Sequence record: NC_054906.1
Origin: Enterobacteria phage RB18
Length of the DNA stretch: 64,000 nucleotides
Direction: 5' to 3' (one strand)
Shown here: positions 1 to 64,000 of the stretch, piece after piece
How positions within the stretch are numbered: position 1 is the stretch's first letter
Layout: each line of letters opens with the position of its first letter
The notes under the pieces: model-generated
The model's input: the letters and a program-made list of their open reading frames with translations, nothing else
Database searches by the model: none
What the model was told of the DNA's origin: nothing
Program-made: the position numbers and the translations under genes

Positions 1-2178
1 TTAGGCCGCAAGGGCCTTCATAGTTTTAGCGATTTGGGAAACTTCATCATCACTTAAAGAACTGCGATATCCGATGAAGTCGGAAACAATACGGAATTTC
101 TTGGTAAACTCAGCAACCATTTTATCACTGTTTTTTGAAGCATTATTTGATAATACATCAAAAAGATTAGTTACTGTCCAGATGTCATGACCGATGGTAT
201 CTTTTCCACCATTAAAATATACACCGCGCAATGAACTAACTATATTAGCGAGTCGTGTATATTCTTCAGAAACTTCATCTGTACTGAAGTACTTCATCAT
301 AAAATCTAGTTCAGGATACTTGATAATTTTATCAATATATCGTTGAGCTGAACTTGAATAACCTACATACTTATCATAATCTACATCATCAAAAGCATCT
401 ACATATAAATCACGCAGAGTTTCAAAAATACATTGGCACTGACCGAGTTCTTTTACCTTTTTCTGCAAAAGCGGACGAATAACATAAAATTCATTAATGC
501 CAATAAGATTAGCCATACGAATCAAAATATTCATAGATGGATGACAAAGAGATGTAGTACCATCCATAGAGAAAATATCAGAACGATGCATATACGCTAC
601 ATACCCAGTAATTTCATCTGCTTCTGATGTGAGCGTAAATAATTCCTCTTTTTCCCAGCGCCCGTCTTTAATTTCAAACTTAAATGCTGTAGCAGCTTTA
701 GGACGAGGAGCTTTACTTTTAACTACCTTTGGAATATAGCTTTTAACTAAAGCTTCAATTTCTGACAAATAATGAATGTTAACTTCATCACTTTCAAACA
801 TCGCCATAATATCAGGAAGCAAATCAATCTGCGATTCTACTTCTGGATTAATAAACAGAAGGCGTTCGTTGTGATGAATATTCAAAGTGTTATTAAATTC
901 ACTATCATCTAACGCATGTGCTAATCCACGGACAATATTAACACGATTTTTAATATTATCAATAACGATATTAATTTTTGTTGCATTAATACCAAACAGA
1001 CGATAACTTGATGCAACGGCTGAAGTTTCATGACTTTGCTTAATGCGCTTCAGTCGAGGGTCAAGATTTACTTCATACACAACTCCTGCATTGCATAACT
1101 TACTATCAGGTTCAAACATGCTTTGCATCTTCTTATATGACAGATTTTTAGTCGTAAATTTGACTGAATTACTAATCATATAATCTCGAGCAGAATACCC
1201 CATCTTCATCAATTCACGATATGTATGACGGGGAGATGTGGATTCTTTAAATCGTTTTACATCTTCATTAAATGCTTTCTCACTGAGTTCTTTAACTCGT
1301 TCAATAATATTTTTACGAGTACGATCATCCAGTGAAAGAGCCTCGCGAGATGGAGCAATATCAAGTGAACCCATTGGAAACTTAATGTAATTCACTTCAT
1401 TGCGAATGCTTAGCCAGTTACGGTCTCTAATAACACCATCGATAGGATAAACAATACCGCCATAGATAGCATATAATCCACCACGATCTGGCCAGTATCT
1501 TTCTGGATTTACGCCATAATAATCATCAAAATCCGGAAAATAATCAATTTCGCGGTCAAGACCATTAATGATAGCCAAATCTTTGAACGGTCGCATGATA
1601 TAAGAAACTTCATAAGCAAAGTTTCTAAAGTCTTTTTCTTCAACTGGAACTACGATTTCAATACCAGTTTTATCATCTGGACCCATTTCTTTTACGAATG
1701 TAGGTTTAATCTGTGGGCCATCACCATCCATGTAAGCTACATAACCACGAATTTCACCTTTATGATACGAAGTAATACTAAACGTATCAGTATAACTAAA
1801 CGGAGATTTAGAACCTAAACCAAATCCGCCAATGAAATCGTTAGATTCAGCTTTAGATGAACTGAAGTATGAATTATACAGTCCAGGAGAATTATCATCA
1901 CCCTGAATATCAAAATCACTCATACCCGGACCAAAATCTCGACAAACAAATCGTGGATCTAATCGTCCTGGAACTTGAATGATAAATTTTTCAGGATTTC
2001 CATTAAGAGCATGGGCATCAATCATGTTGGTAATCAATTCACGGACCACTGCGCGAATCTTGTTTGTATACAAATCAGATGATAGAATTTTAAATACTTT
2101 AGGATTTGCTGCGATGCTAAATGCTTTTGATTTAGAACCATTGCCAAGAATTGTTTCTTTTTCAGTGGTGATAATCAT
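1..2178 (-). CDS. rIIA: RIIA membrane-associated protein (rapid-lysis / Rex-exclusion locus)
   Basis: 725-aa ORF, same length as T4 RIIA; N-terminus [16 protein letters not shown] as recalled for T4; map position next to gene 39. Confidence 0.85.
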
Positions 2179-2188
2179 AATTTCCTCA

Positions 2189-2392
2189 TTAATTCATATT
2201 ACGTTTAATAACTTCGGCAACTTCTAGTAGTTCATCTTTAGTTGCGGTATCGGATTGAATTTTATCTCTAATATCCTTAAAGCGGTTTTTAAATTCTTCG
2301 GCTTCTCCCATATCGAAAAAGCGTTGAATGATTCTATATTCTCGATGAACTGCTTTATCAAAAAGTTCTAAATTTACTTTATATGATTTCAT
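2189..2392 (-). CDS. small hypothetical protein at the rIIA.1 position
   Basis: 67-aa ORF directly upstream of rIIA, GAGG RBS, preceded by an early promoter. Confidence 0.5.
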
Positions 2393-2417
2393 TTCAATAT
2401 CCTCATTTGCCCAATTA

Positions 2418-2447
2418 ATTATACCACATCCTTGTGGTAAAGTAAAC
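2418..2447 (-). promoter_or_regulatory. early sigma70-type promoter (GTTTAC-18 nt-TATAAT)
   Basis: minus-strand GTTTAC and TATAAT with 18-nt spacer overlapping the stop of gene 39, upstream of rIIA.1. Confidence 0.55.
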
Positions 2448-4267
2448 TACTGGCTCATCCATTCTTTACGAAGGTCAGCATTATCTCCCATGAGCATTTC
2501 AAAAAGCTCTTTCCAGTTCTCAGGAAGTTTAACAACATCATATACTGGGTTTTGAATCATCTCACGATATTCAGATTTTTCCAAAGAGCCAAGTCCCTTA
2601 ATATAACGGATGCTATGTTTAGGTAGAGCATCTTTGGCACTCTCATATTCAGCGACTGTATAAAACCATTCTTGTTTTTTACCGACCTGAGCGATGATTA
2701 CAGGAGTTTTGACAAAGCGAATTCGTCCTTGCTCAAACAATTCTGGCCAATTACTAAAAAATCCGAGCAGAGAAGGATAAATGCTTCCTAGACCATCATG
2801 GTCAGCATCAGTCATAATAGCAATATTATGATAATTCAAGTTTTCAGCTTTTTCACCAAGAACTAATCCAGTGATTGCGCAAATATCAAATAGTTCTTTA
2901 TTTTTAAGCATATCAGCATATGACATACCCCAACTGTTGAGAACTTTACCACGCAATGGATAACCACCATGAAGTTCTTTATCACGAACATCAATAAGAT
3001 ATCCGATAGCAGAATCACCCTCAGTCAAGAAAAGAGTAGTATCAGCATCTTTACCGCAAAGATTCGCTTTGATATGTTTATGAACCTTAGCTTTAGAAGC
3101 CTTTTTAGCTGCTTTAGTTTCTGCTGCTTTTTCTGCCGCCAATTTACGAGCCAAAGCAGCTTCAATAATCGGCATTAGAATTGCTTCATTATTTAGAATA
3201 GCACGTGAAATCTTTTTAGCATCAAGTTGAATATGACTACGGATTTCACCAAATGGAGAAGTCAAACGCTCTTTAGTTTGAGAATCAAATCGCATGTTTT
3301 TCATATCACGAACAAACATAACGATAGTCAAACATTCTTTGACACGCGCTTTGGTTACATCAATTTTGAACTTACGTTTGATTTGTGGAATAAGGTCTTC
3401 ACAAATATCATCCATAACACAGTCAATGTGATGGCCACCATTCTTAGTATGAATGTTATTGACGTATGTTAATTGACGAAAACCATCTGGTGAACGACCA
3501 ACCGCAATAGAACAATTTTCTTGTTCTTGAACGATAGCATGTTCATCATACTGTCGTGCGTATTTCTTAAAATTACCCTGAACCTTTTTACCATTAAAGG
3601 TAAATTGAATATCAGGATAAACAACAGCAAGTGTCTGGAGACGATCCAGTGTAATGTCAAGATAAACTTGGGACAGCTCATTAGTTTCAAATGACATAAA
3701 ATCAGGAATGAAAGTAACACGAGTTCCTTTCCATTTTCCAGGAATATCTTCCCATGATTTATTTTCCATGCCATTTGAGCAACGAACTACAATATTATTT
3801 TGACCATCGCCAGTTTCACCGACAAACATCACAGAAAAAATGTTTGTCAAACTAGAACCAACACCGTTCATACCGCCAGTGACGCGTTCTTTATCATCAC
3901 CGAAGTTACCACCTGCTTTTGGAATAGTCCATGCGGCAACAGGACCAGGAATTTCTTCACCGGTAGGTGTTTTAACCATCGCTTGTGGAATACCGCGACC
4001 GTTATCTTCAACTGTTACTTGATTGTTTTTAATAGTAACATTAATTTTATTTGCGAATTTAAACTTAGTACGAATACCTTCATCTACTGAGTTATCGATA
4101 ATTTCATCAATAAGCTTAACAAGACCAGGTACATACTGAACACTTTCCCATTTACCAAACAGAAAGCGCTCATGCATTTCATTAGCAGAAGAGCCAATAT
4201 ACATGCCGCTACGCTTTTTGATATGTTCAATATCGCTCAGAATTTTAATTTCATTCTTAATCATCAC
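2447..4267 (-). CDS. 39: DNA topoisomerase II large subunit, unsplit T2-type gp39 (GHKL ATPase + TOPRIM)
   Basis: 606-aa ORF; no separate gene 60 between rIIA.1 and 39; conserved position. Confidence 0.9.
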   Translation of the reverse strand: MMIKNEIKILSDIEHIKKRSGMYIGSSANEMHERFLFGKWESVQYVPGLVKLIDEIIDNSVDEGIRTKFKFANKINVTIKNNQVTVEDNGRGIPQAMVKTPTGEEIPGPVAAWTIPKAGGNFGDDKERVTGGMNGVGSSLTNIFSVMFVGETGDGQNNIVVRCSNGMENKSWEDIPGKWKGTRVTFIPDFMSFETNELSQVYLDITLDRLQTLAVVYPDIQFTFNGKKVQGNFKKYARQYDEHAIVQEQENCSIAVGRSPDGFRQLTYVNNIHTKNGGHHIDCVMDDICEDLIPQIKRKFKIDVTKARVKECLTIVMFVRDMKNMRFDSQTKERLTSPFGEIRSHIQLDAKKISRAILNNEAILMPIIEAALARKLAAEKAAETKAAKKASKAKVHKHIKANLCGKDADTTLFLTEGDSAIGYLIDVRDKELHGGYPLRGKVLNSWGMSYADMLKNKELFDICAITGLVLGEKAENLNYHNIAIMTDADHDGLGSIYPSLLGFFSNWPELFEQGRIRFVKTPVIIAQVGKKQEWFYTVAEYESAKDALPKHSIRYIKGLGSLEKSEYREMIQNPVYDVVKLPENWKELFEMLMGDNADLRKEWMSQ

Positions 4268-4291
4268 TTATCCTCGTTTGGTTTCGGGAAT

Positions 4292-4316
4292 ATTATACTC
4301 CGGTAATCATAAAGCT
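4292..4316 (-). promoter_or_regulatory. candidate MotA-dependent middle promoter for gene 39
   Basis: minus strand reads AGCTTTA (MotA-box-like), 12 nt, TATAAT, about 25 nt before the gene 39 ATG. Confidence 0.3.
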
Positions 4317-4334
4317 AAAGGCCCGAAGGCCTTT
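4317..4334 (-). terminator. stem-loop with UUCG tetraloop (terminator / RNA stabiliser)
   Basis: aaaggcc-cgaa-ggccttt on plus strand; loop is UUCG in mRNA sense; immediately after stop of the 4334..4603 ORF. Confidence 0.45.
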
Positions 4335-4603
4335 TATTTAAAACGGATAGTCGAATCTTTGAAGAATAGACCAGAACATACTGTTCCTTCTACTTTCTGC
4401 CCGGTAGGTCCAACAGCACGAAATCCAGTATGTTGGAAATCATTTTCAGAACAACCGAACCAATTATATCCAGTGATTTCAATATTAGTAAAACCACTTG
4501 AAGACAAAACTTTGGTTGCATTATCAGCATCAGTACATCCTACTAAAGACACTGCTAATACTAATGCTGCAATAGAACGATTAATATATTTCATAATTTT
4601 CAC
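4334..4603 (-). CDS. predicted lipoprotein
   Basis: 89 aa; N-terminal signal peptide with lipobox LVGC. Confidence 0.55.
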   Translation of the reverse strand: MKIMKYINRSIAALVLAVSLVGCTDADNATKVLSSSGFTNIEITGYNWFGCSENDFQHTGFRAVGPTGQKVEGTVCSGLFFKDSTIRFK

Positions 4604-4971
4604 TTAAATTTAATGGCTTGAAGAAGACTAATAATTCTCAAGCGACTTCTTTCATCTTTAACTGTAAAAGAAAGAGGGTCACCAGATTTCATAGTAATAG
4701 TACATTCAAAATCAAAATCTTCGGAAACTTCTTTGAAGAAGTCAAATTCTTCATCATAAATTAGAACATTACTCTGACAACTATGAAGAATTTTTCCATC
4801 ATTTCCAGATGCTGTACTAATCATTGTAACATTATGACCTTTCATATCTTCAATGATAAATTCACTAGTCAATATTACAGCATTAATAGAACTATTCCTA
4901 TTACTAGCAGAAAGTAGATATTTCTGTTCTTCACCTTCACGAATGCAATATTTCTTACCGATTTTAAACAT
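4600..4971 (-). CDS. hypothetical protein
   Basis: 123-aa ORF, 4-nt overlap with downstream gene. Confidence 0.5.
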   Translation of the reverse strand: MFKIGKKYCIREGEEQKYLLSASNRNSSINAVILTSEFIIEDMKGHNVTMISTASGNDGKILHSCQSNVLIYDEEFDFFKEVSEDFDFECTITMKSGDPLSFTVKDERSRLRIISLLQAIKFK

Positions 4972-4973
4972 AA

Positions 4974-5150
4974 TTACCCTTTAAGTAAGTCGTAAAAACC
5001 ACCATTCACATGCTTAGGAGCAGAAGGCCGACGAGTAGACAAACGATGACATTTAGGGCAAACATCATTTTCTCGTTCAGAAATCTTTTTAATTTTTTCA
5101 TATTCATGCCCGCAATCTTCGGATTGGCATTTATAATCATACATTGGCAT
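4974..5150 (-). CDS. small zinc-ribbon protein (58 aa), absent from the ORF track
   Basis: ATG at 5150; translation MPMYDYKCQSEDCGHEYEKIKKISERENDVCPKCH... has two CxxC pairs; fills the gap between flanking genes exactly. Confidence 0.45.
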   Translation of the reverse strand: MPMYDYKCQSEDCGHEYEKIKKISERENDVCPKCHRLSTRRPSAPKHVNGGFYDLLKG

Positions 5151-5152
5151 AA

Positions 5153-5578
5153 TTATTCCTTAAAGTGTGCTTTCAGCATTTGATACAAGGACCATGCCTG
5201 TTCATTATTTTCAATAGTAACTTTCATGACAGGAAATTCTGTGAAATCTTCTATTTGTTCTTGCTCTTTCTCTTCCTGCTCTTGCTCTTCAGCTGCCTGA
5301 TATGGATTTTCCACTTCATCAAAGAACTCGGCTTCGTTAGTAGAGAGCCAGATAAAGTTTTCGTCAAGGATATCACCATGTGTTGCATATCCAATTGTGC
5401 CAGTAAATGACATAATTTTAGTAGGACGACCAAGATGGTCAACATCTAAAATTTTAAAAGGATGCATACCTAAACGTCGTGCATAAATTCCGTTATCAGT
5501 ATGGTCTTTAATAAAAGCTTCTTGAGCTTGTTTATTTTTAAATTGATACCATTTATTAACTTCAAATTTAATAGCCAT
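5153..5578 (-). CDS. hypothetical protein with acidic E/Q-rich segment
   Basis: 141-aa ORF. Confidence 0.5.
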
Positions 5579-5793
5579 TAATAAATTTCCTTCCAGTAAG
5601 TTGTGCCATCTTCAGTAATTTCACGAAATACACCGTAAATTGGTTGTTTATCACCAACCTTTTCATACACATAAACCGAAGTCAAGTGAGTAAACTTAAC
5701 GGTATGTTCCTTTTGAACCACTACCAAATCTGGATCAAATAATACATCTTCAAATTCGTCATTAGTGCAATTCTGAACAATTTTACGTTTCAT
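5578..5793 (-). CDS. hypothetical protein
   Basis: 71-aa ORF with overlapping stop/start. Confidence 0.45.
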
Positions 5794-5806
5794 TACAATT
5801 TCCTCA

Positions 5807-6088
5807 TTAATTAAACATTGGAGCGATACGTTTCAGAAGAGTAGCAGCACCTTTAGCGAATTTTACATCATGAAAAACAGTTTCTTCTTCTGTAACAACT
5901 CGAACTTTAATATTTTCACAATCCCAATTTTTACGAACAATCTTCAAAAGCTGCAGTAAATCTTTACATTCAGCAATATCGATAACACATCCACGAGAAT
6001 CTTCCATTATCGCACGATAACCGTAAGCCATACCATAATCGTTAAAAGATTGCTCGATGATAATTAAGTTTTCCATTTTATTCTCCAA
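5807..6088 (-). CDS. hypothetical protein
   Basis: 93-aa ORF with GGAG RBS. Confidence 0.5.
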   Translation of the reverse strand: MENKMENLIIIEQSFNDYGMAYGYRAIMEDSRGCVIDIAECKDLLQLLKIVRKNWDCENIKVRVVTEEETVFHDVKFAKGAATLLKRIAPMFN

Positions 6089-6105
6089 GTTGTTTTCTGT
6101 AACAG

Positions 6106-6141
6106 TAGTTGATATTGATATAGTACCATAATCAACTACTG
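6106..6141. repeat. 11-bp perfect inverted repeat (cagtagttgat / atcaactactg)
   Basis: read directly; 14-nt loop; lies in the leader of the 5807..6088 ORF. Confidence 0.5.
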
Positions 6142-6173
6142 ATGTATATAGTTTTATGAAAAAAATTTAAACT

Positions 6174-6665
6174 TTATGCATAGCGAGCTTTGCTGTAGTG
6201 TTTAATCCAACTTTCAGGAATGACTTTGTATGTTCCTAAAAATACCGTGTTGTACAGCTTAACACCGTCTTCTACCCACTGATCGGTAATGTATGCGCAC
6301 ATAGCACGAGTACGGTTAACAACCCCTTCCTCACCTTCAGTAAATTCAAACTCATAAGGAGCAACGAACTTGATAGCTTGACCGAGTTTCCACTTAAAAT
6401 CTACACCTACATGCGAAGTATCAATCGTTTCAATTCCTTTAGCGGGAACAGCTTTCAAAAACGCAGGCTCAAGAAATTTCCATCGAACATAACCAAACTG
6501 AGGTTTAGACATTCCATCTTTAGGAATGATACGCACTTTTACTTCAGAATCTTCATCTTTAACACCATGTTTAAGCTGAATGCTTACAACTTCAACCAAT
6601 TTTCCTGCTGCCTTAGAACGGGATTTATCAGATACACGAGCAATTTCACCGATATTAATATTCAT
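6174..6665 (-). CDS. motB: MotB-like modifier of transcription
   Basis: 163 aa (T4 MotB is 162); position between the cef/39 side and dexA. Confidence 0.65.
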   Translation of the reverse strand: MNINIGEIARVSDKSRSKAAGKLVEVVSIQLKHGVKDEDSEVKVRIIPKDGMSKPQFGYVRWKFLEPAFLKAVPAKGIETIDTSHVGVDFKWKLGQAIKFVAPYEFEFTEGEEGVVNRTRAMCAYITDQWVEDGVKLYNTVFLGTYKVIPESWIKHYSKARYA

Positions 6666-6709
6666 AATTATCTCTCACTTGTTAAAAAGATTTTATACTC
6701 CGCAGGACC

Positions 6710-6739
6710 ATTATACTCTGGTCCCAAGAGTTTGTAAAC
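6710..6739 (-). promoter_or_regulatory. early promoter (GTTTAC-18-TATAAT)
   Basis: consensus elements on minus strand upstream of motB; the -10 lies inside an inverted repeat ggacca...tggtcc. Confidence 0.5.
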
Positions 6740-7239
6740 TAGCTTACACGAACATTAATCACTGCGCTGCGAGGAACTACGGAGTACTCTCCAGCATGAA
6801 CTACATTAAGAAGTTCAACGCCATCTTCAATCCACTGGTCAGTTACCCAACCGCCAATCGGATTCGCGAATGGACGACGAATATAAACTGCCTTACACAA
6901 CAAATCAGTCGGGTCTTCAATTTTTTCAACTGGTGTTACATACATAGAAACTAAATCCATATCAATATGGGATTTTTCTTGTTCTTCTTTTTCAATTTCT
7001 GTCAATAAATTGAAATCTTCTTCATAGATGATGAATGATGATACCCTTCCATAATAGTTTCTAATTTCCATGTACACTGTACCAATGAGAATTCCGCTAT
7101 TAACACTAATAACAGTAAAAGGATATCCGCCAGTTGTACCAAGAAGTTCCCAAAACTTGCTATCAGTCGTATTCGACATTGTCTGGAAATCAATTTCAGA
7201 TGGTTTTTTCATTTGATACGTAGTATTAATTTTAATCAT
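6739..7239 (-). CDS. MotB paralog
   Basis: 166 aa; C-terminal VTDQWIEDGVELLNVV..YSVVP aligns with MotB ITDQWVEDGVKLYNTV..YKVIP. Confidence 0.55.
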   Translation of the reverse strand: MIKINTTYQMKKPSEIDFQTMSNTTDSKFWELLGTTGGYPFTVISVNSGILIGTVYMEIRNYYGRVSSFIIYEEDFNLLTEIEKEEQEKSHIDMDLVSMYVTPVEKIEDPTDLLCKAVYIRRPFANPIGGWVTDQWIEDGVELLNVVHAGEYSVVPRSAVINVRVS

Positions 7240-7248
7240 AATTTTCCT

Positions 7249-7761
7249 TTAATCTAAGGTAATAAAGCCTTTTAATTCGGCATGCGATTTGCGAAACATT
7301 ACTTGATGCCCACCAATGATAACTTGATCATCTGGCACTTCATAAATCGCAATGTACATTCCACGATCTTTTAAGTCTTCACGCTCTTCTCGAGTAAACC
7401 ATCTCATTATATCATATTCACTAGCGAAAGCAAAATGATATAATGCAATAAACCACAATGGAATATAATTTTCAATTCGTGAATAATCTTTATTCCATTT
7501 AGTTTTAATAGCATCATTAGCATTTTCAACTAATAACTTATCATCGTGTGGAATAGGAATACTTTCATGACTTTCATAATCATTGCTATGATGATGAAAT
7601 GATGATGAATTAATACCGCAAAATTTTAGCCAAGTTCGAGTTTTCATAGAATCAAATCCACGATAAGGAGTTGATTGAACACATAACTCTTGCCTAATTT
7701 TCATTATACCACTATCATCATTTAATGCGCTAAACGATGATTCAACACGATAAATTTTCAT
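7249..7761 (-). CDS. hypothetical protein (170 aa from internal ATG)
   Basis: the track ORF start at 7800 overlaps the promoter; ATG at 7761 has a GAGGA RBS. Confidence 0.5.
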   Translation of the reverse strand: MKIYRVESSFSALNDDSGIMKIRQELCVQSTPYRGFDSMKTRTWLKFCGINSSSFHHHSNDYESHESIPIPHDDKLLVENANDAIKTKWNKDYSRIENYIPLWFIALYHFAFASEYDIMRWFTREEREDLKDRGMYIAIYEVPDDQVIIGGHQVMFRKSHAELKGFITLD

Positions 7762-7788
7762 TTTATTATCCTCAGTAGCTATGGTGTT

Positions 7789-7818
7789 ATAATACCACAA
7801 CTAACCGAGGAAGTAAAC
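7789..7818 (-). promoter_or_regulatory. early promoter (GTTTAC-18-TATTAT)
   Basis: minus-strand consensus between dexA and the next ORF. Confidence 0.5.
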
Positions 7819-7824
7819 AACTTT

Positions 7825-8508
7825 TTATCGTTTAGTTGGAAGAGATAGAGGATCGCATTCTTCCTCTGACGGAGCATCTTCAAGACCCATAGCATATCGC
7901 AAAGCATACTTCATCATCAGGATGTCTTTCGCACAGTCATGAATAGAATCATGTGCAACGAATCCATCTAAAGTTCCCTTTGGAAGAGGACATGTGGTCA
8001 TATCACGAACAAGTAGAAGTGCTTCAATTCTGGTACGAATATCACGCTGATTCCAAAATTTACAAGGTTCTAACTTAAATGTATCAAGCTCATTCTCTGA
8101 AACGCCGTTAAGACGTTGAATATCGCGAATGAGATCGACTAAAATTGGAAAATCAAACGACATTCCACGGCACCAGCCTTGAGATTTCCAAGGATCGATA
8201 TTATGTGCATTGATGTAATCATTAAATTTTGCAATACCATCGATAGTGCTTACATCTTCATCGGATGGTGCAATATTTTTTCGAGCTTCAGGAGACTGAT
8301 TTTTCCACCATTCGATAGTGCTTTTAGTAAAAAGACGATGTCCTTTTTGGCTTTTTAAATCAAATTTGATTTTAATGCCGCGTGAAACTAATTCATCAAA
8401 TGTTTCAACGACTTCTGGATTAGGGTCAAAAGCAATTACAGCCAAATCAATAACAGCTGCTTTTTCACCGCTTCCCATTGTTTCAAAATCTATAATAAAA
8501 TCAAACAT
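7825..8508 (-). CDS. dexA: exonuclease A (DnaQ-like 3'-5' exonuclease)
   Basis: 227 aa, same length as T4 DexA; N-terminal DFETMG-type exonuclease motif. Confidence 0.8.
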   Translation of the reverse strand: MFDFIIDFETMGSGEKAAVIDLAVIAFDPNPEVVETFDELVSRGIKIKFDLKSQKGHRLFTKSTIEWWKNQSPEARKNIAPSDEDVSTIDGIAKFNDYINAHNIDPWKSQGWCRGMSFDFPILVDLIRDIQRLNGVSENELDTFKLEPCKFWNQRDIRTRIEALLLVRDMTTCPLPKGTLDGFVAHDSIHDCAKDILMMKYALRYAMGLEDAPSEEECDPLSLPTKR

Positions 8509-8783
8509 TAAACTTTCCTCGCTAAATCGCGAATTTGACCTACAGTATAATCTTGAATATAAACTTTATTAATAGGCTCATCCATAAATTTTGCCATAGA
8601 TTCAATATCTTTTTGCATCTCTTCAAGACTGTATACTATCTTTAAAGCTTTTTCGCGAATAGTAATATTTTCAGGACTAGAATTTTCCTCAATGACAGCT
8701 TTAACATTTGTCATAAGAGATTTAAACTGATGCAAACTTAATTCAATCATTAATAACCGCCTTATAAAGATGGCTAATTTCAC
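8508..8783 (-). CDS. hypothetical small protein
   Basis: 91-aa ORF. Confidence 0.45.
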   Translation of the reverse strand: MKLAIFIRRLLMIELSLHQFKSLMTNVKAVIEENSSPENITIREKALKIVYSLEEMQKDIESMAKFMDEPINKVYIQDYTVGQIRDLARKV

Positions 8784-9003
8784 CTAAAACATAATCACTG
8801 ATTGTGACAGTTTTCACTTCACCACAAAAGAATTCTAACGCAATCAAATCTCGTTCAATTTCTTCTAATTGAAGCATTAACTTGCCAGATTCAATTTTTA
8901 CATTTCTACGATTTTTACTATAAGCTATTTCATAAATTTCGCTCACTTTATCTTGAAGCAGATAAAACTGGTCTTTAGTTATTTCCACGAATAGCTTCCT
9001 CAA
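8743..9003 (-). CDS. hypothetical small protein
   Basis: 86-aa ORF; overlaps neighbour, real start may be internal. Confidence 0.4.
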   Translation of the reverse strand: MRKLFVEITKDQFYLLQDKVSEIYEIAYSKNRRNVKIESGKLMLQLEEIERDLIALEFFCGEVKTVTISDYVLGEISHLYKAVIND

Positions 9004-9235
9004 ATTTAATTAGTAATTTACAGACACTTTCATCTAGTGTAATTACCGTATCTGTATTACTGTGATATGATTGTTTTTCAATTCGTTTAATTGCTAATAT
9101 AGTATCACTTATAAGATAAAGCTTATGAAGGAGCTCAGCTCCTGTTACCATAACATCGAGATTATCTTGCTTATTAGTATGCTTCCTTATACCATCTATT
9201 AGACGATTTAAATATTTTGAATTGATGTTAATCAT
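8975..9235 (-). CDS. hypothetical small protein
   Basis: 86-aa ORF. Confidence 0.4.
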   Translation of the reverse strand: MININSKYLNRLIDGIRKHTNKQDNLDVMVTGAELLHKLYLISDTILAIKRIEKQSYHSNTDTVITLDESVCKLLIKFEEAIRGNN

Positions 9236-9241
9236 ATAGCC

Positions 9242-10561
9242 TCACACATAAAACACATCATAACGACCACGTGTTACACCAACATAAAGAAGCTGCTGAG
9301 CTAGTTCAGCATCTGCATAATGAATACAAGGCGTATAAATGAAAGCACGGTCTACAGACATACCCTGAGCTTTATGGAATGTTGATGCAGGAAGTGCTTT
9401 CACTTTACTAAACTGTGATTTAGCATCCCAAAAATCACTCCACGGAGCTTTTCCGCCTTTGTTCCAATTTTTATAAGTTTCTGCAGTTTTACCTAAAAAT
9501 AGGTTAAACTTATATAGCTCTTCATCAGATGAAATTATTTTAATCTTTTCACGATAATATTCATCATCGCCGTAAGTTTCTACTGTTAAATCCCAATGAC
9601 GAATTAAGTATTCTCCAGGAACACCACGGGCTTTAACAAACGTTGATGTATACTCTGCTTCTATAATACGAACTAATTGTCCGTTATTAAAAATAATTTC
9701 TGACACAGGCTTTCCATCAATTTTATATGTTTTAATTAATGGTTCCTGCATTACAATAATTTCACCGACAATAAAATCTTTATCAGTTTCAAAAATCTTT
9801 TTACGAATAATGCTATTTAACTTGTCAACAGATTTATTCGTAAATGCCATTACGCGATTTTCAAACAAATCATCTAATGATTTTACGATTGAAAAATAAT
9901 TTACCATAAAATCGCGTAAAGCGGTATCACCAGTAAATCCACGTACTCCATGCCCGTCAACAACTTTATCATAAATCCACTTACCATTGCGAACATCAGT
10001 AGCTACATCAATAATAGGAGCATTACTGCGTTTAACTTCAGTAAGTTCACACTGATAAAAATCTTTGTGTGTAAAGAATGGACTGATATAAGCAGTATTT
10101 TCTCCTGGATCAACAGGTCTAATTTGCTTATTATCACCTATTCCAATTATAGTACACCAAGGTGGAATAGTTGAAAGCAGAATTTTAAATAGCTTTCTAT
10201 CATACATTGACACTTCGTCGCAGATTAATACCCTGCATTTAGCTAAATCTGGTACTTCTTTTTGCTCAAAAAGAACGTTTTCTTCATACGTAACTGGATT
10301 AATTTTAAGAATACTATGAATAGTACTCGCTTCTTTCCCTGATAGTTTTGAAAGAATCTTTTTAGCTGCATGTGTAGGAGCTGCTAAAATAATGCCAGTT
10401 TCACCCGTAGATATTAAAGCTTCAATGATGAACTTAGTAAGAGTAGTCTTACCAGTACCAGCAGGTCCATTAATAGTTACATGATGTTTCTTTTCTTTAA
10501 TAGCCTTCATAACAATGTTAAAGGCATTTTTCTGGCCTTCGGTCAAATCATCAAATGTCAT
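9242..10561 (-). CDS. dda: Dda SF1 DNA helicase
   Basis: 439 aa as in T4 Dda; Walker A GPAGTGKTT. Confidence 0.9.
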   Translation of the reverse strand: MTFDDLTEGQKNAFNIVMKAIKEKKHHVTINGPAGTGKTTLTKFIIEALISTGETGIILAAPTHAAKKILSKLSGKEASTIHSILKINPVTYEENVLFEQKEVPDLAKCRVLICDEVSMYDRKLFKILLSTIPPWCTIIGIGDNKQIRPVDPGENTAYISPFFTHKDFYQCELTEVKRSNAPIIDVATDVRNGKWIYDKVVDGHGVRGFTGDTALRDFMVNYFSIVKSLDDLFENRVMAFTNKSVDKLNSIIRKKIFETDKDFIVGEIIVMQEPLIKTYKIDGKPVSEIIFNNGQLVRIIEAEYTSTFVKARGVPGEYLIRHWDLTVETYGDDEYYREKIKIISSDEELYKFNLFLGKTAETYKNWNKGGKAPWSDFWDAKSQFSKVKALPASTFHKAQGMSVDRAFIYTPCIHYADAELAQQLLYVGVTRGRYDVFYV

Positions 10562-10869
10562 CGTAAATTCCCTGCAATTGGTATACTAACAATACGCCCA
10601 GTATCTAAAATTCGCTGATATAATCTTTGTGTGTCTACGTCAGGCTTAACATGTTTAACTTCTATTTTATTAAACCAAAATTTACGTGGAGTCTCAACTA
10701 ATCTTGGAATTCCCTTACCTAAAGCTAGTTGATACTGCTCTTTAAGAGTGGTAAATACTTTATCAGCAATCTTCCATTCAAAAAATACAGCAGGACGATG
10801 TTCATCAAGCGGAACTGGCGCCGTAAATCCGTCTTTGTCTCGGTAAACTATCGCATATACATAAACCAT
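10558..10869 (-). CDS. hypothetical protein (dda.1 position)
   Basis: 103-aa ORF, ATGA overlap with dda. Confidence 0.5.
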   Translation of the reverse strand: MVYVYAIVYRDKDGFTAPVPLDEHRPAVFFEWKIADKVFTTLKEQYQLALGKGIPRLVETPRKFWFNKIEVKHVKPDVDTQRLYQRILDTGRIVSIPIAGNLR

Positions 10870-10870
10870 A

Positions 10871-11626
10871 TTATCCTCGGATAAGTTTAAAAATTGAACA
10901 ATTTAGCGGGTATCCTCTTTTCAGTTTAAGTTTATCAATAAAAGACAAGTTTTGATACCGCTCTACACCTTGAATAATTTTATCACACATATCATATTGC
11001 ATTTCTGCTTCTGACAACTTTTTCACAATTTTCCAATCCGAGCCTTTAAGAAGAACGTTCAGTTTAACAACTTCAGCGCCTTCTGCTATGCGAGAACCAT
11101 CAATACGAGCTTTAAGTGCTATAATCCTTAGCTTAATGTCAGAGGTCTGTTTTGATTTAGAAAGCTGAGAAATGTGTTCAATTCGATTTTCACGCTTTTT
11201 CTGTATAGCTTTAATTTGATTATAAGTCTTTTTGATTTTAGCCCATTTCTTTTCATCTAAATTTAGTTTATGAACTTTTTTCGCAGATGAACGACCAATT
11301 CGCAAAGCAAATAAATCCCGTTTTTCAATCAACTCTTCTAAAGTATAATCAGAACGAAATGTATTATACTTTTTCTTTACTGCAATAACATTCCCTTTAA
11401 TGTATCCAATGTTATTATCAAAACGTTCTAATGATAATTTCTCTCCTTCAATACGATTATCAAAAGGTTCTCCCGAGTAAGCACAAACTTTTTGATCTAA
11501 AATGTTCTTAATGTAATTGAAGTCTAAGTTAAAATCTTTAGAACGTCTTTTTGCAGATGCCTGAGTATGCTCTAAACGACGTTTAATTTTACGAATTTGA
11601 TTATTAGACATATTATGCAGTTTCAT
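10871..11626 (-). CDS. srd: Srd-like basic protein
   Basis: 251 aa, lysine/arginine-rich; position between dda and modA. Confidence 0.6.
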   Translation of the reverse strand: MKLHNMSNNQIRKIKRRLEHTQASAKRRSKDFNLDFNYIKNILDQKVCAYSGEPFDNRIEGEKLSLERFDNNIGYIKGNVIAVKKKYNTFRSDYTLEELIEKRDLFALRIGRSSAKKVHKLNLDEKKWAKIKKTYNQIKAIQKKRENRIEHISQLSKSKQTSDIKLRIIALKARIDGSRIAEGAEVVKLNVLLKGSDWKIVKKLSEAEMQYDMCDKIIQGVERYQNLSFIDKLKLKRGYPLNCSIFKLIRG

Positions 11627-11661
11627 ATTTTTCTCACATCTTACGGACGATTGACTACTAT

Positions 11662-11691
11662 ACTATAACATTTTTACTTTAACTTGTAAAC
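11662..11691 (-). promoter_or_regulatory. early promoter (GTTTAC-18-TATAGT)
   Basis: minus-strand consensus upstream of srd. Confidence 0.5.
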
Positions 11692-11749
11692 AACTTTATG
11701 TAAAAATGACTTTAAAAATTTCATGGTATAATGAATCTAAGTCCTTCCA

Positions 11750-12352
11750 TTATAGATTAAATCCTTCAAAATCAAGAGTATAGATAGTGTATGTTGAATA
11801 CTTTTTATACTCATATCTATCTGCAATTCTAAATACACTTCCAGCTGGTATCATTACTTCTTGTTCATCTGAAACTAATTCCATATTACGATAACGATGG
11901 CTATCCGGAAACTTAAAGTTTGGATTGTATTCTTTACAGCGTAGAGCTTTTATAGCATACTCCTGGAAATTGAATACCATAGGAGCTTTGAATTCAAAAA
12001 TAACTTGTGTGTTATACTCTAAACCGGAAGCAAAATGTAGAGCTATATTTTTATCATATGAAGCTGATACGACTTTATCAAATGTAATAATATCAATTCC
12101 TTGATTTAACACCTGCTTAGTCTCAGCTGGAACACCTCTCCAAAGAGGTTTATCGTTTGGAACCAAACGAGATTTGATTATTTCATTTAACCAAGTATGG
12201 TCATCTGGTTTGTTGGTAATACAATGAATTAAAAGTTCAATTTCAGATAAATTAAACCCTTCAGAAAGTAATTCTTCACGAATAGAAGCACGCACCGATG
12301 CATCCATTGATTTTATTTTAAAATCTTTTAGTTGCATTACTGAGTATTTCAT
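11750..12352 (-). CDS. modA: ModA ADP-ribosyltransferase
   Basis: 200 aa, same as T4 ModA; tandem with modB. Confidence 0.75.
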   Translation of the reverse strand: MKYSVMQLKDFKIKSMDASVRASIREELLSEGFNLSEIELLIHCITNKPDDHTWLNEIIKSRLVPNDKPLWRGVPAETKQVLNQGIDIITFDKVVSASYDKNIALHFASGLEYNTQVIFEFKAPMVFNFQEYAIKALRCKEYNPNFKFPDSHRYRNMELVSDEQEVMIPAGSVFRIADRYEYKKYSTYTIYTLDFEGFNL

Positions 12353-12972
12353 TCAACTACCTCAATATCATAAACTTTAAATGTTCCAAATGAATCGTGT
12401 AATTTTTCTTTTGAAATAGAAGTTATTTTATACTTTCCAATTGGAATCATCCATTCTTGTTCATGTACAATCATCATTAAGTTATCAGTACGCTCTGAAT
12501 CTAATCCATCAGTGTCTTCATACGTGTACTTAAACTCAGTATTAGGAGAAGAAAGTATAATATCGCTGATATGGTCAGAGTAATTAAAAGCTTTATCAGT
12601 TTTTAAACGAAGTATTGTTTCAGTGAAATATTCAGCATAAGAAAAAGAACACGCTGTATGCAAACTAGTAGTAAATGAATCTACCCTGTTCGTTGAAAAC
12701 ACTTCTCCAACTTGTAAATCTTTAATAAGTTCTTTTGTCGATTTTGATATACCACGATATAATTGATAAGGCGATTTAGTTAAATGCTTTTTAATGATTT
12801 TATTCAACTGTCTGTGAAGAGCTTCATTCTTTTTGGCTTCCATACATTGCCAAAGAACAGACTGCTCAAAGTCAGTAAATTTTTCACAGACTTTTTTATA
12901 CATATCATATTGAAAATCAACGCTTTCAGCTTTTATAGATAACTGTTCAACATCTGCAGGATTAATAATCAT
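12349..12972 (-). CDS. modB: ModB ADP-ribosyltransferase
   Basis: 207 aa, same as T4 ModB; 4-nt overlap with modA. Confidence 0.75.
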   Translation of the reverse strand: MIINPADVEQLSIKAESVDFQYDMYKKVCEKFTDFEQSVLWQCMEAKKNEALHRQLNKIIKKHLTKSPYQLYRGISKSTKELIKDLQVGEVFSTNRVDSFTTSLHTACSFSYAEYFTETILRLKTDKAFNYSDHISDIILSSPNTEFKYTYEDTDGLDSERTDNLMMIVHEQEWMIPIGKYKITSISKEKLHDSFGTFKVYDIEVVE

Positions 12973-12998
12973 GATAGCCTCCGTATACTTCAGAAGCT

Positions 12999-13028
12999 AT
13001 CATATCATCGTTAGAAAGGAAAGTAAAC
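12999..13028 (-). promoter_or_regulatory. early promoter (GTTTAC-18-TATGAT)
   Basis: minus-strand consensus 27 nt upstream of the modB ATG. Confidence 0.5.
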
Positions 13029-13039
13029 AACTTTTTGAA

Positions 13040-13222
13040 TTATTTTGCCCAGGGAGCCCAAGGCGGAGGGTCAAGATGGTATGAAGCTAGTTCTTCTAGA
13101 AGAGCATCTGGGGCTTCAATTCCATAATTCTGTAATACTATACGGTACTCTTTCTTATAATCACTAGAATCATTCTGGTTATTCGTAGAATGATTATCTT
13201 CTAACATCTCAAATAAATCCAT
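13040..13222 (-). CDS. hypothetical small protein
   Basis: 60-aa ORF. Confidence 0.4.
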   Translation of the reverse strand: MDLFEMLEDNHSTNNQNDSSDYKKEYRIVLQNYGIEAPDALLEELASYHLDPPPWAPWAK

Positions 13223-13230
13223 ATTAATTC

Positions 13231-13701
13231 CTAGCGATAAAAACCAAAGTGACGATTAGCTTCAATGATCTTTCTTTCTTCTTCGGACATTCTCCAGCGT
13301 AGTCCAACATCAAAATGAGCCCAGACCATCCTAACAAATGCATTTATATCTTTAATATCTTCAATAATGAATGTTTTACTTTTAGAAGGTTGACTCGCTA
13401 ATTTAACTTTATCGTCTTCAAACATGTCAAAAAGACCATATTCATGAGCTCTTTTATAGCCTTTAATAGTTAAAGCTTCAGAAGAAGAAAATGGTGAATC
13501 TGTATTCTGCAAAATATCTTCAGTATGCTTTATAATTAGAATAACATTTTCTGGATATTTTCTTTCTTTTATATCTTTAATTAAAATATCCGGATTTTCT
13601 GCTAAAGGAATAATTAACGAGCATTTTTTATCAAGTGTATTTACTGATTTACCTTCTTTAGACATAAATTCTATTGAATATAATTTTGCTACTTCAATCA
13701 T
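13231..13701 (-). CDS. hypothetical protein
   Basis: 156-aa ORF. Confidence 0.5.
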
Positions 13702-13858
13702 GTGATTTCCTTTTGCCTACTAATGGACCGTCAGGAATTTTGTTTTCCTGAATGTATTTCTCATTTTCTTCCATCATTTTACTACCGATTTTAAGAAGCA
13801 AATCTAAGGCTTCATTTGCTTTAGCTTTAGCCTCTTCTAACGTCATGTTCTTGTTCAT
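13694..13858 (-). CDS. small hypothetical protein (54 aa), absent from the ORF track
   Basis: ATG overlaps the upstream stop (ATGA); translation [21 protein letters not shown]...; fills the gap. Confidence 0.4.
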
Positions 13859-14058
13859 GATTTATCCCCATAGATATCTCTCATCAATTTAAGTGCTGAG
13901 CGTTCTAATTTCTTTTCTTTCTCAGCACTAATCATTGATTTCATCCATTCTTCCGATTCGTTCTGCATTTCTTTATTTGCCTGTTCAACCCAACCATCGT
14001 CAATATACATTGAGTTTGGTCTACTGAACCATTCAAGCATCTTCTTCAGAACTTTCAT
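13855..14058 (-). CDS. hypothetical small protein
   Basis: 67-aa ORF. Confidence 0.45.
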
Positions 14059-14530
14059 TTGTTTTACCTAAAACAATAGTAGGAGCATCGTCAAATTCAT
14101 GAATTTTTAGCAATTTTGGATTTAAATTATTCCATACATAATAAATAAAGTATGATAAAGCATCTTCACTCGCAATTATAAATTTATTTCCTTCATTTAT
14201 TTTCCAGTCATATACTGAATCGTACGAATAAAAAGATAAAGGATTACCATTATATTGTTCTGCGCTAACATTAATGTATTCGGATTTAGTAAATGCTTCA
14301 ATTGCTCTAAACGGACTATTTGGCACAGTTTCAATAATTCCGATCTTTTTAAGTTTTATTTCAACATCTTCTGGAACTGGCATTGAAACGAAATTTTCTA
14401 CGAGATACATAGGGTTACAATAACCCTTATCAATCACTACGGCTACAGTAATTGGAACATCTTTAGCAAACGACATGCTATTACTGCTAATATACATTTC
14501 AAACAAAATCGCTTCCATAATTTTCCTCAA
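14033..14530 (-). CDS. hypothetical protein
   Basis: 165-aa ORF. Confidence 0.5.
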
Positions 14531-14859
14531 TCACAAGATGTAGATGAACAACCAGAATCACAAGAACTTCCACATGAATCACCTGCCCATACATGAACAG
14601 GGACATTTGTATCATATAAATCAGAACTAGATTGTGCATTAGATGATGTAGTAGGTACTGACCAGCGCCAAGGATTTTTATAATATTCTTGGGCTTCTTC
14701 ATAAGTCATAGTAACTGCTTCTACTGTTCCATCTCCCATATAAACATATTCAACTACAGTTAAAGGAAGGTAGTCATTTGAAATAGGAACTACACCTTCT
14801 CCAGGAGTCGTAGAGAAAAAATCTGTAAAGAAACTTTTAAACCAATTAAAGATAAACAT
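14527..14859 (-). CDS. hypothetical protein with Cys/Ser-rich C-terminus
   Basis: 110 aa; C-terminal [15 protein letters not shown]. Confidence 0.5.
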
Positions 14860-15065
14860 TACAAAAAGCCTCTCTTAAATTCGACTTGCTTCTCGCCATA
14901 ATCATATCGAATCTCTGCATTAAATTCGACAGAACCATCTGCGTACATCATAAATGAATGCACAACAACTTCTGTAGACCATGGCTGTAGTTCATATTTC
15001 TTCATTACATGCCGTGAAATGATAATATCTAAATCTTCATTTGGTTTAATCCAGCGATTTAACAT
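14859..15065 (-). CDS. hypothetical small protein
   Basis: 68-aa ORF. Confidence 0.45.
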   Translation of the reverse strand: MLNRWIKPNEDLDIIISRHVMKKYELQPWSTEVVVHSFMMYADGSVEFNAEIRYDYGEKQVEFKRGFL

Positions 15066-15091
15066 AGTGCTCTCCTCTATAAGATAATTCT

Positions 15092-15121
15092 ATTATACCA
15101 TACTCATTTTGGAAAGTAAAC
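15092..15121 (-). promoter_or_regulatory. early promoter (GTTTAC-18-TATAAT)
   Basis: minus-strand consensus just after the soc terminator. Confidence 0.5.
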
Positions 15122-15135
15122 CATTTAAATGAAAA

Positions 15136-15157
15136 AAGGACTCCCGAAGGAGTCCTT
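15136..15157 (-). terminator. intrinsic terminator, UUCG hairpin plus U-tract
   Basis: aaggactcc-cgaa-ggagtcctt; minus strand follows with TTTTTTC; directly after soc. Confidence 0.6.
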
Positions 15158-15161
15158 GAAT

Positions 15162-15407
15162 TTATTCACCAGTTACTTTCCACAAATCTTCATTTGCAGC
15201 AATCCATTCAGTACGTTGATTTTCTTCATATACTGTAGAATATGCTGCTTTTTCTGAAGGGAATGTCTGATAATGAGCACCAGAAATTTTGTGAACGTCA
15301 GAATAAAGAGGGAAAGCTACAGAAATTTCCTTTCCTTCAATTTTCTTATTTCCATCTAATTTCTGCTCAAATGTTTTGATATTAACATAACCGCGAGTAC
15401 TAGCCAT
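15162..15407 (-). CDS. soc: small outer capsid protein Soc
   Basis: 81 aa; MASTRGYVNIKTFEQKLDGNKKIEGKEISVAFPLYSDVHKISGAHYQTFPSEK matches recalled T4 Soc. Confidence 0.9.
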   Translation of the reverse strand: MASTRGYVNIKTFEQKLDGNKKIEGKEISVAFPLYSDVHKISGAHYQTFPSEKAAYSTVYEENQRTEWIAANEDLWKVTGE

Positions 15408-15423
15408 GTAATTCTCCTTTTAT

Positions 15424-15633
15424 TTAAATTACATGATTATTTATAATAAATTCTCGCGGAACGTTAAAATACCCAATTTTAGTTAATATAACAATATCGC
15501 CGTTAATAATTACCGGAGAATAATCGGCTGGAGCATTAAATTTCCAATGGGCTCTAATATTATATCCATCAGAACCAAATGCTCGAATAGCCGGTCTCCC
15601 GGCTTTTTGCCATGCATAAAAATCAAATTTCAT
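15424..15633 (-). CDS. hypothetical small protein
   Basis: 69-aa ORF. Confidence 0.45.
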   Translation of the reverse strand: MKFDFYAWQKAGRPAIRAFGSDGYNIRAHWKFNAPADYSPVIINGDIVILTKIGYFNVPREFIINNHVI

Positions 15634-15833
15634 TTTGAATGCTCTATAATTAATTTTAAGGCTTCTTCACACACCAACTTGTCTAATGGTATATGCCCAG
15701 TTTTAATTGTGTAAGCTTTGTGGAGCTGATTAGATAAGAGCTCGTATGTGAGCTCTTTGTCATAATCTTTAAATAGCTGGTCAATACGTTTCTTGCGGGC
15801 TTTCTTAAGCTGGCGTTTATTTAAACGAGCCAT
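15630..15833 (-). CDS. hypothetical small basic protein
   Basis: 67-aa ORF. Confidence 0.45.
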   Translation of the reverse strand: MARLNKRQLKKARKKRIDQLFKDYDKELTYELLSNQLHKAYTIKTGHIPLDKLVCEEALKLIIEHSK

Positions 15834-16351
15834 TAATAGCCTCTGTCTTGACGAGCGAAGTTTTCAGCATTTTTCAGATAATAAAGTTTAAATATTTCTT
15901 CAGCTGACATTCCAAGAGCAATGAATTTATTCATGAAAAAGTGAAATTGATCAATCAGTTCAAATTTAATTTCAAGTTGATCTTCAGGAGATAAATCTTG
16001 AATTTTCTTGGATTGCATTTCAGAATAACGTTTCTTCCAAGGTTTCCATACAGCAGAAGCTTCTTTTTCACCATTACTCATACCACCAAGAGAAGTATAT
16101 AGCTCGCGAGTTTCGTCTGCGATATAATCGTCTTGGTTTCGCAGCCAAGCAAGAACTTCTCCTGCAGTTTCAAGTGAATCAGGATGACGATTTGTTTCTG
16201 GTTTATCATTAGCCAAACGAATCTGTAAATGCCGCTGCATATCAAGCATAACCTGCAGTGGGTCAATATTGTGCATAATATTCTCAGCATATGCACGATT
16301 TGCTTTATCAACACCTTCGATCAAATGAGCACATTCATTAAAGTAAGCCAT
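15833..16351 (-). CDS. 56: dCTP/dUTP pyrophosphatase gp56 (MazG-like)
   Basis: 172 aa from the internal ATG at 16351 (AGGAAA RBS), beginning MAYFNECAHLIEGVDKA like T4 gp56; the track N-terminal extension is rejected. Confidence 0.8.
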   Translation of the reverse strand: MAYFNECAHLIEGVDKANRAYAENIMHNIDPLQVMLDMQRHLQIRLANDKPETNRHPDSLETAGEVLAWLRNQDDYIADETRELYTSLGGMSNGEKEASAVWKPWKKRYSEMQSKKIQDLSPEDQLEIKFELIDQFHFFMNKFIALGMSAEEIFKLYYLKNAENFARQDRGY

Positions 16352-16385
16352 TATTTTTCCTTTCAATTCATGGGTTAGTAGATTA

Positions 16386-16410
16386 ATTATACAATAAATA
16401 TATAAAGCAA
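16386..16410 (-). promoter_or_regulatory. MotA-dependent middle promoter for gene 56
   Basis: minus strand reads TTGCTTTA, 11 nt, TATAAT. Confidence 0.45.
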
Positions 16411-16422
16411 TAAGGAGGACAT

Positions 16423-16623
16423 ATGATACAAAAATTAATGGCACTTGTTAATGCCATAAAAGGTAATAAGAAACGTATAGCTTTTACTATTTCTGCTATG
16501 GTAGGAATTTTACTCTGGAACTTTATTTTATCACCTGTTGCAATTGCACATGGTATTAATATTCCAGTAGTTACTCTTGATACATTCGTAGATTTAGCAT
16601 TTGCTTTAGTTGGGTTAATTTAA
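16423..16623 (+). CDS. candidate plus-strand small hydrophobic membrane protein
   Basis: 66-aa ORF in the 268-bp gap between 61 and 56; AAGGAGG SD 3-4 nt before the ATG; two predicted hydrophobic segments. Confidence 0.3.
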   Translation: MIQKLMALVNAIKGNKKRIAFTISAMVGILLWNFILSPVAIAHGINIPVVTLDTFVDLAFALVGLI

Positions 16624-17648
16624 ATCTTAGCATATTTAGATAACCGCATTTTAGCCATCAACCCCTGGGCAATATTATTTTTCATATATTCCATAATTTG
16701 TTCAGGGGTTGCACCTTCCTTTCTAATCATATCATTAACATCTTTTGATTTCCAGGGAGATTTATCCCAAAACATAACCCTTTCTCCTGCATCAACTAAT
16801 TTAGTCATTCGCTTAATAGTGTCAGGATGACGAGGTTCATTATCTAAAACCCACACACGTCTATCTTTAAATGGAACAACTTCTAGGTCTAATTGACCAC
16901 CCGTAATAGCTATACCATTTTCAATAAAAAGTGAATCTATAGGTCCTTCTAGAACATATACATCACCATCTTTAACTCGTTCGACTCCATAGATTTTTGT
17001 TGCTTCAGGATAAGCTTTGATGGTGATATATTTTTGGGGAGCATCTTTCTTTAATGCACGTCCTTGAAAAGACTCAGCTTTTCCATTAGCATTATAAATT
17101 GGAATAACAAGACGAGGCTCAGGTATTTCCTTTTTATATGTTCCCGGTGCTATGCTATTAACTAATTTAGGCCATTCAGTTGTAAACCAAAGATATTTCC
17201 ATTTATCCTTTGGAATACAACGAGCTTTTACATATTTTATAATTGCATGGTCTTCCGCCAGTTTATCTAATCGAACACATGACGGAAGAGATTTAATTAT
17301 TTTCTTCTCAGGTTGTTTAGGAAGTTCTTTAGGTTTTTCTACTGGACGACTTTTACCTTTTTCTTTTCTTATTTCAAAGATATACTCACGATATAAATCA
17401 GGTTCAAACTCCTTTAAATATATTCCGATTGGTGCATGATAGTTACAGTTATAACAATGAATATTTCCTTCATTATTATCACCATAATACCATCCACGAG
17501 CTTTATTCTGGTCGGTTTTTGAATCTCCACAAACAGGACATCTAAACCGTAATTTAAAAGTTGAACTATTATTTACTTGTGTGAATTTAGGTAAATGAGC
17601 TAATGCACGGTATGCAAACTCATTATCAATCCAAGGTATTGATGACAT
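16620..17648 (-). CDS. 61: DNA primase gp61 (zinc ribbon + TOPRIM)
   Basis: 342 aa as in T4; CPVCGDS...CYNC zinc ribbon. Confidence 0.9.
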   Translation of the reverse strand: MSSIPWIDNEFAYRALAHLPKFTQVNNSSTFKLRFRCPVCGDSKTDQNKARGWYYGDNNEGNIHCYNCNYHAPIGIYLKEFEPDLYREYIFEIRKEKGKSRPVEKPKELPKQPEKKIIKSLPSCVRLDKLAEDHAIIKYVKARCIPKDKWKYLWFTTEWPKLVNSIAPGTYKKEIPEPRLVIPIYNANGKAESFQGRALKKDAPQKYITIKAYPEATKIYGVERVKDGDVYVLEGPIDSLFIENGIAITGGQLDLEVVPFKDRRVWVLDNEPRHPDTIKRMTKLVDAGERVMFWDKSPWKSKDVNDMIRKEGATPEQIMEYMKNNIAQGLMAKMRLSKYAKI

Positions 17649-17650
17649 TT

Positions 17651-17815
17651 TTACTCTTCTTTTTCTTTAGATTCCTCTTTTTTCTTTTTAGGAATCTGTT
17701 CAGGGCCTTTATTTACTACAGCGCCTGACGTTGTTCCAGTAGAGATATTTTCAGGATTACCACCTGAATCTCCAGCGACCATATCTTCTTTGATAAATTC
17801 TTTATATGTTTTCAT
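17651..17815 (-). CDS. small protein with capsid-targeting-sequence-like N-terminus (54 aa), absent from the ORF track
   Basis: MKTYKEFIKEDMVAGDSGG... resembles the T4 internal-protein CTS MKTYQEFIAE; fills the gap between flanking genes exactly. Confidence 0.4.
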   Translation of the reverse strand: MKTYKEFIKEDMVAGDSGGNPENISTGTTSGAVVNKGPEQIPKKKKEESKEKEE

Positions 17816-17816
17816 A

Positions 17817-18173
17817 TTAACCTCTATTCATAAAAGCATTAAAAATTTGGTCATCAATAGATGGAATAGCAACCTTTTCGGCATCATTTAGCAAATCATT
17901 AATTTCATCAGATAGCATAACACATGTGCCTTTATTTCCTGTAATTGTTACTGCGCAATTACGAACGTTTTCTTTATCAAATTTTAGGTTAATATTTTCG
18001 TAGTGAAAATCCTTTAATGCCGAATATATCTTTAAAATGAAATTGTCTTTTACTACAATAAACCCAACTTCACTATTAAAACGTGGTTCATGGAAACTGT
18101 AATAAACCTTTTCATCTATGAAATCGTATGAAATTTTTTCCATTTTTAAATATGAAAATTCAGAACTATACAT
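17817..18173 (-). CDS. hypothetical protein sharing a C-terminal tail with the next gene
   Basis: 118 aa ending SIDDQIFNAFMNRG; 3' end lies inside a 45-nt direct repeat. Confidence 0.5.
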   Translation of the reverse strand: MYSSEFSYLKMEKISYDFIDEKVYYSFHEPRFNSEVGFIVVKDNFILKIYSALKDFHYENINLKFDKENVRNCAVTITGNKGTCVMLSDEINDLLNDAEKVAIPSIDDQIFNAFMNRG

Positions 18174-18174
18174 A

Positions 18175-18801
18175 TTAATCTCTATTCATAAAAGCATTAA
18201 AAATTTGGTCATCAATAGAAACATTTACTTTAGACTGTTTTTCAGATGGCAATTCATATCCACATATTACAATTTTATGATCAATATCAAAATACACAGA
18301 AGCAATATGATTAATGATATTTTCAGTGAAGTCTAAATCGACATCAATATCTTTTTGACCACAGCCCAAAGGATAAATAATGCGAGTAATTCGATTATCT
18401 TTAACAAATATTCCACCGACATACTCTGTACTGCGTTTAAAGTCTACACGCCGACGAAATGAAAAATATTCAGGCTCTTTATGAGCTCGGCTCATAGGAC
18501 ACAACGAATAACTAGAATAAGAGATGTCAAATCCTACGCCTTCGATATGAGCCAAAGTGTCATGATTAAACCAATTATAATCGTACGCCAAATCCATTAG
18601 ATTATAATATGTAAAAGGCACCGGATTAACATCATTAGTCACAAGCATGTAATTAGCAACTGCTATAATTTCATTGTTTTTAACGAATACAAACCGTGAT
18701 TGATGCGAATGACCTGGACCCGCGTTTTCACGATTAATGATATAACACTGGGCACCTTTATATTTGTATGTATCTTTGCACTTGTGCATTTGATAGAGCA
18801 T
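18175..18801 (-). CDS. hypothetical protein
   Basis: 208 aa ending SIDDQIFNAFMNRD; 3' end lies inside the same 45-nt direct repeat. Confidence 0.5.
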   Translation of the reverse strand: MLYQMHKCKDTYKYKGAQCYIINRENAGPGHSHQSRFVFVKNNEIIAVANYMLVTNDVNPVPFTYYNLMDLAYDYNWFNHDTLAHIEGVGFDISYSSYSLCPMSRAHKEPEYFSFRRRVDFKRSTEYVGGIFVKDNRITRIIYPLGCGQKDIDVDLDFTENIINHIASVYFDIDHKIVICGYELPSEKQSKVNVSIDDQIFNAFMNRD

Positions 18802-19094
18802 TATTCACCTACCACTTCAGCGATGATATTTTTGTTATTAAAGTTTTTATCGCAATACAGAACATAATTATACTGCATTACACCACCAGACTTAAGTTGT
18901 TTTTGCACTTCAGCTTTCATTTCAGGACGATCACGCTCAACGATATTCATAATATCCGCTTCAATTTGAGTTTCAACTTCAGTCTGATCCGCAGTCATAG
19001 ACCATTCGCACAAATCTTTATCATAACCTGCCATAGCAGGCTGAGCAGCGCAAGAAGCTAAAGCAAAAATTGTAGCAAAGATAAATTTTTTCAT
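18801..19094 (-). CDS. predicted lipoprotein
   Basis: 97 aa; signal peptide with lipobox LASC. Confidence 0.55.
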   Translation of the reverse strand: MKKFIFATIFALASCAAQPAMAGYDKDLCEWSMTADQTEVETQIEADIMNIVERDRPEMKAEVQKQLKSGGVMQYNYVLYCDKNFNNKNIIAEVVGE

Positions 19095-19122
19095 GATAAT
19101 CTCCTCAGTAGTTTATGTTTAT

Positions 19123-19152
19123 ATAGTATCTCAATTTCCAACAAAAGTAAAC
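19123..19152 (-). promoter_or_regulatory. early promoter (GTTTAC-18-TACTAT)
   Basis: minus-strand consensus upstream of the lipoprotein gene. Confidence 0.5.
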
Positions 19153-19154
19153 AG

Positions 19155-19454
19155 TTATTTTAAAATTTCTGCGTAATCACATGTTACAAACTGTTTCTCT
19201 AGCTTGACGATTTTACGAAAGTATCTTTTGCATTGGCGAATCTGCCTCTTCGTAGGGCGAACAGCAAACTTAATAAATTCCACTCGACCAAATGGAGGAC
19301 TTTCTTCTGCTGGAATATCTAACACCAATTCCCACGTATCTGCAATAAGTGCTTTGAATTGCGTATTTTTCCTGACGTTATACGGAGTAGGTTTAAATAA
19401 AACAATATGCATATTATCCTCGGCAATCCACTTCACATACTTTCTTGTCATCAA
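19155..19454 (-). CDS. hypothetical protein
   Basis: 99-aa ORF. Confidence 0.5.
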   Translation of the reverse strand: MMTRKYVKWIAEDNMHIVLFKPTPYNVRKNTQFKALIADTWELVLDIPAEESPPFGRVEFIKFAVRPTKRQIRQCKRYFRKIVKLEKQFVTCDYAEILK

Positions 19455-19596
19455 TGAAAGCTTTAACTAATGCTTTATTAACTTCAGCATATTGAGTAGT
19501 AGCCCATTGAACGTCATCTTTCATCATTGTGATTTCTTTAGTAAACATACTTTCGTTCTTAAACCACCCCATAAAAACTACTTTTACCAATTCCAT
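19414..19596 (-). CDS. hypothetical small protein
   Basis: 60-aa ORF overlapping its neighbour. Confidence 0.35.
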   Translation of the reverse strand: MELVKVVFMGWFKNESMFTKEITMMKDDVQWATTQYAEVNKALVKAFIDDKKVCEVDCRG

Positions 19597-19625
19597 AACA
19601 ATCTCCTCATTTAACCAACAAGACT

Positions 19626-19655
19626 ACTATACCATAGTCTTGTCAGCTTGTAAAC
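19626..19655 (-). promoter_or_regulatory. early promoter (GTTTAC-18-TATAGT)
   Basis: minus-strand consensus at the 3' end of gene 41; -10 lies inside the inverted repeat caagacta...tagtcttg. Confidence 0.5.
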
Positions 19656-21082
19656 TAAAATTTTAATTCATTTGCCAAAGCATCTAACTGAGCTCGAGTG
19701 GATTCATTTCTTTGATAGCGATTCTGCTCAGCTTGTATCTGTTGTGAACCTGCTACCTCACTCACTTCAGTTGGAGTAGAATCTTGTTCAATTTCTACCC
19801 ATTTCTGATTTCCTTTTTGAACACCCATCAAAAACTTATTCCATTTGTTCTTATCGCCATATCGTGATTTGATTTGCTTAATGAGTTGTTGTTCAGCAGC
19901 TGCTAGCTCCTCGGTTTCAATGACCGCAAGCATAAAATCGGCTGTTGCTGGAAGACCGGCAGATTCTGCAATATCGCTCATGTTAACATCAGAAGAATCC
20001 CAAGCTTGTTTACCAACCTGTGCTGCAGTCCAAAGAACAGTTTCGGTTTCAACAGCAAGAGCACGCAATTCCTCTGCAATAGCTTTAACAGTTGTGTAAC
20101 TATTTTCTGAATAAACTCTGATGCGACAAGATTTACAAATACCCAGATAGTCGACAATAATGATTGTTGGAACAAAATTCTTCTTGAGCTTCAATTCGTT
20201 TAAAAGTGATCGAAATGTATTAGCATCTGCTCCACCAGTAGGATACTGTTTAACGATTAAACGACCGAGAGTAGATTTCTCACGCCATTTTTCCATTTTT
20301 CCTTTATACTCAGCGTAAGAAATATGCCCATCATCAATGTCATCAAGAGAAACATCAAGCATATTAGCATCAATACGTTTAGCACAGACTTCTTCTGCCA
20401 TTTCCATGGAAATGTAAAGAACATTATGTCCGAGCTGTAAATAATCTGCTGCCAATGAACACAGACCTAATGACTTACCAACGTTAACGCCAGCCATTAA
20501 AACGTTCAGCGTTCCAGTTTCAGCTCCGCCTTTCGTAATTTTGTTTAGAATTCTGAGTTTAAATGGAACCTTACGAGCTTTATTCATATAAGATAGCCAA
20601 CGTGCTTCATAGTCATCCATCCAATCATGACCAACGTAACTATCAAATGAAATTGATAATGCTTGGCGCATGATGTCAGGAATAGCACCAACATCCGGCA
20701 TTTTCTTATTTCGTTTTTCCGGAGGAAGCTCAGCATTAGTTTGAATTTCAATTATTTTAGACGTAGCATTAAACATCGCCCTTTGCTGAACATATTTTTC
20801 TGTTTCTTTTACTAACCAGCTGTGGTCTTCCGGAGAATCGGCTAGTTTTGAAATAAGTGTTTTTACACCAGAATATTCTGTTTCAGTAAATGAACTATTT
20901 TCTAATGCAACATTTAACGCATTGATAGATGGAACGCTATGATACTCATTAACATGGGATTTAATTAATTTGAATGTATTTTTAGCTGGACCACTTTCAA
21001 AATATTCTGAATCCATATATGGCCAAACTTTTGAAAAATAAGCTTGATCAAATATGAGATGAGAAAGAATAATTTCTACCAC
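19655..21082 (-). CDS. 41: replicative DNA helicase gp41 (DnaB-like)
   Basis: 475 aa as in T4; RecA-fold ATPase; position. Confidence 0.9.
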   Translation of the reverse strand: MVEIILSHLIFDQAYFSKVWPYMDSEYFESGPAKNTFKLIKSHVNEYHSVPSINALNVALENSSFTETEYSGVKTLISKLADSPEDHSWLVKETEKYVQQRAMFNATSKIIEIQTNAELPPEKRNKKMPDVGAIPDIMRQALSISFDSYVGHDWMDDYEARWLSYMNKARKVPFKLRILNKITKGGAETGTLNVLMAGVNVGKSLGLCSLAADYLQLGHNVLYISMEMAEEVCAKRIDANMLDVSLDDIDDGHISYAEYKGKMEKWREKSTLGRLIVKQYPTGGADANTFRSLLNELKLKKNFVPTIIIVDYLGICKSCRIRVYSENSYTTVKAIAEELRALAVETETVLWTAAQVGKQAWDSSDVNMSDIAESAGLPATADFMLAVIETEELAAAEQQLIKQIKSRYGDKNKWNKFLMGVQKGNQKWVEIEQDSTPTEVSEVAGSQQIQAEQNRYQRNESTRAQLDALANELKF

Positions 21083-21091
21083 ACTTACTCC

Positions 21092-21454
21092 TTAAAAGAA
21101 TTTAAATTTTTTCTTTGACCTTTTATTAAATGCATCTTGTAGTTGCATTGTAATACATTTTTCTACATGAGGAGCTAACTCAGCTTTTCTTTCTTGGTCA
21201 AGAACAGCAAAGTCCATTACAACCTTTCCATCAACCCAATCTAATTTTGTCACATACACAATGTGTGTAGAACCGTCTTCTAGTTTAATGACAATCTCCT
21301 GGATAACATTTTCCATGGCAGATTTAATTATCTTAAGAGATTCATTAAAAAGACGTTCTTTTCTTTCTTCTTCCCCCTCCGAAGAGGGGGATTCATCGAT
21401 AATTTCTAGATCTAAATCTAAATCATCTTTATTCATTAAATTCTTCCATATCAC
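21092..21454 (-). CDS. 40: acidic protein at the gene 40 position (head vertex assembly chaperone)
   Basis: 120-aa ORF between uvsX and 41, as in T4 gene order. Confidence 0.5.
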   Translation of the reverse strand: MIWKNLMNKDDLDLDLEIIDESPSSEGEEERKERLFNESLKIIKSAMENVIQEIVIKLEDGSTHIVYVTKLDWVDGKVVMDFAVLDQERKAELAPHVEKCITMQLQDAFNKRSKKKFKFF

Positions 21455-22610
21455 TTAACTGCTCGAGGTCAGTTTCTAAATCAGCAGCTGATTTACTTTT
21501 ACTTTCTGGAGATTTAAATTTTTCAACCTTTGAGTTAATCAATTCATCAACTTCAGCTTCAACAATTTCATTACTATCAATAGCACCTAACTGATAAGCA
21601 CGTTTAATAGCATCTCGGAATGGTTGATGCTTAAATAAAGGACCCCAGAATGTAGTGCAGTTGGTATCTTTTGCACGCCAAGATTTTTCTTCGCGAACCA
21701 TCTCGCCGGTTTCTTCATCAAGAAATTCACGAGCATACCAGCCATTTTTAGGTTTTACCACGAATCCTAATTCTAGAGCCATATCTAACAATCCAGAATA
21801 AGGATCGATACCACCGTCAAATTTAACATCAATAAAGAATTTACTTTTTTCTTTAACGGTACGAGATTTTTCTACATTTAGAACAAATTGATACCCCTGA
21901 AGATCAGAACCATCTTTAATTTGACGTTTACCGATAATGAATACAGTATCAGCCGAATACATTACGCCTGTACCACCTGTCATCACGGTTTTACTAAACA
22001 TTTCAATGGTTTCAATTGTATGGTTAACCGCAACGCACGGAATATTTTTAATGCTAAAATAAGGAGTAACAATACGGAATAATGACTTCAGTGATTTAGC
22101 ACGAGTCATATCTGCCACAGATTTTTCATTCAAGGCATCTTCAGTTTCTTTCTTAGAAGCCATATTACCAATTGAGTCGATGAATACTATAACTTTTTCA
22201 CCACGCTCAATAGCTTCAAGCTGATTCACCATATCAATTTTCAGCTGTTCAACTGACTGGATTGGCGTATGAATTACTCGTTCCGGGTCAACTCCCATGG
22301 ATCGCAAATAAGCTGGAGTAATACCAAATTCGCTATCATAGAATAGACAAACCGCGTCAGGATATTTGTTCAAATATGCCGCAACCATAGTCAAAGACAT
22401 ATTTGATTTAAAGTGTTTAGAAGGCCCTGCGAAAATAGTTAAACCAGACTGCATACCGCCATCAATCGCACCAGAAATAGCGATATTAAGCATTGGGATT
22501 TTTGTACGGATTACATCCTTTTCATTAAAGAATTTAGATGTAGTCAGTTCAGCAGTCATTTTAGAAGTGGAAGCTTTAATCAAACGGGATTTTAAATCTG
22601 CAATAGACAT
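21429..22610 (-). CDS. uvsX: UvsX RecA-like recombinase
   Basis: 393 aa; DLKSRLIKASTSK...TAELT.SKFFNEKD matches recalled T4 UvsX. Confidence 0.9.
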   Translation of the reverse strand: MSIADLKSRLIKASTSKMTAELTTSKFFNEKDVIRTKIPMLNIAISGAIDGGMQSGLTIFAGPSKHFKSNMSLTMVAAYLNKYPDAVCLFYDSEFGITPAYLRSMGVDPERVIHTPIQSVEQLKIDMVNQLEAIERGEKVIVFIDSIGNMASKKETEDALNEKSVADMTRAKSLKSLFRIVTPYFSIKNIPCVAVNHTIETIEMFSKTVMTGGTGVMYSADTVFIIGKRQIKDGSDLQGYQFVLNVEKSRTVKEKSKFFIDVKFDGGIDPYSGLLDMALELGFVVKPKNGWYAREFLDEETGEMVREEKSWRAKDTNCTTFWGPLFKHQPFRDAIKRAYQLGAIDSNEIVEAEVDELINSKVEKFKSPESKSKSAADLETDLEQLSDMEEFNE

Positions 22611-22687
22611 TCATTTTTTCCATAGGCATCATTATATTTTCCTCACTGGTTAAAGATAGAGTAATTATAACACAATAAATTTAGGCA

Positions 22688-23536
22688 TTAATCAACTGCT
22701 ATCGGATGAATAGCATTAAACTTATGAAATGCTTCTGATTTTTCTTTGCGCGAAACACACATGCGAAGAACCTTTAATGGCTCGTCTTCTTCACCCAACG
22801 ATTTTCGTTTTTCAATATTAGAAGTTTTCCAACGAGCTTGCTCTGGAAACTCTCTATTGATTTGCTCAAGCGCTCTATTATGTTTAGAATTACTGCGAAT
22901 TGAACTGCACCCGCCAGGAGCTTGTGCTTTTCCAGATACAACTAGATATTTGAACAAGGCCAAATGCGGATAACCTTGATTAATTAAATTGAGAAATGCA
23001 TACATATCTTCGCATAAATCAATTTTTCCATACCCAATTTGTTCTGTAGTAAGTTTTCCGAGGTCATACCATGTATTCGTGAATCCATATGAATTTTCAC
23101 GATAATTACCCCAAGATGAAGTAATTTTAAAAATAGGTAGACGAGCATGGCCATGATAATACCCACAATCCATGGCATCCTCAACATATTGAATCAATTC
23201 ATAGAACTGTTCACGAGTCAATTGATTGACTTTATCTACACAACGACGATCATCTCTTTTTCGCATTGAACTCATACGAATAGTAGTATCATCGTCAATC
23301 ATCCAGATTCGTTGACCTGCATACGTATCAGTAATTGCTTTACGAGTACCGGCAATTCCGTTTACATCATCAGGAATAGTTATAATTTTAGCTCTAGACC
23401 CATAGACATCATAATAAGCTTTTTCTTCGTGTTCACGCACTACAATATGAGGTTCATAATCAGTCGGAAACATATCAAGGGCAGAAACTGCCCCGACACG
23501 CTGATAACTTGGAATTACGAATTGAATCATTTCCAC
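22688..23536 (-). CDS. GT-A glycosyltransferase at the beta-gt locus (possibly beta-glucosyl-HMC-alpha-glucosyltransferase type)
   Basis: 282 aa with DXD-type motif IWMIDDDTTI; sits where T4 has the 351-aa beta-gt. Confidence 0.5.
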   Translation of the reverse strand: MEMIQFVIPSYQRVGAVSALDMFPTDYEPHIVVREHEEKAYYDVYGSRAKIITIPDDVNGIAGTRKAITDTYAGQRIWMIDDDTTIRMSSMRKRDDRRCVDKVNQLTREQFYELIQYVEDAMDCGYYHGHARLPIFKITSSWGNYRENSYGFTNTWYDLGKLTTEQIGYGKIDLCEDMYAFLNLINQGYPHLALFKYLVVSGKAQAPGGCSSIRSNSKHNRALEQINREFPEQARWKTSNIEKRKSLGEEDEPLKVLRMCVSRKEKSEAFHKFNAIHPIAVD

Positions 23537-24268
23537 TCACCTTTATAGTCTTTTTTCACAATATGAGTTTCGCCAGTATTCCACCAATGATCAACCAAGT
23601 AAAAATGACGAGAATATACATGAAGACTTCCGACATTCCATATAATAGAACCTGCTTTATACTGACGAGTTGAATCGCCTGCATTCAAATCAGATACTAA
23701 TTTATCTAATACGTATTTTTGCCATGCATAATCATTGCGGAATCCGAAGACCACGTCATTTGAGCGCATGCTTACTACTGCATTGACTTTCTTATCACGA
23801 ATCAGGTACTGTACTGTATTAGTACACATGAAATCTGACATACCATCTTTATTGTAGTCAAACTGCATAGATGGACGAGTATAAATCATGATACCACGTC
23901 GAGAATCAGGATTTTGACCAAGTTCAGCTAAACACATATCATACTGGGCATAGTTATCTTCTGACCAGATAGCCCAACCATAATTCGAGTTAATTTCACC
24001 TTTAGAAGATGCTACTTGTTGCCAAATCTTCGGTGTTTCACCCGGAATATCTTTAACGAACAAGCTCTTAGATTTATACCATTCAAGTTCACGCTGAATG
24101 TATTCATCATTAAGAGCGCCAAAAATAAACGGTTCATCTGCTACAAATGATGCGCCAATAATTTCAATAGTTTTAACACCAGTTTTATCAACTACGAAAT
24201 CTTTTTCTTTTTAATGCAAGCCCCAAATGAAGACGGATTTCTTCAACTGTCATAGAGTCACTAATCAT
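23527..24268 (-). pseudogene. 42: dCMP hydroxymethylase gene 42 with apparent +1 frameshift
   Basis: ATG at 24268 reads MISDSMTVEEIRLHLGLALK then stops; the remaining 178 codons lie in another frame; the shift is in an A5-G-A5 run at about 24208..24212. Confidence 0.65.
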
Positions 24269-24275
24269 TTAAACC

Positions 24276-24425
24276 TCAATTGATACATTCATATTTAACT
24301 TGTAACAGTAATAAACCCCAACCTAAAATAATAGTTGGAATCATAAGAGGAACCGTTACACTATAGTATATACTTATTATAATCATCAAGATTAAAAGCA
24401 ATGCTGCTATAATTTTGCTTTTCAT
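24276..24425 (-). CDS. small hydrophobic membrane protein (49 aa), absent from the ORF track
   Basis: ATGA overlap with the imm stop; MKSKIIAALLLILMIIISIYYSVTVPLMIPTIILGWGLLLLQ. Confidence 0.4.
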   Translation of the reverse strand: MKSKIIAALLLILMIIISIYYSVTVPLMIPTIILGWGLLLLQVKYECIN

Positions 24426-24673
24426 TCCTTCTCTCTGATGATAATTACCTGATTTGGCTGCGCAGACTTTTTAGTTTCACCTGCAATTGACCAAATAAAT
24501 GTAATAAACCAACCAATAATTGACCAGTTAAACAGTAAAGACGTGAAAAAGATTCCTACTGTCGATTTTGACCCACGCATCAAGGCGATAAACCATGGAA
24601 GCATGTATATAATAATAGCCAACACGCCTGAAACTAAAACCATAAAAATTGAACCTGCTACTAAAGTTTCCAT
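24422..24673 (-). CDS. imm: Imm immunity (superinfection exclusion) membrane protein
   Basis: 83 aa as in T4; two transmembrane segments. Confidence 0.8.
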   Translation of the reverse strand: METLVAGSIFMVLVSGVLAIIIYMLPWFIALMRGSKSTVGIFFTSLLFNWSIIGWFITFIWSIAGETKKSAQPNQVIIIREKE

Positions 24674-24680
24674 GTTTTCC

Positions 24681-25061
24681 TCACTTAGTCAAATTTTTTA
24701 CACATGAATTATAAGAATTCACTACATACTCCATCGGAGCATTTTTACCTGTGCGCCATTGGTAATTATTAGCCCAATTTGCCCAAAGCACAGCGCAGTA
24801 GTTTTCAATTTTTTCTTCGCGTGTAATTACATCTGAATTACGATATGCTTGAGCAGATTCATCTGGACGAATAGCTTCGTCAAAATTCGCCTGCATTTGT
24901 TCTACTGTCTGTTTTGGAGCTTCTTTATAACACTTGACATTAGGATTATAAAACTTGCTTGAACAGTTTACAATTTTTCCTACATCAGACTGATTTACTA
25001 CCGGTCCTTGAGCTACACAACCAGTAAGACCTAATGCAATAACCAAAATAGCGATTTTCAT
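24681..25061 (-). CDS. predicted lipoprotein
   Basis: 126 aa; signal peptide with lipobox LTGC. Confidence 0.55.
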   Translation of the reverse strand: MKIAILVIALGLTGCVAQGPVVNQSDVGKIVNCSSKFYNPNVKCYKEAPKQTVEQMQANFDEAIRPDESAQAYRNSDVITREEKIENYCAVLWANWANNYQWRTGKNAPMEYVVNSYNSCVKNLTK

Positions 25062-25071
25062 AATAATTTCC

Positions 25072-25302
25072 TCAAATGCAAGTAGTAATTACTCCAGTAG
25101 TGCTTACACAGGTATTACCTAATTGAACACCCAGCGTTCCATTAGTATTCATATGAAGATTATCATCAATTTTTGTTGATACTTTACCATTCATGTGAAT
25201 AACAGTATTAGATTCAATCACATTCTGAGTATCATTTTCAATAAATGGAACAGTTGCTAATGCAACTAAACACACTGCTAAGCAACCATAAACAATTTTC
25301 AT
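25072..25302 (-). CDS. small secreted protein
   Basis: 76 aa from the internal ATG (GGAG RBS); signal peptide; leader is a copy of the repeated promoter cassette. Confidence 0.5.
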   Translation of the reverse strand: MKIVYGCLAVCLVALATVPFIENDTQNVIESNTVIHMNGKVSTKIDDNLHMNTNGTLGVQLGNTCVSTTGVITTCI

Positions 25303-25336
25303 TTTATTCTCCAAATCCGTATCAGTTGATAGTTGT

Positions 25337-25366
25337 ATAGTACCACAGAGGAACGGTCTTGTAAAC
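25337..25366 (-). promoter_or_regulatory. early promoter, repeated cassette copy A
   Basis: GTTTAC-18-TACTAT on minus strand with the conserved core gatagttgtatagtacca. Confidence 0.55.
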
Positions 25367-25450
25367 CGTTTTGTGAAAAATTTTTAATGAATCCAAAGGG
25401 TCCAGAATCATCTGTTTTTCATAAGTATAGATTTATATTACTTGTATGAA

Positions 25451-25472
25451 AAAGGGACCCGGAGGTCCCCAG
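25451..25472 (-). terminator. intrinsic terminator after gene 43
   Basis: gggacc-cgga-ggtccc hairpin; minus strand follows with TTTTTC. Confidence 0.6.
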
Positions 25473-25482
25473 ATTTATTCTA

Positions 25483-28179
25483 TCAGCCAAACAGGAAGTC
25501 TAACGAAGCTTTTTCTTCATAGTCCATACCAGCCGATTCACACATACCCGCAAGCGGTTTAACAAACGATTTTTGGAACAAAGTTGAGTAGTCAATCCAA
25601 GACAGTACGTCAGAACGAATTTCTTTTGGAAGTTCTGTGCCCGACGGCCAAGCAATACACTTGTCACCAAATGGATTTCCTTCACGTAATGGAAGAACCA
25701 TTACTTTATTTCCATCCAAAATTGGAGCTACACCCAGACCATTAACAGCTCGACGATAAGTTAGCACACCACGAATATGGAACGGGCATTTAAATCCTGG
25801 CCAACCTTTATCATCATATTTCGCTATATCGTTCGCAGTTTTTACTTCAGCAATAACTTTATAGTCAAGTTGACGATATTCTTTCTCGAAGTTCTTGTAG
25901 TATTCTTGGACAGACTCTTCACCTTCCTGAAGAATACGACGAATACTTTCTTCGAGAGCTTCTTGTACTGCTTTTGGTGTTGAACTCTGTTGAGTTTCCA
26001 TACCCATGATTTTTAGATGCGGTTCAGCAAATCGCTTATCTTCCATATCATAAACGTTCAGAGCATAACGCTTTTTCGCTTTCCAAAATCCACCAACGCC
26101 CTTTGAACCAAGTGGAGGACAAGAAATAGCTTCACGGTCCATATGCATCAGATGCTCGCGGTTATTCATATAATCACATAACTCACGATATGCAACATCA
26201 ATCATAGGTTCCATCTTTTTCTTACCGAACTGATTCATAAATTCAACTAAATCGTTCTGCTCTTTGAATCGGTCAAGACCAACTTTTTCAATAACTTTAT
26301 CTACACAAACATATACCGAATCAGTATCACCTGCTGCAATGAAATCTTCACCATTAGTTCCGCATACTTTATTCAGATATTCATTAATTTTACGAGCAAT
26401 CCACTGAATACCGACTTGGCCAAAAATTGTGATAGCAGTAGCATTTCGCAAATCATAGTAACGGAAATGAATATTACCAAGAGCACCATAAAGACTGTTA
26501 ATAAGAATTTTACGGTTCAGCTGATTTGTATTAGCAAGTGTAGCTGCTTTTTCACATTCTTCAATCAGACTATTGAGAACAGATTTAGTATAATTCGATA
26601 GTTCATTTAAGAAATCATCACTGAACTTAACATATCGTTCAACTTCTGGTTTAGTTGAACAAGACCCTGCGCCTTTCATAATAATCTTTTTAATAGCTTC
26701 GGCATTCATTTCTTCAGCGAACATTTTCTTTTTCCAGTCTTTACGCTGGAAAAATACTTTAGCGATTTCCTTTGGAATGATACCTTCTTGATGCTTATCA
26801 TACATCCATCCATTCGGAGAACAAGAATATTCATCACTCGGTTTAGGAGCTGTTCCTGCGATATATTCATGAATTGGATGAACTTTAAACTGACCACGAA
26901 TAGTCTCAGGACTAATGTTAACCTGACGAATAATGCTCGGATACAGAGACGTTAAGTCAAAACTCATAATATATCGACGAGCAATTGGTTTAGGTTCAAA
27001 TACAAATGCACCCGGAAAACTCTGTTTAACATGCGAACCTTGTTGAGGAATAACCTTATGTTCACCTTTCAATGAGTTAAAAATAATAGCATCCCAAGTT
27101 TTAATAGGACTCATTACACCAGAAAAAGGCATTTTAGCGTAATAAGACATACTTAAAACTAGATCGATAAACCCGCGAATTTTATCAATTGCTTGAACTG
27201 ATTCTACGTCAATGATGTTATAACTAATGTATCGTTGATGATTAGTCTCACGAAGTTTATTAATAGGACCATCATACGGTAATTTACCTTTTTTGGTTTC
27301 ATGTTGAGCAACTGATTCCAAAGAGAATGACGGCAAATTAGTAAAAGCGAATTTCTTGTACAAATCTAAATAATCAAGAATAGATACTCCATCAATAGAA
27401 TAAATTTCTTTGCTACCGTACATATTTTGAATTAGTTTAGATTTTACTCGACCGATTGGAGAGAAGCGTTTCATACTACGTTCACCGAGAACCATTTTAA
27501 CGCGATTCATGATATACGGAACGTCAAATCCCTCAATATTCCAACCAGTAAAAATAGCAGGTCGTTTCTGTTCCCAAAGATTGATATATTCCATGAGCAT
27601 ATCACGCTCGTTATCGAATGGCATATAAATTACTCGGTCAAGAATTTCTTGAGGAACTTCATCACCACCTTCACAGTCAAGCTTAGCAGCTAACTTTGCA
27701 TCCCATTTTGATACTGAACCGTACATTGAATTCAAAAGGTCGAAAACATAAAAACGGTCATCAATTGAATCGTAATGAGTGATAGCATCAATTTCATATT
27801 CAGCTTTCATTGGGTCAGGAAATTTATCACCAGTAACCTCAATGTCACAGTTAGCTACACGAACAAATTTTCGGTCATAAACAATTTCTGAACCATACGT
27901 ATCACTGATATAAGCGAGTTTAAAATCGTTCATACCGAGAGCTTCGAGACCGATGTCTTCCATTCGTTTCATCCAATCTCGAGCATCTTTCATTGATGGA
28001 AATTTTTGAGGAGCGCAGTTTTTACCATAGATGTCTTTGTACTTTGACTCTTCCTTACAATGCCTAAACATAGTCGGAAGATATTCTACTTCACGAGTAC
28101 GTTCCTTTCCGTTTTCATCAATATAACGTTCAACAATGTTATTTCCGACTGTTTCGATAGAGATATAAAATTCTTTCAT
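25483..28179 (-). CDS. 43: DNA polymerase gp43 (family B)
   Basis: 898 aa as in T4; exonuclease and polymerase motifs. Confidence 0.95.
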   Translation of the reverse strand: MKEFYISIETVGNNIVERYIDENGKERTREVEYLPTMFRHCKEESKYKDIYGKNCAPQKFPSMKDARDWMKRMEDIGLEALGMNDFKLAYISDTYGSEIVYDRKFVRVANCDIEVTGDKFPDPMKAEYEIDAITHYDSIDDRFYVFDLLNSMYGSVSKWDAKLAAKLDCEGGDEVPQEILDRVIYMPFDNERDMLMEYINLWEQKRPAIFTGWNIEGFDVPYIMNRVKMVLGERSMKRFSPIGRVKSKLIQNMYGSKEIYSIDGVSILDYLDLYKKFAFTNLPSFSLESVAQHETKKGKLPYDGPINKLRETNHQRYISYNIIDVESVQAIDKIRGFIDLVLSMSYYAKMPFSGVMSPIKTWDAIIFNSLKGEHKVIPQQGSHVKQSFPGAFVFEPKPIARRYIMSFDLTSLYPSIIRQVNISPETIRGQFKVHPIHEYIAGTAPKPSDEYSCSPNGWMYDKHQEGIIPKEIAKVFFQRKDWKKKMFAEEMNAEAIKKIIMKGAGSCSTKPEVERYVKFSDDFLNELSNYTKSVLNSLIEECEKAATLANTNQLNRKILINSLYGALGNIHFRYYDLRNATAITIFGQVGIQWIARKINEYLNKVCGTNGEDFIAAGDTDSVYVCVDKVIEKVGLDRFKEQNDLVEFMNQFGKKKMEPMIDVAYRELCDYMNNREHLMHMDREAISCPPLGSKGVGGFWKAKKRYALNVYDMEDKRFAEPHLKIMGMETQQSSTPKAVQEALEESIRRILQEGEESVQEYYKNFEKEYRQLDYKVIAEVKTANDIAKYDDKGWPGFKCPFHIRGVLTYRRAVNGLGVAPILDGNKVMVLPLREGNPFGDKCIAWPSGTELPKEIRSDVLSWIDYSTLFQKSFVKPLAGMCESAGMDYEEKASLDFLFG

Positions 28180-28237
28180 AGATATTCCTTAGTTTATAGC
28201 CCGAGTTATTAGGCTCTTGATATATTATACTCCAAAT

Positions 28238-28255
28238 AAGGGGCCGAAGCCCCTT
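28238..28255 (-). terminator. UUCG hairpin upstream of gene 43
   Basis: aaggggc-cgaa-gcccctt; a TATAAT follows on the minus strand. Confidence 0.4.
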
Positions 28256-28257
28256 GC

Positions 28258-28479
28258 TTAAATTAGTACTATTTGTCGGTGAAAAATTGTCATTCCATCT
28301 GCATTAATTGACTTAACGACTGCAGTAAAGTGTTTTTGTTCTGGATGAATTAATTTTTGAAATTCTACCTGAAATTTTAGTTGGAGGTTTTCTGGTAAAT
28401 CAAAAAGTGTTTCTGTTGCAGAAAGATTATATTTTTCTTTAAGAGACGCCATGTATTCTTGTGGAGTTATAGCAGTCAT
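28258..28479 (-). CDS. hypothetical protein
   Basis: 73 aa from the ATG overlapping the regA stop. Confidence 0.45.
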   Translation of the reverse strand: MTAITPQEYMASLKEKYNLSATETLFDLPENLQLKFQVEFQKLIHPEQKHFTAVVKSINADGMTIFHRQIVLI

Positions 28480-28480
28480 A

Positions 28481-28849
28481 TTAATTACCAATCGTATATT
28501 TAGGAACGAGTTTCCATTCATGTTTTTGTTTAAAAGAAATAACTCGGAAGTTATTAGTTAAATCTTTCATAAAAGTTCTTTGACCAGGGACGATTTCAAT
28601 CAGTCCCCAATCTTCTAATAGCCATGCAATCGAATCACGACGAACTTCATCTTCTTCTGTCATTTCAACCTGGCGACCATCCATACGAAGCATTTCTTTA
28701 AAATGAACGATATAGTATAGTCCTTTTTTCTGAAGAATATGACAGGACTGATACAGAACTTTATCTTTATTATTAGCAATTCCCATACGAGTCAAAGTTT
28801 CTTTTACTTTCAGAAAATCTTCAGGTTTTTTAAGAGTAATTTCAATCAT
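28481..28849 (-). CDS. regA: RegA translational repressor
   Basis: 122 aa as in T4; position between 62 and 43. Confidence 0.8.
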   Translation of the reverse strand: MIEITLKKPEDFLKVKETLTRMGIANNKDKVLYQSCHILQKKGLYYIVHFKEMLRMDGRQVEMTEEDEVRRDSIAWLLEDWGLIEIVPGQRTFMKDLTNNFRVISFKQKHEWKLVPKYTIGN

Positions 28850-28850
28850 T

Positions 28851-29414
28851 TTACCATTCCAATGCTAGTTTTTTGAGTTGTTTCTGTTCTTTTACGTTCT
28901 TAGTCACTTCTTTCAAAAAATCATCCGTGACTAAACCTTTTAGTTCTTTTAATACTAAAGGAAGTTTTCCATTTTTAGTAAGAATTGATTTATAGTTAAT
29001 TGCATCATTTGTATTAACTTGATACCGCTTAGCAAGTAACTTAATAATCAATACTTCGGTGGAATCTTCAACCAGTTTTGCCCATTTACCATATCTTTTA
29101 CCACGAGGAACTGCAGCCATTAGATAATTAAAATGAGCTTCATCACTTAAACCTGATCCAATTAAATTCATAGCATATACAGCTGGCATGCACTCTGGAA
29201 ATTGTGATAATGCATTTTCAACCATGAATTTTGAATAATCTTTTTGAGCAATAGAGCATTTAGTTTTATTATTGATAGCTCCAATTATTTCAAAAAATTC
29301 ATTTTCAGCTTTTTCTTTAAAAGAATCAGCAGCGGATTGGACAGCTGTCCAATCTTTTGAATACCAAGCAACTTGATGCTCGTTTAATTGAATATCATCT
29401 TCAAATAAGCTCAT
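28851..29414 (-). CDS. 62: clamp loader small subunit gp62
   Basis: 187 aa as in T4; adjacent to gene 44. Confidence 0.8.
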
Positions 29415-29415
29415 A

Positions 29416-30390
29416 TCACTTCCACTGCATTTCGCATGCTAATTGAATGAAAAGATAAACTAAATGTAATTCAGTGTTAGCTGCAATTCCATGATACTGA
29501 TTATTTTCACCAACAATTTCGTACATACGAATAATACTCTGTGGAGTTACACGTGAATAGATTTCTTCGGCAAGTTTACCAACAAACCAAGAATAATCTG
29601 CTGCATATTTTGGTGCTAAAGCTCTGAGTTGTTTAACATCTTTATTTTTGAGAGACTCAAGAACATCATCAATAGCACCACGATCGTTAGTAACCAGTGA
29701 TAAAATACCAGCATCCAAAACACCTTTAGATGAATAACTATCGAGCTCGCCAATAGTTTTACGAAAATCAGGAAAATTCTTTTTAACCAAAGCTGCTACA
29801 ACTTTCATATCAGCTATAGCAATTCCTTCATGCTTGCAGATTTCAGTCAATCGACGAATCATCTGCTTCATCATTTCAATTTTATCTTCATCAGTTGGTT
29901 GACCGAATGTAATAACTCGGCAGCGTGACTGAAGCGGTTTAATAATACCATCAATATTGTTAGCAGTAATAATAATACTACAGTTTGAACTATAAGCTTC
30001 CATAAAGGAACGAAGATGTCGCTGAGACTCTGCTAGCCCTGAACGGTCAAATTCATCAATAACGATTACTTTTTGACGACCATCAAATGAAGCTGCACTG
30101 GCAAAATTAGTCAAAGGACCGCGAACGAAATCAATTTTACAATCTGATCCATTCACAAACATCATATCAGCATTTACATCATGACACAATGCTTTCGCTA
30201 CAGTTGTTTTACCTGTTCCTGGAGAAGGAGAATGAAGAATAATATGTGGAATCTTACCTTTACTTGTAATAGATTTAAAGGTTTCTTTATCAAAGGCGGG
30301 AAGAATACATTCATCGATAGTAGATGGACGATATTTCTGTTCAAGAATGTGTTCTTTTTCATTTACTGTAATCATAATTTCCTCATTCAA
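29416..30390 (-). CDS. 44: clamp loader AAA+ ATPase gp44
   Basis: 324 aa; Walker [11 protein letters not shown]. Confidence 0.9.
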
Positions 30391-30409
30391 GTTTTAGTGT
30401 AAATTATAA

Positions 30410-30423
30410 AGGGCCGAAGCCCT
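30410..30423 (-). terminator. UUCG hairpin between genes 45 and 44
   Basis: agggc-cgaa-gccct; minus strand follows with TTTATAATTT. Confidence 0.4.
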
Positions 30424-30426
30424 CTA

Positions 30427-31113
30427 TTAAAAATCATGGGTAGAATCAGCTTCAAGAGCTACTACATAATTCGCGTGTTCACCTTCAAATTTAGCAGCAC
30501 CTTGTTTACCTTTTGCCCAGAGCAGAAGTTTATAATTTCCTGGTTGCATTTTCATATTTGCCATATTGATAATGAAATTAAATGTATTTTCACCATCATA
30601 ATCACCAAGAGTCAAAGAATATTTAACACGGGTCAGAGCAGAATCTTCTACTTTATTAAAACCGTTAATTACGATTTTACCTTCTTTTACCGTGATAGCA
30701 ATTGTATCAATCTGCAGACCACGAGATACACGCAACAGCTGTTGAAGGTCTTCAGCTTTAATTTCAGTAACAACAGATGCTACCGGGAATGGAATTGGTT
30801 TATTAGGAGCAACTACTGTACTCGGATCGGCTGCTGGCCAAAAAATTGTTGAACGAGCATCAGCAATTTTAATATTTCCATCTTCTGACTGGGAAATTTC
30901 TGCATCATCATTAACTAGAGACAGAATACCGAGAAAACCGTTCAAATCGTAAATTGCTACATCAAAATCAATAACGTCAGAAATATTTGCTTCCGCATAA
31001 GTTGTACCATTAACTGCGCGAGTCATAATAAATTGACCGGATTTAAGCATAATACCAGAGTTAATAGTAGCGAAATTTTTAAGCAGAGCAGTAGTATCTT
31101 TAGACAGTTTCAT
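30427..31113 (-). CDS. 45: sliding clamp gp45
   Basis: 228 aa as in T4; position. Confidence 0.9.
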   Translation of the reverse strand: MKLSKDTTALLKNFATINSGIMLKSGQFIMTRAVNGTTYAEANISDVIDFDVAIYDLNGFLGILSLVNDDAEISQSEDGNIKIADARSTIFWPAADPSTVVAPNKPIPFPVASVVTEIKAEDLQQLLRVSRGLQIDTIAITVKEGKIVINGFNKVEDSALTRVKYSLTLGDYDGENTFNFIINMANMKMQPGNYKLLLWAKGKQGAAKFEGEHANYVVALEADSTHDF

Positions 31114-31168
31114 GTAATTTCCTTCAATTCAAATGAGATTTAATTTTATAACTAATTTAATAAAGCAA

Positions 31169-31558
31169 TTAACGATTAAAATCAGCCGCAATTGTTTCGG
31201 CAACAATTTGAGCAGCAACAATCAGACGTTCATCTGCATTGCCGCAATATTCATCTTCAAGGCGTTCACCACATGAAGTCATAATAAATTTAGCACCAGC
31301 GTTTAGGGATTCTGTAGTATGTTTGCGCATTAGTTCAATCCATTTATTACTTACTTCACGATCGATAGCTTCATAATACGCATGACGAGCAGGTGCAGAT
31401 TTAATTTTGTTCTGAATAACTTCCATTGCGTTATCAGAAAGAGACAAAACCCATGCTCGACGAATTTTATTTTGGTTTTGTGGATTTGATTCAGAACGCA
31501 CGTGTTTTGGCTGAATATCTTTTACATCAACAGTATAATTCACAGTAATTTTAGTCAT
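31169..31558 (-). CDS. rpbA: RNA polymerase-binding protein RpbA
   Basis: 129 aa as in T4; position upstream of 45. Confidence 0.7.
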
Positions 31559-31567
31559 AATACACCT

Positions 31568-31756
31568 TTAGTCATAATAATCAGTAACAGTCCAAGCTTC
31601 ATTTCTATTGGACATTATTTTTGTATATTCTGCTTTAAATGCATTCCTAAGCATAGATTCAGTAACTATATGCTCTTCATTAGAAAAATTATTTCTCAGA
31701 ATATATCGTTTTATTTCAGGAATAGTTAATAGATGCTGTCCAGTTGAATATTCCAT
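31568..31756 (-). CDS. hypothetical small protein (45.2 position)
   Basis: 62-aa ORF. Confidence 0.45.
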   Translation of the reverse strand: MEYSTGQHLLTIPEIKRYILRNNFSNEEHIVTESMLRNAFKAEYTKIMSNRNEAWTVTDYYD

Positions 31757-31773
31757 GTTTTTCCTCCATAGAG

Positions 31774-31798
31774 ATTATACTCTAATAAATTAAAGCAT
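31774..31798 (-). promoter_or_regulatory. MotA-dependent middle promoter for the 45.2-rpbA-45 unit
   Basis: minus strand reads ATGCTTTA, 11 nt, TATAAT; flanked by a 9-bp inverted repeat. Confidence 0.45.
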
Positions 31799-31811
31799 AA
31801 TCTCTTATAAA

Positions 31812-33494
31812 TTAAACCATTACAGTAAATCGACCAACTTTCTTCATTTGAAGATGCTGACCGTATGCTTGCGGGTCATGGTCTCTATGTGAAATAACAA
31901 AAACATTAGTATTTTTTAAACTATCTAAAATAGTTGAAATAGCTTTTACACCTTCAACGTCGGTCGCTGAATCAAAAACTTCATCAAGAATTAGTGTGTT
32001 TATTTTAACACCTGAAACTTTTTCAGCAATATCACGCCAAGTAAATAAAAGAGCAATATCAATTCGTGCTTTTTCACCTTGACTGAATGAAGCATAACTA
32101 AAATCTTCACGACCACGGGATTTAATTGTCTCATTAAATTCTTCATCTAATGTAAACACATAATCCGCTTCCATTATTTTAAGATAATGGTTAATCTGCT
32201 TATTAAATAATGGAATGTACTTTTTAATAATAGCACCTTTAATACCAGAATCTTTGAGCATATCAGTCAAAATTCCTCGGTGGTATTTTTCCATTACTAA
32301 ATTAGTTTTTGTCTTAACAATTTTATCAAGTTCTTCTTGAAGCAGTGCTATTTCATCAGCATGGTCAATAAACTCAGAAGATGCTTTTTCTATAGCTGCT
32401 TTAACTTTTTTAGCTTTATCTACCGTCGTGATTAGAGATTGCTTTTTATTGCGAATATCATTTGCCAACGACTGTTGGGTTTTAATATTATCTCGGTATT
32501 CATCAACAAGAACTTTTAAATTATCACGATGTATTGAAAGCTGTTCAAACGAATGCGTACATTCAGAAACTTTATCTTTAATTTTAGAAACAACTTTATC
32601 ACCTGAACTTAATTGTGACAAGCAGGTTGGACATAATCCACCTTCGTGATACATATTAATGACTTTATTATACGAGTCAATTTTTGATTTAATTAAAACT
32701 GCTTCTTGACCGATTTTATTAAATGCATCAGTCGGGTCTTCATCCAAAACAATATTAACTAATCTTTCATTAGCTTCTTCTATTTCCGATTTTAACGTTC
32801 TAGCTTCTTTTGCCAAATCATCATACATATTTTGCAGACGAGTAAGGTTGTCACCCGTTAATTTTTTCTGGCGTTCAACGTTATCATTATATATTTTAAT
32901 TTGTTGGATAATACTATCTTTTTTAACATCAAGCACTTGGTTTTGTGAATTTAATTCGCGTATTAGTGCTTTATTAAGCTTATCCATTTCAGCTAATGTT
33001 CCTACCTCAAGCAAGTCTTCCACAAGCTTTCTTCGCGCAGGGGTCGACAAACCCATGAAAGGGGTATACCCTGCTGTACCAAGGACAACAATCTGCTTGA
33101 AACTGGCATATGACATTCCGATAAGCTGTTCAAATTCTGCTTGGAAATCTTTACTGCTGGCAGATTCATTAAGACGTGTACCGTTAACGGTGATTTCGAA
33201 AACGTTCGGTTTTTGTCCTCTTTTGATATAGTACTTTTTCTCATCATATTCCATCCACAGTTCAACTAAAAGTTCTTTCTTATTTGTGCTGTTTATTAAT
33301 TGACCTTTCTTTACATCACGAAATGGCTTGCCAAAAAGCCCAAATGTGATGGCTTCTAACATAGTAGACTTACCACCACCATTTCGTCCAGTAATAAGAG
33401 TTTTTTGAACCTTATCTAATTGAATGTCAATAGGATTTCCACCTACTGACATTATATTTTGGTACCTAACTCGGTTTAGTTTAAAATTCTTCAC
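31812..33494 (-). CDS. 46: recombination nuclease subunit gp46 (SbcC/Rad50-like)
   Basis: 560 aa as in T4; Walker A GRNGGGKST and coiled coil. Confidence 0.9.
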   Translation of the reverse strand: MKNFKLNRVRYQNIMSVGGNPIDIQLDKVQKTLITGRNGGGKSTMLEAITFGLFGKPFRDVKKGQLINSTNKKELLVELWMEYDEKKYYIKRGQKPNVFEITVNGTRLNESASSKDFQAEFEQLIGMSYASFKQIVVLGTAGYTPFMGLSTPARRKLVEDLLEVGTLAEMDKLNKALIRELNSQNQVLDVKKDSIIQQIKIYNDNVERQKKLTGDNLTRLQNMYDDLAKEARTLKSEIEEANERLVNIVLDEDPTDAFNKIGQEAVLIKSKIDSYNKVINMYHEGGLCPTCLSQLSSGDKVVSKIKDKVSECTHSFEQLSIHRDNLKVLVDEYRDNIKTQQSLANDIRNKKQSLITTVDKAKKVKAAIEKASSEFIDHADEIALLQEELDKIVKTKTNLVMEKYHRGILTDMLKDSGIKGAIIKKYIPLFNKQINHYLKIMEADYVFTLDEEFNETIKSRGREDFSYASFSQGEKARIDIALLFTWRDIAEKVSGVKINTLILDEVFDSATDVEGVKAISTILDSLKNTNVFVISHRDHDPQAYGQHLQMKKVGRFTVMV

Positions 33495-33754
33495 AAAAGA
33501 TTCCTTTTAATGTATCTTTTAGACCATTCTATCATATCATCATAATCTAAAAAGTATTCATCAAATTCAGCCATGCAAACAACACCTTGTGCTGTTTTTG
33601 ATGTAATATAAATTATTCCAACATATCTAGAATCTTCTTCGGTATAATCAATGTTTGCTATGAATTCATCATTAATGTCAAATGTCGAAAACTTCACAGT
33701 ATGCATCCTTAATACAAGATACGGCCATATCTCGCAATGATTTAGGTGTGTCAT
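33491..33754 (-). CDS. hypothetical small protein (46.1 position)
   Basis: 87-aa ORF; start may be internal. Confidence 0.4.
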   Translation of the reverse strand: MTHLNHCEIWPYLVLRMHTVKFSTFDINDEFIANIDYTEEDSRYVGIIYITSKTAQGVVCMAEFDEYFLDYDDMIEWSKRYIKRNLL

Positions 33755-33941
33755 TATCTAAAATGTTGAAGTTAAAAGATACAGCCCAATCTGTACAGAC
33801 CGTAACTTTTTTAATACAATTATCTTCAACCTCTAGCGGTTCAAACCAATATTCAATAATTTCTTTATGACCAATATCATCTTTTACTTCGCATTCAAAA
33901 TGCTGACTCATCATAACATTTTTAAATTCATCAAAAGTCAT
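33678..33941 (-). CDS. hypothetical small protein (46.2 position)
   Basis: 87-aa ORF. Confidence 0.4.
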   Translation of the reverse strand: MTFDEFKNVMMSQHFECEVKDDIGHKEIIEYWFEPLEVEDNCIKKVTVCTDWAVSFNFNILDNDTPKSLRDMAVSCIKDAYCEVFDI

Positions 33942-34957
33942 TGTGTTGCCTCTACATATAACTGATTTGCATATTGAATAAGTGCTTCGCGGTCAGAATC
34001 AGTGATGTCTGGAATTGCATTAATGTATTCTTCCATCAACGTCTGAAGAGATTGAACTTCAACTTCTTCACTGTCATCTGACTCGACAGAGTTATCAATC
34101 TTTGACACAACTCGTAACGAATGCACAACTTTTTCTAGTTCAGATTCGAACTTCGTTAGATTTTTGTCTACTTCAGTTACTATAACACGTACTGATAGAT
34201 TTGTAAAATCTTTATAGTCAATTTTTCCTTTAAATGGATAATGAATTCTACGATGCCAGGTAGTGTTGTTTGGAATAAATTCCATTCGTTCTGTTTCTGT
34301 ATCAAACATCCAGAACCCACGAGGGTCATTCTCGTCACCGGCAGTTAGTGTCCATGGTGTCCCAATATATCTGACATTAGCAGCCTCAGAAATAGTATGG
34401 AAGTGACCAGACCACACTTCTTTATAAGTCTTAAGGAAATCAGGTTCAAGACCGTGAGATTTCATTCCTTTATAAAAATAAAATCCATTCAGTTCCCAGT
34501 GACCAACACAAAAAGAAGCAGAAGAAGTTTTTATGTGCTCGAGAATTTCACCAGTATTTTCTTCACACATCCAAGGAATCAAATCAATCAAACACCCGTC
34601 AAAATCTACTGTAGTAGGCTTATCATATACTTTAACATTAGGATATTTAGCCAAAAGCTCAGTAGAAGCATTTGGAGTTAAAGTATTTTTAAAGTGCATA
34701 TCATGGTTTCCTACAACAGTATGCAGGGTAATACCAGCATCATCAAGCATTTGAACTATTTCACGAGCGAACTCCATAGTTTTATGCGTGATTGCTTTTC
34801 GCACATCAAAAATATCGCCGTATTGAATCCAGGTAGTAATTCCATTTTTCTTAGAATATTCTATCGCTTGCTTAATTCCATCCAACTGAATGGATTGAAC
34901 CCACTCATCATCGGCTTTAACGCCTAAATGCCAATCACCTAAATTTAAAATTTTCAT
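33938..34957 (-). CDS. 47: recombination nuclease subunit gp47 (Mre11/SbcD-like)
   Basis: 339 aa as in T4; calcineurin-like phosphoesterase motifs GDWH and GNHD. Confidence 0.9.
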   Translation of the reverse strand: MKILNLGDWHLGVKADDEWVQSIQLDGIKQAIEYSKKNGITTWIQYGDIFDVRKAITHKTMEFAREIVQMLDDAGITLHTVVGNHDMHFKNTLTPNASTELLAKYPNVKVYDKPTTVDFDGCLIDLIPWMCEENTGEILEHIKTSSASFCVGHWELNGFYFYKGMKSHGLEPDFLKTYKEVWSGHFHTISEAANVRYIGTPWTLTAGDENDPRGFWMFDTETERMEFIPNNTTWHRRIHYPFKGKIDYKDFTNLSVRVIVTEVDKNLTKFESELEKVVHSLRVVSKIDNSVESDDSEEVEVQSLQTLMEEYINAIPDITDSDREALIQYANQLYVEATQ

Positions 34958-35092
34958 ATATCAAGAACCGTCATTGAAATGCAAAATAAAATTATTGAAA
35001 TAAATCCATCTGGAGTGCTAAAGAACCCAATCCAGCACGCTCTAGTGAATAGATAAAATGCAAGAAAAAGTATCACATATCCAAGAAATATC

Positions 35093-35117
35093 ATTATATC
35101 AAACTCCGTATAAAGCT
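35093..35117 (-). promoter_or_regulatory. candidate MotA-dependent middle promoter for gene 47
   Basis: minus strand reads AGCTTTA, 12 nt, TATAAT right after the UUCG hairpin; same layout as upstream of gene 39. Confidence 0.3.
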
Positions 35118-35135
35118 AAAGGGCCGAAGCCCTTT
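35118..35135 (-). terminator. UUCG hairpin at the alpha-gt stop
   Basis: aaagggc-cgaa-gcccttt overlapping the stop codon. Confidence 0.45.
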
Positions 35136-36336
35136 ATTTTGTAATAATGTCAAACTGTTCTTTAAAGCAGAAGCTTGAATCTTGATGTTGATACAAAAAT
35201 TCATACGCTTTTTCTCGCTCACGGTCATAAAGAGCTCGGTCAGATGACAGTTCTTTAATACGCTCGAATGTTGATTCCATATCATTTTCATCAAACCAAA
35301 CGATACCGCTATCATGCGAAATTAGCGGAGTATTATCAACACGGAATTTTAAATTTTCGCCAGTAGATTTCCAAAATACCGGAATTGTTCCACATGCACC
35401 AAGCTCGAGATGAGTATATTCTAAAGAACGTTGTAAATATTTTTTGTCCAACTTACTCAGCTGATAACCAAATCCGGATTTACTCATGCGTTCAAGCATT
35501 TCGCTATTTACATAACGGTCAAGAATTTGCGTTGGCAAATTAGGAGCAATTTTAATTTGGTCTACTTGATGAAGACGATAATATTCATATGGAATTCCCT
35601 TTTCTTTAATAGGAATGAACGCTGGAGAACGTTCCAGACCTTCCATAATAGTACTTAGTCCTGCAGGTTTAAGATGTTTTTCATGAAAATCAAACATCTG
35701 ATAAAAACCTTTCCATGTAGTCGTACGACCAATCCAACGGTTGATATTCATGTTAATTTCAGAAACATCTTTCCAGTAGGTTGATCGAACCTTCGCAATA
35801 TCCATCGGAGGCTGAAAGTTATATACTGTCGGTGCTTCTTCAATATCATCAAACAGAGAAACAGTTTCTGGATACCACTCTTTCATCAGAACTTTATTAA
35901 AATCACCATTATCGGAATGGCTAAAAATAACATCAGCTCGACGAACAGTTTCTTCTAATCCCAAATTTCGGCGCAAAGAAAGAGAAGAATGGTCATGTTG
36001 ATAAACTACAACACGAACCGAAGGTTTAATGTTATCAATAATTTTTTTATAGTTATTAATAGTGTCTTCTTCAACTGAAGTAGCAGGAACTGAATTGATA
36101 ATTAGAATATCACAATCATTTACCAGCTTAAGTGTTTTATCGTATTCTTTTGCCAATAAAACCGGAATTGAAAATGATTTATAATCATGCGCACAATTAC
36201 GAGTAAATGATTTATCTTTAGCATAAACCAAAGTCACTTCATGACCATTTTTAATAAACCAATCACGTTGCTCGAGTGAGAATTTTGTTACACCACAACC
36301 TTCAAGACCTCGAGCCATAAAAATACATACTTTCAT
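35134..36336 (-). CDS. a-gt: DNA alpha-glucosyltransferase
   Basis: 400 aa; CIFMARGLEGCGVTKFSLEQRDWFIKNGHEVTLVYAKDKSFTR matches recalled T4 alpha-gt. Confidence 0.9.
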   Translation of the reverse strand: MKVCIFMARGLEGCGVTKFSLEQRDWFIKNGHEVTLVYAKDKSFTRNCAHDYKSFSIPVLLAKEYDKTLKLVNDCDILIINSVPATSVEEDTINNYKKIIDNIKPSVRVVVYQHDHSSLSLRRNLGLEETVRRADVIFSHSDNGDFNKVLMKEWYPETVSLFDDIEEAPTVYNFQPPMDIAKVRSTYWKDVSEINMNINRWIGRTTTWKGFYQMFDFHEKHLKPAGLSTIMEGLERSPAFIPIKEKGIPYEYYRLHQVDQIKIAPNLPTQILDRYVNSEMLERMSKSGFGYQLSKLDKKYLQRSLEYTHLELGACGTIPVFWKSTGENLKFRVDNTPLISHDSGIVWFDENDMESTFERIKELSSDRALYDREREKAYEFLYQHQDSSFCFKEQFDIITK

Positions 36337-36387
36337 TTAATATCCTCTTTGTTTTGGTTTATTTACCAAAAATTTATAAAGCAATAT

Positions 36388-36404
36388 AGGAGCCGAAGCT
36401 CCTA
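36388..36404 (-). promoter_or_regulatory. UUCG hairpin followed by a MotA-box-like element upstream of alpha-gt
   Basis: taggagc-cgaa-gctccta; minus strand then reads TTGCTTTA, 12 nt, TAAATA. Confidence 0.35.
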
Positions 36405-36578
36405 TCCACATAATACGCCATACAGAGGCTCGTTAGAACTTTTAAATTTTATGCGCTTATATGTTATAGTTCCTTCTGCTTTAGCTTTATCATGAGACTC
36501 TTTAAAGCGTCTCATCATTTCCTCTTTAGAGGAATGAATTTTATTATAATCTATTTCAGAAGTCTGGGTGTTCATCTT

Positions 36579-36785
36579 TCATAACTGCCACCATTTTTTG
36601 ACTTGATAAGAATCAACCCACACTTTCATATTAGGGTCTGCTCTTACAATAGGAGGATTAACTTCTTTAATTGAACTATCATGGTATTCTTTTTCAGAAA
36701 TTTTCACACAAAGATGACCATTCAAAGATTCAGTAAATCCTGCATTAATTTTAAGACGCTTGAATTTTACGTGTGTAAGCATCAA
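36579..36785 (-). CDS. hypothetical small protein
   Basis: 68-aa ORF. Confidence 0.45.
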   Translation of the reverse strand: MMLTHVKFKRLKINAGFTESLNGHLCVKISEKEYHDSSIKEVNPPIVRADPNMKVWVDSYQVKKWWQL

Positions 36786-37068
36786 TCATATCCTCAATCT
36801 GCGATCTAGTAGTCTTCCAAAGAATACTGATGAGTTCATCGTTATATGGCTGTTTTAGAATATCCCGACTTTTCTTGATAGCATATTCGTATTGAGCAAA
36901 ATTATTATTTTCAGCTGCAATCTGAGCGTGCTTATAAAGACGATTCAGTTCGCGTTTGTTTTTAGACAATAACTTATTTGCTTTTCTTTCTGCTTCAAGA
37001 CGGTTCTTTTCTTCAATAGAAGAAATAAGCTTTTCCACTTCATCATTAATTTCGGGTTTATCAGTCAT
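36751..37068 (-). CDS. hypothetical helical protein
   Basis: 105-aa ORF. Confidence 0.45.
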   Translation of the reverse strand: MTDKPEINDEVEKLISSIEEKNRLEAERKANKLLSKNKRELNRLYKHAQIAAENNNFAQYEYAIKKSRDILKQPYNDELISILWKTTRSQIEDMIDAYTRKIQAS

Positions 37069-37069
37069 A

Positions 37070-37288
37070 TTATTTCTCTAATATAAAATAAAAATCATCA
37101 TCTGTTAAATGATACCGATAGTTTAATTCTACACCATTAGATTTAAAAGCGGTATCATACGGATTTTCTGGATCAATATCAATGTCAAGAGCTAAAACTT
37201 CCCTGAGATACATTTTAAGTAAATAGGGAATAGCTTCAACTTCAGGTATTTCTTCCAAGAATCCGGAGAGGTTAATCGTTAGCCTCAT
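37070..37288 (-). CDS. hypothetical small protein
   Basis: 72-aa ORF. Confidence 0.45.
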
Positions 37289-37835
37289 ATAAAAAATCCA
37301 AACTAGGAGAATCGTCTACAACACTTTTCTTTTCAGCCCCTGGTGTTCTATAGGTTGATTCTTCGTAATGCGTCATTTTATCATAGATGTCTTGAATAAA
37401 AGTTTCATCTACTAACGCAACCATATCGTCGTCACGACTGTCATAGACATTGTGAACGAAGTAACTATATTTCTTTGCAACTTCCTTACGTTCTTTTTTA
37501 ATACGTTGGACGAATGCATTAAAACAAGCTTGAGTTATATACGCATGTGGGTTTTTATATTTCGTTTCATCAAAATTATGAAGCCCCTTAATAGAAGCTT
37601 CTATACCATCTGCAATCATTTCTTGTTTCCAAGACTGGGTGTATCCTGAAAAGTTGAAACGTTTAGATAAGCCTTCTGCAATAAGCATAATGGCTAATCC
37701 GATAGTATCATTCTGACGAACTACTTTATTTGGGTCTTTATTATTTGCTAATTCTGTTTTCCAATCAATAATAGCTTGTAAAAGCTCTTTATTGTTTACG
37801 TAATTATATTTAGGCTTAGTTTCTGACATTTTCAC
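37272..37835 (-). CDS. 55: late-transcription sigma factor gp55
   Basis: 187 aa (T4 gp55 is 185); position. Confidence 0.85.
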
Positions 37836-37907
37836 CTCTTAGCTCAATTCATAGATCTATTATATCATAATATTTGAAGATCTATCTTAAAGCATAGAGG
37901 ATATCAG

Positions 37908-38177
37908 TTATCTAAGTAAGCAGTATGCTTGGAACACTTTCTCCATCATCTTTTTAAATTCATGAATATCTATGTAATGACTAGTTAAATCAGCATGATA
38001 TAAAAAGTCTAAAAACTTTTCATGTGTACTAGCATATTCACTTTCATTTAATTCAGAAACATGACTTTCCCAATATCCAACACCAGTCTTATTTGGGAAA
38101 AATGAAATTTTCATGTATTGGTCAACATAGAAAATTCCATAATTTTCAATAGTAATAGAAATATTAATAAATTTCAT
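37908..38177 (-). CDS. hypothetical protein
   Basis: 89-aa ORF. Confidence 0.45.
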   Translation of the reverse strand: MKFINISITIENYGIFYVDQYMKISFFPNKTGVGYWESHVSELNESEYASTHEKFLDFLYHADLTSHYIDIHEFKKMMEKVFQAYCLLR

Positions 38178-38389
38178 GCATTCATCAACTTAGCCGCTTC
38201 AAGAGCTGCATCTAGTGAATCAAATTGGTCAACATATTCAATCAATTCGCCGTAATTGGCATATAACCACCATTGGCTAAATTCATACTCAAGGATGAAT
38301 CCATTTCCTTCAATTTGAGTTAAACCAATGCCATTTGTATTTACTTCATATCCAGCAAGACGCAAATCGTTAATAAGAGCTTCGTTCAT
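38174..38389 (-). CDS. hypothetical small protein
   Basis: 71-aa ORF. Confidence 0.45.
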   Translation of the reverse strand: MNEALINDLRLAGYEVNTNGIGLTQIEGNGFILEYEFSQWWLYANYGELIEYVDQFDSLDAALEAAKLMNA

Positions 38390-38391
38390 AA

Positions 38392-38718
38392 TTATACCTT
38401 AGTAATTTTCAGGTCTGCAAATTTTTTCTTGCGTTGATTTTTCATGCGACGAATAGTTTTATCGGAAATTTCATGCTTTTGATAAGCTTTAGATTCTACA
38501 CCAAAAGCTTTAACATCAAATTCTGACAAGATATATTGAACCAACAATTCACGGACAGTATTGCGTCCAATCTTCTGATCATTCTGTTTCATCGTCTGAT
38601 GAAGCTCTTTTTCCCATTTATCCAAAATTTGAGGAGTTACAATATCGCCTTTTTCTAACAAAGAAACTACTTTATCATATGCGTAAGAATTGATGGCGTT
38701 TTTAATTTGAATAGTCAT
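38392..38718 (-). CDS. hypothetical basic protein
   Basis: 108-aa ORF. Confidence 0.5.
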   Translation of the reverse strand: MTIQIKNAINSYAYDKVVSLLEKGDIVTPQILDKWEKELHQTMKQNDQKIGRNTVRELLVQYILSEFDVKAFGVESKAYQKHEISDKTIRRMKNQRKKKFADLKITKV

Positions 38719-38756
38719 ACATTATCCTCAATTACGTTAAAATTTTATTATCCAAA

Positions 38757-38772
38757 AAGGGCCGAAGCCCTT
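38757..38772 (-). terminator. intrinsic terminator, UUCG hairpin plus U-tract
   Basis: aagggc-cgaa-gccctt; minus strand follows with TTTTTGG. Confidence 0.55.
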
Positions 38773-38971
38773 AGCTAAACTTTTTGGCACCCTTCCAGCC
38801 TTCGTACATCATTGCGACTGACAATGACAAAGCTCCTTCACATGCTGCATACTTATTATTCCAGAACCAATTTAGAAAAACTTCATCCTCAATACCATTG
38901 TGTTTCATGTTCTGGAAAAATTTGGCGCGTTCTTCAGCAATTCGCTGCGATAATTTAGATTCAGGATTCAT
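38771..38971 (-). CDS. hypothetical small protein
   Basis: 66-aa ORF. Confidence 0.45.
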   Translation of the reverse strand: MNPESKLSQRIAEERAKFFQNMKHNGIEDEVFLNWFWNNKYAACEGALSLSVAMMYEGWKGAKKFS

Positions 38972-39187
38972 TTAAATTTCCCAATTGCCATTTTCATCAA
39001 TAAATTTAATCCAGTCATTTACTGACCACTTAGTTGTATCGCCTTTTGGAGCAACATTTAAAGTGTATAGCCATTGCTTAAAAAGCATTCGTTTGATATT
39101 CATATTTTCCTCAGCTATAACGATAACACTCGTTTGATTTACGTTTAGCAACTCGTTGAGAAGTATTATAATCAAAATCATCGTCAA
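38972..39187 (-). CDS. hypothetical small protein
   Basis: 71-aa ORF; true start may be internal. Confidence 0.35.
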   Translation of the reverse strand: MTMILIIILLNELLNVNQTSVIVIAEENMNIKRMLFKQWLYTLNVAPKGDTTKWSVNDWIKFIDENGNWEI

Positions 39188-39443
39188 TGTAAACTGATTT
39201 TTTCAACTTTCTTACTTCACCGCGTAATTGACGATTTAGCTCATCTTTAACTTCTGAATCAATGCCTTTCATTCTACGCCATTTATCTGAGCGAAAAATG
39301 TTTTCAACCATATCTTTATGACTTACACCGTCTGGAGCTTTACGCTTTCCGAAATAGTCATAATCACGCACTTTTAAGTCTTTACGACGATACGTTTTAC
39401 CCATGGAGTTTAATTTCCTTAGCAACTGAACTAAATGCAGCAC
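39111..39443 (-). CDS. hypothetical basic protein
   Basis: 110-aa ORF. Confidence 0.45.
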   Translation of the reverse strand: MLHLVQLLRKLNSMGKTYRRKDLKVRDYDYFGKRKAPDGVSHKDMVENIFRSDKWRRMKGIDSEVKDELNRQLRGEVRKLKKSVYIDDDFDYNTSQRVAKRKSNECYRYS

Positions 39444-39579
39444 GATCGCAAATCATGCGTTTATGTAACTTGAGTATAATATAGCAAACTTCAAAACTAT
39501 TTACATGAGTAACACGAACAGCATTACCATTAATGAGATAATACTGTCCCTTTTTAATTTCTTTATCAACCACAACCAT
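39397..39579 (-). CDS. hypothetical small protein
   Basis: 60-aa ORF. Confidence 0.35.
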   Translation of the reverse strand: MVVVDKEIKKGQYYLINGNAVRVTHVNSFEVCYIILKLHKRMICDRAAFSSVAKEIKLHG

Positions 39580-39609
39580 ATCAATTCCTCAAAGGTAATT
39601 CATATGTTA

Positions 39610-39639
39610 ATAATACCACGGTTTGAACTTGTTGTAAAC
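39610..39639 (-). promoter_or_regulatory. early promoter (GTTTAC-18-TATTAT)
   Basis: minus-strand consensus after the nrdH terminator. Confidence 0.5.
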
Positions 39640-39717
39640 AACTTTGTGAAAAATATTTTAGGGAATGATAAGAAAGGAATGATAGCTTAGAATGGTAATA
39701 TACAGAATGTGAGAAAG

Positions 39718-39736
39718 AAAGGCCCAGAGGGCCCGT
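39718..39736 (-). terminator. intrinsic terminator after nrdH
   Basis: ggccc-aga-gggcc hairpin; minus strand follows with TTTCTTTCTC. Confidence 0.5.
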
Positions 39737-39737
39737 C

Positions 39738-40046
39738 TTAATCTTCTATGATATCTCTATCATATCCAAGTGAAATGAGAGTTTCTTTGAAGTGTTTAAT
39801 GTTCTTTTGTCTAGAATCATTAATGAAAATGACTGGATAACGAATGTTAAGAGATGTGAATCCAGCGCGTTTAGCAAGAGATACAATCAGTGGACGATCA
39901 TACTCAATCTTACCGTTATTTGTAAGAACTTTATAGAAAGTAAAAGGAGCATTGAGCTCCTTTAGAAGTTTTGTAACTGATTGACATCCAGGACAACGAC
40001 CTACTTCATCTGGAATTCCATAGACTTCAATCTTATTTTGTTTCAC
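39738..40046 (-). CDS. nrdH: NrdH glutaredoxin-like protein
   Basis: 102 aa with CPGC redox motif; adjacent to nrdG/nrdD. Confidence 0.65.
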   Translation of the reverse strand: MKQNKIEVYGIPDEVGRCPGCQSVTKLLKELNAPFTFYKVLTNNGKIEYDRPLIVSLAKRAGFTSLNIRYPVIFINDSRQKNIKHFKETLISLGYDRDIIED

Positions 40047-40048
40047 AA

Positions 40049-40261
40049 CTATTCCTTACTAAGAGCAGCATTCAGCTTGTTAGTAATTTTATCCAGACGC
40101 TCATTGAACTCACTAGAAGATAAGCCCTTTTCTGGAGAAATCAAACTAATCACGAAAAATATAGCAATAAAAGGAATAAGGAAAATAGCTCCAACTGCCA
40201 TAAACAGAAAGAATGTTACAGTTGTAAGAAAATCAGCTAAACCTTTACGAAATTTATACAT
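40049..40261 (-). CDS. small membrane protein
   Basis: 70 aa with hydrophobic core. Confidence 0.45.
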   Translation of the reverse strand: MYKFRKGLADFLTTVTFFLFMAVGAIFLIPFIAIFFVISLISPEKGLSSSEFNERLDKITNKLNAALSKE

Positions 40262-40376
40262 ATTTTACCCTTAATTAATTAACCAAGCATTGATAAGCAC
40301 TAAACTATATTGGGAATAAAATTCTGGACCAAAATGAAAAATCATATCATTTATAGTATCCATAATATAATTCAAT

Positions 40377-40847
40377 TTAATCATGTTTCCACACCCCATC
40401 GGTATTTGACCAAAGCCGCTGATTATCTGATCCTCGCCACAGCTTTTTAGTCGGAAGATTTTTCTCATACTTCCCATCAATAATAACATCAACATATTTA
40501 AGCATTTCTAGTTGTTTAATATCTTCAAACTTATATCCTGTCCACAACCAAATGCTTTTATTGGGATAAAGATTTTTTACTGTTTGAACAATGCAATGAA
40601 TAACATCTCGGTTATCAGGATAAAGAGGGTCTCCTCCAGTTATAGTCAATCCTTCTATATAATCATTATTCAAACATTCAATTAATTGTTCTAGTGTTTC
40701 ACCAGTGAATGGAATACCATTTCTAGCATTCCATGTTGATTTATTATAACACCCTTCGCATTTATGCAAACAACCTGTAACGAAAAGAACGACCCTGCAA
40801 CCAGGGCCATTAACAAAATCGCAAGGATAAAATCTATCATAATTCAT
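40377..40847 (-). CDS. nrdG: anaerobic ribonucleotide reductase activase NrdG (radical SAM)
   Basis: 156 aa as in T4; Cys cluster CLHKCEGC. Confidence 0.85.
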   Translation of the reverse strand: MNYDRFYPCDFVNGPGCRVVLFVTGCLHKCEGCYNKSTWNARNGIPFTGETLEQLIECLNNDYIEGLTITGGDPLYPDNRDVIHCIVQTVKNLYPNKSIWLWTGYKFEDIKQLEMLKYVDVIIDGKYEKNLPTKKLWRGSDNQRLWSNTDGVWKHD

Positions 40848-42661
40848 TGGTGCTTAACCCTATGCATGATTTCTTTATTTTTACCGAGATTAAATCCGCG
40901 TTCGTTAGGATTTCCCAAATAACCACATGTTCTTCTTATTGTGTTCATCTTTTTAGGATCAGTTTCTCCACAAATAGAACAAACAAATCCGTTTTCAGTA
41001 GGAGTCATTTCATGGGTACTTCCACACGTAAAACATTTATCTACTGGCATATTAACACCAAAATAATCTAAATGTTGTGCAGCATAATCCCATACGGCCT
41101 CAAGGCCTTTCAAGTTATTTTTCATATCAGGAAGTTCAACATAAGAAATGTGACCACCTGTCGCAATGAAATGATATGGCGCTTCACGAGAAATCTTTTC
41201 AAACGGAGTAATATTTTCTTCTACTGAAACATGGAAACTGTTAGTGTACCAACCTTTATCGGTAACATCTTTTACGCTTCCATATTTTTCTGTATCGAGT
41301 TTACAGAAGCGATAACAAAGGTTTTCAGCAGGAGTCGAATATAAACTAAAAGCAAATCCAGTTCTTTCAGTCCACTGTTTAAGATGAGCATTCATTTTAG
41401 TTAAAATTTCTCGTCCAATATCACGACCGACAAGAATATTCAATTCGTGAATACCAATGTATCCTAAAGACACTGAACTTCTACCGTTTTTAAATAACTC
41501 AATTATGTCGTCATCAGGTTTAAGACGAACCCCGAATGCACCTTCTTGGTAAAGAATAGGAGCAACAGTAGCTTTAACTCCTTTTAAGGAACTAATTCTA
41601 CACATCAAAGCTTCAAAACATAAATCCATTCGTTCATTAAATAGCTCAACAAATTTCTGTTCATTGAATTGTGTTCCAATATAAGAATCTAACGCGATGC
41701 GAGGAAGATTCAGTGTTACAACACCAAGATTATTACGTCCATCAAGAATTTCATTACCAGTCGAATCTTTCCATACGCTCAAGAAACTACGGCAACCCAT
41801 TGGAGAAACAGGAACAGATGAACCAGTGATAGCTTTATTGTTCTTAGCTGAAATAATATCAGGATACATCCTTTTGCTTGCGCACTCTAGAGCAAGTTGC
41901 TTAATGTCGTAATTCGGATCGTCTTTATAAAGATTAACGCCTTCTTCAACGAACATAACAAGCTTAGGGAAAATAGGAGTTATTCCATCACGACCGAGAC
42001 CTTTAATACGATTTTTCAGAATTGCTTTCTGAATCATTCGTTCAGTCCAGTCAGTTCCCGTACCAAATGTAATTGTTACAAAAGGTGTTTGCCCGTTTGA
42101 ACTAAAGAGAGTATTTACTTCATATTCATAAGCTTGGAATGCATCGTATACGTCTTTTTCTGTTTTAGATTGAGCATAATTCAACGCATCAGCGATTTGC
42201 CATTTTTCTGCATCCTCAATATGTTTTGCATAGGTGCGTTTAACATAAGGAGAAAGTACTTTATCTACATTAGCAAAAGTCGTTCCGCCGTATTGATGGG
42301 AAGCAACCTGTGCAGTAATTTGTGCCATAATTGCAGTAGCAACACCGATTGATTTAGGAGTTTCAATCTGTGCATTACCAAGCTTAAATCCATTCTCAAG
42401 CATTCCTTTTAAATCTACTAAACAACAATTAGTAAATGGAAGAGCAGGGGAATAATCAATATCGTGGAAATGGATAATTCCGCTTTCATGCGCTTTCATA
42501 ATAAAAGACGGGACCATATTTTTGGCAATGTGTTTAGACACAATACCAGCCATAAGGTCCCGTTGAGTTGGAAAAACACGAGAATCTTTATTAGCATTCT
42601 CGTTTAAAAGGTCTTTATTAGTTTTATGAATCAATCCTTCAATTTCTTTTTCAATTGTCAT
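40844..42661 (-). CDS. nrdD: anaerobic ribonucleoside-triphosphate reductase NrdD (glycyl radical enzyme)
   Basis: uninterrupted 605-aa ORF with C-terminal Zn ribbon CFTCGSTHEM...CSICGE. Confidence 0.9.
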   Translation of the reverse strand: MTIEKEIEGLIHKTNKDLLNENANKDSRVFPTQRDLMAGIVSKHIAKNMVPSFIMKAHESGIIHFHDIDYSPALPFTNCCLVDLKGMLENGFKLGNAQIETPKSIGVATAIMAQITAQVASHQYGGTTFANVDKVLSPYVKRTYAKHIEDAEKWQIADALNYAQSKTEKDVYDAFQAYEYEVNTLFSSNGQTPFVTITFGTGTDWTERMIQKAILKNRIKGLGRDGITPIFPKLVMFVEEGVNLYKDDPNYDIKQLALECASKRMYPDIISAKNNKAITGSSVPVSPMGCRSFLSVWKDSTGNEILDGRNNLGVVTLNLPRIALDSYIGTQFNEQKFVELFNERMDLCFEALMCRISSLKGVKATVAPILYQEGAFGVRLKPDDDIIELFKNGRSSVSLGYIGIHELNILVGRDIGREILTKMNAHLKQWTERTGFAFSLYSTPAENLCYRFCKLDTEKYGSVKDVTDKGWYTNSFHVSVEENITPFEKISREAPYHFIATGGHISYVELPDMKNNLKGLEAVWDYAAQHLDYFGVNMPVDKCFTCGSTHEMTPTENGFVCSICGETDPKKMNTIRRTCGYLGNPNERGFNLGKNKEIMHRVKHQ

Positions 42662-43131
42662 TTTAAACTCTTTCTAAGCTGCTTCTTAAATGAAGCTATT
42701 AACTGTGTTTTAGTGTCAGATTCATTATATTCAAATCCTCTTTGAAGCATCTCAGCCATCATTTCCTCTTTTCCTAAACGAGAAAATTCCTTTGATTTAT
42801 CTCCAACGAAGTTAGGGTGAATATTATTTTGGGTGTAATCGGATTTTAAATAAGTAAGTAAATTTTCTAACCATTCAAGATAATCAACACCTTGCCCCTT
42901 TAAGCCAGAACGATTAAATTTATGTTTCATTTGACCTTCTGCGGCATTGCAGAGATTACAAAGCAATCCACGCACCTTTCCTGCTTTTGGTCCATTTAAT
43001 TCATGGTCATGATCAAGATGATTAGCTTGAACATCAGGATTTAGTTCTCGTTGGCAAATTAAGCATTTACCATTTTGTGCATCATAAAATTTCTGTTTTT
43101 CTTCTTTATATAATTTGCCAGTCAATAACAT
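42658..43131 (-). CDS. 49: endonuclease VII gp49 (Holliday junction resolvase)
   Basis: 157 aa as in T4; Cys/His zinc motifs. Confidence 0.85.
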   Translation of the reverse strand: MLLTGKLYKEEKQKFYDAQNGKCLICQRELNPDVQANHLDHDHELNGPKAGKVRGLLCNLCNAAEGQMKHKFNRSGLKGQGVDYLEWLENLLTYLKSDYTQNNIHPNFVGDKSKEFSRLGKEEMMAEMLQRGFEYNESDTKTQLIASFKKQLRKSLK

Positions 43132-43138
43132 AATAAAA

Positions 43139-43161
43139 CCCTTACCTTAAATAGATAAGGG
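43139..43161 (-). promoter_or_regulatory. hairpin including the presumed ribosome-binding site of gene 49
   Basis: ccctta...taaggg stem-loop ending 7 nt before the gene 49 ATG. Confidence 0.4.
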
Positions 43162-43173
43162 TATTTATTATTT

Positions 43174-43659
43174 TCAAGTATTGTAAAACATTTGATTCAA
43201 TCGCTTATATTGCCGAATCTTTTGGTCAGAAAAAGAAATTTGGGTTTCAAGCCATTCAATATATTCTGCCGCAGCTTGCATCAAATTTCCTTCATAGCCA
43301 TCGTTATTTTCTTGTGCAGCTAATTTAGCTAATGCATATGAAATACGTTCACCTTGAAAATCGGCTTTAGGCTTCTGAACAACTTGATTAGTTCGCTCTA
43401 CAACTTCTTCAATTTCGCCATTTTCGACTGATTCAGTATTCCACAAGCACCAATACGTAATTGGCTTATCATAGATGTTAATAATCTTTCCATCAGAAAG
43501 TTCAATTTCAATAATTCCAGTATCAGGTTCTATATCATCTTCACATTCTTTTGCAAGTTCACGAACTTTAAAGACAGTACCTGCACTAAGTTCCGGCCAG
43601 TAATTACACAGCCCTGTATCAGCACGATTAATTCTAAACCACTTATCTACTGTAATCAT
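43174..43659 (-). CDS. pin: Pin-position protein (161 aa from the first ATG)
   Basis: first ATG with GGAG RBS gives 161 aa, the T4 Pin length; position between 49.1 and 49. Confidence 0.5.
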   Translation of the reverse strand: MITVDKWFRINRADTGLCNYWPELSAGTVFKVRELAKECEDDIEPDTGIIEIELSDGKIINIYDKPITYWCLWNTESVENGEIEEVVERTNQVVQKPKADFQGERISYALAKLAAQENNDGYEGNLMQAAAEYIEWLETQISFSDQKIRQYKRLNQMFYNT

Positions 43660-43699
43660 GTCCCATCTCCATATCAATTAAGTCATTTATCGTTGGTTC

Positions 43700-43729
43700 A
43701 TTATATACTGTTTCTTCATCAGTGTAAAC
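43700..43729 (-). promoter_or_regulatory. early promoter (GTTTAC-18-TATAAT)
   Basis: minus-strand consensus upstream of pin. Confidence 0.5.
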
Positions 43730-43782
43730 CGGTTCTTCCGGCTCTGGCTCTACAGTTTCCCATCTAGCCGCCCACCAAGGTT

Positions 43783-44103
43783 TTATAGCGTAATCCATTC
43801 TCTTACTGTCTGAGTTACTACACGTTCTCGAAGCTCAACCAGTTCAACGGTAGGAACTGCATAATACCAGTCAGAATGGTAAGAACCTGAGCGAGATTCA
43901 TTTACAGCCACATGTACATTATGTTTTGGACTAAAATAAACACACTGACGATATTGGCATTTACCATCTTGCACCCAGTCTTCTATTTCGATAGGTTTAA
44001 GATAGTCGGAAAAATCGAAATCATAGTTTTCCGAAAATGCATCATGGTCTTCAATGATTTCGCTCAGAACTGCATCAACATCTAATTTATTTTCAATAGT
44101 CAT
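43783..44103 (-). CDS. hypothetical acidic protein
   Basis: 106-aa ORF. Confidence 0.5.
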   Translation of the reverse strand: MTIENKLDVDAVLSEIIEDHDAFSENYDFDFSDYLKPIEIEDWVQDGKCQYRQCVYFSPKHNVHVAVNESRSGSYHSDWYYAVPTVELVELRERVVTQTVREWITL

Positions 44104-44113
44104 TTTTCACCAA

Positions 44114-44284
44114 TTAATTTCGCAATTTATTAAGTTCTTCATCATCAATCCAGGATTCTAGTCCTGATGGCAGGTCACATTCAATTTCCCAAAGAAGTTC
44201 TTCAATTTTCTGAAGACGATCTAGTTCTTCGGCTGGAATAGTAACCATTGACGGAGCTCGTGATACATTAATATCGTAAATCAT
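44114..44284 (-). CDS. small hypothetical protein (56 aa), absent from the ORF track
   Basis: MIYDINVSRAPSMVTIPAEELDRLQKIEELLWEIE...; fills the gap exactly. Confidence 0.4.
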   Translation of the reverse strand: MIYDINVSRAPSMVTIPAEELDRLQKIEELLWEIECDLPSGLESWIDDEELNKLRN

Positions 44285-44286
44285 AT

Positions 44287-44502
44287 TTACCCCAATTTAA
44301 CCATACAATCGCCGTATTTCCACTTAGAAATAGACTTTTCACCATTAGAATAATAAACTTCGAGTTTAGCACGATTATTTTTAATTTGAATAACCTTGGC
44401 TGTCATCAAAGTTCCATACCCATAGTAAACTGCAACTTCATCACCTACATATATCGCGCTTCCGCGGTAATCATGGATATAGTCAGTTCCTTCGAGCATC
44501 AT
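44287..44502 (-). CDS. hypothetical small protein
   Basis: 71-aa ORF with ATGA overlap to nrdC. Confidence 0.45.
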   Translation of the reverse strand: MMLEGTDYIHDYRGSAIYVGDEVAVYYGYGTLMTAKVIQIKNNRAKLEVYYSNGEKSISKWKYGDCMVKLG

Positions 44503-44762
44503 TTAAAGTATTCCCGCAATTGGTCAAATCCACCAATATGACTTCCATCAGGAGCAAATACTTGAGGCATCGTCAGTCCAATTTGAGTATCACGACCTAG
44601 TTTCGTCAGAAGCTCAGCAATTTTCTCATCATCAAAAACACCTTTTTTCGGCATAATGTTGATAAATTCAAACGGCTGTTTCTTCACGGTCAAAAGACGT
44701 TTTGCATTATCGCAATACACACATTTATGGATGTTGCTATCATAACCATATACTTTAAACAT
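44499..44762 (-). CDS. nrdC: NrdC thioredoxin/glutaredoxin
   Basis: 87 aa as in T4; CVYC active site. Confidence 0.8.
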   Translation of the reverse strand: MFKVYGYDSNIHKCVYCDNAKRLLTVKKQPFEFINIMPKKGVFDDEKIAELLTKLGRDTQIGLTMPQVFAPDGSHIGGFDQLREYFK

Positions 44763-44763
44763 A

Positions 44764-45165
44764 TTATTCCTTAATTCCTAGTACTTGTTTAAAAGTCTCG
44801 TCGTAATCAAGACTTTGGCCCGTTTGTTCTTTATGTTTGTATATAATATCACTTACTTCTGATAGCATATTTTTATATGAACGAGTTAAAGCAGATTTAA
44901 GCACGCTGTATCTATCAGGAAATTTACCGTGTTCATTATAATAAGCTATTGCTAATTCACGGACTGCCTTTTCAGCAGTCTCCATATATTCTTTACGCTT
45001 TGTCATTTTCTTCTCGGTCAAATCGGTGTTTACAATGGCGACATTTATAACGAAGATTATTAGTCTGCCAATGGACCAATTGCACCTGTTCAGTTCCACA
45101 TTCAGGGCAATTAGGAACGTTTTTAGAAGCCCTTTCGCGACGTTTAACCATAGCCATAATGGCAT
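44764..45165 (-). CDS. hypothetical protein (start probably internal, near 45009)
   Basis: ORF overlaps its upstream neighbour extensively; internal [15 protein letters not shown] is the likely start. Confidence 0.4.
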
Positions 45166-45289
45166 CCCATGCTGGAGGTTTAAAATCTAAATCGTCAGTA
45201 ACTAGCAGTCCTTTATCAAACCCAACGCATGGAGTCCATTCAGGAAAATCTGAAGCTTCAGCAATATCTTCTAATAAACGCTTTTTCAT
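44993..45289 (-). CDS. zinc-ribbon protein
   Basis: 98 aa with CPEC...CRHC. Confidence 0.5.
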
Positions 45290-46212
45290 TTCAGTACCTC
45301 AATAGCATCACGTAAACCATTTGCTTTGGCGGTTAAAGCCTTAATAACTTTAGTATGCTCTTCAATCTGTTTTTCAACTTCAATCAAACGGGCACTGAGA
45401 TATTCGCGTTCTTCTTTCATAGTATCATTCCCATGATTGGGCTTTGGCGTAGGTTTAAATTTATTAGGGTCCTTTAACTTAATAACAACTTTAGTTTCAA
45501 ACAGTGAAAGACCATAATTCGTATTATCATCAAAGGATTCAACTACGTCCATTTTAGACAATAACGTACGAAGATTATAAGTCAAAGAACGAATCGTTTT
45601 ATTATGTTTATTAGCTTCACATGGTTTCATATATGGAAGATTTTTATATATTTCATGCGGAGCACAAACAATAATTGACAATTCAAATGGTCCATTCTGT
45701 GATGATGGAATGAATTTAGCCGTAACCCAATCTTTTACATTTACATTAATAGTACGATCATCGCCATGACAAAACAGTCTACGAGAATGCTTAAAAAGCA
45801 TATTCACATTATTATTAAATTCGTGTGAAAACTCACTGGCAAATTTTTCTTTACTATTTTTAGAAAACCATTCTTCTAAATAAGTTCTTTTCACGTCGTT
45901 AATAATATTAAATGTAACAACACTAGCATTTGATACATTAGTCTCAATGTAGCTTGGATACATAAATTTTTTAACATTATTAACAGCTATCACAGAAGAT
46001 AGTAATCGGGAACGTTTGAACCACTCGAGCAAAGAACCAAGAGAATGTGAATACGCATTTTGTGTATCTTTACAAATATGGTTTTCCCATCCAATATAGT
46101 CTAAAAAATCACGAAGAATATTATTGATTACTGCTCTGTGTCCGATCTGATAATTACGGTGTTTAGTAATAAGACTGTCAAAATAATCAATATAATGTTT
46201 ACGAGTTTTCAT
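45286..46212 (-). CDS. coiled-coil paralog family member 1
   Basis: 308 aa; divergent N-terminal domain plus C-terminal heptad coiled coil. Confidence 0.55.
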   Translation of the reverse strand: MKTRKHYIDYFDSLITKHRNYQIGHRAVINNILRDFLDYIGWENHICKDTQNAYSHSLGSLLEWFKRSRLLSSVIAVNNVKKFMYPSYIETNVSNASVVTFNIINDVKRTYLEEWFSKNSKEKFASEFSHEFNNNVNMLFKHSRRLFCHGDDRTINVNVKDWVTAKFIPSSQNGPFELSIIVCAPHEIYKNLPYMKPCEANKHNKTIRSLTYNLRTLLSKMDVVESFDDNTNYGLSLFETKVVIKLKDPNKFKPTPKPNHGNDTMKEEREYLSARLIEVEKQIEEHTKVIKALTAKANGLRDAIEVLK

Positions 46213-46264
46213 GTTCTTCTCACTTGGTTAATGATTTATACTCCGAGCCATCCTTGGCTTTAAA

Positions 46265-47266
46265 TTACTTAATTAACTGTAAAGCTTGTTCCAAACGATC
46301 AAGACGATTAACAGATTCTTCCCAAATCCTTTTAGCCTGCTCATATTCTTTCTGCGCTTTATTAGAAATTTCTAGAACTTCTTTATAAGCTTTTTCTAGT
46401 GCAATAACTTCTGGACGAATTTCTACAGGTTCAGGCGAATCATCAAGACATTCCATTAGTTCCTCAAGGGTAGTTTCTTCTTTAGGAGTATTCACAATTT
46501 CATCACATTTTTGTTGGTAAATTTCTTTACTAGTAAGTGAATAAGTACATTTCACTTCACGAAGACTAACTACAATTTTATATCCTTCCCAACCGCATAT
46601 ATTCTTAAAAGGATATGTATGAATATTTTCTACTGTTTCCATACAAAGTAATGCGGTCTCTAATTGACGAGTTATAGTGCTAGCAATTGAGAAAAATTTA
46701 TTAATGTTCTTTTGGTTAGTTTCTGGTGTAAAAAATCCATAATTCACAAAAATAGCTACTTTATTTTTATCAAGCTCATATTCTTTTATGATAATCATAT
46801 CAGAAGCCAAAGGATGAATTTGACGATAATCGCCATAGCATAATTTAGAAGCTGATTTTAAAATTTGCTTTTTGAAAAGTCTGAAATTACTAATCCAACG
46901 ACGAGTAAAAATATTCTCAGGGTCTTCTTTATTATTAAGATGATAAGAATTAACATCACCGAACCAATTATATCCTACTACATCTTTAGTTCGTTTAATT
47001 TCTTTCCCAAAATTACCAAGAATATCCCGATTTACCAAATATGAAAGAAGACGAGACTCTTTAAAAGTTTTCTTGATATTATCTTTATCTACACGGCTAG
47101 AAATTTTACGAATTTCATGAATAAATTTAGCAGAAGAAACAATACCTGCATCAACACTATTGAGCCATTGATTGATAATAGAAAGAACGCTATTTTGGCC
47201 AAACATCGGTATAGCTTTATCATCAATAACGCTATTGAATGATTTGATATATTCGTTACGAGTCAT
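46265..47266 (-). CDS. coiled-coil paralog family member 2
   Basis: 333 aa from the internal ATG at 47266 (GAGGAG RBS); C-terminal coiled coil. Confidence 0.55.
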   Translation of the reverse strand: MTRNEYIKSFNSVIDDKAIPMFGQNSVLSIINQWLNSVDAGIVSSAKFIHEIRKISSRVDKDNIKKTFKESRLLSYLVNRDILGNFGKEIKRTKDVVGYNWFGDVNSYHLNNKEDPENIFTRRWISNFRLFKKQILKSASKLCYGDYRQIHPLASDMIIIKEYELDKNKVAIFVNYGFFTPETNQKNINKFFSIASTITRQLETALLCMETVENIHTYPFKNICGWEGYKIVVSLREVKCTYSLTSKEIYQQKCDEIVNTPKEETTLEELMECLDDSPEPVEIRPEVIALEKAYKEVLEISNKAQKEYEQAKRIWEESVNRLDRLEQALQLIK

Positions 47267-47294
47267 AATAATCTCCTCAGTAGAAAGTAAGAAC

Positions 47295-47324
47295 ATTATA
47301 CCACATCCTTGTGGCAAAGTAAAC
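47295..47324 (-). promoter_or_regulatory. early promoter (GTTTAC-18-TATAAT)
   Basis: minus-strand consensus between paralogs 3 and 2. Confidence 0.5.
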
Positions 47325-48343
47325 TAGTTCAGTGCATTTAGTGCATTGTTCAATTTAGAACGTTGCTTCGTGAGATTTTTTACTTTTTCTTGAGCTTTTT
47401 CTAGCATCTTTTCAGCTTCTAACACTTCATTAGTTGCTTTAACGAGTTCATCATCTACTGCCTTGATAGACTTCTCAATCGCATCCGCGTGCCATTTTTC
47501 AACAGGTTTAAGACTCGGATTTTCAACAGGAAGAAAATTCACTTTATTGAATTTCCATGCATCATTATTACCTGAACTATACATCCAAAATTTAGGATCG
47601 TTTGATGAGTAATTAGATAAATTTAAGTTATCTTGCACTTCCTGCTTTTTCTCTTGTACAACTTCATCCTTTCTCAAAAAATCGTATTTAAATGAAACGA
47701 CCATATCAAGTTCATACGTTGTTGTGTCTAATTTAAATCGTTCGAAATGCTGTGAAATCTTAGAATGAACTGCGGCAACAACATCCATATACTTAAATGC
47801 TTCTGTCAACTGTGATTTAAGGCATTCACAAATTGAAAGAGAATTTTTTGTATTAGGTTTAAAGCTAATTCGTGCAGTTCTATTATTTTCTTTTACTGGT
47901 CTTACTTCCATCTGAAGAGTATAACCATCAAATTTCAGATTCTTTAAGTTAATATCAGAACCTTTTAATCGACTAGCCGTCGACAAAATTTGCTTTAATT
48001 GTTTACGGAATAGAGCAATAAATCTCCATTCAATACGATAATGATTTGGATTGAAAAATCCAGATGATAAATCGACCTTACTCTGACCAACACCTTGAAC
48101 AAATAGAGGATTTTTATAATCAATAGTTTTACAGAAATCGGTGAGCTGCTCACGAGCAGTCATTTGTGTAATATACCCCGCTTTACTAAAATGACGTAAC
48201 CATTCACTGCTATTCATATATTTAAAGTGAATATCACGATTAACTTTATCAGGGTCTAAATTATTTTGACACAAAAATGTCATAACATCACGAGTATAGC
48301 TGGCATTACGAACCATATCTTCAATTTGAGAACGAGTTTTCAT
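47324..48343 (-). CDS. coiled-coil paralog family member 3
   Basis: 339 aa; N-terminus MKTRSQIE resembles member 1 MKTRKHYI; C-terminal coiled coil. Confidence 0.55.
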   Translation of the reverse strand: MKTRSQIEDMVRNASYTRDVMTFLCQNNLDPDKVNRDIHFKYMNSSEWLRHFSKAGYITQMTAREQLTDFCKTIDYKNPLFVQGVGQSKVDLSSGFFNPNHYRIEWRFIALFRKQLKQILSTASRLKGSDINLKNLKFDGYTLQMEVRPVKENNRTARISFKPNTKNSLSICECLKSQLTEAFKYMDVVAAVHSKISQHFERFKLDTTTYELDMVVSFKYDFLRKDEVVQEKKQEVQDNLNLSNYSSNDPKFWMYSSGNNDAWKFNKVNFLPVENPSLKPVEKWHADAIEKSIKAVDDELVKATNEVLEAEKMLEKAQEKVKNLTKQRSKLNNALNALN

Positions 48344-48351
48344 GGTGTTCC

Positions 48352-49254
48352 TTAAGATTTAAGTAAATCAACAATTTTAATTAATTTTTCACGTTCAGAT
48401 TTAGCTTTACTACTCAGTCCAGATAGTCTGAAAATTTCATCGTCATATTGTTGAATAGAAATATTCAGCTCTTCAATTTGCTTATTAAAATAATCAATTT
48501 GTTCAGAATGTTTTTCGTTACTACGAACTGGTACAGGTTTTGTAGGCAATTTAGTTGAACTGGATTCATCCGGGCGATAAATTAAAATACAACTTGAACC
48601 AATAGGGCATTTAGCACCAGATGAATATTCTAACGTTCCAGCTTCTTTTAAAACTTCAAAAGCTAAACAGAGATGATGCCCCATATTAACATAATCTGTA
48701 GAGCGAGCTCTGATATAATAATCATCGCCGCGAATACTAAATTTAAAGCATTTAAGGTCTTCTGTATTATTGGTCTTAAAAATCATTTGTTTATCTAGAC
48801 CTTTAGCTAATCGAGCGCCTAATGCTAATAATCGTCGTTGATTTTCCCACAAATCCGCAATCATTTGATCGAATGATAATTTCGGCATTAGTCGACCATA
48901 AAGGTCATATCCTTTATTATAATTGCGAAGGATTTCACTCGCATTAATACGAGACAACGCTCCAATTTTATTAAGGGCTTTCATGATGCGATTAGATAAA
49001 CCCATTCCAGACCCGTTTGTTCGTTGTAAATGTTTATCTAATCCAAACCCAATATCAACTTTAAATTTATCTAAAATTTCAGCATGAACATCTCTGTCAA
49101 TAACATTCAAATCCAAAGTTGGGTTAAATCTATGAAAAAATTTATCTGGCTCTCCACGACGAAGTACAGTCCATTCATTCAATTTTTTATTAACTAAAGA
49201 TTTAATTACTGCATTGACATTATTAATTACTACTGACATATTTTCCTCACTCAA
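48352..49254 (-). CDS. coiled-coil paralog family member 4
   Basis: 300 aa; C-terminal coiled coil. Confidence 0.5.
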   Translation of the reverse strand: MSEENMSVVINNVNAVIKSLVNKKLNEWTVLRRGEPDKFFHRFNPTLDLNVIDRDVHAEILDKFKVDIGFGLDKHLQRTNGSGMGLSNRIMKALNKIGALSRINASEILRNYNKGYDLYGRLMPKLSFDQMIADLWENQRRLLALGARLAKGLDKQMIFKTNNTEDLKCFKFSIRGDDYYIRARSTDYVNMGHHLCLAFEVLKEAGTLEYSSGAKCPIGSSCILIYRPDESSSTKLPTKPVPVRSNEKHSEQIDYFNKQIEELNISIQQYDDEIFRLSGLSSKAKSEREKLIKIVDLLKS

Positions 49255-49655
49255 TTTTCAATTTTACTAAATACGCAGAATATGATGGAAAAGACTATAT
49301 AAACACCACACACAGATTGAACTAATACCATTCCAAAAAACCAAACAATATTATCAAACAATGTCTGTTTTACGTCGAAAGGACGTAAACTTACAGTAAT
49401 ATTATCGCCTTTTTCTATTGATGAATACATCTCTGGTGAAATATATTCGCTAAATCTATAACCGTCTTTGAGTTCATATACGGCAATAAACGATAAACTA
49501 GACCCCTTTCCTTGAGTTCCTGTAAAGGTATTAACTACAGTAACATCATAATCTTTATAATGCATATAATCATTAATTGCGTAATAACCATATGCAACTA
49601 CTACGCATAAACAACATATCAATAAATTCAATCTTTTAATTATCAACTGTTTCAT
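49251..49655 (-). CDS. membrane protein
   Basis: 134 aa with N- and C-terminal hydrophobic segments. Confidence 0.5.
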   Translation of the reverse strand: MKQLIIKRLNLLICCLCVVVAYGYYAINDYMHYKDYDVTVVNTFTGTQGKGSSLSFIAVYELKDGYRFSEYISPEMYSSIEKGDNITVSLRPFDVKQTLFDNIVWFFGMVLVQSVCGVYIVFSIIFCVFSKIEN

Positions 49656-49684
49656 AATAATCTCAATTAAAAGGGCTTAGAACC

Positions 49685-49709
49685 ATTATACCATCCTTGG
49701 TATAAAGCG
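49685..49709 (-). promoter_or_regulatory. candidate middle promoter
   Basis: minus strand reads CGCTTTA, 12 nt, TATAAT. Confidence 0.3.
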
Positions 49710-49710
49710 G

Positions 49711-50238
49711 TTATGCGAGTACCGTCTTTAACCGTTCTTCAAACTTCCGAAGAGTATTTTGGCGTTCAGCTCTTTGCTTTTTGTAAGTTTCAATACGCTC
49801 TGAAATGAGAGTGTATCGTTCATTTACTGATTCTTTCATAAAATCAGGAATTTCACGAGAAGCTTTAATCTCGTCAAATTTATCAATAACAGCTTGCTCT
49901 TCAGCAATTAAGTTATCATACATCAAAATATCTTTCTTGATGAACTCAATATCTTCTTGAGTTACACGAGATAATTTAGATGCTTTATCCTTTTTGTACT
50001 GTTCGTTAGTATCACGAGACCAGTGTAATGTACGATTTTTATTCGTATTCTTGTAAATTTCTACAATACCAATCCCATCGATAATAACGATCCAATTCCA
50101 ACGAGATTTGTAAATTTGTCCTCCGTCAACCGTGATTTCACCTCCGATTGAGATGTCATTAAAGAACTTGCTTTGTGCTTCTGATTTAAATTTACCATCG
50201 TTGTAATTTACCAGGTTGAAAATATCTTTAGCGTTCAT
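49711..50238 (-). CDS. hypothetical protein
   Basis: 175 aa; leader is a copy of the repeated promoter cassette. Confidence 0.5.
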   Translation of the reverse strand: MNAKDIFNLVNYNDGKFKSEAQSKFFNDISIGGEITVDGGQIYKSRWNWIVIIDGIGIVEIYKNTNKNRTLHWSRDTNEQYKKDKASKLSRVTQEDIEFIKKDILMYDNLIAEEQAVIDKFDEIKASREIPDFMKESVNERYTLISERIETYKKQRAERQNTLRKFEERLKTVLA

Positions 50239-50266
50239 TTTGTGTTCCTCCGTAGTTGATAGTTGT

Positions 50267-50296
50267 ATAGTACCACAAAGGAACAGTCTTGTAAAC
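50267..50296 (-). promoter_or_regulatory. early promoter, repeated cassette copy B
   Basis: GTTTAC-18-TACTAT with conserved core gatagttgtatagtacca. Confidence 0.55.
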
Positions 50297-50298
50297 CA

Positions 50299-50613
50299 CT
50301 AAAAGAAACTTCTTTCACAATTTTTTCCACTGAACCAAGCGCTCACTGCTTTCTTAGTCTCAGGAGCAGTGTTATCCATAAACCATTCAAAAGCAGCCTT
50401 TTTATGATTCTGGAGGGCTTCTCGGGCTTTAATCTGCTCACGGTCTATTAACACTAACATATGAGCCTTTCTTGTCACCAGGGGCTTCTTATGATTTTTT
50501 GAATATTCCCAATCATTTGTCCATCGCATCGTTGTTGCGAATTGAAGTACAGCTTCTTTAATCTTAGTTTCGTAAATTTCACGAGCCTTTGAGTATAACA
50601 TCATTACCTCCAT
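50299..50613 (-). CDS. hypothetical protein
   Basis: 104-aa ORF. Confidence 0.5.
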   Translation of the reverse strand: MEVMMLYSKAREIYETKIKEAVLQFATTMRWTNDWEYSKNHKKPLVTRKAHMLVLIDREQIKAREALQNHKKAAFEWFMDNTAPETKKAVSAWFSGKNCERSFF

Positions 50614-50702
50614 TTACTAGTTTAATTCTAGTCATCTTTTTGATGGCAGTCCATATAATCTATTTCTGAACTGCCTTTTTGTCTTAGAAGTCCTCTTATG
50701 AA

Positions 50703-51671
50703 TTATTTCAGAAGAGTAACCTCAGCGATTTCTTCCCAACCGTTTTTGTCGGTCATAATAAAGTCAGCAAGATAAAGCGCAGTACGCAGTGAAACATTGC
50801 GTAAACGATTAACATTGACTTTCATCCATGATAATGCTTTATAAGTTTCTTCATCAGAAAGACCGCGCTTTTGCATCATGTCAGTTGAAAGAATAACATC
50901 TTCAACCCTGACCATAATTTCTTCATTAGTGTGAACACCCAAATCCAAATAAACTGAGCGGGACACTAATGCTTGTAAATGTGGAGCAAGTTTAGTACCA
51001 CGGTCTAATTCGCGGTCAATGTCAACGTTTGTGATAAAAACAATCGTTCCTTTAAATTCAAACTCACGCTCAATGCCTTTTTCTTCTAAGTAAGAAGATG
51101 CAGTGCTCCAGCAGACTTTACGGGTCTCTCCAGTGTCCAGAGCAGCTTTCAAAAGATTAAGAATATCCATATCAGAGAAAACATCCACATCATCAATCAA
51201 AAGGACAGAATTCTCTTCACGATTATTCCAGAGCTGTTCATAAAGACCGATACCAGAGATTTTACCGTTAATGCTTTTATATTCAATGTATCCAATATCA
51301 TTTGCTTTATTTAAAGCTTTATCCAAAGAATACGTTTTACCAATACCTGCCGCACCAGAGATAATTAATGAACGAATGTTTCCGTTAATAATACCATTCG
51401 TCATCATTCCCATAACATTAAATCTTTTATTAATGCGGGTTTTCATATCTTCATATGATTCTTTAACTTCTTCAACTTTTACACCATCATATGAAATGTC
51501 TGATTTGTAAACCCAAACACCGCGACGTTTACCGTCAATTTCAACAAAAACTTTACCATCTCCTTGCGCATCTACTGGAGCATTATCAGGGAACCACTCA
51601 CCTAAGAGTTCAAAAGTTCCAGAGATTTCTTTGCCAAAGTAGATACCCTTATTGATAGTTACAGTTTTCAT
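50703..51671 (-). CDS. P-loop NTPase (AAA-like ATPase)
   Basis: 322 aa from the internal ATG (GGAG RBS); Walker A GAAGIGKT, Walker B VLLIDDVD. Confidence 0.6.
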   Translation of the reverse strand: MKTVTINKGIYFGKEISGTFELLGEWFPDNAPVDAQGDGKVFVEIDGKRRGVWVYKSDISYDGVKVEEVKESYEDMKTRINKRFNVMGMMTNGIINGNIRSLIISGAAGIGKTYSLDKALNKANDIGYIEYKSINGKISGIGLYEQLWNNREENSVLLIDDVDVFSDMDILNLLKAALDTGETRKVCWSTASSYLEEKGIEREFEFKGTIVFITNVDIDRELDRGTKLAPHLQALVSRSVYLDLGVHTNEEIMVRVEDVILSTDMMQKRGLSDEETYKALSWMKVNVNRLRNVSLRTALYLADFIMTDKNGWEEIAEVTLLK

Positions 51672-51705
51672 TTTATTCTCCAAATCCGCATCAGTTGATA
51701 GTTGT

Positions 51706-51735
51706 ATAGTACCATAAAGCTTTATGCTTGTAAAC
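51706..51735 (-). promoter_or_regulatory. early promoter, repeated cassette copy C
   Basis: GTTTAC-18-TACTAT; about 45 nt of leader identical to copy A. Confidence 0.55.
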
Positions 51736-51765
51736 AACTTTGTGAAAAATTTTTGAAATAAAAAA

Positions 51766-51783
51766 GGGAGCCCGAAGGCTCCC
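51766..51783 (-). terminator. intrinsic terminator, UUCG hairpin plus U-tract
   Basis: gggagcc-cgaa-ggctccc; minus strand follows with TTTTTT; right after the nucleotidyltransferase stop. Confidence 0.65.
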
Positions 51784-51785
51784 TA

Positions 51786-52799
51786 TCATTTATAATAACT
51801 TCGGTGGTTTTCAAGATAGACCTTCTCAAGGAAGTCATCCCAGAAACTCATGTCTACTTTTTGCTGCATACCGTTCTTAGAAGCTTCAGTAGATGCTGCT
51901 TCTACTTGATCAACCACATCTTCCAAAAACTCTTGAACCGTTTTAAATGGATGTTTACCCAACTTCACGTCGAGAATAAATGGAGCATCTTGAAGTGGAT
52001 AAACCAAGTCGCCAGTTTTGTAAATTTCCAATAGTTGGAGTCCACCACGACAAGCATGGCTCAGAGCTTTCCAGTCAATACCTTCATTGGCTTCAGCCTT
52101 ACGAGCACGTTCACCATATTCAGCATCTAATTTGTTCAGTGACTGCTTAAGCTCAATAAGAGAAAGCGTTGTCTGATATTTACGACCCAATACAGTGTAG
52201 AACGTTTGTGGACCTGTTTTCTCATGATTATGGAACACCCATTCACAGAATTCGTTTTCTGGAAGACGATGCTTAATATCTTCAACTTTAGTGCGACGCT
52301 GCTTAATAGAACCATCTTCTTGGTAATCAACCCATTGCTCAGGGATTTGATTAACTACTTTCAATACATCGCGTAATGCAGCCAAACGAGAACCCTTGAC
52401 ACCATATTTAGAAGCTTGCTTGCGAACATATCCTAAATAGGATTTCATGTTAGTCGTATAAAAACGAGAACGGTTGTCTTGAATAAACTTCCACACATCA
52501 GGCAAATCAGATTTAACCACTAGTTCAGGTGGAGTGTGAAGCATATCCAATGCTACAGTTTCACCATCTGCTGCTAATTTAAAGAAATATTTAAGACTGT
52601 ATAGTTCATGGTCAATATCATCTTTAGTGTTTTTAGATGATGTGTTGTTAGTGTTTTTACTCATGTGCTCTTTGACATTTCCGATAAGAATATCACGAGC
52701 AGGAGGAACAAAAATTTCTTTAAAATCTACATCAGATTCTGGGGTAGAAGTTCCATAAAGATGACTACCAAAATAGCTTTTCATTACTGTTTTCATCAT
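51786..52799 (-). CDS. predicted Pol-beta-superfamily nucleotidyltransferase
   Basis: 337 aa; N-terminal GSHLYGTSTPESDVDF (hG[GS]..D.D motif) with a third acidic residue near KDDIDHE. Confidence 0.55.
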   Translation of the reverse strand: MMKTVMKSYFGSHLYGTSTPESDVDFKEIFVPPARDILIGNVKEHMSKNTNNTSSKNTKDDIDHELYSLKYFFKLAADGETVALDMLHTPPELVVKSDLPDVWKFIQDNRSRFYTTNMKSYLGYVRKQASKYGVKGSRLAALRDVLKVVNQIPEQWVDYQEDGSIKQRRTKVEDIKHRLPENEFCEWVFHNHEKTGPQTFYTVLGRKYQTTLSLIELKQSLNKLDAEYGERARKAEANEGIDWKALSHACRGGLQLLEIYKTGDLVYPLQDAPFILDVKLGKHPFKTVQEFLEDVVDQVEAASTEASKNGMQQKVDMSFWDDFLEKVYLENHRSYYK

Positions 52800-53257
52800 T
52801 CAGCCTTATATTCAATAACAGGACATACTTTAGCTTTACGAGCTTTTAAAAATTCAACGATAATCGATTTCTTGGGTTGAATAGGAGGTAAACCTTTATA
52901 CGCCCTATCAATATTTTCTATGTGTAAAGCATAATCCTTTTTCCATTTATAATCTTTATATTTTTCATGCAAATGTGCAGGAATAACAAATGAACCGATA
53001 ATAAGTAAAACAACCAAAAGCGCAAGTATAAATGCTGATGGAAGAAGAGTCCATAAACTACCGAAAATAAGCCAACGTTGTAGGCTTTCTGCACAAATAA
53101 TTGTTAGCCCTACGAGTATAGCACATCCAAAAATAGAAACGAAAAATGTAGGAATGGCAATAGACCAAAAATATGCGCATAGTGTCTTAGGTCGTTGCCA
53201 TTCATCGTTAAACAATTTGAATAATTTATAGTGCCAAGAGTTTTCATTAATAATCAT
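52796..53257 (-). CDS. multi-pass membrane protein
   Basis: 153 aa with 3-4 hydrophobic segments; ATGA overlap with the nucleotidyltransferase gene. Confidence 0.5.
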   Translation of the reverse strand: MIINENSWHYKLFKLFNDEWQRPKTLCAYFWSIAIPTFFVSIFGCAILVGLTIICAESLQRWLIFGSLWTLLPSAFILALLVVLLIIGSFVIPAHLHEKYKDYKWKKDYALHIENIDRAYKGLPPIQPKKSIIVEFLKARKAKVCPVIEYKAE

Positions 53258-53259
53258 AA

Positions 53260-53781
53260 TTATCCTTTCATTGAAGGCGTAACAGTTGTTAAATACTTAA
53301 TCATAGCTTCAGCTTCTGATTTTGATAATGAAATTTCTCCATTGTTTTGACGAATAGAAATAAAATCCGGATGACGGTCACCACCAGCTTTTAAAACACA
53401 CATATAAGTATCAACTTCATCTTCAATATTTGAAATGATTGAAGCAGTTCCACATGAATGCGGTTTTTGATAAATCAATGCAGCTTTTCTTCCGCCATTT
53501 GACTGTTCATAAACTTTTAATACATCAAACAAATCACTTCTTTTATCAATAGCTAAAATGTTATTTTCATCTTCAATGTTAAATCCTTCGGATACTTCAT
53601 AAAGTGTCACCCATAAATCGCCAATATCAATAACAGCGTTCACTTTTCCATGACTTTCAAGAGCATGACAAATTTTCTTGATTTCGTCATAACTCATTTT
53701 AATAATATCATCTCCTTGAATAAGAAAGATGTCATTTTTAAATTCAACACGAATTAAACCACTTCCACTTGAAATAAACAT
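53260..53781 (-). CDS. hypothetical protein, paralog of the next gene
   Basis: 173 aa ending SKSEAEAMIKYLTTVTPSMKG. Confidence 0.5.
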   Translation of the reverse strand: MFISSGSGLIRVEFKNDIFLIQGDDIIKMSYDEIKKICHALESHGKVNAVIDIGDLWVTLYEVSEGFNIEDENNILAIDKRSDLFDVLKVYEQSNGGRKAALIYQKPHSCGTASIISNIEDEVDTYMCVLKAGGDRHPDFISIRQNNGEISLSKSEAEAMIKYLTTVTPSMKG

Positions 53782-53787
53782 ATTTCC

Positions 53788-54342
53788 TCACTTTGAAATC
53801 ATAGTTGGAATGACAGAATCAAGATAAGTCTTTAGCGCAATAGCTTCGTCTTTGGTAAATGTGACAATATGTGCTCGAGAATCATCATTTTGGCGAACAA
53901 GTACGACATCGCCATCTTCATAAGAAGTCTTGACATCCAAAGTCGTAGTATAGTTTGCAGCTACTGGATTAATAATGTTAGCACCGCGATCTTTAGCCCA
54001 TTGAAGTTTAGCCTTTTCGGGTGTTTCGGCTGTTTCAGATTCTAAGAATTCTTTCACCTTGGCAACGAATGTTGCCCAATTGTTGATAGAAAGACACATA
54101 AATTCAGTTTCAATATTACCGCCGTAAAGGCCACGATAAAAACGAACTTGGAGGTCACCTGTAATATTAGTTACACCGGTAACTCCTGAGGGAGCATAAG
54201 ATAAAATCGCAGCCAGTTCCATAGGAAGAATAGTAATACTATCGTCTTCCTGCGTCAGAACGTATACATTACCGCGTTTTTCGATAACTAGGTCACCGAA
54301 CAAATCAGTTGTTTCAATTACAGCTTTCATATTATTTACCAA
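53788..54342 (-). CDS. hypothetical protein, paralog of the previous gene
   Basis: 184 aa ending TKDEAIALKTYLDSVIPTMISK. Confidence 0.5.
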   Translation of the reverse strand: MVNNMKAVIETTDLFGDLVIEKRGNVYVLTQEDDSITILPMELAAILSYAPSGVTGVTNITGDLQVRFYRGLYGGNIETEFMCLSINNWATFVAKVKEFLESETAETPEKAKLQWAKDRGANIINPVAANYTTTLDVKTSYEDGDVVLVRQNDDSRAHIVTFTKDEAIALKTYLDSVIPTMISK

Positions 54343-54517
54343 TTAAAGTTTCAATATAAGAATCAAGATTTACTTTAGCTTCTTCCATAAGAGTTTTGTA
54401 TTTAATCTTGTTAGCATGTCCGGAGAAAGCTGATTCATCAATAATTGTTGATGTATGAACAGCTTTACTATACGTCTCAATTAATTCTCTTAATTTAAAA
54501 GCCTGCTCACTTGTCAT
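54332..54517 (-). CDS. hypothetical small protein
   Basis: 61-aa ORF. Confidence 0.4.
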   Translation of the reverse strand: MTSEQAFKLRELIETYSKAVHTSTIIDESAFSGHANKIKYKTLMEEAKVNLDSYIETLIGK

Positions 54518-54650
54518 TACATACTCCTCTGAATCATATCAATAATGTTGTTTACCAAATTATAAGTAAACATTGGGTAATTATATTGAATCATCACATA
54601 CACAACAAACAAAACTTTCATTCTCTTCTCCTTGGCAGTCGACAAGATTA

Positions 54651-54680
54651 CTATACCATAACCTTGCCAACTTGTAAACC
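54651..54680 (-). promoter_or_regulatory. early promoter (GTTTAC-18-TATAGT)
   Basis: minus-strand consensus upstream of the 54517 operon. Confidence 0.5.
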
Positions 54681-54844
54681 ATTAAATGACGTTTTCGATA
54701 AAATTCTGAAGCTTTGTATGAGCATCAACCATGATTTTCAATTCTTCTTTAGCGAAAGCCGTACCTCTTTCCCGAGCAGAATACTCATAGTCAGAAACTG
54801 CATTAGCATATTCTTCAATTAGCTTCATTAAAAACATCTGCTTT

Positions 54845-55039
54845 TCAGTTTTCATTATTCCACCTAATCATTTCAAGATATTGAACTAACTTAGCTTTGG
54901 ATTTATCCAAATCTCTTTTAGCTGCTTCTATACCGTCGTATGAATATCCTTCACAATGCTCAACTGCTAATTGGTATGAATCTATTTCAATATCACGTGC
55001 TAATTTAATGATTTTTTCAAACTGTTCACGTGTTAGCAT
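54845..55039 (-). CDS. hypothetical small protein
   Basis: 64-aa ORF. Confidence 0.45.
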   Translation of the reverse strand: MLTREQFEKIIKLARDIEIDSYQLAVEHCEGYSYDGIEAAKRDLDKSKAKLVQYLEMIRWNNEN

Positions 55040-55041
55040 AC

Positions 55042-55281
55042 TTAAACTCTCGTATTATGATCGATAATTTCATCAAGAAACATATCTAACGCTTCTAAAG
55101 CATTATCAACTTTAGCTTCAAGTTCATCAATGCCTTTATTTGCAATGCCTGACGAAAACCAAGCAAAGTCACTAAGTTCCTCGTCTGCTTTACGAATTAA
55201 AGCTACCAATTCTTTAATCTTATCCGCTTGTTCGATACTAATCATTATTCCACCACATATGAAAGAGAGAATATTGCACAC
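55042..55281 (-). CDS. hypothetical small protein
   Basis: 79-aa ORF. Confidence 0.45.
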
Positions 55282-55433
55282 GCCATGTGAGTTGCAACTT
55301 CATCACACATATTATAACGTTTCTTAAGAAGTTCTACAAGTTCTTCACTAGTAACTTCATCCATGTCGACGAAAAAATCACCATTAATGATGACGTAGAT
55401 ATTTCCTTCTTGATTGAGTGCTTCAATTTTCAT
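55245..55433 (-). CDS. hypothetical small protein
   Basis: 62 aa from the internal ATG (AAGAGGAG RBS). Confidence 0.45.
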
Positions 55434-55461
55434 GATGTTCTCCTCTTTATCCGATAGTTGT

Positions 55462-55491
55462 ATAGTACCACAGCTCAAACGGAAAGTAAAC
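55462..55491 (-). promoter_or_regulatory. early promoter, repeated cassette copy D
   Basis: GTTTAC-18-TACTAT with conserved core. Confidence 0.5.
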
Positions 55492-55506
55492 CGGTAAAAT
55501 GAAAAA

Positions 55507-55524
55507 AGTCTCCCGAAGGAGACT
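55507..55524 (-). terminator. intrinsic terminator, UUCG hairpin plus U-tract
   Basis: agtctcc-cgaa-ggagact; minus strand follows with TTTTTTC. Confidence 0.65.
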
Positions 55525-55528
55525 AATG

Positions 55529-55915
55529 TTATTCGAGGGAAAGAAGATATTTACTCTGGTAAAACATTCCAGTAATATCATCTATCGTGCTTTGGATGGC
55601 TGGAGGCATTTCTTTATAAATGCTGTTAGATTGGTCTAGTATGCGATCAATCATTTTAATTGTGTCGGTAGGAAGTTTACTGGCATCTGGAATTGAAGGT
55701 GTGTATTTTCTACCAGAATACCCCAAATATTGCTCACCAAATTTATCAATCAAATCTGGCAACTCGGAGAAAATAAAATCGTATGCTTTGTGTCTAGCAT
55801 AACTTTTAGTTTCAAAATGTGCAGAATGAAAATAAGCTTGTGCAGCCATTAATAAACCTAAGTATTCATCTGCCTTTGAAGGTTTTCCACTTTGTGAAAA
55901 GTCGCTGAATTTCAT
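55529..55915 (-). CDS. hypothetical protein (rI.-1 position)
   Basis: 128-aa ORF, ATGA overlap with rI. Confidence 0.5.
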
Positions 55916-56205
55916 TCAGTCTCCAATTTAATGTTCATAATTCTAGCGTATGATTGTGCCATCTCCGCGCCTCGTTCTATACATTCAAAATCAGAAGAGC
56001 ACGGGTCATTTTTATAGGTCGTTCTCATAAAACTATAGAATTGTTCAGACGATTCTACGCTTTTATTTTCAAAAAGCATATAAACGTGCCTAATACCAGA
56101 TTCCATAAATTTATCAAAATGAGGATCGACATTCGCTTCAATCGATGGAGATAAAACAAATGACAATCCTAGCATGGCAAAAAGTGCCGTTGCTTTTAAG
56201 GCCAT
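55912..56205 (-). CDS. rI: RI lysis-inhibition regulator (periplasmic antiholin)
   Basis: 97 aa; MALKATALFAMLGLSFVLSPSIEANVDPHFDKFMESGIRHVYMLF matches recalled T4 RI. Confidence 0.8.
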   Translation of the reverse strand: MALKATALFAMLGLSFVLSPSIEANVDPHFDKFMESGIRHVYMLFENKSVESSEQFYSFMRTTYKNDPCSSDFECIERGAEMAQSYARIMNIKLETE

Positions 56206-56217
56206 AAAGGCCTCCTA

Positions 56218-56430
56218 TCATTTTTGTCCTGTATTTACTTTATGCCGATGCACGGCCTTAACTTTATCAAGGTATTTTTCAAAATTTCGCAATCTAGTAT
56301 AGTCTGCCGGAGATTGGTTGAGTGATACTTCTCGACGCAAAGCTGAAATGATATTTCCAACTTCCCTACGAATTTCATCTAATTGAAGAACAGTAAGATT
56401 GCGAAGTTGCTTTTCAGTTAATTGTAGCAT
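56218..56430 (-). CDS. hypothetical small protein (rI.1 position)
   Basis: 70-aa ORF. Confidence 0.45.
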
Positions 56431-56472
56431 ATATACCCCTTTAGTTAGATAAACCTATTTATAACTTTTGCA

Positions 56473-57054
56473 CTAACCGAGCTTTTTAGTTAATTCATTC
56501 CAATGTTTTCTACACAAAGAAACATAAATTTCATCACCAATACAGATTTGATTACCTTCTTTAACTGGTGTTCCATCTTCCATTAATCGAGCTGTCATAA
56601 TCGCTTTTTTACCACAATGACAAACTGCCTTTAGTTCAATAAGTTTATCTGCAATCGCTAAAAGTTCTTTAGAACCTTCAAACAATTTTCCAGCGAAATC
56701 AGTCCTTAATCCATAAGCCATAACAGGAACATTATATGTATCAACAATTCGGCTCAATTGATGTACTTGTTCAGTTTTTAAAAATTGGGCTTCATCTACA
56801 AATACGCAATGAATATCTTTTTGTGCTTCAGCCCATTTATAGAACTCGAAAATATCCATATCATCTGTAATAATATTCGCTTCCTGTTTAATTCCAATGC
56901 GAGAAACAACTTCACAGACAGAATCGCGAGTATCAATAGCAGGCTTAAGAACTAATACACTCATTCCGCGTTCTTTATAATTATGTGCAGCAGTTAAAAG
57001 AGAAGCAGATTTTCCAGCATTCATTGCTGCATAAGTAAAAATTAAACTCGCCAT
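56473..57054 (-). CDS. tk: thymidine kinase
   Basis: 193 aa as in T4; P-loop YAAMNAGKS and zinc-binding cysteines. Confidence 0.9.
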   Translation of the reverse strand: MASLIFTYAAMNAGKSASLLTAAHNYKERGMSVLVLKPAIDTRDSVCEVVSRIGIKQEANIITDDMDIFEFYKWAEAQKDIHCVFVDEAQFLKTEQVHQLSRIVDTYNVPVMAYGLRTDFAGKLFEGSKELLAIADKLIELKAVCHCGKKAIMTARLMEDGTPVKEGNQICIGDEIYVSLCRKHWNELTKKLG

Positions 57055-57055
57055 T

Positions 57056-57244
57056 TTAGTCCTTAGTTAAATTTTCTAAATATGTTTCTAAATCATTTTC
57101 AGCTTTATCGATAGATTTTACTAATTCGTAATATGTTTCGGCATCTCCATAATCAGAAGATAATTCAAAAGACAAATCCTTTTCTAAACTAATAATTTCA
57201 CCAACTAAAAATAATATTTCGTTCTTTTGTTCGCGAGTAATCAT
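57056..57244 (-). CDS. hypothetical small protein
   Basis: 62-aa ORF. Confidence 0.45.
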   Translation of the reverse strand: MITREQKNEILFLVGEIISLEKDLSFELSSDYGDAETYYELVKSIDKAENDLETYLENLTKD

Positions 57245-57426
57245 AAAGAATTTATATAATCAATGAGTTCTTGTTCTTTATTATCGAATTCTTTAGAAAG
57301 TTCTTCGTACTCGTTTGCACTAAAAGGACCGCATTCATTACAAACTTTTTCCAATTCGCTATTTTTATCCATAACTTCGTGGATAAGAGAAAAGAGTTTG
57401 TCTTTTTGTTCTTTGCTTAGGCTCAT
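57241..57426 (-). CDS. hypothetical small protein
   Basis: 61 aa; similar architecture to the preceding ORF. Confidence 0.45.
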   Translation of the reverse strand: MSLSKEQKDKLFSLIHEVMDKNSELEKVCNECGPFSANEYEELSKEFDNKEQELIDYINSL

Positions 57427-57596
57427 ATATTAATTTCCAGAAGTTTTAAAATAATTCGCTTTTGCTTAAATATTTCCATAGTTAAATGATCAGTATCTTT
57501 TTGACCAATTCCAATGGCAAAACCTTTATTAGCAGCGAGTTCAATTAAATTATCAAGTTCACGTAACACTTCGTACTGTAACTCATAACTATTCAT
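57423..57596 (-). CDS. small hypothetical protein (57 aa), absent from the ORF track
   Basis: ATGA overlaps at both ends; MNSYELQYEVLRELDNLIELAANKGFAIGIGQKD... Confidence 0.45.
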   Translation of the reverse strand: MNSYELQYEVLRELDNLIELAANKGFAIGIGQKDTDHLTMEIFKQKRIILKLLEINI

Positions 57597-57805
57597 TTCG
57601 GTTTACCTTCTTTAACGAAATCTGGATAAGGATAAAATCCCGAATAAAATCCTTCACCTTTATGATTGATGCATCCTTTATTAGAACAATAGCACCAATA
57701 ATCGAAATCACAAGCCATTTCATCGTTGCATAAAGCAAAAACAACCGGCCATTTACACTTTTCACAGTGGGCATTTTTAAGAATACTAGTTTGGCTCATA
57801 ACCAT
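57593..57805 (-). CDS. Cys-rich small protein
   Basis: 70 aa with 9 cysteines. Confidence 0.5.
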   Translation of the reverse strand: MVMSQTSILKNAHCEKCKWPVVFALCNDEMACDFDYWCYCSNKGCINHKGEGFYSGFYPYPDFVKEGKPK

Positions 57806-58023
57806 GTCACCTTTAAGCAGTATTCTTCTACATGCTGTTTACGACCTTTCTTATCAATAAAGGTATATTCAACGAATGTTCCAATGTAGTCTTTATCTAC
57901 ATCATGTGGACTATTAATTGGACATTTAGTACGGCAAATGCGTTCCCATTGACGAATAATTACTGCCTTATTCTTTGGGTCATACGGATGTGGATAATGT
58001 ATATTCATAATAACGGTTCCCAA
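57796..58023 (-). CDS. hypothetical small protein
   Basis: 75-aa ORF. Confidence 0.45.
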   Translation of the reverse strand: MGTVIMNIHYPHPYDPKNKAVIIRQWERICRTKCPINSPHDVDKDYIGTFVEYTFIDKKGRKQHVEEYCLKVTWL

Positions 58024-58472
58024 TCAACAATCACAATTTCTAATTTAGAGGAATATGTATCTAAAATCCCCTCAATAATATCCCAGTTCCCTTTACCTAT
58101 GCCTGCACCAATCCTAGGCATATAGATTGTAGGTTTAATCAGTTTATTTTCACCAAACTCATTTAATTCTAACATACAATTCATTAAAGCGGAATACTCA
58201 AAATTTGGCCCTGGTTGAAATTGAGTATAAAGGTTGAAGCAATACGCTTTATGAGTCCTAAAGTATTTTTCATAGACTGAGTAAGAACCGAGTTTAGTTA
58301 CATCACCCCATTCAGTCTGTAATTTATCAGCTTCCAAAATTTTAGGGAAAGCTTTGGTTAATTGACCCGCTACGCCTGAACCCATAGTATGAAAACAATT
58401 GCATCCATGCGCAATATTTTTACCTTCAGCGAAAAGGGCGACAATATCGCCCTTGATATATTTTACAATCAT
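58005..58472 (-). CDS. macro domain protein (ADP-ribose binding/processing)
   Basis: 155 aa with macro-domain-like glycine motif GCNCFHTMGSGVAG. Confidence 0.55.
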   Translation of the reverse strand: MIVKYIKGDIVALFAEGKNIAHGCNCFHTMGSGVAGQLTKAFPKILEADKLQTEWGDVTKLGSYSVYEKYFRTHKAYCFNLYTQFQPGPNFEYSALMNCMLELNEFGENKLIKPTIYMPRIGAGIGKGNWDIIEGILDTYSSKLEIVIVDWEPLL

Positions 58473-58816
58473 CTAGTACTCAATCCTCGATTATAAGAAT
58501 CTACCAAACGGTCAACCATTGAATGACAAGCGGCTTTATCTTTCTCCTCCGCAACTGAACATTCTAAGGTATTCCACTTTTTAGCATATCGTTTTAATAA
58601 TGTATCGTTTTTGTATCTACTTGATTTATCTCTTTCTCCGTCTTTATATGCATATATTAATTTCTGTGCAAATTCAGCTTGACATGCTTTATTTTTCCCA
58701 CAATAATCTGCCGCAGTGCGGTTTACATATTCTCTAATTTCAGTATATGATGTATCTGCTGATGCAGAAGCAGAAAATGAAATTAATCCTATACATAAAA
58801 CCAAAATTTTAGTCAT
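58469..58816 (-). CDS. secreted Cys-containing protein
   Basis: 115 aa with signal peptide. Confidence 0.5.
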   Translation of the reverse strand: MTKILVLCIGLISFSASASADTSYTEIREYVNRTAADYCGKNKACQAEFAQKLIYAYKDGERDKSSRYKNDTLLKRYAKKWNTLECSVAEEKDKAACHSMVDRLVDSYNRGLSTR

Positions 58817-59354
58817 TTACTATTTCCAAAAGTTTATTATTTTTAAGGTAATTAGCCTTTTCTAGGACTTCAGAAGCATATTTAGAACCAGCTTTAACAT
58901 TCCATCCCGAATTATAAGAGGATATTGCTTTTCTTATATCGCCCTTATGTATATTTAACCAATAAGAAAGTTCAATGTACGCCCAGGAAGCTGAATTGGA
59001 TCGTTTATTCAACATTCTTTTTATTTCAGCATCGGTCATATTATAACCAAGTTCCTTAACTCTTGCTCGCATAGTAGGCAAATAATTTTGGAACATTCCG
59101 TAGGCGTGATGCTTTGGTTTAGATTTTAAATTAACTCCGCCAGAGCTTTCTTGCCATAAAATAGCAGCCATTATATGACCTAATCCGCTCTTGTGGATAT
59201 TTTTGTGTGTTTTATATTTTCCATCCTTAGAAAATTGTTCCCCGAATTGATACGCGTAACGCATGTTATCGAGTTGGACATTACTGAAAGTATGCTCGGA
59301 GCTATGTGCCATCATTGAAATGGCCAATAGACCAGCGAGTAGTGCTTTTCTCAT
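58809..59354 (-). CDS. secreted lytic-transglycosylase-like protein
   Basis: 181 aa with signal peptide; SLT-type catalytic motif AAILWQESSGG. Confidence 0.55.
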   Translation of the reverse strand: MRKALLAGLLAISMMAHSSEHTFSNVQLDNMRYAYQFGEQFSKDGKYKTHKNIHKSGLGHIMAAILWQESSGGVNLKSKPKHHAYGMFQNYLPTMRARVKELGYNMTDAEIKRMLNKRSNSASWAYIELSYWLNIHKGDIRKAISSYNSGWNVKAGSKYASEVLEKANYLKNNKLLEIVND

Positions 59355-59361
59355 GCTTACC

Positions 59362-59823
59362 TCATTGAGTTTTAATTACTGCTTTAGAAGCCTTTCCTGG
59401 TAAACGACGACTGTTGATAATTGCCATCCTACATTGAAGTGACGGGTTTTTGAACTTCTCATTAGGTTTACAAACCGTAAATCCAAGCCAAAGATTTCCA
59501 TCTGTAATTTCCAAACGCCCAGGACGATATTCAACCCCATCAATAAAATCCTCGTCAATGTCAGGACGCGGAGGCATACTCAGGAATTCATTAACTTCTA
59601 AAACATGGTCTTTTATTTTATGGAATAATTCAAAAACGTATGTCTCATCAATCTCCCGTTGAATTGCGCGATCAAGAAGATGCTGAGAATATTTTAGATG
59701 AAACGATGAGACTCCTGCTGCTTTTGATGCCTCACGAATCTCATTGTTAATTTGACGAAACTCCGACTCAAAGTGACGACGAAGCTTATTTCGACGGATA
59801 AAAACTTCTGTATTGATAGTCAT
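59362..59823 (-). CDS. regB: RegB site-specific endoribonuclease
   Basis: 153 aa as in T4; position. Confidence 0.8.
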   Translation of the reverse strand: MTINTEVFIRRNKLRRHFESEFRQINNEIREASKAAGVSSFHLKYSQHLLDRAIQREIDETYVFELFHKIKDHVLEVNEFLSMPPRPDIDEDFIDGVEYRPGRLEITDGNLWLGFTVCKPNEKFKNPSLQCRMAIINSRRLPGKASKAVIKTQ

Positions 59824-59850
59824 GTTATTCTCCTCTTAACTGATAGAAAA

Positions 59851-59880
59851 ATTATACCACAGTCAAGAGGAAAAGTAAAC
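59851..59880 (-). promoter_or_regulatory. early promoter (GTTTAC-18-TATAAT)
   Basis: minus-strand consensus about 28 nt upstream of the regB ATG. Confidence 0.55.
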
Positions 59881-59882
59881 AA

Positions 59883-60203
59883 TTATTCTTTAAATCTGAT
59901 TAATTTATTCATAGACTTTGAAACTTCTGCACGAACCTCATGTAAGTTTTTAAGCTGTTCAAGACGCTGTTCATAGTAAGCAATTTCATCTTCTTCGAGA
60001 CAGTCCTGTGAATCTTCTTTAAGATAACGTGCATAGTCCTGGAAAGCTTTACGGACTACTTCCTGGAAGTCATCAAGACTTTGAATTTTCTTAGGAGCGG
60101 CAGATACACGACGAGGGGCAGTATAATACTCATAACCAAACCCTGCACTTAATTGAGCCATTAGTATTTTTCCTCTGGTTGGAACACAGCACGGCAAGCC
60201 CAC
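59883..60203 (-). CDS. hypothetical protein
   Basis: 106-aa ORF. Confidence 0.45.
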
Positions 60204-60463
60204 ATACTTGCTTCTTTGAGTTTCGTTTTAGCAATAGTTAACTGATCGAGGCTTTCGGCGTAATTCTTCGCGAGTTCATCATCTTCACAGCTATCAAATG
60301 CTTCCCAAAATTCATCGTATAAAGCATCAAAGATAAGTCCTAAACGAACTTCAGCGTCTTTGATAGCATTCACTTTACCGATTTTCTCTTCAGTATGCGG
60401 CTTATAACCTTTAATGTCTTCAATCATATTTGACTTCCTCACCAGTACATAAATCATATTCAA
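60161..60463 (-). CDS. hypothetical acidic protein
   Basis: 100-aa ORF. Confidence 0.45.
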
Positions 60464-60641
60464 CTAAACGAATAGGTTCATGAATGCCATATCCCTGAAC
60501 AGAAATTTCTGTCGTAGGATAAATTCCATCAATATCACCCATATTCCACGCTTCGTTAAATTGCTGTTCGCCTGAATTACTAAACCACTCGGCGAAAGCA
60601 TTTAGCACATCTTTAGAACCTTCAATAATTATCTTTGCCAT
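60420..60641 (-). CDS. hypothetical small protein
   Basis: 73-aa ORF. Confidence 0.45.
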   Translation of the reverse strand: MAKIIIEGSKDVLNAFAEWFSNSGEQQFNEAWNMGDIDGIYPTTEISVQGYGIHEPIRLVEYDLCTGEEVKYD

Positions 60642-61003
60642 TATAAGCTCTCAGTAAAGGTACGAGCAATAACGTCGCGCTGCTGTTCCGGAGTCAGAGA
60701 GTTAAAGCGAACTGCATAACCGGATACACGGATGGTCAGCTGTGGATATTTTTCCGGATGCTTAACTGCATCTTCCAGAGTTTCACGACGCAGAACGTTA
60801 ACGTTCAGGTGTTGACCACCTTCAATTTTAACTGTAGGCTGTGGCTCAATTTCAATTTCACGAGCATGCAAACCGTAGAAAATTTCTGGGTCTACAAAAG
60901 AGTCCTCTTTAAAGGTTTTAGAGACAATAATTCGTGCTTGAATACCATCTTCAAAATAAATAGTACCTTTATGTGTGCCTTCAAGAATTTGATATGCTTT
61001 CAT
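60641..61003 (-). CDS. grcA: autonomous glycyl radical cofactor (GrcA/YfiD-like)
   Basis: 120 aa; C-terminal [60 protein letters not shown] carries the glycyl radical motif RVSGYAV; 3' half is GC-rich. Confidence 0.7.
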
Positions 61004-61010
61004 ATAAACC

Positions 61011-61391
61011 TCAATTAGAAAATAAATTTATCCAAGATTGTTCTTTAATTAAAAATGGCTCAGAATCATATGCCATTAAACTCTGTGTGATTAGTCCTTT
61101 AAAAGGTCCATCAATAAATTCCATGGTAAAATATGGAATTTTATTCATTAACTGTGCGTTAGGAGCAGTGCACAAAACTCTGCATCCTTTGAATACGCCT
61201 TTTTGTAATTTGTATTGCTTGGGATAAAATTCGCTTAAAATGTTGTTATTTGCCAAAATTTCAAAATGATTCACCAATTTATTTTTAATAGTTTTTGGCG
61301 AAAAATAAAGATATTCGAAAAGCTGTGTGTCTGTCATCATTGCATTCCGATTACGAAAAACTGTGGACGAGTAATACCACCAATACAACAT
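61011..61391 (-). CDS. hypothetical protein
   Basis: 126-aa ORF. Confidence 0.45.
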
Positions 61392-61876
61392 TTACTATTA
61401 CAGCAGTAGTGTACAGTCTCAATATGGACACTATAAATCTTATCCATATCAGGAGATTTGACAGGCTCATCAATTATATACAAAATTCGCGAAAGCGATA
61501 AACCTCTGAACTTGCTTCCTTTATTACCAATAAAACTGCGCACAGAATCAGTAAATAAACGAAAACGTATATCATCATTAGAATAACGCGAAAATTCCTT
61601 TTTAATGTTATTTGCAGAAATTTTAGCGTAAGCTGAAGTATTAGAAAGAACGATAACTGTTCCGCCATCATACAACCAATTAGCAGCAAAGTTAGTCACA
61701 GCAATTGATTTACCGGATTGACGTCCACCATCTAGTCGAAGTGTGCAATACTGTTTAAGTAATTCTTCAAATGGCGGGATATATTCGTTTTTACAAATTT
61801 CTTCTACTCTAGCATCAGAATGGTGTGTAAAAGCATTCATCAGGGATAGATAAGGACCAGTTAAAAATGTTCTCAT
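61337..61876 (-). CDS. P-loop NTPase of unknown function
   Basis: 179 aa from the internal ATG; Walker A GGRQSGKS, Walker B-like ILYIIDEP. Confidence 0.5.
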   Translation of the reverse strand: MRTFLTGPYLSLMNAFTHHSDARVEEICKNEYIPPFEELLKQYCTLRLDGGRQSGKSIAVTNFAANWLYDGGTVIVLSNTSAYAKISANNIKKEFSRYSNDDIRFRLFTDSVRSFIGNKGSKFRGLSLSRILYIIDEPVKSPDMDKIYSVHIETVHYCCNSKCCIGGITRPQFFVIGMQ

Positions 61877-62029
61877 TTTATTCTCTCTAGGTTTGGGCCA
61901 TTCCGTGGCGCATGAATTGTCCATTTCTGTATTTACCCATTACCGCACTTGGGCTCGACCTTATTACAGGTTGGCGGGAATCCCTCACAGAATCATGAGG
62001 TCCAGGTTGTTCCCATATTTCTTATTTGC

Positions 62030-62503
62030 TTATTTGAACGATTTAACGTACTGAATAGAACCTTTACTATTCACAAAGGCAATTTTACCATTTTTGTTAT
62101 ACATGGTAGCAGTACGTTGATAGCCATAAGTTTGTTTACCAGATTGATAACCAACTAATGCAAAATTATCTTCACCCATTTTATTCTGTTTAGCGCGAAT
62201 ACGTTCATGACCATGTGCCATAAGAACCTTAGCATCACCTGTTGCAATGGATCGACGAGTTTTTTCATCTTCAACTGTATTAACAAAGTCGTCAAATGAA
62301 TCAAATTTAGCATGAGATTTATTATACAGTTTTCCATCTACTGCATAATTATATCCCTGTACATCCATCTCAACTTCTGTACCATCATCCAGTACAGCAG
62401 TGATTTTCTGTCCTTTTTTAAATTTCAAAAGATCAGTAAAAGATTCAGCAATAATTTGAGAATTAATAGCTGCTTCAGTAATAAATTCTTGATATGTTTT
62501 CAT
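62030..62503 (-). CDS. internal (capsid-packaged) protein with CTS N-terminus
   Basis: 157 aa beginning MKTYQEFITEA, the T4 capsid targeting sequence; located upstream of e like ipIII. Confidence 0.6.
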   Translation of the reverse strand: MKTYQEFITEAAINSQIIAESFTDLLKFKKGQKITAVLDDGTEVEMDVQGYNYAVDGKLYNKSHAKFDSFDDFVNTVEDEKTRRSIATGDAKVLMAHGHERIRAKQNKMGEDNFALVGYQSGKQTYGYQRTATMYNKNGKIAFVNSKGSIQYVKSFK

Positions 62504-62563
62504 GTGTATCCTTTAAATGTAAATATTTTAATTAATAATTTATCTCTTCAAGTAACTGTGAAT

Positions 62564-62593
62564 ATACTATCACAATTCTAGGAAAAAGTAAAC
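62564..62593 (-). promoter_or_regulatory. early promoter (GTTTAC-18-TAGTAT)
   Basis: minus-strand consensus upstream of the internal protein gene. Confidence 0.45.
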
Positions 62594-62597
62594 AACT

Positions 62598-63566
<969 letters not shown>

Positions 63567-63585
<19 letters not shown>

Positions 63586-63965
63586 TCAGTGATAAAGTTA
63601 TTTAAATTTTGAGTATATTTCTTTTCATCAAAAATCTTTTGCTGTCTGCGTAACCGCCATGGCATTTCAATGAACGCGCACCATATCCCAGATAATATTG
63701 CTGCTGTCAAAATATTAACAAGCATAATTAAAAGAATCCAATCTCCTGTTCTGCCTATTGGACTTTCTCCAAAGAAGCAAAATACGAATGATGACACAGG
63801 AAGACTAATAATATACCACAGAATCATAATTTTATTTGTAAACCAATCAGCATTTGTTAACTTAGCGCGACCATTATGAATACACACGAATTTATCATCT
63901 GTTATAATAGATGGCTTAGCTGCTTGATATCCCATTCTAAACTCCCTAATCAACAAATTTTTCAT
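63567..63965 (-). CDS. membrane protein (e.2 position)
   Basis: 132 aa with two or three hydrophobic segments. Confidence 0.5.
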
Positions 63966-64000
63966 ATCTTCGGAACAACCATTCCAGTCAACTCTATCAA

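Follow-up and report, generated by a model that had tools for sequence, protein, structure and literature searches.

A conserved small gene encoding a predicted inner-membrane protein at the gene 56/61 junction of a dam-less Tequatrovirus

At the junction between genes 56 and 61, the DNA analyzed here (a stretch of 64,000 nucleotides, referred to throughout as the window) carries on its plus strand a 66-codon open reading frame (ORF; 16423..16623) that comparative sequence data show to be a bona fide gene, under purifying selection and syntenic across the Tevenvirinae. The source of the window is a Tequatrovirus with the common dam-less form of the 56/61 junction, and the locus as a whole is probably best explained as such a junction holding a divergent control region and a late-type gene for a conserved predicted membrane protein. 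The family is already known: hundreds of genomes list it as a hypothetical protein, among them that of phage Aplg8, whose protein is 100% identical to the one encoded here, and nothing distinguishes the window copy from the rest of this family, PHROG 2024.

The case for a gene comes from its homologs. Frame +1 is open in all 24 distinct homologs compared (29-43% G+C), with no stop codon in any of them; over the same set, four of the other frames hold 95-182 stops in total and antisense frame -2 holds 18. In close relatives the latter frame is almost free of stops, but it is interrupted in the more distant sequences from phage Q7622 and the metagenomic contigs L023 and L029. For pairs with measurable dS, a mixture of within-genus and between-genus comparisons, Nei-Gojobori dN/dS ranges from 0.16 to 0.34. 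Between the most distant genera the synonymous sites are saturated (pS ~0.75), and the ORF is still open there. Variable sites are distributed 44/20/58 over the three codon positions, as fits a plus-strand gene, while an antisense gene would read 58/20/44. Moreover, in an alignment of 16 sequences spanning 31-95% identity to the window protein we found 11 invariant residues, among them G14, W32-N33-F34, P38, G44, P48, A61, and G64-L65, and hmmscan matched residues 3-66 of the 66 to PHROG 2024 with E=2.2e-31. The ORF is preceded by the Shine-Dalgarno (SD) sequence AAGGAGG (16412..16418, plus strand), 4 nt 5′ of the ATG, and a strong SD is conserved across loci. The sequence-only reading of this DNA had singled out this ORF with its AAGGAGG as the only convincing plus-strand coding candidate in the window, and rightly so: it is the sole ATG ORF of at least 60 aa there with a well-placed strong SD.

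That reading had also advised a search of relatives for the 66-aa peptide. Using tblastn, we found a homolog in 695 phage records, 194 of them with less than 60% identity, and among the matches listed it adjoins the primase gene. The loci that we compared were Mosigvirus-type (F2, PhAPEC2), from Gaprivervirus (TH57, TH15, TH41) and Kanagawavirus (Q7622), and from IMG/VR contigs. We confirmed that the homolog lies between 56 and 61 on the plus strand in T4, T2, RB14, F2, PhAPEC2, TH57, TH15, TH41, Q7622, and the metagenomic T4-like contigs L023, L028, and L029. In T4-like genomes the position of the family is conserved: plus strand, between 56 (or dam) and 61, and convergent with 61. Distinct homologs come from at least four named Tevenvirinae genera and from further enterobacterial T4-like phages; tblastn with two relatives as queries extends the family to T4-like phages of Klebsiella, Salmonella, Citrobacter, Raoultella, and Enterobacter, at least 174 further Klebsiella, Salmonella, and Citrobacter records carrying the homolog. 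A profile search of 1.84 billion representative proteins returned only 15 relatives, 50-70 aa long and all matching PHROG 2024, to which the distant members of the family match at 1e-9 to 1e-24. With P0086 and P0088 as queries, tblastn against cultured phages gave no match, and neither did a contig scan with P0086.

T4 itself carries the ORF between dam and gene 61 (T4 17738..17938; 8739..8939 in our extracted locus L002), with three amino-acid differences. It is unannotated in the reference record NC_000866 and in the 1984 record X01416, while a Pharokka-annotated T4 record lists it as a PHROG 2024 hypothetical protein and the RB14 annotation as RB32ORF030w, "similar to RB69ORF029w". RB69ORF029w, RB32ORF030w, PHROG 2024, and VOG1982 all denote the family of the window protein, with the same strand and the same position convergent with 61. 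No function is assigned to the PHROG 2024 family in any record or paper that we searched, and our literature search found no RNA-seq, ribosome profiling, or proteomics covering the small ORF and nothing on RB69ORF029w, RB32ORF030w, 61.-1, or dam.1.

The DNA between gene 56 and the small ORF is dense with control signals on both strands. In middle promoters that depend on MotA, a box of consensus (a/t)(a/t)TGCTT(t/c)A is centered near -30 and is followed after 11-13 bp by a sigma-70 -10 element. On the minus strand of the window, the MotA box ATTGCTTTA (16411..16403) is followed after an 11-nt spacer by the -10 element TATAAT (16391..16386) and then by the ribosome-binding site of gene 56. Judged by sequence, gene 56 has here a textbook middle promoter of the MotA-box type, the one that the sequence-only reading had predicted. 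X01416 annotates its positional homolog in T4, P(M)16.53, together with a mot-box; that promoter serves gene 56 (formerly gene 69) at oriA. Box and TATAAT lie at the same position upstream of 56, and the -10 elements of the two promoters are homologous. Of the loci examined, the dam-less Tequatrovirus ones keep the MotA box, as do most of those from Gaprivervirus and of F2 type. The promoter would fire leftward into gene 56 in a MotA-dependent manner and by homology with T4 would also produce the oriA primer transcript; the T4 record places oriA just inside the start of gene 56. The difference from T4 lies in what stands next to it: there, dam parts P(M)16.53 from the small gene, whereas in the window the promoters of the two genes appear interleaved within ~26 bp.

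The second of these promoters is a candidate late promoter on the plus strand. T4 early and middle transcripts have a single polarity and late transcripts either polarity, and of 50 listed T4 late promoters 32 are perfect and nine have A at -13 (PMC2988020, Geiduschek and Kassavetis). The octamer AATAAATA (16393..16400, plus strand) is such an A(-13) variant of TATAAATA, and the locus shows what T4 late promoters have, a TATAAATA-type octamer at about -13 to -6, a -35 element being unneeded. An octamer of the form NATAAATA lies 23-41 nt 5′ of the ATG in all of the T4-like loci examined (25/25). The window has it as AATAAATA, T4 and T2 as GATAAATA, Gaprivervirus and several metagenomic lineages as CATAAATA, and Q7622 as TATAAATA; Q7622 is the only lineage with the perfect sequence, the others deviating at the first base. 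The sequence around it is rearranged and unalignable between lineages, and its position relative to the MotA box shifts. It is missing in the three non-T4-like relatives (3/3), and the curated record of phage fPS-65 predicts no late promoter at this position. In the window, ATAAATA is four-fold depleted, with 10 occurrences on both strands against 41.5 +/- 6.3 expected from shuffles, and of the five sites on the minus strand one belongs to the known late promoter of soc. Eight further sites (plus strand 14141, 18373, 60956, and 63515; minus strand 43162, 56456, 63106, and 63119) may, judging from the motif, mark additional late or antisense transcription units.

Because the early and middle genes are on the other strand, the small ORF could be served by no T4 type of promoter but a late one. 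From this we infer that the small gene is transcribed late, from a start placed at about 16406, the +1 position lying six nt past the octamer. The octamer falls within the spacer of the middle promoter on the minus strand, both within ~26 bp (16386..16411), and the plus-strand SD starts directly past the MotA box. The 71 bp that separate gene 56 from the small ORF would then work as a compact divergent control region, in which the gp55-type late promoter AATAAATA would fire rightward, on the strand opposite to the middle promoter. The late transcript would have a leader of ~17 nt containing the AAGGAGG, would encode the 66-aa protein, and would then run antisense into the 3′ end of gene 61, because no plus-strand terminator is predicted. 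Its closest parallel is T4 soc, likewise a short late-type unit (late octamer, short leader with SD, small ORF) set amid early genes. In the window, soc (15162..15407, minus strand) has its promoter TATAAATA at 15445..15438, 38 nt 5′ of its ATG, a geometry resembling that of the small-gene promoter. The two differ in that soc is a minus-strand gene for a soluble protein that decorates the capsid, while the small gene lies on the plus strand behind an A(-13) variant and encodes a predicted membrane protein.

Hydropathy gives that protein one strong transmembrane segment, residues 18-45, and AlphaFold, run with the 16-sequence alignment, predicts helices at residues 2-12, 16-42, and 52-63 with a mean pLDDT of 79.8. 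A basic cluster, KGNKKR (K13-R18), stands N-terminal to the segment, and no basic residue follows R18; acidic residues are conserved in the C-terminal helix, which is charged in distant members, and the window protein ends in DLAFALVGLI. The predicted product is a single-pass inner-membrane protein with an invariant WNF...P...G core, membrane insertion being deduced from these features. On the model, its N-terminus most likely lies inside and its C-terminus outside, with an interfacial C-terminal helix, because the basic K13-R18 cluster precedes the segment and the C-terminal helix is acidic. The chain would thus begin with a short amphipathic helix and the KGNKKR cluster, which would stay cytoplasmic, cross the membrane as one long helix containing the invariant W32-N33-F34...P38, turn in a G44...P48 loop, and end in a short acidic amphipathic helix, most likely on the periplasmic face. 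Searches of Pfam, NCBIfam, and PDB sequences, and Foldseek against the PDB and BFVD, gave no informative match; the BFVD matches were members of the family only, one of them auto-named "Holin".

What such a protein might do can be proposed only tentatively. A possible role, and to us a somewhat doubtful one, is a late action at the inner membrane, where its Asn/Pro helix would bind a second membrane protein, probably in lysis timing or envelope control rather than as a self-sufficient holin. The fuller version of this proposal, to be taken at best as equally tentative, is that of a T-even gene left unannotated, whose strongly translated, late inner-membrane product might use the WNF...P motif to bind holin T, RI, an i-spanin, or a host complex, and in this way tune lysis timing, lysis inhibition, or envelope integrity, as part of a module common to some siphophage lysis or tail-end regions. 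The neighborhoods that suggest it are those of three non-T4-like uncultured contigs, in which the homolog belongs to a late operon of siphophage type, after the gene for the central tail fibre J. Near the homolog are proteins of 81-94 aa (L026 2777..3022, L030 4260..4544, and L031 4263..4547) that combine an N-terminal transmembrane segment with a long coiled coil and give sub-threshold matches to DUF2730, BhlA holin, and DUF7365; a lysozyme gene is found within 2 kb of the homolog in L026 only. By gene content, the siphophage-type cluster may be a conserved module. Homologous pairs of proteins of 179-196 aa and 105-106 aa co-occur in L026 and L030, and homing-endonuclease genes (Endonuclease_7, GIY-YIG) interrupt the cluster. 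These neighborhood hints, together with the failure to detect the fD1 homolog among virion proteins (see below), lean weakly toward a late membrane or lysis-related accessory role and against a role in the virion. In T4-like phages the small gene lies away from e, t, rI, and the spanin genes, and the functional guess rests on the three uncultured contigs and the sub-threshold Pfam matches. Besides, t, e, rI, rIII, and the spanins already explain the lysis genetics of T4.

Two database records label homologs "holin" or "putative holin", apparently from hydrophobicity alone. There is a likeness to holins and antiholins (lambda S, phage 21 S68, T4 T and RI), in that the small gene product is predicted to be small and membrane-embedded and is probably late, and in that the siphophage-type relatives adjoin BhlA/DUF2730-like proteins and, once, a lysozyme gene. 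By prediction it also has the one or more transmembrane domains expected of a holin (hydropathy 18-45; AlphaFold helix 16-42). The hydrophilic, highly charged C-terminal tail is missing, the neighbors in T4-like phages are 56, dam, and 61 rather than an endolysin gene or lysis cassette, and the holin families of Pfam and NCBIfam gave no match, the best being GTA_holin_3TM with E=0.081 in two of 16 members. The lack of a charged tail, of an adjacent endolysin gene in T4-like phages, and of any family match leaves membership among the holins unsupported. Moreover, T4 t mutants do not lyse, and the small protein therefore cannot be a sufficient holin.

A less likely but still credible alternative is that the protein is a superinfection-exclusion or injection-blocking factor of the inner membrane, like T4 Imm or HK97 gp15. 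These proteins are of similar size and membrane location, and the non-T4-like relatives, at the ends of tail clusters by the J gene or at a prophage border, occupy moron-like positions that are frequent sites of exclusion genes; in T4-like phages the small gene is within 2.5 kb of sp. Exclusion genes are nevertheless normally expressed early, as from the early promoter of an Imm-type gene, whereas the only promoter seen upstream of the small gene on the plus strand is of late type, and in T4 this strand is read only by the late RNA polymerase (PMC2988020). The predicted protein probably has one membrane span and not two. No sequence or fold similarity to known exclusion proteins was detected: Pfam, NCBIfam, and the sequences of solved structures gave no match to Imm or other exclusion proteins, and the search of 1.84 billion proteins gave family members only.

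We consider it unlikely that the protein is associated with the virion or with morphogenesis, for example as a membrane peptide ejected with the DNA or as an assembly anchor. The late-type promoter would suit such a role, as would the place of the non-T4-like relatives within tail clusters, adjoining a match to PHROG 1924, "minor tail protein". Against it, the homolog in phage fD1, g032, is absent among the particle proteins found by virion LC-MS/MS, in which many non-structural proteins were detected (PMC8309999 supplement), a weak argument given about one usable tryptic peptide, and no structural similarity was found.

About as improbable is the idea that the late RNA itself is the main product, shutting off primase mRNA by antisense, with the ORF secondary. 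The layout invites it. The small gene and gene 61 (DNA primase; 16620..17648, minus strand) are convergent and their stop codons overlap by 4 nt, TTAA (16620..16623), no terminator is predicted on the plus strand, and several T4 sites are transcribed on both strands at different times (PMC2988020). But selection acts on the amino-acid sequence, with its invariant motifs, the strong SD is conserved, and homologs occur in phages with no gene 61 downstream. The stop overlap is also common rather than universal, as TH57 has a 108-nt gap between the ORF and 61 and L023 has another gene between them. An antisense role could be an add-on to the protein-coding function; it cannot account for the conservation.

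The 3′ end of gene 61 has a signal of its own within the small gene. On the minus strand, a terminator-like hairpin, ATGGCATT-AACA-AGTGCCAT followed by the T-run TAATTTTTGT (16428..16457; z = -2.25), lies 3′ of gene 61, where it falls within codons 2-12 of the small gene. The record of phage fPS-65 annotates it as a terminator, and, on the strength of its sequence, it probably ends gene 61 transcripts in Tequatrovirus. The same 20 nt (16438..16457) encode residues M6-I12 on the plus strand and form the hairpin on the minus strand, a dual use seen in Tequatrovirus only. The hairpin is specific to this genus and absent in the others, and this ruled it out as a conserved constraint.

It is very improbable that the ORF is no gene at all and that chance, or signals on the minus strand (the gene 61 terminator, the middle promoter, oriA), explain its conservation. 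It is not called in the two T4 records, NC_000866 and X01416, it contains the minus-strand hairpin, and antisense frame -2 is nearly open as well in close relatives; the comparative sequence data, however, already contradict this explanation, as the ORF persists outside Tequatrovirus, where the hairpin is lacking, stays open despite saturated synonymous sites, and has a codon periodicity that matches the plus strand and is inverted on the antisense, stops interrupt the antisense frame in Q7622, L023, and L029, and the PHROG family has members in unrelated phage types.

The genes around the junction, which we named from the ORF listing and by comparison with the annotated RB14 and T4 records, place the window firmly among its relatives. 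About 1.9 kb around the locus are 98-99.3% identical to many Tequatrovirus genomes, the best match being phage Aplg8. From soc to gene 41, all the named genes lie on the minus strand, the small ORF being on the plus strand. Gene 56 (dCTPase/dUTPase; 15833..16351) encodes a protein that begins MAYFNECAHLIEG and is homologous to T4 gp56. Between its start at 16351 and the stop of gene 61 at 16620 there are 268 bp (16352..16619), just the spacing given by the sequence-only reading. Beyond gene 61 come 61.1, a 61.2-like paralog, and 61.2, followed by sp (spackle, 61.3; 18801..19094), 61.4, dmd (61.5; 19414..19596), and gene 41 (19655..21082). Two of these are known by other names in the published source, 61.4 as tifA and 61.2 as adfA. 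The products of 61 through dmd are 97-100% identical to those of T4: gp61 in 338 of 342 residues, spackle in 96 of 97, gp61.4 in 85 of 85, and Dmd in 60 of 60.

Gp56, by contrast, shares only 119 of its 172 residues (69%) with T4 gp56. Since gp61 matches at 338/342, a mosaic boundary falls within the gap, and from these sequences the gap is a mosaic junction with a sharp border between a diverged gp56 and the T4-like side of gp61. This fits the known segF-linked divergence of gene 56, the segF/56 region being T4-specific. ORFs of the soc.1/soc.2 type (15424..15833) are found in the window where T4 carries the homing endonuclease segF. On the other side of the primase gene, 61.2 is present as two tandem minus-strand paralogs, a short one (17817..18173; 118 aa, 113/118 identical to RB32ORF033c of RB14) and a long one of T4 type (18175..18801; 208 aa, 201/208 identical to T4 gp61.2), both ending in ...SIDDQIFNAFMNR(G/D). 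T4 has the long copy only and RB14 the short one only, while the window phage has both, inside the "anti-TA island" made up of dmd, tifA, and adfA. AdfA is an anti-DarT factor (PMC9391042).

The sequence-only reading had named dam, dmd, and sp as occupants of this interval in T4 and had taken dmd, and by implication sp, to be lacking here. Dam does lie between 56 and 61 in T4, as the only annotated gene there, and in T2 it is accompanied by one more ORF; dmd and sp, like tifA and adfA, lie between 61 and 41 in T4 and in the window alike. A deletion that took dam, dmd, and sp from the interval and left no antidote to RnlA/LsoA is next to impossible: it is true that neither the interval nor the rest of the 64-kb window contains dam (tblastn gave insignificant matches only), but dmd, sp, tifA, and adfA are present at their T4 positions, 97-100% identical to T4, and the interval has only ever been occupied by dam, or by dam and one ORF in T2. 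With a dmd gene found 2-3 kb from the gap, which that reading had itself named as what would refute it, the proposed test on hosts carrying RnlA/LsoA has no basis.

The dam-less junction is ordinary for the genus. DNA of T4-type dam occurs in 184 phage records, as against ~500 Tequatrovirus records with the small ORF (≥80% identity), so that by sequence about two thirds of Tequatrovirus records are without T4-type dam, and RB14, sb4, teqskov, IME339, and pSe_SNUABM_01 have exactly the layout of the window. Where dam is present it may have company. T2 has a 181-aa ORF, T2_31, between dam and the small plus-strand gene (locus L017 865..1410, minus strand), ORF g033c of fPS-65 resembles T2_31, and in a related record, phage Shinka, a dam-adjacent ORF is annotated as "putative restriction endonuclease". 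Given these additional ORFs on the dam side, the junction between 56 and the small ORF looks, from gene content, like a hotspot at which a methylase gene inserts, alone or together with a nuclease-like one.

These results remove a false lead, as the phage has both dmd and sp and most of its genus shares its form of the 56/61 junction. The 71-bp region upstream of the small gene would provide an example of middle and late promoters interleaved on opposite strands. More broadly, the reference annotation of T4 is without a conserved gene that is under purifying selection and has late-promoter and strong translation signals in hundreds of relatives, and work built on NC_000866, including proteomics databases, knock-down libraries, and tables stating "homologue in T4: no" (as in the fD1 supplement), would miss it. 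If the proposed role in lysis or at the envelope is true, the small gene would add a new component to one of the best-studied phage systems.

What the first reader, a model, noticed from the sequence alone, without database searches (positions are those of the whole stretch)
17651..17815. Small ORF with a capsid-targeting-sequence-like N-terminus next to primase
The 54-aa ORF begins MKTYKEFIKE, closely resembling the T4 internal-protein CTS (MKTYQEFIAE), which directs packaging into proheads and is removed by the prohead protease. It may be a new capsid-injected protein, a class that includes anti-restriction factors.
Basis: partly seen in the sequence, partly recalled or inferred. Interest (0 to 1): 0.5.

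Follow-up and report, generated by a model that had tools for sequence, protein, structure and literature searches.

The report
Mini-copy of capsid protein's cleavage site
This 54-residue phage T4-type gene (61.1) is a free-standing copy of the piece of the major capsid protein that is cut during head maturation, fitted with a head-targeting leader, so it is probably a small, overlooked head-assembly component rather than a replication protein.

Summary
The ORF is real: minus strand, 17651-17815, 54 aa. It is gene 61.1 of a Tequatrovirus, conserved in more than 1,400 phage records and always just upstream of the primase gene.

The leader MKTYKEFIKE matches the T4 IPII/IPIII capsid-targeting sequence (CTS) at 8 of 10 positions. 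That includes all four experimentally important ones: residues 4 and 7 for targeting, 8 and 10 for processing. T4's own gp61.1 shares its first seven residues with IPI.

Residues 1-41 are homologous, ungapped and in register, to gp23 residues 56-96, which span the gp21 cleavage site (Glu65|Ala66) and the N-fist that starts mature gp23*. Support: hhalign 98.4% probability, and gp23 chains are the only PDB hits. All 53 family representatives keep Glu at this boundary, and 48 have a hydrophobic P3, matching the gp21 I/L-x-E rule.

Most likely gp61.1 joins the prohead core and gp21 cuts it after Glu10, leaving a 44-residue N-fist-like, lysine-tailed peptide.

Caveats:
- The CTS-like leader occurs in only about half of the short-form lineages.
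- Long forms carry an unrelated N-domain.
- The gene is early, with no late promoter.
- The protein was not detected in a T4 proteome.
- Nothing supports an anti-restriction role.

The parts
17651..17815 (-). Gene 61.1 coding sequence (54 codons plus TAA stop)
   Evidence: ORF list and sequence; phrog_1823 E=7e-34; annotated 61.1 in T4; 161/165 nt identical to T4 61.1.
17786..17815 (-). Codons 1-10, MKTYKEFIKE: CTS-like leader ending in the predicted gp21 site I-K-E|D
   Evidence: 8/10 identical to the T4 IPII/IPIII CTS, with Y4, F7, I8 and E10 all kept. In register with gp23 F-L-T-E65|A66.
17693..17785 (-). Codons 11-41, DMVAGDSGGNPENISTGTTSGAVVNKGPEQI: module homologous to the N-terminus of mature gp23* (N-fist, residues 66-91, and the start of the N-arm)
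   Evidence: BLASTP 36 bits, E=6e-9, 16/37 identical, ungapped. hhalign 98.4%, E=1e-14, reversed control 0.6%. PDB profile search hits only gp23 chains, E=1.2e-5. The module is the conserved core of the family.
17654..17692 (-). Codons 42-54, PKKKKEESKEKEE: lysine-rich tail
   Evidence: A run of K/R follows the module in essentially all family members. The acidic end is not conserved, e.g. the T6-type variant P0002.
17821..17824 (-). Shine-Dalgarno GAGG, 5 nt before the ATG. The TAA of the upstream 118-aa ORF (17817-17819) lies in the spacer
   Evidence: Read directly from the sequence.
16620..17648 (-). Gene 61 (primase), starting 2 nt after the 61.1 stop, so probably translationally coupled. 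This neighbour is conserved in every lineage sampled
   Evidence: Synteny in RB49, KP15, Aeromonas SW69-9 and CC2, Acinetobacter DP45, Vibrio VH7D and a metagenomic contig.
62030..62503 (-). Comparison feature in the same window: a bona fide internal virion protein gene with CTS MKTYQEFITE|A, downstream of lysozyme e and two late promoters (63106, 63119)
   Evidence: phrog_3155 E=6e-102; DNA pattern match; late promoters.

Best explanation
Gene 61.1 encodes a small, intrinsically disordered protein with three parts. The first is a 10-residue capsid-targeting leader. The second is a copy of the gp23 segment that spans the maturation cleavage site and the first ~30 residues of mature gp23* (the N-fist). 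The third is a lysine-rich tail. In the prohead, that gp23 segment points inward and is thought to contact the gp22 scaffolding core. I propose that gp61.1 is recruited to the core by the leader and/or the gp23-like segment. I further propose that the prohead protease gp21 cuts it after Glu10 (I-K-E|D), exactly as it cuts gp23 after Glu65. This would release a 44-residue peptide beginning DMVAGD. Shown here: the gene is real and conserved, the leader matches the CTS at all functionally mapped positions, the homology to gp23 56-96 is significant and in register, and the phi-x-Glu boundary is conserved family-wide. Inferred: actual recruitment, actual cleavage, and the fate of the peptide. The peptide might stay with the DNA and be injected, dock on the shell like an N-fist, or simply compete with gp23 for the core.
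For: CTS match and its determinants. The 10-residue IPIII CTS alone suffices to package foreign proteins (PMC9026906; PMC3012670). Homology to gp23 56-96 in register with Glu65|Ala66. It is specific to gp23, with no match to gp22, gp67, gp68, gp21, gp24 or the IPs. It is ancient and protein-level: 52% nt identity, and only 6 of 17 identical residues share the third base. Family-wide boundary: Glu in 53/53, L/I/M/F/V at P3 in 48/53 against 39% background, median product 45 aa. This holds in long forms too, where the module follows a folded N-domain. The gp21 I/L-x-E rule: PMC12991175. gp23 residues 66-105 face the prohead interior, probably touch the core, and carry head-length mutations A66D, A94V and G97S (PMC9546572). 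Non-detection by proteomics is expected on my reading of the sequence: after cleavage at Glu10 the main peptide is semi-tryptic, leaving only GPEQIPK as a fully tryptic peptide of useful length.
Against: 61.1 RNA is classed as early and the protein was not detected in the T4 time course. There is no TATAAATA late promoter on the minus strand between 61.1 and gene 41, whereas the IP gene has two nearby. The gene lies on the early dmd-to-61 transcript. The CTS-like leader is present in only 11/23 short-form lineages and is absent from long forms. Loosely similar N-termini also occur in UvsW.1, which is not a known head protein. No head-proteome or cryo-EM report of gp61.1 was found. The RB49 co-variation test was inconclusive.
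Confidence: 0.5

Rival explanations
1. Cytoplasmic mimic or decoy. gp61.1 is made early and acts outside the head as a soluble mimic of the gp23 cleavage region. It could act as a competing substrate or buffer for free gp21 protease. Alternatively it could be a decoy for a host sensor that recognises gp23 or gp21 activity. This would fit its position at the edge of the dmd-tifA-adfA anti-toxin island.
For: Early transcription and no late promoter. The neighbours dmd, tifA (61.4) and adfA (61.2) are all anti-defence genes, and the authors suggested that other genes in the region are candidates. Host CBASS enzymes sense gp21 through I/L-x-E-containing loops. A disordered peptide with a canonical gp21 site is what a competitive substrate would look like.
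Against: Anti-defence genes are usually patchy and variable. This gene is present at the same position in every Straboviridae genus sampled, even where dmd, tifA and adfA are absent from the locus. A decoy for gp21 would not need the 30-residue N-fist similarity or a lysine tail. No PADLOC or defence-related evidence was obtained.
Confidence: 0.15
2. Replication-linked small protein. gp61.1 works with the helicase-primase pair, for example as a DNA-binding accessory through its lysine tail, or mainly as an upstream ORF that couples primase translation. Under this view the gp23 resemblance reflects a shared partner or convergence.
For: Invariant position between genes 41 and 61 in all lineages, a 2-nt gap to the primase ATG, and early expression. 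A basic tail is present in all members.
Against: It does not explain the significant in-register homology to the gp23 cleavage site and N-fist, the near-perfect CTS, or the universally conserved phi-x-Glu boundary. The long-form N-domain shows no similarity to gp41, gp61 or any solved structure. In RB49 and KP15, other small ORFs separate it from gene 61, so coupling is not conserved. Gene order in T4-like core regions is conserved in general, so synteny is weak evidence.
Confidence: 0.15
3. Injected internal protein with an anti-restriction or other host-directed function. The processed peptide would stay in the head with the DNA and act in the next host cell.
For: CTS-like leader and gp21 site. 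The lysine tail could ride on DNA, and lysines of internal proteins contact DNA phosphates.
Against: IPs are hypervariable and lineage-specific. gp61.1 is conserved and its core is nearly invariant. The mature part resembles a capsid-lattice element, not an inhibitor fold, and is predicted to be disordered. There is no late promoter.
Confidence: 0.12
4. A chance ORF or a decaying fragment of gene 23 with no function.
For: It is very small, and the protein was not seen in one proteome.
Against: It is conserved at the protein level in 1,431 phage records and 50 clusters at 50% identity, across genera infecting Escherichia, Klebsiella, Acinetobacter, Aeromonas and Vibrio. It has a good RBS, and its nucleotides are diverged while its residues are conserved.
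Confidence: 0.02

Closest known systems
T4 internal proteins IPI, IPII, IPIII (and Alt): CTS-bearing prohead core proteins
   Same: N-terminal leader MKT(Y/F)(Q/K)EF. Hydrophobic-x-Glu gp21 site at residues 8-10, as in IPII and IPIII. Small basic product. In the same window, a true IP gene starts with a near-identical 23-nt sequence.
   Different: IPs are hypervariable, lineage-specific, lie near late promoters and are abundant in heads. gp61.1 is conserved across Straboviridae at a fixed locus in an early operon, is only 54 aa, and its mature part is homologous to gp23. In many relatives the leader is replaced by a folded ~90-aa domain. Packaging and cleavage are unproven.
Major capsid protein gp23, residues 56-96 (end of the propeptide, the Glu65|Ala66 site, the N-fist 66-91 and the start of the N-arm)
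   Same: Ungapped homology: E|xx(V/I)xGDxGxxxxxIAxGxxSGxxxxxGP. The hydrophobic-x-Glu sits at the same position, and the segment is disordered when not in an expanded lattice.
   Different: gp61.1 has none of the HK97-fold domains and cannot be a shell subunit. Database names such as 'major capsid protein' for this family are misnomers. It ends in a lysine run where gp23 continues into the N-arm.
Vertex protein gp24 N-terminal propeptide (MAKINELLRE|S)
   Same: A 10-residue leader removed by gp21, with hydrophobic residues at P4 and P3 and Glu at P1.
   Different: gp24 is a full capsid-fold paralog of gp23 and has no N-fist. gp61.1 is the reverse: an N-fist-like piece without the fold.
phrog_2086 long-form relatives (KP15 gp24-locus protein, Acinetobacter, Vibrio and Aeromonas phages)
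   Same: The same module, Glu boundary, lysine tail and position upstream of primase.
   Different: They are 130-165 aa with a conserved helical N-domain of unknown fold (pLDDT 89-98, no PDB match) in place of the 10-residue leader.

Membership tests
CTS-bearing T4 prohead core / internal proteins | N-terminal 10-19-residue propeptide resembling MKTYQEFIAE | tested here: met
   MKTYKEFIKE is 8/10 identical to T4 IPII/IPIII. T4 gp61.1 MKTFKEF is 7/7 identical to IPI. Only 61.1 and a true IP match the strict motif among 196 window ORFs.
CTS-bearing T4 prohead core / internal proteins | Targeting determinants at CTS residues 4 and 7 | tested here: met
   Y4 and F7 are identical to IPIII. The determinants are taken from the mutagenesis summarised in PMC9026906.
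CTS-bearing T4 prohead core / internal proteins | gp21 processing site I/L-x-E at the end of the propeptide (residues 8 and 10) | tested here: met
   I8-K9-E10|D11. The boundary is conserved in 53/53 family representatives, with hydrophobic P3 in 48/53. The rule is from PMC12991175.
CTS-bearing T4 prohead core / internal proteins | Physically incorporated into proheads and present (processed) in heads | not testable with these tools
   No report was found. The protein was not detected in a whole-infection proteome.
CTS-bearing T4 prohead core / internal proteins | Cleaved by gp21 in vivo | not testable with these tools
   Inferred only from the motif and its register with the gp23 site.
CTS-bearing T4 prohead core / internal proteins | Expressed when proheads assemble (late promoter or persistence from early synthesis) | tested here: inconclusive
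   No TATAAATA upstream and RNA classed early. IP RNAs are also classed early in that study, and protein persistence is unknown.
CTS-bearing T4 prohead core / internal proteins | Variable, lineage-specific mature domain (arms-race cargo) | tested here: not met
   The mature part is the most conserved part of the family across genera.
Major capsid protein gp23 family (PF07068, HK97 fold) | HK97-fold A and P domains, E-loop and insertion domain | tested here: not met
   The protein has 54 aa, and only gp23 residues 56-96 are matched. There is no Pfam hit.
Major capsid protein gp23 family (PF07068, HK97 fold) | N-terminal maturation site followed by the N-fist motif | tested here: met
   hhalign 98.4% over 42 columns, with E10 aligned to E65. 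The only PDB hits are gp23 chains.
gp61.1 family (phrog_1823; long forms phrog_2086) | Sequence membership and position upstream of primase | tested here: met
   phrog_1823 E=7e-34 and phrog_2086 E=2.6e-16. Synteny.

The most novel reading that the evidence does not exclude
gp61.1 is a trans-acting N-fist and the evolutionary link between gp23 and the CTS. Under this reading, an ancient duplication of the gp23 core-binding and cleavage segment gave a free peptide that enters the prohead and is trimmed by gp21. It then either supplies N-fist contacts where the lattice has none (next to gp24 pentamers or the portal), or tunes gp23-gp22 contacts that set head length. Its 10-residue leader would then be the ancestor of the capsid-targeting sequence that T-even phages later attached to their injected internal proteins.
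Probability: 0.15. Interest if true: 0.8.

Novelty: new variant of a known kind. Interest (0 to 1): 0.55.

Why it matters
T4 head assembly is among the best-studied assembly pathways, yet this conserved 54-residue gene has no assigned function. If it is a gp21 substrate in the prohead, the parts list of the T4 core is incomplete.

It would also give a natural, minimal probe for two things. One is how the capsid-targeting sequence recognises the core. The other is what the inward-facing gp23 N-terminus, where head-length mutations map, binds. The in-register similarity of the IP CTS, the gp61.1 leader and the end of the gp23 propeptide suggests where the CTS came from. The CTS is widely used to load foreign proteins into T4 heads.

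Practically, the family is misnamed 'major capsid protein' in many records, and that should be corrected.

Tried and rejected
1. Literature searches for gp61.1 or gene 61.1 found no functional study. The T4 genome review is not held.
2. Pfam and NCBIfam give no hit for the 54-aa protein.
3. The exhaustive profile search of 1.84 billion representatives found 50 family clusters but no gp23-length protein at E<=1e-3. The gp23 link needs pairwise, profile-profile or PDB-scale searches.
4. I tested whether RB49 dc1, which overlaps the 61.1 start, is the split-off N-domain of the long forms. It is not: it belongs to a different PHROG.
5. The long-form N-domain was predicted with AlphaFold2 with good confidence. 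It has no significant match in the PDB, and BFVD gives only uncharacterised phage proteins. It shows no similarity to the gp23 propeptide, gp22, gp67, gp68, gp21, gp20, gp24, gp40, gp41 or gp61, and it is absent from this window.
6. The last homolog search, aimed at fusion architectures, showed only 144-180-aa proteins.
7. Co-variation test in RB49. About 68 kb was scanned for proteins sharing the RB49 gp61.1 leader (MIGFKQFVEE). Only gp24 and UvsW.1 were found, so the test was inconclusive. The rest of the genome was not fetched.
8. A strict P7/P4 count across the family failed, because the spacing between the N-terminal motif and the Glu varies. It was replaced by an N-terminal motif count.
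10. Recent gene conversion between 61.1 and gene 23 is rejected: 52% nt identity.
11. No Rfam family matches, and no terminator lies between dmd and gene 61 on the minus strand of the region scanned. The 41-aa plus-strand ORF at 17603-17728 is antisense to conserved coding sequence and was not pursued.

Full report
**What is there.** The finding's coordinates hold a 54-codon ORF on the minus strand: ATG at 17815-17813 and TAA at 17653-17651. A GAGG ribosome-binding site lies 5 nt upstream. The stop codon is 2 nt from the start of the 342-aa primase gene 61.

The window is the left ~64 kb of a Tequatrovirus genome, 99.3% identical to phages slur02 and slur04 over this locus. The minus-strand gene order is uvsX, 40, 41, dmd, 61.4 (tifA), sp, 61.2 (adfA), an extra 118-aa ORF, this ORF, and 61. 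The ORF is T4 gene 61.1 ('hypothetical', 'uncharacterized 5.9 kDa protein'). Its DNA is 161/165 identical to T4 61.1. It belongs to phrog_1823 (E=7e-34), and tblastn finds it in 1,431 phage records.

I took the T4 sequences from the reference genome rather than from memory. IPII and IPIII begin MKTYQEFIAE|A. IPI begins MKTFKEFTSTTTPVSTITE|A. T4 gp61.1 begins MKTFKEFIKE|D, and the window protein begins MKTYKEFIKE|D.

The window leader is 8/10 identical to the IPII/IPIII CTS, and T4 gp61.1 shares its first seven residues with IPI. According to the mutagenesis summarised in PMC9026906, capsid targeting depends mainly on CTS residues 4 and 7, and processing depends on residues 8 and 10. All four are identical here (Y4, F7, I8, E10).

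The match is not chance. A degenerate DNA pattern for the leader finds two sites in the window against 0.01 expected. The second site is the start of a genuine internal-protein gene at 62030-62503 (phrog_3155). The two starts differ by one base in 23. A strict N-terminal motif selects only these two of 196 window ORFs.

Several GenBank and UniRef records call this tiny protein 'major capsid (domain-containing) protein'. The reason is a real similarity. Residues 2-38 align without gaps to T4 gp23 residues 57-93 (BLASTP 36 bits, E=6e-9, 16/37 identical).

The register is the important point. I-K-E10|D11 of gp61.1 lies on F-L-T-E65|A66 of gp23, the bond cut by the prohead protease gp21 to make gp23* (PMC9958956). 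What follows in gp61.1 (DMVAGDSGGNPENISTGTTSGAVVNKGP) corresponds to the first ~30 residues of gp23* (AEIGGDHGYNATNIAAGQTSGAVTQIGP). That is the 'N-fist' (residues 66-91; PMC7136217) and the start of the N-arm.

Three checks support this homology:
- A profile of 51 family members against a profile of seven gp23 N-termini from different genera gives hhalign probability 98.4%, E=1e-14, over 42 columns in the same register. The reversed-sequence control gives 0.6%.
- A family profile searched against all 177,635 distinct PDB sequences returns only T4 gp23 chains, with a best E of 1.2e-5.
- The match is specific to gp23 among head proteins and is old. Nucleotide identity is 52%, and only 6 of the 17 identical residues share the third codon base. 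It is therefore maintained at the protein level, not by recent gene conversion.

**The family.** An exhaustive profile search found 50 clusters at 50% identity. Together with loci fetched from RB49, KP15, Aeromonas SW69-9 and CC2, Acinetobacter DP45, Vibrio VH7D and a metagenomic contig, the gene is always directly upstream of primase.

There are two architectures. Short forms are 50-99 aa. Long forms are 112-184 aa (phrog_2086) and carry a conserved helical N-domain. AlphaFold2 gives pLDDT 89-98 for its residues ~10-70, while the module itself scores ~54, consistent with disorder. The N-domain has no significant match to any solved structure, to the gp23 propeptide, or to the head or replication proteins tested.

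What all members share is the module, a lysine/arginine run after it, and a Glu immediately before it. Glu is present in 53/53 representatives, and L/I/M/F/V is at P3 in 48/53, against 39% expected given a Glu. The predicted C-terminal product has a median length of 45 residues. This is the gp21 specificity I/L-x-E (PMC12991175).

The CTS-like N-terminus is less widely conserved. A loose aromatic-x-x-(F/Y/L)-hydrophobic motif within the first residues occurs in 11/23 short-form lineages, against 2/26 long forms and 15/196 window ORFs. In some lineages the MK(T/S)F start is kept although the leader is 20-40 residues long, as in IPI.

**Mechanism.** Fang et al. 2022 (PMC9546572) report several relevant points:
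- In the unexpanded head, gp23 residues 66-105 are disordered and point inward.
- Head-length mutations A66D, A94V and G97S map there.
- After expansion the segment moves outside and forms the N-arm and N-fist, which bind neighbouring subunits and Soc.

The most economical reading is that gp61.1 is a free-standing copy of the core-contacting, protease-cut segment of gp23. In T-even-type phages it is equipped with a bona fide CTS. It would enter the prohead core and be cut by gp21 after Glu10. I put this at about 0.5.

The fate of the 44-residue product is open. It might stay on the DNA through its lysine tail and be injected. It might dock on the shell as a surrogate N-fist. It might act only before cleavage, by competing with gp23 for the core.

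A possible reason it has been overlooked is my own inference from the sequence. After cleavage the main peptide has a non-tryptic N-terminus, which leaves only GPEQIPK as a fully tryptic peptide of useful length.

**Evidence against, and rivals.** In a T4 time course, 61.1 RNA is classed early and the protein was not detected. The IPs, however, are also 'early RNA, late protein' in that study. There is no TATAAATA late promoter on the minus strand between 61.1 and gene 41, whereas two lie just upstream of e and the IP gene. The gene sits on the early transcript that starts at the dmd promoter, with no terminator before primase.

Loosely CTS-like N-termini also occur in UvsW.1 of T4 and RB49, which is not a known head protein. 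A co-variation test in RB49 was inconclusive.

The rivals I keep are:
- An early cytoplasmic mimic or decoy of the gp23 cleavage region, suggested by the neighbouring anti-toxin island and by host sensors of gp21 (0.15).
- A replication-linked role or translational coupling to primase (0.15).
The strong conservation of the mature part argues against this one.

**Comparison and novelty.** In its leader and cleavage site, gp61.1 resembles the T4 internal proteins. It fails their pattern of variable cargo and late expression, and its packaging is untested, so I do not file it as an IP. It is not a capsid protein either, because none of the HK97 fold is present.

I found no functional study of gene 61.1. 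The gp23 similarity survives only as automated, misleading product names. I rate it a new variant of a known kind, namely CTS- and gp21-processed head components.

The more novel possibility is that it is a trans-acting N-fist and the evolutionary bridge between the gp23 propeptide and the CTS. I put this at about 0.15.

Noticed in passing
window 17813-17861 and 18171-18219; ORF 17817-18173 (-): A 49-nt direct repeat (98% identical, 358 nt apart) brackets an extra 118-aa ORF that is a paralog of the C-terminal half of AdfA (gp61.2). Each repeat holds the last codons of an AdfA-type ORF, the RBS and the next ATG. T4 lacks the ORF, and recombination between the repeats would give exactly the T4 arrangement.
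   Followed up: partly
window 62030-62503 (-), with late promoters at 63106 and 63119 (-): An internal virion protein gene of family phrog_3155 (157 aa, CTS MKTYQEFITE) occupies the place next to lysozyme e where T4 has ipIII and ipII. This is an example of the polymorphic IP locus.
   Followed up: partly
L013 (T4 uvsW 3' end) and L010:10833-11069 (RB49 uvsW.1): UvsW.1 begins MLLEFKQFLYE|AS in T4 and MISFKRFLVE|AA in RB49. This is an aromatic-x-x-F-hydrophobic-x-Glu N-terminus like a CTS, in a protein not known to be in the head.
   Followed up: no
proteins P0040, P0054, P0058; BFVD hits A0A411BBR2 and A0A1B1IT15: Some family members are 149-251 aa. After the lysine tail comes a second CTS-like start (M.E...FKQFVE.LE) and a ~100-aa domain, possibly a fused neighbouring gene. 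Structural hits of 387-913 aa contain the long-form N-domain. These architectures are unresolved.
   Followed up: no
database records for gp61.1 and its long forms: Many GenBank and UniRef entries name these 50-165-aa proteins 'major capsid protein' or 'major capsid domain-containing protein', and one names it 'methyltransferase'. The capsid names are misnomers caused by the ~40-residue similarity to the gp23 N-terminus.
   Followed up: yes
protein P0002 (T6-type gp61.1, 62 aa): In T6-type phages the C-terminus differs (...KKKKRNLKKKKSKNVINTLD), apparently through a frameshift. The acidic end of the T4-type tail is therefore dispensable, while the lysine run is kept.
   Followed up: no
window 61337-61924 (-): A 195-aa ORF downstream of the IP gene belongs to phrog_1488 (unknown function). 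It has a weak match to the ATPase part of large terminases (phrog_2, E=1.3e-5).
   Followed up: no
literature: PMC9546572: The expanded T4 head map shows unassigned helical densities beneath the gp24* P domains. The authors suggest these may be the cleaved gp24 propeptide or part of another digested core protein. They are worth re-examining with gp61.1 in mind.
   Followed up: no

Follow-up and report, generated by a model that had tools for sequence, protein, structure and literature searches.

In T4-like phages, the dmd-tifA-sp-adfA region has been named the "anti-TA island" (PMC9391042). One of its products, AdfA (T4 gp61.2, Pfam family PF23813), reportedly binds the DNA ADP-ribosyltransferase DarT1 and thereby neutralises it; the exchange R164H in RB69 AdfA switches DarT1 binding on, whereas T4 AdfA shows weak binding to DarT1, and T4 is resistant without it. 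The T4 middle promoter P61 has its start site at position 19122 (Hinton review, PMC2988021, Table 1), and the MotA box of such promoters follows the consensus (a/t)(a/t)(a/t)TGCTTtA, placed 12 ± 1 bp from a –10 element TAtaaT (Hinton review, PMC2988021). T4 also deletes and amplifies DNA via repeats that may be only 6–10 bp long (PMC9391042). Both adfA and P61 are already known.

The locus described here lies in a window (the whole stretch of DNA that was analysed, 64 kb) of a Tequatrovirus (T4-like) genome, in a region that is 98.9% identical to phages slur02/slur04. On the minus strand, the genes follow in the order 41, dmd, 61.4, sp, 61.2, a 118-aa gene, 61.1 and 61. The 208-aa gene in the 61.2 position is, judged by its sequence, adfA itself within the dmd-tifA-sp-adfA island. 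The product of the 118-aa gene, which we call S, carries the same C-terminal tail as AdfA, belongs to the same genomic slot and has a weakly similar body, but it is about half as long, contains one domain and shows Asn or Cys at the specificity position. A repeat copy at the S/61.1 junction (copy 1) agrees at all 49 nt with the T4 sequence that surrounds the mapped start of P61, including the MotA box, the 12-bp spacer and the –10 element TAATAT. Unlike T4, this phage has a near-identical second copy 358 nt upstream (start to start), at the junction of adfA and S (Table 1).

The dmd-tifA amplifications of Srikant et al. (PMC9391042) concern the same neighbourhood, and there, too, short direct repeats change the gene content. 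Those repeats are microhomologies of 6–10 bp, whereas the repeat here is 49 nt of functional sequence and the event is deduced from natural variants. The PeSL mobile regulatory cassettes of T4-type phages, which Arbiol et al. are said to have described in 2010, are reportedly intergenic early promoters with stem-loops. As in these cassettes, an optional ORF of a variable region is bordered by a promoter-bearing repeat, which could allow the ORF to be excised and re-inserted. The repeat here differs in that it is coding, carries a promoter of the middle type and shows no significant hairpin, with RNA and DNA folding energies no better than those of shuffles (z 0.15 and –0.69); we do not regard it as a PeSL-type cassette.

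Table 1. Positions of the genes, repeat copies and expression signals at the adfA–61 locus.
Feature	Position in window	Strand	Basis or content
Gene 61, DNA primase, 342 aa, served by P61	16620..17648	-	Annotation of T4 and relatives
Gene 61.1, 54 aa; its ATG closes repeat copy 1	17651..17815	-	phrog_1823, E 7e-34; T4 synteny
Repeat copy 1, S/61.1 junction	17813..17861	-	Last 14 S codons, TAA, T, ATG of 61.1
Promoter sequence in copy 1	MotA box TAATGCTTTT 17832-17841; -10 TAATAT 17814-17819; predicted start 17807	-	P61 equivalent
Shine-Dalgarno GAGG	17821-17824	-	Copy 1, for 61.1
S, 118-aa single-domain AdfA-family paralogue, absent from T4	17817..18173	-	phrog_4122
Repeat copy 2, adfA/S junction	18171..18219	-	Last 14 adfA codons, TAA, T, ATG of S
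Promoter sequence in copy 2	MotA box 18190-18199; -10 18172-18177; predicted start ~18165	-	Second P61-type copy
GAGA	18179-18182	-	Copy 2 counterpart of GAGG
adfA (T4 gene 61.2), 208 aa, two-domain full-length member	18175..18801	-	PF23813, phrog_3781, T4 synteny
sp (spackle), 97 aa, conserved upstream neighbour	18801..19094	-	ORF list, T4 comparison

Several observations concern the surrounding genes. Between gene 56 (15833-16444) and gene 61, the window holds only a 66-aa ORF (16423-16623, plus strand), the equivalent of which is called a predicted membrane protein in the Sf21 record; the same interval is occupied by dam in T4 and by a 181-aa ORF together with dam in T2. The 54-aa gp61.1 has a second match, to the C-terminal third of phrog_2086 (156 aa). 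In other genera (loci L022-L033, ~3180-3650), a 61.1-like sequence, ...NKGPEQIPSKKRK..., forms the C-terminus of a protein of 154-164 aa, so that 61.1 of the T4 type may be what remains of a longer gene, or a piece split off from one. The spackle protein of the T2 RefSeq record (L002, NC_054931.1, 2194-2472) has 92 aa and a different C-terminus (...NKNNHR) due to one extra A relative to the gene for the 97-aa protein of T4 and the window, which could be a real frameshift or a sequencing error. In the Gaprivervirus VR25 (L004, KP007361.1, 2859-3080), a 73-aa gene follows S with the same TAATATG junction, and its product is annotated as similar to T4 gp61.4 (TifA, the ToxN inhibitor). This gp61.4-like gene behind S suggests that anti-toxin genes have been shuffled within the island.

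The repeat is real and neat, and it is mostly explained by known biology. A repeat search reported a single direct-repeat family, in which the two copies agree at 48/49 nt (98%). Each copy consists of the last 14 codons of one gene and its TAA stop, then a single T and the start codon ATG of the gene that follows; read on the minus strand, the codons are TCT (Ser), ATT (Ile), GAT (Asp), GAC (Asp), CAA (Gln), ATT (Ile), TTT (Phe), AAT (Asn), GCT (Ala), TTT (Phe), ATG (Met), AAT (Asn), AGA (Arg) and G(G/A)T (Gly or Asp). The 208-aa protein ends in ...VSIDDQIFNAFMNRD and the 118-aa protein in ...PSIDDQIFNAFMNRG. The sole mismatch, between 17821 (C on the plus strand, G on the coding strand) and 18179 (T and A), sits in the promoter spacer and makes the last residue Gly in one copy and Asp in the other. 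A 34-nt core, with up to three mismatches allowed, occurs exactly twice in the window and had no match in 100 dinucleotide-preserving shuffles; the chance expectation is zero. The earlier note had placed the copies at 17815-17860 and 18175-18220, which is the same feature with the second copy about 2 nt out of register, and it was right about the lengths of the two genes, the tail of 13 residues that they share and the layout of stop, one nucleotide and ATG.

The 208-aa protein matches the Pfam profile PF23813 (AdfA) with an E-value of 9.3e-136 and 450.4 bits (cut-off 27), over residues 1-207 on profile positions 1-210. It belongs to phrog_3781, its gene shows 96% nucleotide identity to T4 61.2, and this gene lies downstream of sp in the dmd/61.4/sp/61.2 cluster, in the same order as in T4. 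By profile, identity and synteny, the gene is adfA, encoding anti-DarT factor A. At the DarT1-specificity position (the R164H site of RB69), the AdfA protein of the window has His. Its AlphaFold2 (AF2) model is of moderate quality (pLDDT 68) and resembles two beta-meander-plus-helix units. Profiles of S without the tail also score the N-terminal half of AdfA, with up to 12.2 bits versus a shuffle maximum of 4.1, and a similar motif recurs in the N-terminal half of AdfA (VFVKNNEIIAV), its C-terminal half (IFVKDNRITRI) and S (VVKDNFILKI). Pairwise BLAST gave no significant match for an internal duplication in AdfA, and hhalign gave weak signals (probability 35%). A tandem duplication of an S-like domain within AdfA is thus suggestive only. 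Where adfA alleles differ, they do so mainly in the 5′ third of the gene.

Is the body of S related to AdfA beyond the shared tail? S matches phrog_4122 (E 6.7e-73) and also passes the PF23813 threshold with 34.1 bits (cut-off 27; residues 22-118 on profile 113-211), but this score derives mostly from the tail: S without its tail had no Pfam hit, while a doubled tail alone reached 36.7 bits. After this tail-removal control, we dropped the Pfam match as stand-alone proof of membership. The bodies were compared instead by HMMs built from tail-less alignments, which were scored against the other family in both directions and against 200 shuffles; they gave 10.6-17.7 bits versus shuffle maxima of 7.6-7.8. 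AF2 modelled S with confidence (pLDDT 84). The four best Foldseek matches of this model in BFVD, which represent the other tail-bearing families, were an S orthologue, a 157-aa Yersinia phage protein, a 212-aa protein and the 145-aa protein of VR25 (124-144 columns, TMq 0.51-0.56), the next match having an E-value of 8.8e-3; E-values were 1.5e-4 to the 212-aa protein, which has the length of AdfA, and 4.1e-4 to the 145-aa family, and the rmsd values of the matches were high. A joint alignment of S and AdfA contains the invariant body columns F115, G129, D135, I138 and V178, and the independent AF2 models of the two proteins show the same order of secondary structures, in the register of the BLAST alignment. 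Comparison of S with AdfA by hhalign gave low probabilities (6.6-35%) and placed S on the N-terminal half of AdfA. Taken together, the tail-free profile scores, the Foldseek matches and the matching secondary structure argue, at modest significance, that the body of S is homologous to an AdfA domain, probably the C-terminal half. The earlier note had called the two proteins otherwise unrelated, a description that does not stand, since both appear to belong to the AdfA family.

At the AdfA specificity position 164/165, S has Asn72 or Cys73, depending on the alignment, and neither His nor Arg. T2 carries S and lacks adfA, and T2 without adfN forms no plaques on DarTG1 cells; this sensitivity indicates that, at its native level in T2, S fails to neutralise that DarT1. 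Because S keeps the domain with the specificity helix while Asn or Cys replaces the His or Arg of AdfA, our best guess is that S may be a toxin-binding inhibitor with a specificity other than that of AdfA. In the Tequatrovirus BCH953P2 (L052, OZ035785.1, 1301-1340), the first 10 codons of S contain small deletions and an in-frame stop, and the gene is intact from Met11, the position at which the T2 annotation also starts S; this could reflect decay into a pseudogene, a mistake in the assembly or translation from the second start codon.

The shared tail, (S/A)(I/V)DDQIFNAFM(N/K)(R/K)(G/D), was invariant in all AdfA- and S-type proteins examined, that is, in 16 AdfA-type proteins and in 15 S-type proteins with body identities down to 26%, and it is likewise invariant in the 145-aa family phrog_8539. 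The slot after sp holds tail-bearing genes in all genera examined: in several genera of the Tevenvirinae, the genes following sp encode AdfA (208-219 aa), phrog_8539 (145 aa) or S-type proteins (117-122 aa), all with the same tail, and proteins of 126, 111 and 138 aa encoded in the same slot end in the degenerate tails DIDSQIFNYWMKK, SDDDIFNAWMKR and VDDQIFNFWIGHV, respectively. The body of phrog_8539 is beyond sequence recognition relative to AdfA and S, with the tail alone shared by sequence. The earlier proposal that the tail is a motif was broadly correct in view of this invariance on such distant bodies. Few clusters turned up in a word-indexed protein search, and an exhaustive one showed that the family is indeed small. 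Among 19 distinct tails from several genera, the DDQIFNAFM codons vary only synonymously (GAT/GAC, CAA/CAG, ATT/ATA, GCT/GCC/GCA, TTT/TTC). The second Asp is encoded by GAC in 16 of these 19 tails though the phage prefers GAT (79%), and no known signal explains this. Both AF2 models show the tail as a short low-confidence helix after a linker of variable length, and it may represent a docking or structural (conditionally packed) helix needed for function. The idea of clamp binding was set aside, as the tail resembles the C-terminus of gp43 (SLDFLFG) only loosely. The literature searched contained no description of S or of the tail conserved across families.

The repeat contains signals at the nucleotide level that the earlier note had missed, namely the mapped promoter P61 and a Shine-Dalgarno sequence that serves the gene behind it. 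In NC_000866, the ATG of 61.1 lies at 19130, and relative to the P61 start site, positions –12 to –7 read TAATAT and –35 to –26 read TTAATGCTTT. This base-by-base mapping places P61 entirely inside the repeat: the –10 element is composed of the stop TAA, the single T and the first two bases of the ATG, and the MotA box lies on the Asn-Ala-Phe codons. In this phage, the MotA box TAATGCTTTT matches the consensus wwwTGCTTtA at 9/10 positions with a 12-bp spacer in both copies, and both –10 elements fit TAtaaT at A2 and T6. The Shine-Dalgarno sequence GAGG is contained in the Arg-Gly codons (AGA GGT or CGA GGT), and this phage seldom uses either of these Arg codons. Promoters are independently annotated at both equivalent places in the record of phage Lutter, and the second P61 copy may be active in the phage studied here. 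A generic σ70 (–35/–10) promoter and terminator scan did not flag the repeat promoter, as expected for a promoter without a –35 region, and was uninformative, with 12 sites versus 10.2 expected and no terminators. Outside Tequatrovirus, the MotA cores are TGCCT or TGCAT, and the –10 element becomes TGATAT where the stop codon is TGA. Since the promoter elements are less conserved there than the peptide, the peptide appears to be the primary constraint and the promoter an overlay. The literature searched noted neither that P61 overlaps the codons of a conserved peptide nor that this promoter is duplicated.

The gene content of the slot is polymorphic. In T4, adfA is followed directly by 61.1 without S, and there is one repeat copy that ends ...RG as in the S copy; this is the arrangement that crossing-over between the two copies, with loss of S, would be expected to leave. 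T2-type genomes lack adfA and contain a 14-nt remnant of the tail end (TAGAGGTTAGTATG) between the stop codon of sp and S, suggesting loss of adfA from an ancestor with both genes. In Gaprivervirus, an S orthologue (47% identity) adjoins another tail-bearing gene, which indicates that the pair is old. As IMG/VR gave few Tequatrovirus loci, the frequencies of the arrangements are taken from junction-specific BLAST, which gave approximately 152 records with adfA and S and 141 with S only, adding up to the 293 records that contain S with at least 80% identity; these counts are approximate because BLAST sometimes merges the two matching pieces in genomes with both genes. The number of adfA-only genomes, about 145, is likewise approximate, being extrapolated from 226 matches, with 9/14 sampled rows showing a single piece. 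All three arrangements are common. The persistence of S between 49-nt repeats in phages of a type that recombines at 6–10 bp suggests that S is under selection.

Several other explanations of the repeat have to be weighed. It could be kept mainly as a DNA element, a duplicated P61 with a ribosome-binding site, of which the peptide is a by-product. The position of P61 inside the repeat fits this idea, as do the Phe and Asn codons that the MotA box overlaps with its upstream part and that are invariant (TTT and AAT in 19/19 tails), and the rare Arg codons AGA/CGA that create GAGG. We nevertheless regard it as improbable: the peptide stays invariant across genera while the promoter core shifts from TGCTT to TGCCT or TGCAT, the –10 element is lost with a TGA stop, all variation in DDQIFNAFM is synonymous, and part of the tail (S-I-D-D-Q) lies further upstream than the MotA box, outside any known promoter element. 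Alternatively, continuous gene conversion (concerted evolution) rather than selection on the peptide could keep the tails alike. Two independent copies encoding the same peptide with the codon usage of this phage would be expected to differ at ~5.4 of 13 codons; all 13 shared residues use identical codons (P 0.0005 under independent codon choice), including the rare codons GAC and AGA in both tails, and a stretch of 37 nt is identical between the two tails of L014/DK-13. The two tails of other genomes with the 210-aa adfA allele differ at 2-4/49 nt, and those of VR25, Yersinia phage P8 and pEC-M719 at 7-9/49 nt, with synonymous changes in the core and an unchanged peptide. In the latter three phages, orthologous tails are more alike across genomes than paralogous tails within one genome, which argues that pervasive gene conversion is not what keeps the peptide, and genomes with a single tail-bearing gene retain the same peptide. 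Concerted evolution as the cause of tail conservation is therefore highly unlikely. The near-perfect identity in this phage, set against the divergence in other genomes, is most simply explained by recent recombinational homogenisation, helped by the promoter and Shine-Dalgarno constraints.

The earlier note had suggested, as one of two possibilities, an exchange of unrelated cassettes, in which the tail serves as a recombination site for inserting or swapping unrelated N-terminal modules. One part of this proposal stood, namely gain and loss of the 118-aa gene: T4 lacks S and has one repeat copy, the presence/absence of S has its breakpoints inside the repeat, and each of the three arrangements is common. 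The proposal is also favoured by phrog_8539, which is alike in the tail alone by sequence. The other part did not stand, because no recombination breakpoint between adfA alleles was found at the tail; the mosaic breaks inside adfA, in its 5′ third. The body of S is related to that of AdfA, Foldseek connects the 145-aa family with S along its entire length, and the pair is old, as judged from the S orthologue beside a tail-bearing gene in a different genus, so that a cassette of unrelated origin is quite unlikely. An assembly or sequencing artefact from collapsed or duplicated reads, named in the earlier note as the finding that would overturn the repeat, has nothing in its favour beyond the general possibility that exists with short repeats. 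The adfA/S junction is present in 152 independent phage records (at least 80% coverage of a junction-specific query) as well as in IMG/VR contigs, and both ORFs are intact and conserved; these comparative data refute the artefact, the probability of which is negligible.

We consider it likely that the locus contains tandem genes of the AdfA family and that the repeat is the 3′ end module of this family, on which a peptide, P61 and a Shine-Dalgarno sequence are overlaid. The two-domain adfA and the single-domain S would be tandem members of one small family, and the module would be present twice because two such members stand side by side. Three signals would then share the same bases: an invariant C-terminal helix, ...DDQIFNAFM(N/K)(R/K)(G/D), that follows a variable linker; the MotA-dependent P61 driving the primase gene 61, with its MotA box on Asn-Ala-Phe and its –10 element formed by TAA, T and AT(G); and the Shine-Dalgarno sequence GAGG in the Arg-Gly codons, followed by the stop, one base and the next start. 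Selection at the peptide level would be the deep cause of tail conservation, and the nucleotide near-identity in this phage would result from the overlaid DNA and RNA signals together with recent recombinational homogenisation. Homologous recombination would also be able to use the repeat as a substrate, with crossing-over from one copy to the other deleting S and yielding the T4 arrangement.

A bolder reading, which we judge rather unlikely, takes the tail as a portable docking peptide that tethers different inhibitor bodies to one partner, with the underlying bases serving as a landing pad. It would cover at least three sequence families, AdfA (phrog_3781), S (phrog_4122) and phrog_8539, and in degenerate form phrog_37928, phrog_28853 and the 138-aa protein, all of which are encoded behind spackle in the anti-toxin island; a conserved surface of DarT-like toxins or a component of the replisome would be candidate partners. 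If true, the bases of the primase promoter, which cannot be lost, would provide a fixed site where anti-defence bodies are gained, lost and swapped.

Returning to the tandem AdfA-family genes with their overlaid 3′ module, AdfA belongs to the small number of phage inhibitors known to act on a DNA-ADP-ribosylating toxin. A single-domain relative is present even in phages that, like T2, are reported to lack adfA. Within the family as a whole, conservation is highest in the 12-residue C-terminal helix, which is an obvious target for mutagenesis and interaction studies. The 49 nt with three overlapping codes, for a peptide, a promoter and a ribosome-binding site, are a clear example of such an overlap, which helps to explain both the strong conservation of this sequence and its role as a recombination hotspot that changes the anti-defence gene content among natural T4-like phages.

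Follow-up and report, generated by a model that had tools for sequence, protein, structure and literature searches.

The gene cluster between the primase and helicase genes

The region considered here lies in a 64,000-nucleotide stretch (the window) of the genome of Enterobacteria phage RB18 (NC_054906.1), a T4-like phage of the Tequatrovirus group. Six ORFs, all on the minus strand, occupy positions 17651-19654 exactly. They are flanked on one side by the DNA primase gene 61 (16620..17648, minus strand, 342 aa, 98.8% identical to T4 gp61) and on the other by the replicative helicase gene 41 (19655..21082, minus strand, 99.8% identical to T4 gp41). Five of the six products share 96-100% amino acid identity with the T4 products of 61.1, 61.2, sp, 61.4 and dmd, which the T4 reference annotation (NC_000866) likewise places between genes 61 and 41, and the annotations of T4, T2 and slur02 agree on the cluster. 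It is very probable that the region is the ordinary T4 gene cluster 61.1–61.5 with one extra, short relative of adfA. An earlier note on this DNA had correctly placed six ORFs between primase and helicase; its premise that nothing separates gene 41 from gene 61 in T4 was mistaken, since NC_000866 has five genes between them. When the segment 16620-21082 is used as a query, it is covered to at least 80% in 383 phage records.

Just downstream of gene 41, in the same position as in T4, lies dmd (gene 61.5; 19414..19596, minus strand). Its 60-aa product is 100% identical to T4 Dmd, scores 156.9 bits against the Dmd profile (PF17587) and matches a solved structure (PDB 5hy3 chain B, ‘Antitoxin Dmd’). 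The identical T4 protein inhibits the toxins RnlA and LsoA directly (PMC9391042). Co-operonic with dmd is tifA (gene 61.4; 19155..19412, minus strand), encoding the ToxN inhibitor described in PMC9391042 and PMC10853763. This small protein adjoining Dmd has 85 aa, is 100% identical to T4 gp61.4, scores 72.7 bits against DUF7279 (PF23945), contains a central basic cluster (RPTKRQIRQCKRYFRK) and has no sequence match in the PDB. Its true start is the ATG at 19412; the 99-aa ORF reported earlier is a mechanical extension to a TTG codon.

The third gene, sp (gene 61.3; 18801..19094, minus strand), encodes Spackle, a periplasmic inhibitor of the gp5 tail lysozyme (97 aa, 99% identical to T4 Sp, 151 bits against the T4_Spackle profile PF25676). 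Several solved structures match it (6x6o, 6xc0, 6xc1, 7cn6, 7cn7), and the crystal constructs begin at residue 23. N-terminal sequencing of T4 Spackle demonstrated cleavage of a signal peptide of 22 residues, which leaves a mature protein that starts at residue 23 and is soluble in the periplasm (PMC7650644; see also PMC7677548). The sole difference from T4, E53K, falls in the mature part and the signal peptide is the same. A lipobox-like LASC motif is present at residues 12-15, but the mature N-terminus is residue 23 and not an acylated lipobox cysteine, so the lipoprotein label once given to this ORF does not apply.

The next gene is adfA (gene 61.2, anti-DarT factor A; 18175..18801, minus strand), whose 208-aa product is 97% identical to T4 gp61.2 and a full-length member of PF23813 (450 bits, profile positions 1-210 of 211). 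AdfA is known from T4 and RB69 as an anti-defence protein that binds DarT1, a DarT ADP-ribosyltransferase, and changing Arg164 of RB69 AdfA to His confers DarT1 binding (PMC11825919). The residue that aligns with RB69 Arg164 is His165 in the protein encoded here. Removing adfA from T4 had no phenotypic effect against DarTG1 (PMC11257639), so that a target can be named only tentatively for T4-type AdfA, and likewise for its paralogue. AdfA has no sequence match in the PDB, and its AlphaFold2 model shows a two-module topology. Together with this topology, a motif found in both halves, xYxF…G.(I/F)VK(D/N)N.I, hints at a duplication within the protein. An internal tandem duplication was left unproven, the hhalign comparison of the N- and C-terminal halves reaching only 30% probability.

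Downstream of adfA are an ORF of 118 codons (17817..18173, minus strand), the sole gene of the cluster that is absent from T4 and annotated as ‘61.2’ in T2, and gene 61.1 (17651..17815, minus strand, 54 aa, 96% identical to T4 gp61.1). The latter is the most widely conserved gene of the slot, with homologues in T2, RB69, VR25, RB49 and L009. Its product matches phrog_1823 and no Pfam family; PMC1524935 counts the gene among conserved ORFs whose function is unknown. On the plus strand, ORFs of 72-97 aa run opposite adfA, sp and tifA. They were set aside as mechanical, since the genes that they face are conserved at 97-100% and the ORFs themselves are unannotated in every record searched.

Pfam families are thus assigned across the cluster (Dmd, DUF7279 of the TifA family, T4_Spackle and AdfA), while an NCBIfam search with the six proteins gave no matches and an Rfam search of 17400-19900 returned nothing beyond a single match at E 0.93. 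The slot is occupied by accessory genes for host interaction and anti-defence, among them three experimentally shown toxin inhibitors (Dmd, TifA and AdfA) and one superinfection-exclusion factor (Spackle). These functions were shown for the T4 and RB69 proteins and are transferred here on 97-100% identity. The earlier guess of anti-defence or host-interaction cargo was therefore right, and its companion statement that none of the ORFs has a recognisable function was not: four of the six have published functions. The cluster and its anti-defence role were already known from literature of 2012-2022, Srikant et al. 2022 (eLife, PMC9391042) naming the region the “anti-TA island”, and only small points, of possible use in work on AdfA and DarTG, are added here.

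Two early promoters had also been proposed. One is a strong match, located upstream of dmd (19626..19654, minus strand; TTTACA-17-TATAGT with a TG extension, 10/12), where an early T4 promoter drives dmd-tifA (PMC9391042). The other, upstream of sp (19123..19151, minus strand; TTTACT-17-TACTAT), is weaker, matching at 8/12 and falling below the scan threshold, and the record of phage Lutter has a promoter annotated at the homologous place. The scan as a whole did not exceed chance (14 sites against 12.7 expected). Very probably the small accessory genes are transcribed together with the replication genes: the early promoter directly after gene 41 serves dmd and tifA, and the second, early-type promoter probably serves sp, adfA, the 118-aa gene and 61.1. 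In this reading the products counteract the toxin-antitoxin systems of the host or shut out superinfecting phage: Dmd binds the RNases RnlA and LsoA, TifA traps ToxN on RNA, AdfA binds a DarT ADP-ribosyltransferase, and exported Spackle blocks the gp5 lysozyme.

The shared tail and the middle promoter P61

The 208-aa and 118-aa ORFs end in a common tail, as the earlier note had seen. This tail is a 49-nt direct repeat, identical at 48 of 49 positions. Copy 1 (17813..17861, minus strand) comprises the 3' tail and stop codon of the 118-aa gene together with the ATG of 61.1, and copy 2 (18171..18219, minus strand) comprises the 3' tail and stop codon of adfA together with the ATG of the 118-aa ORF. 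The repeat encodes the conserved C-terminal peptide of the AdfA family, DDQIFNAFMNRG.

The same nucleotides hold a middle promoter. The MotA consensus is wwwTGCTTtA, placed 12±1 bp from the -10, and the T4 promoter P61 starts at T4 position 19122 (Table 1, PMC2988021). That position is homologous to 17807 in the window and lies 7 nt downstream of the TAATAT, which runs across the stop codon of 61.2 and into the ATG of 61.1. At copy 1, P61 (17807..17841, minus strand) consists of the MotA box TAATGCTTTT (17841-17832), a 12-nt spacer and the -10 TAATAT (17819-17814), with a predicted start at 17807; box, spacing, -10 and mapped T4 position all agree with a MotA promoter. A second promoter of the P61 type is predicted in the adfA tail (18165..18199, minus strand; box 18199-18190, -10 18177-18172), and would start transcription near 18165, within the first codons of the 118-aa ORF. 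The two copies have the same MotA box, the same spacing of 12 nt and the same TAATAT -10 and differ by one nucleotide in the spacer, and the Lutter record annotates a ‘promoter’ at both tails. At the level of sequence, then, the mapped T4 promoter P61 is duplicated in this genome. MotA-dependent transcription from P61, embedded in the last codons of an AdfA-family gene, very probably serves the primase gene 61.

Is the tail conserved as DNA or as protein? If it were kept only as the promoter P61, the encoded peptide would be incidental. The fit of the mapped P61 start speaks for this reading. So does the fact that none of the Tequatrovirus copies examined differs in the MotA box or the -10, even at synonymous sites. 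Outside this group, however, RB69, VR25, L008 and L009 keep the peptide DDQIFNAFM[NK]RG while synonymous changes alter the TGCTT core (to TGCATT, TGCCTT or CGCTT). The -10 is also lost in L008, and the two copies within the single VR25 genome differ at several synonymous sites. Retention of the peptide where the promoter core has changed points to selection on the protein, with the promoter overlaid on it in Tequatrovirus, and conservation as promoter DNA alone is accordingly rather unlikely. The C-terminal peptide of the family thus overlaps P61, and in phages with both genes a duplicated promoter flanks a gene that is variably present.

A one-module relative of AdfA

The 118-aa protein matches phrog_4122 and reaches 34.1 bits against PF23813 (gathering cut-off 27), covering only profile positions 113-211 of 211; PF23813 is also the precomputed Pfam domain on all five of its homologue clusters. 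It is 34% identical to residues 109-207 of AdfA (BLASTP E 9e-8), and hhalign pairs it with the C-terminal half of AdfA at 97.6% probability. The AlphaFold2 model is compact (pLDDT 83.5) and consists of one sheet-plus-helix module and a tail helix, compared with two modules in AdfA. The N-terminal module is absent, and with it the two-module AdfA architecture of ~210 aa. Judged by these alignments and models, the 118-aa ORF encodes a paralogue of the C-terminal half of AdfA.

Could it instead be a non-functional pseudogene, the decaying remnant of a tandem adfA duplication? The ORF spans just the C-terminal half of the AdfA profile, the gene has been lost in T4 with no obvious harm, and an RNA initiated at the upstream copy of P61 would have its 5' end within the first codons of the ORF. 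Decay is nevertheless difficult to reconcile with its distribution. A tblastn search with the protein matches 335 phage records, 293 of them at 80% identity or more, and in these 293 the ORF is intact and of the same length. Gaprivervirus orthologues, in another genus, have 119 aa and 45-50% identity with the frame kept, and some metagenomic T4-like phages have, at the same position, a more divergent form of 120-125 aa and no other AdfA-like gene. The compact predicted fold argues in the same direction, as does the overlap of the ATG with the adfA stop codon (TAATATG), a stop/start overlap being the usual T4 arrangement for translational coupling. On this evidence the ORF is a real gene, and a pseudogene is very unlikely.

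For the intact paralogue, a function can be proposed from its relationship to AdfA. We infer that the protein, which has the same C-terminal helix peptide, acts like AdfA as an inhibitor that binds a toxin, but that its target differs. Two features speak against this: Asn72 aligns with RB69 R164 and T4 H165, so that the specificity His is absent, and the N-terminal module is missing. More broadly, and tentatively, the one-module AdfA-like proteins (the 118-aa ORF, the T2 ‘61.2’ and the 119-125-aa Gaprivervirus and metagenomic forms) might be stand-alone toxin binders, each with its own target range. The invariant C-terminal helix DDQIFNAFM[NK]RG would be their shared functional element, and its coding sequence in Tequatrovirus might double as P61 and as a recombination site through which modules are gained, lost or swapped.

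Variation among relatives and known counterparts

In an alignment, T4 corresponds to the present genome minus exactly one repeat unit and the 118-aa gene, with the deletion boundaries exactly at the repeat. T2 corresponds to the present genome minus the body of adfA, of which ~13 nt of the 3' end remain. The T2 junction (…TGAATAAT|TAGAGG…) was considered as a site of microhomology; it is not a clean microhomology product, and no claim is made. Counted by junction in the phage collection, 269 records are of the T4 type, 152 of the RB18 type with both genes and 141 of the T2 type. The last two sum to the 293 records that carry the 118-aa gene, roughly one in two of the sampled phages closely related to T4, and whether a phage has it is a common polymorphism. 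Homologous recombination between the 49-nt flanking repeats may allow the gene to be gained or lost; the direction of the event, deletion in T4 versus insertion here, we infer from the distribution.

In the synteny comparison suggested earlier, the observation named there as refuting an insertion, the same genes lying between 41 and 61 in the T-even phages, holds for 61.1, sp, tifA and dmd; within the cluster, adfA and the 118-aa gene are the only ones that some phages lack. The slot contains five genes in T4 and in RB49, six here, and 11 in RB69 and VR25; larger versions of the cluster occur in RB69, VR25 and two metagenomic T4-like phages. A protein adjoining dmd in RB69, VR25, L008 and L009 is reminiscent of Arr-type ADP-ribosyltransferases; it has no Pfam family and no PDB sequence match, does not occur in the stretch of genome studied here, and was dropped as a candidate.

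Recent acquisition of the region as a foreign island, inserted between two core genes that would otherwise adjoin, can be dismissed as highly implausible. The genes are small and accessory and slot content does vary between genera, but T4 and T2 have these genes in unchanged order and with identities of 96-100%, versions of the cluster are also found in RB69, VR25 and RB49, and genes 61 and 41 are separated in every relative examined, while the GC content of 0.26-0.37 is similar to that of the flanks and the copy in this genome holds no integrase, homing endonuclease or tRNA. The cluster therefore differs from a genomic island in that T4, T2 and hundreds of relatives have it, with unremarkable composition and no mobility gene; only the 118-aa gene is flanked by repeats.

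The closest counterpart is the T4 61.1-61.5 cluster itself, which has the same position, order and strand, the same dmd promoter, the same promoter-like sequence upstream of sp and the same P61. Compared with T4, the present genome has the extra 118-aa gene and an extra 49-nt tail/P61 repeat between adfA and 61.1. The T2 ‘61.2’ (YP_010073683, annotated at 108 aa from the second ATG) is an orthologue of the 118-aa ORF, 94% identical over the full 118 aa (tblastn) and likewise upstream of 61.1. T2 has been described as having no adfA homologue (PMC11825919), because it has no adfA body. Some 293 phage records, T2 included, encode a short AdfA paralogue that went uncounted as an adfA homologue in surveys for full-length adfA. 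If the function proposed above is correct, T2 and other phages described as being without adfA would nonetheless encode an inhibitor of the AdfA type.

With respect to the AdfA of RB69 and T4 (PF23813), the 208-aa protein is full-length and carries the His allele. The 118-aa protein shares the C-terminal module and tail helix, but its N-terminal module is missing and Asn occupies the His/Arg position that determines specificity.

Modular shuffling of T4-type genomes by way of promoter-early stem-loop cassettes was reportedly described by Arbiol, Comeau and Krisch in 2010. These cassettes resemble the present arrangement in that a short, conserved, promoter-bearing sequence flanks a variably present gene; here the repeat marks the exact deletion boundary. 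They differ in the nature and placement of the promoter, which in the cassettes is an intergenic early promoter with a stem-loop and at this locus is a middle (MotA) promoter within a coding tail.

The gene cluster between primase and helicase

Every gene in the 14-23 kb part of the window lies on the minus strand, and six ORFs are tightly packed between gene 61 (primase, 16620-17648 (-), 98.8% identical to T4 gp61) and gene 41 (helicase, 19655-21082 (-), 99.8% identical to T4 gp41), with the number and coordinates given in the earlier note. These are 61.1 (54 aa, 17651-17815 (-), 96% identical to the T4 protein), a 118-aa ORF without a T4 counterpart (17817-18173 (-)), 61.2 or adfA (208 aa, 18175-18801 (-), 97%), sp or 61.3 (97 aa, 18801-19094 (-), 99%), 61.4 or tifA (85 aa from its ATG, 19155-19412 (-), 100%) and dmd or 61.5 (60 aa, 19414-19596 (-), 100%). 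A 99-aa version of tifA, reaching 19454, is a TTG extension of the 85-aa ORF. The GC content of the interval (0.26-0.37) is the same as that of its flanks, and neither Rfam families nor terminator-like sites were found in the 61-41 region.

Genes 41 and 61 had been taken to be adjacent in T4, which is incorrect: the reference record (NC_000866) annotates 61.1, 61.2, sp, 61.4 and dmd between them. Megablast of 16620-21082 matched 592 phage records, 383 of them with a query coverage of 80% or more; most of these are Tequatrovirus genomes, 95-99% identical, headed by slur02 and slur04 at 98.2%. At this position, many of the matched records are annotated "spackle periplasmic" and "Dmd discriminator of mRNA degradation". 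Judged by sequence, the interval is the known T4 61.1-61.5 cluster.

Nor are the products devoid of recognisable function, as had been supposed. Pfam identifies Dmd (PF17587), DUF7279, the TifA family (PF23945), T4_Spackle (PF25676) and AdfA (PF23813), leaving 61.1 as the only one of the six proteins without a family. Solved structures match Spackle (6x6o, 6xc0, 6xc1, 7cn6, 7cn7) and Dmd (5hy3); none were found for AdfA and TifA. Spackle is a secreted protein and therefore not the lipoprotein initially proposed, the LASC motif at residues 12-15 notwithstanding. In T2, sp (2194-2472 of the locus) contains one inserted nucleotide close to the 3' end (AAAAATAATC versus AAAAATATC), because of which T2 Spackle is annotated at 92 aa.

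The guess that the cargo serves anti-defence was right, and is already in print. Dmd directly inhibits the RnlA toxin, and the product of 61.4, renamed tifA, inhibits the endoribonuclease ToxN; amplification of the dmd-tifA operon, which is transcribed from an early promoter ahead of dmd, allows T4 to escape plasmid-borne toxIN (PMC9391042). TifA binds both ToxN and RNA, trapping ToxN in a ribonucleoprotein complex (PMC10853763). Gene 61.2 encodes the anti-DarT factor AdfA; the R164H substitution in RB69 AdfA confers DarT1 binding, and His is found in most T-even alleles (PMC11257639, PMC11825919). The window AdfA has His165 at the aligned residue. Srikant et al. proposed that the region "may be an anti-TA island", its remaining genes being anti-toxin candidates (PMC9391042).

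Of two early promoters suggested earlier, the one upstream of dmd (10/12 match plus TG extension) agrees with the literature (PMC9391042), while that upstream of sp is weaker (8/12), with a promoter annotated there in the Lutter record. The consensus scan as a whole performed at chance level (14 sites against 12.7 expected), so both assignments rest on T4 homology and not on the scan.

A short paralogue of AdfA

The residual novelty is small. One part of it is the 118-aa ORF, a short paralogue in the AdfA family that papers on AdfA leave out when they count adfA homologues. Its homology is to the C-terminal half of AdfA, which it matches by BLASTP (E 9e-8; 34% identity across 105 alignment columns) and by hhalign (97.6% probability); it also matches the Pfam AdfA profile at positions 113-211 of 211 (34.1 bits, cut-off 27). 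In PHROG it constitutes a separate family, phrog_4122. Its AlphaFold2 model is confident (pLDDT 83.5, pTM 0.72), with a five-stranded sheet, a helix, a strand, a helix and a C-terminal helix, the last being the shared tail and of lower confidence. For AdfA itself the prediction is less confident (pLDDT 71) and has two sheet-plus-helix modules with the same tail helix; sequence support for an internal duplication is weak (hhalign, 30% probability).

The 118-aa ORF is a real and widespread gene. With tblastn it matched 335 phage records, 293 at 80% identity or more, including T2, where it is annotated "61.2"; Gaprivervirus orthologues are about 119 aa long and 45-50% identical. When 1.84 billion cluster representatives were searched exhaustively with a profile, ten matches only were obtained: a single cluster of full-length AdfA, that of the 118-aa protein, three other one-module clusters (119, 125 and 120 aa) and fragments. 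The family is limited to T4-like phages, and its short form is more diverse than the full-length one. The 125-aa and 120-aa genes directly follow Spackle in metagenomic T4-like contigs, which share the overall order 41, …, dmd (in one locus, L009), a TifA-family gene, Spackle, the short AdfA-like gene, small ORFs and 61.

A shared tail, a middle promoter and a polymorphism

The tail-sharing pair of the earlier note proved to be adfA and the 118-aa gene, whose 3' ends form a 49-nt direct repeat (17813-17861 and 18171-18219; 48/49 identical). Within the repeat, TAATGCTTTT and, 12 nt away, TAATAT constitute a near-consensus MotA box and -10 element. The T4 middle promoter P61 has a listed start site at 19122 (PMC2988021, Table 1), exactly 7 nt past the TAATAT lying across the stop codon of 61.2 and the ATG of 61.1 (19130). 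The P61 sequence thus occurs twice in the window, with predicted starts at ~17807 and ~18165.

Every family member ends in DDQIFNAFM[NK]RG, even where identity between the bodies falls below 35%. Synonymous sites are altered and the peptide is retained in RB69, VR25 and the metagenomic loci L008 and L009, so the tail peptide is under protein-level selection. The TGCTT core is altered in these same phages, as is the -10 in L008; the peptide is therefore the older element, over which Tequatrovirus has laid the exact promoter.

The repeat also marks the boundaries of a presence/absence polymorphism, and this coincidence of tail peptide, P61 and boundaries is the other part of the small novelty. 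Aligning the window, Lutter, T4 and T2 shows that the 358 bp missing from T4 are exactly the 118-aa gene and one unit of the repeat, T4 AdfA ending in …NRG like the downstream copy, and that T2 lacks the adfA body, keeping ~13 nt of its 3' end. Both genes are present in the window, slur02 and Lutter. Junction-specific megablast queries found adfA followed by 61.1 (T4 type) in 269 records, adfA followed by the 118-aa gene (window type) in 152 and sp followed by the 118-aa gene (T2 type) in 141. The last two sum to 293, the count of records with the 118-aa gene, which is thus present in about half of the Tequatrovirus-type records counted by junction (293/562).

The 61-41 slot and comparison with T4

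The slot is filled in every relative examined, none having 61 directly adjoining 41, and the proposed island inserted between core genes falls with this. RB69 (Mosigvirus) has 11 genes there (61.1, two small ORFs, adfA, sp, imm, imm.1, tifA, dmd and two more), VR25 (Gaprivervirus) 11, including two AdfA-like and two TifA-like genes, and RB49 (Krischvirus) five, sharing only 61.1. By synteny, the slot is a conserved yet plastic accessory locus and no insertion peculiar to the window genome. Paralogue expansion appears typical of it. The VR25 TifA-like paralogues (1407-1703, 98 aa; 2859-3080, 73 aa; locus L004) both contain an RPTKRQIR motif.

A conserved ~100-aa protein (FYHGS…SETGRKKNL…VFFTED…YHAEWAFCEEI) without a copy in the window lies near dmd in RB69 (RB69ORF040c, L006 6153-6470), VR25 (L004 584-874), L008 (2036-2326) and L009 (1549-1866), directly adjoining it in RB69, VR25 and L009. 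It has no Pfam or PDB sequence match, and presumably resembles Arr-type ADP-ribosyltransferases. In L009 an HNH endonuclease gene (871-1491) directly follows gene 41 at the island edge. At the other end, gp61.1 (17651-17815 (-)) matches just the C-terminal part of longer homologues (RB69, 92 aa, L006 3318-3596; L008, 154 aa, 3613-4077; the phrog_2086 profile, 156 positions), and 61.1 of the T4 type may have been shortened. Transcription from P61, as mapped, begins within 61.1.

The window differs from T4 outside the slot as well. Between genes 56 and 61, where T4 has dam, the window has a hydrophobic ORF of 66 aa on the opposite strand (16423-16623 (+)); it matches no Pfam family, and the corresponding position carries a hypothetical-protein annotation in slur02, Lutter, RB69 (ORF029w), VR25 and metagenomic loci. 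T4 carries the homing-endonuclease gene segF between soc and gene 56, whereas the window has two small ORFs in its place, between soc (15162-15407) and gene 56 (15833-16444 (-)). Directly after uvsX, a 282-aa ORF (22688-23536 (-)) matches the TET-associated glycosyltransferase family (PF20691, 38.5 bits), where T4 has segA, absent from the window, and a 351-aa beta-glucosyltransferase. The DNA-glucosylation enzyme set of the window phage probably differs from that of T4.
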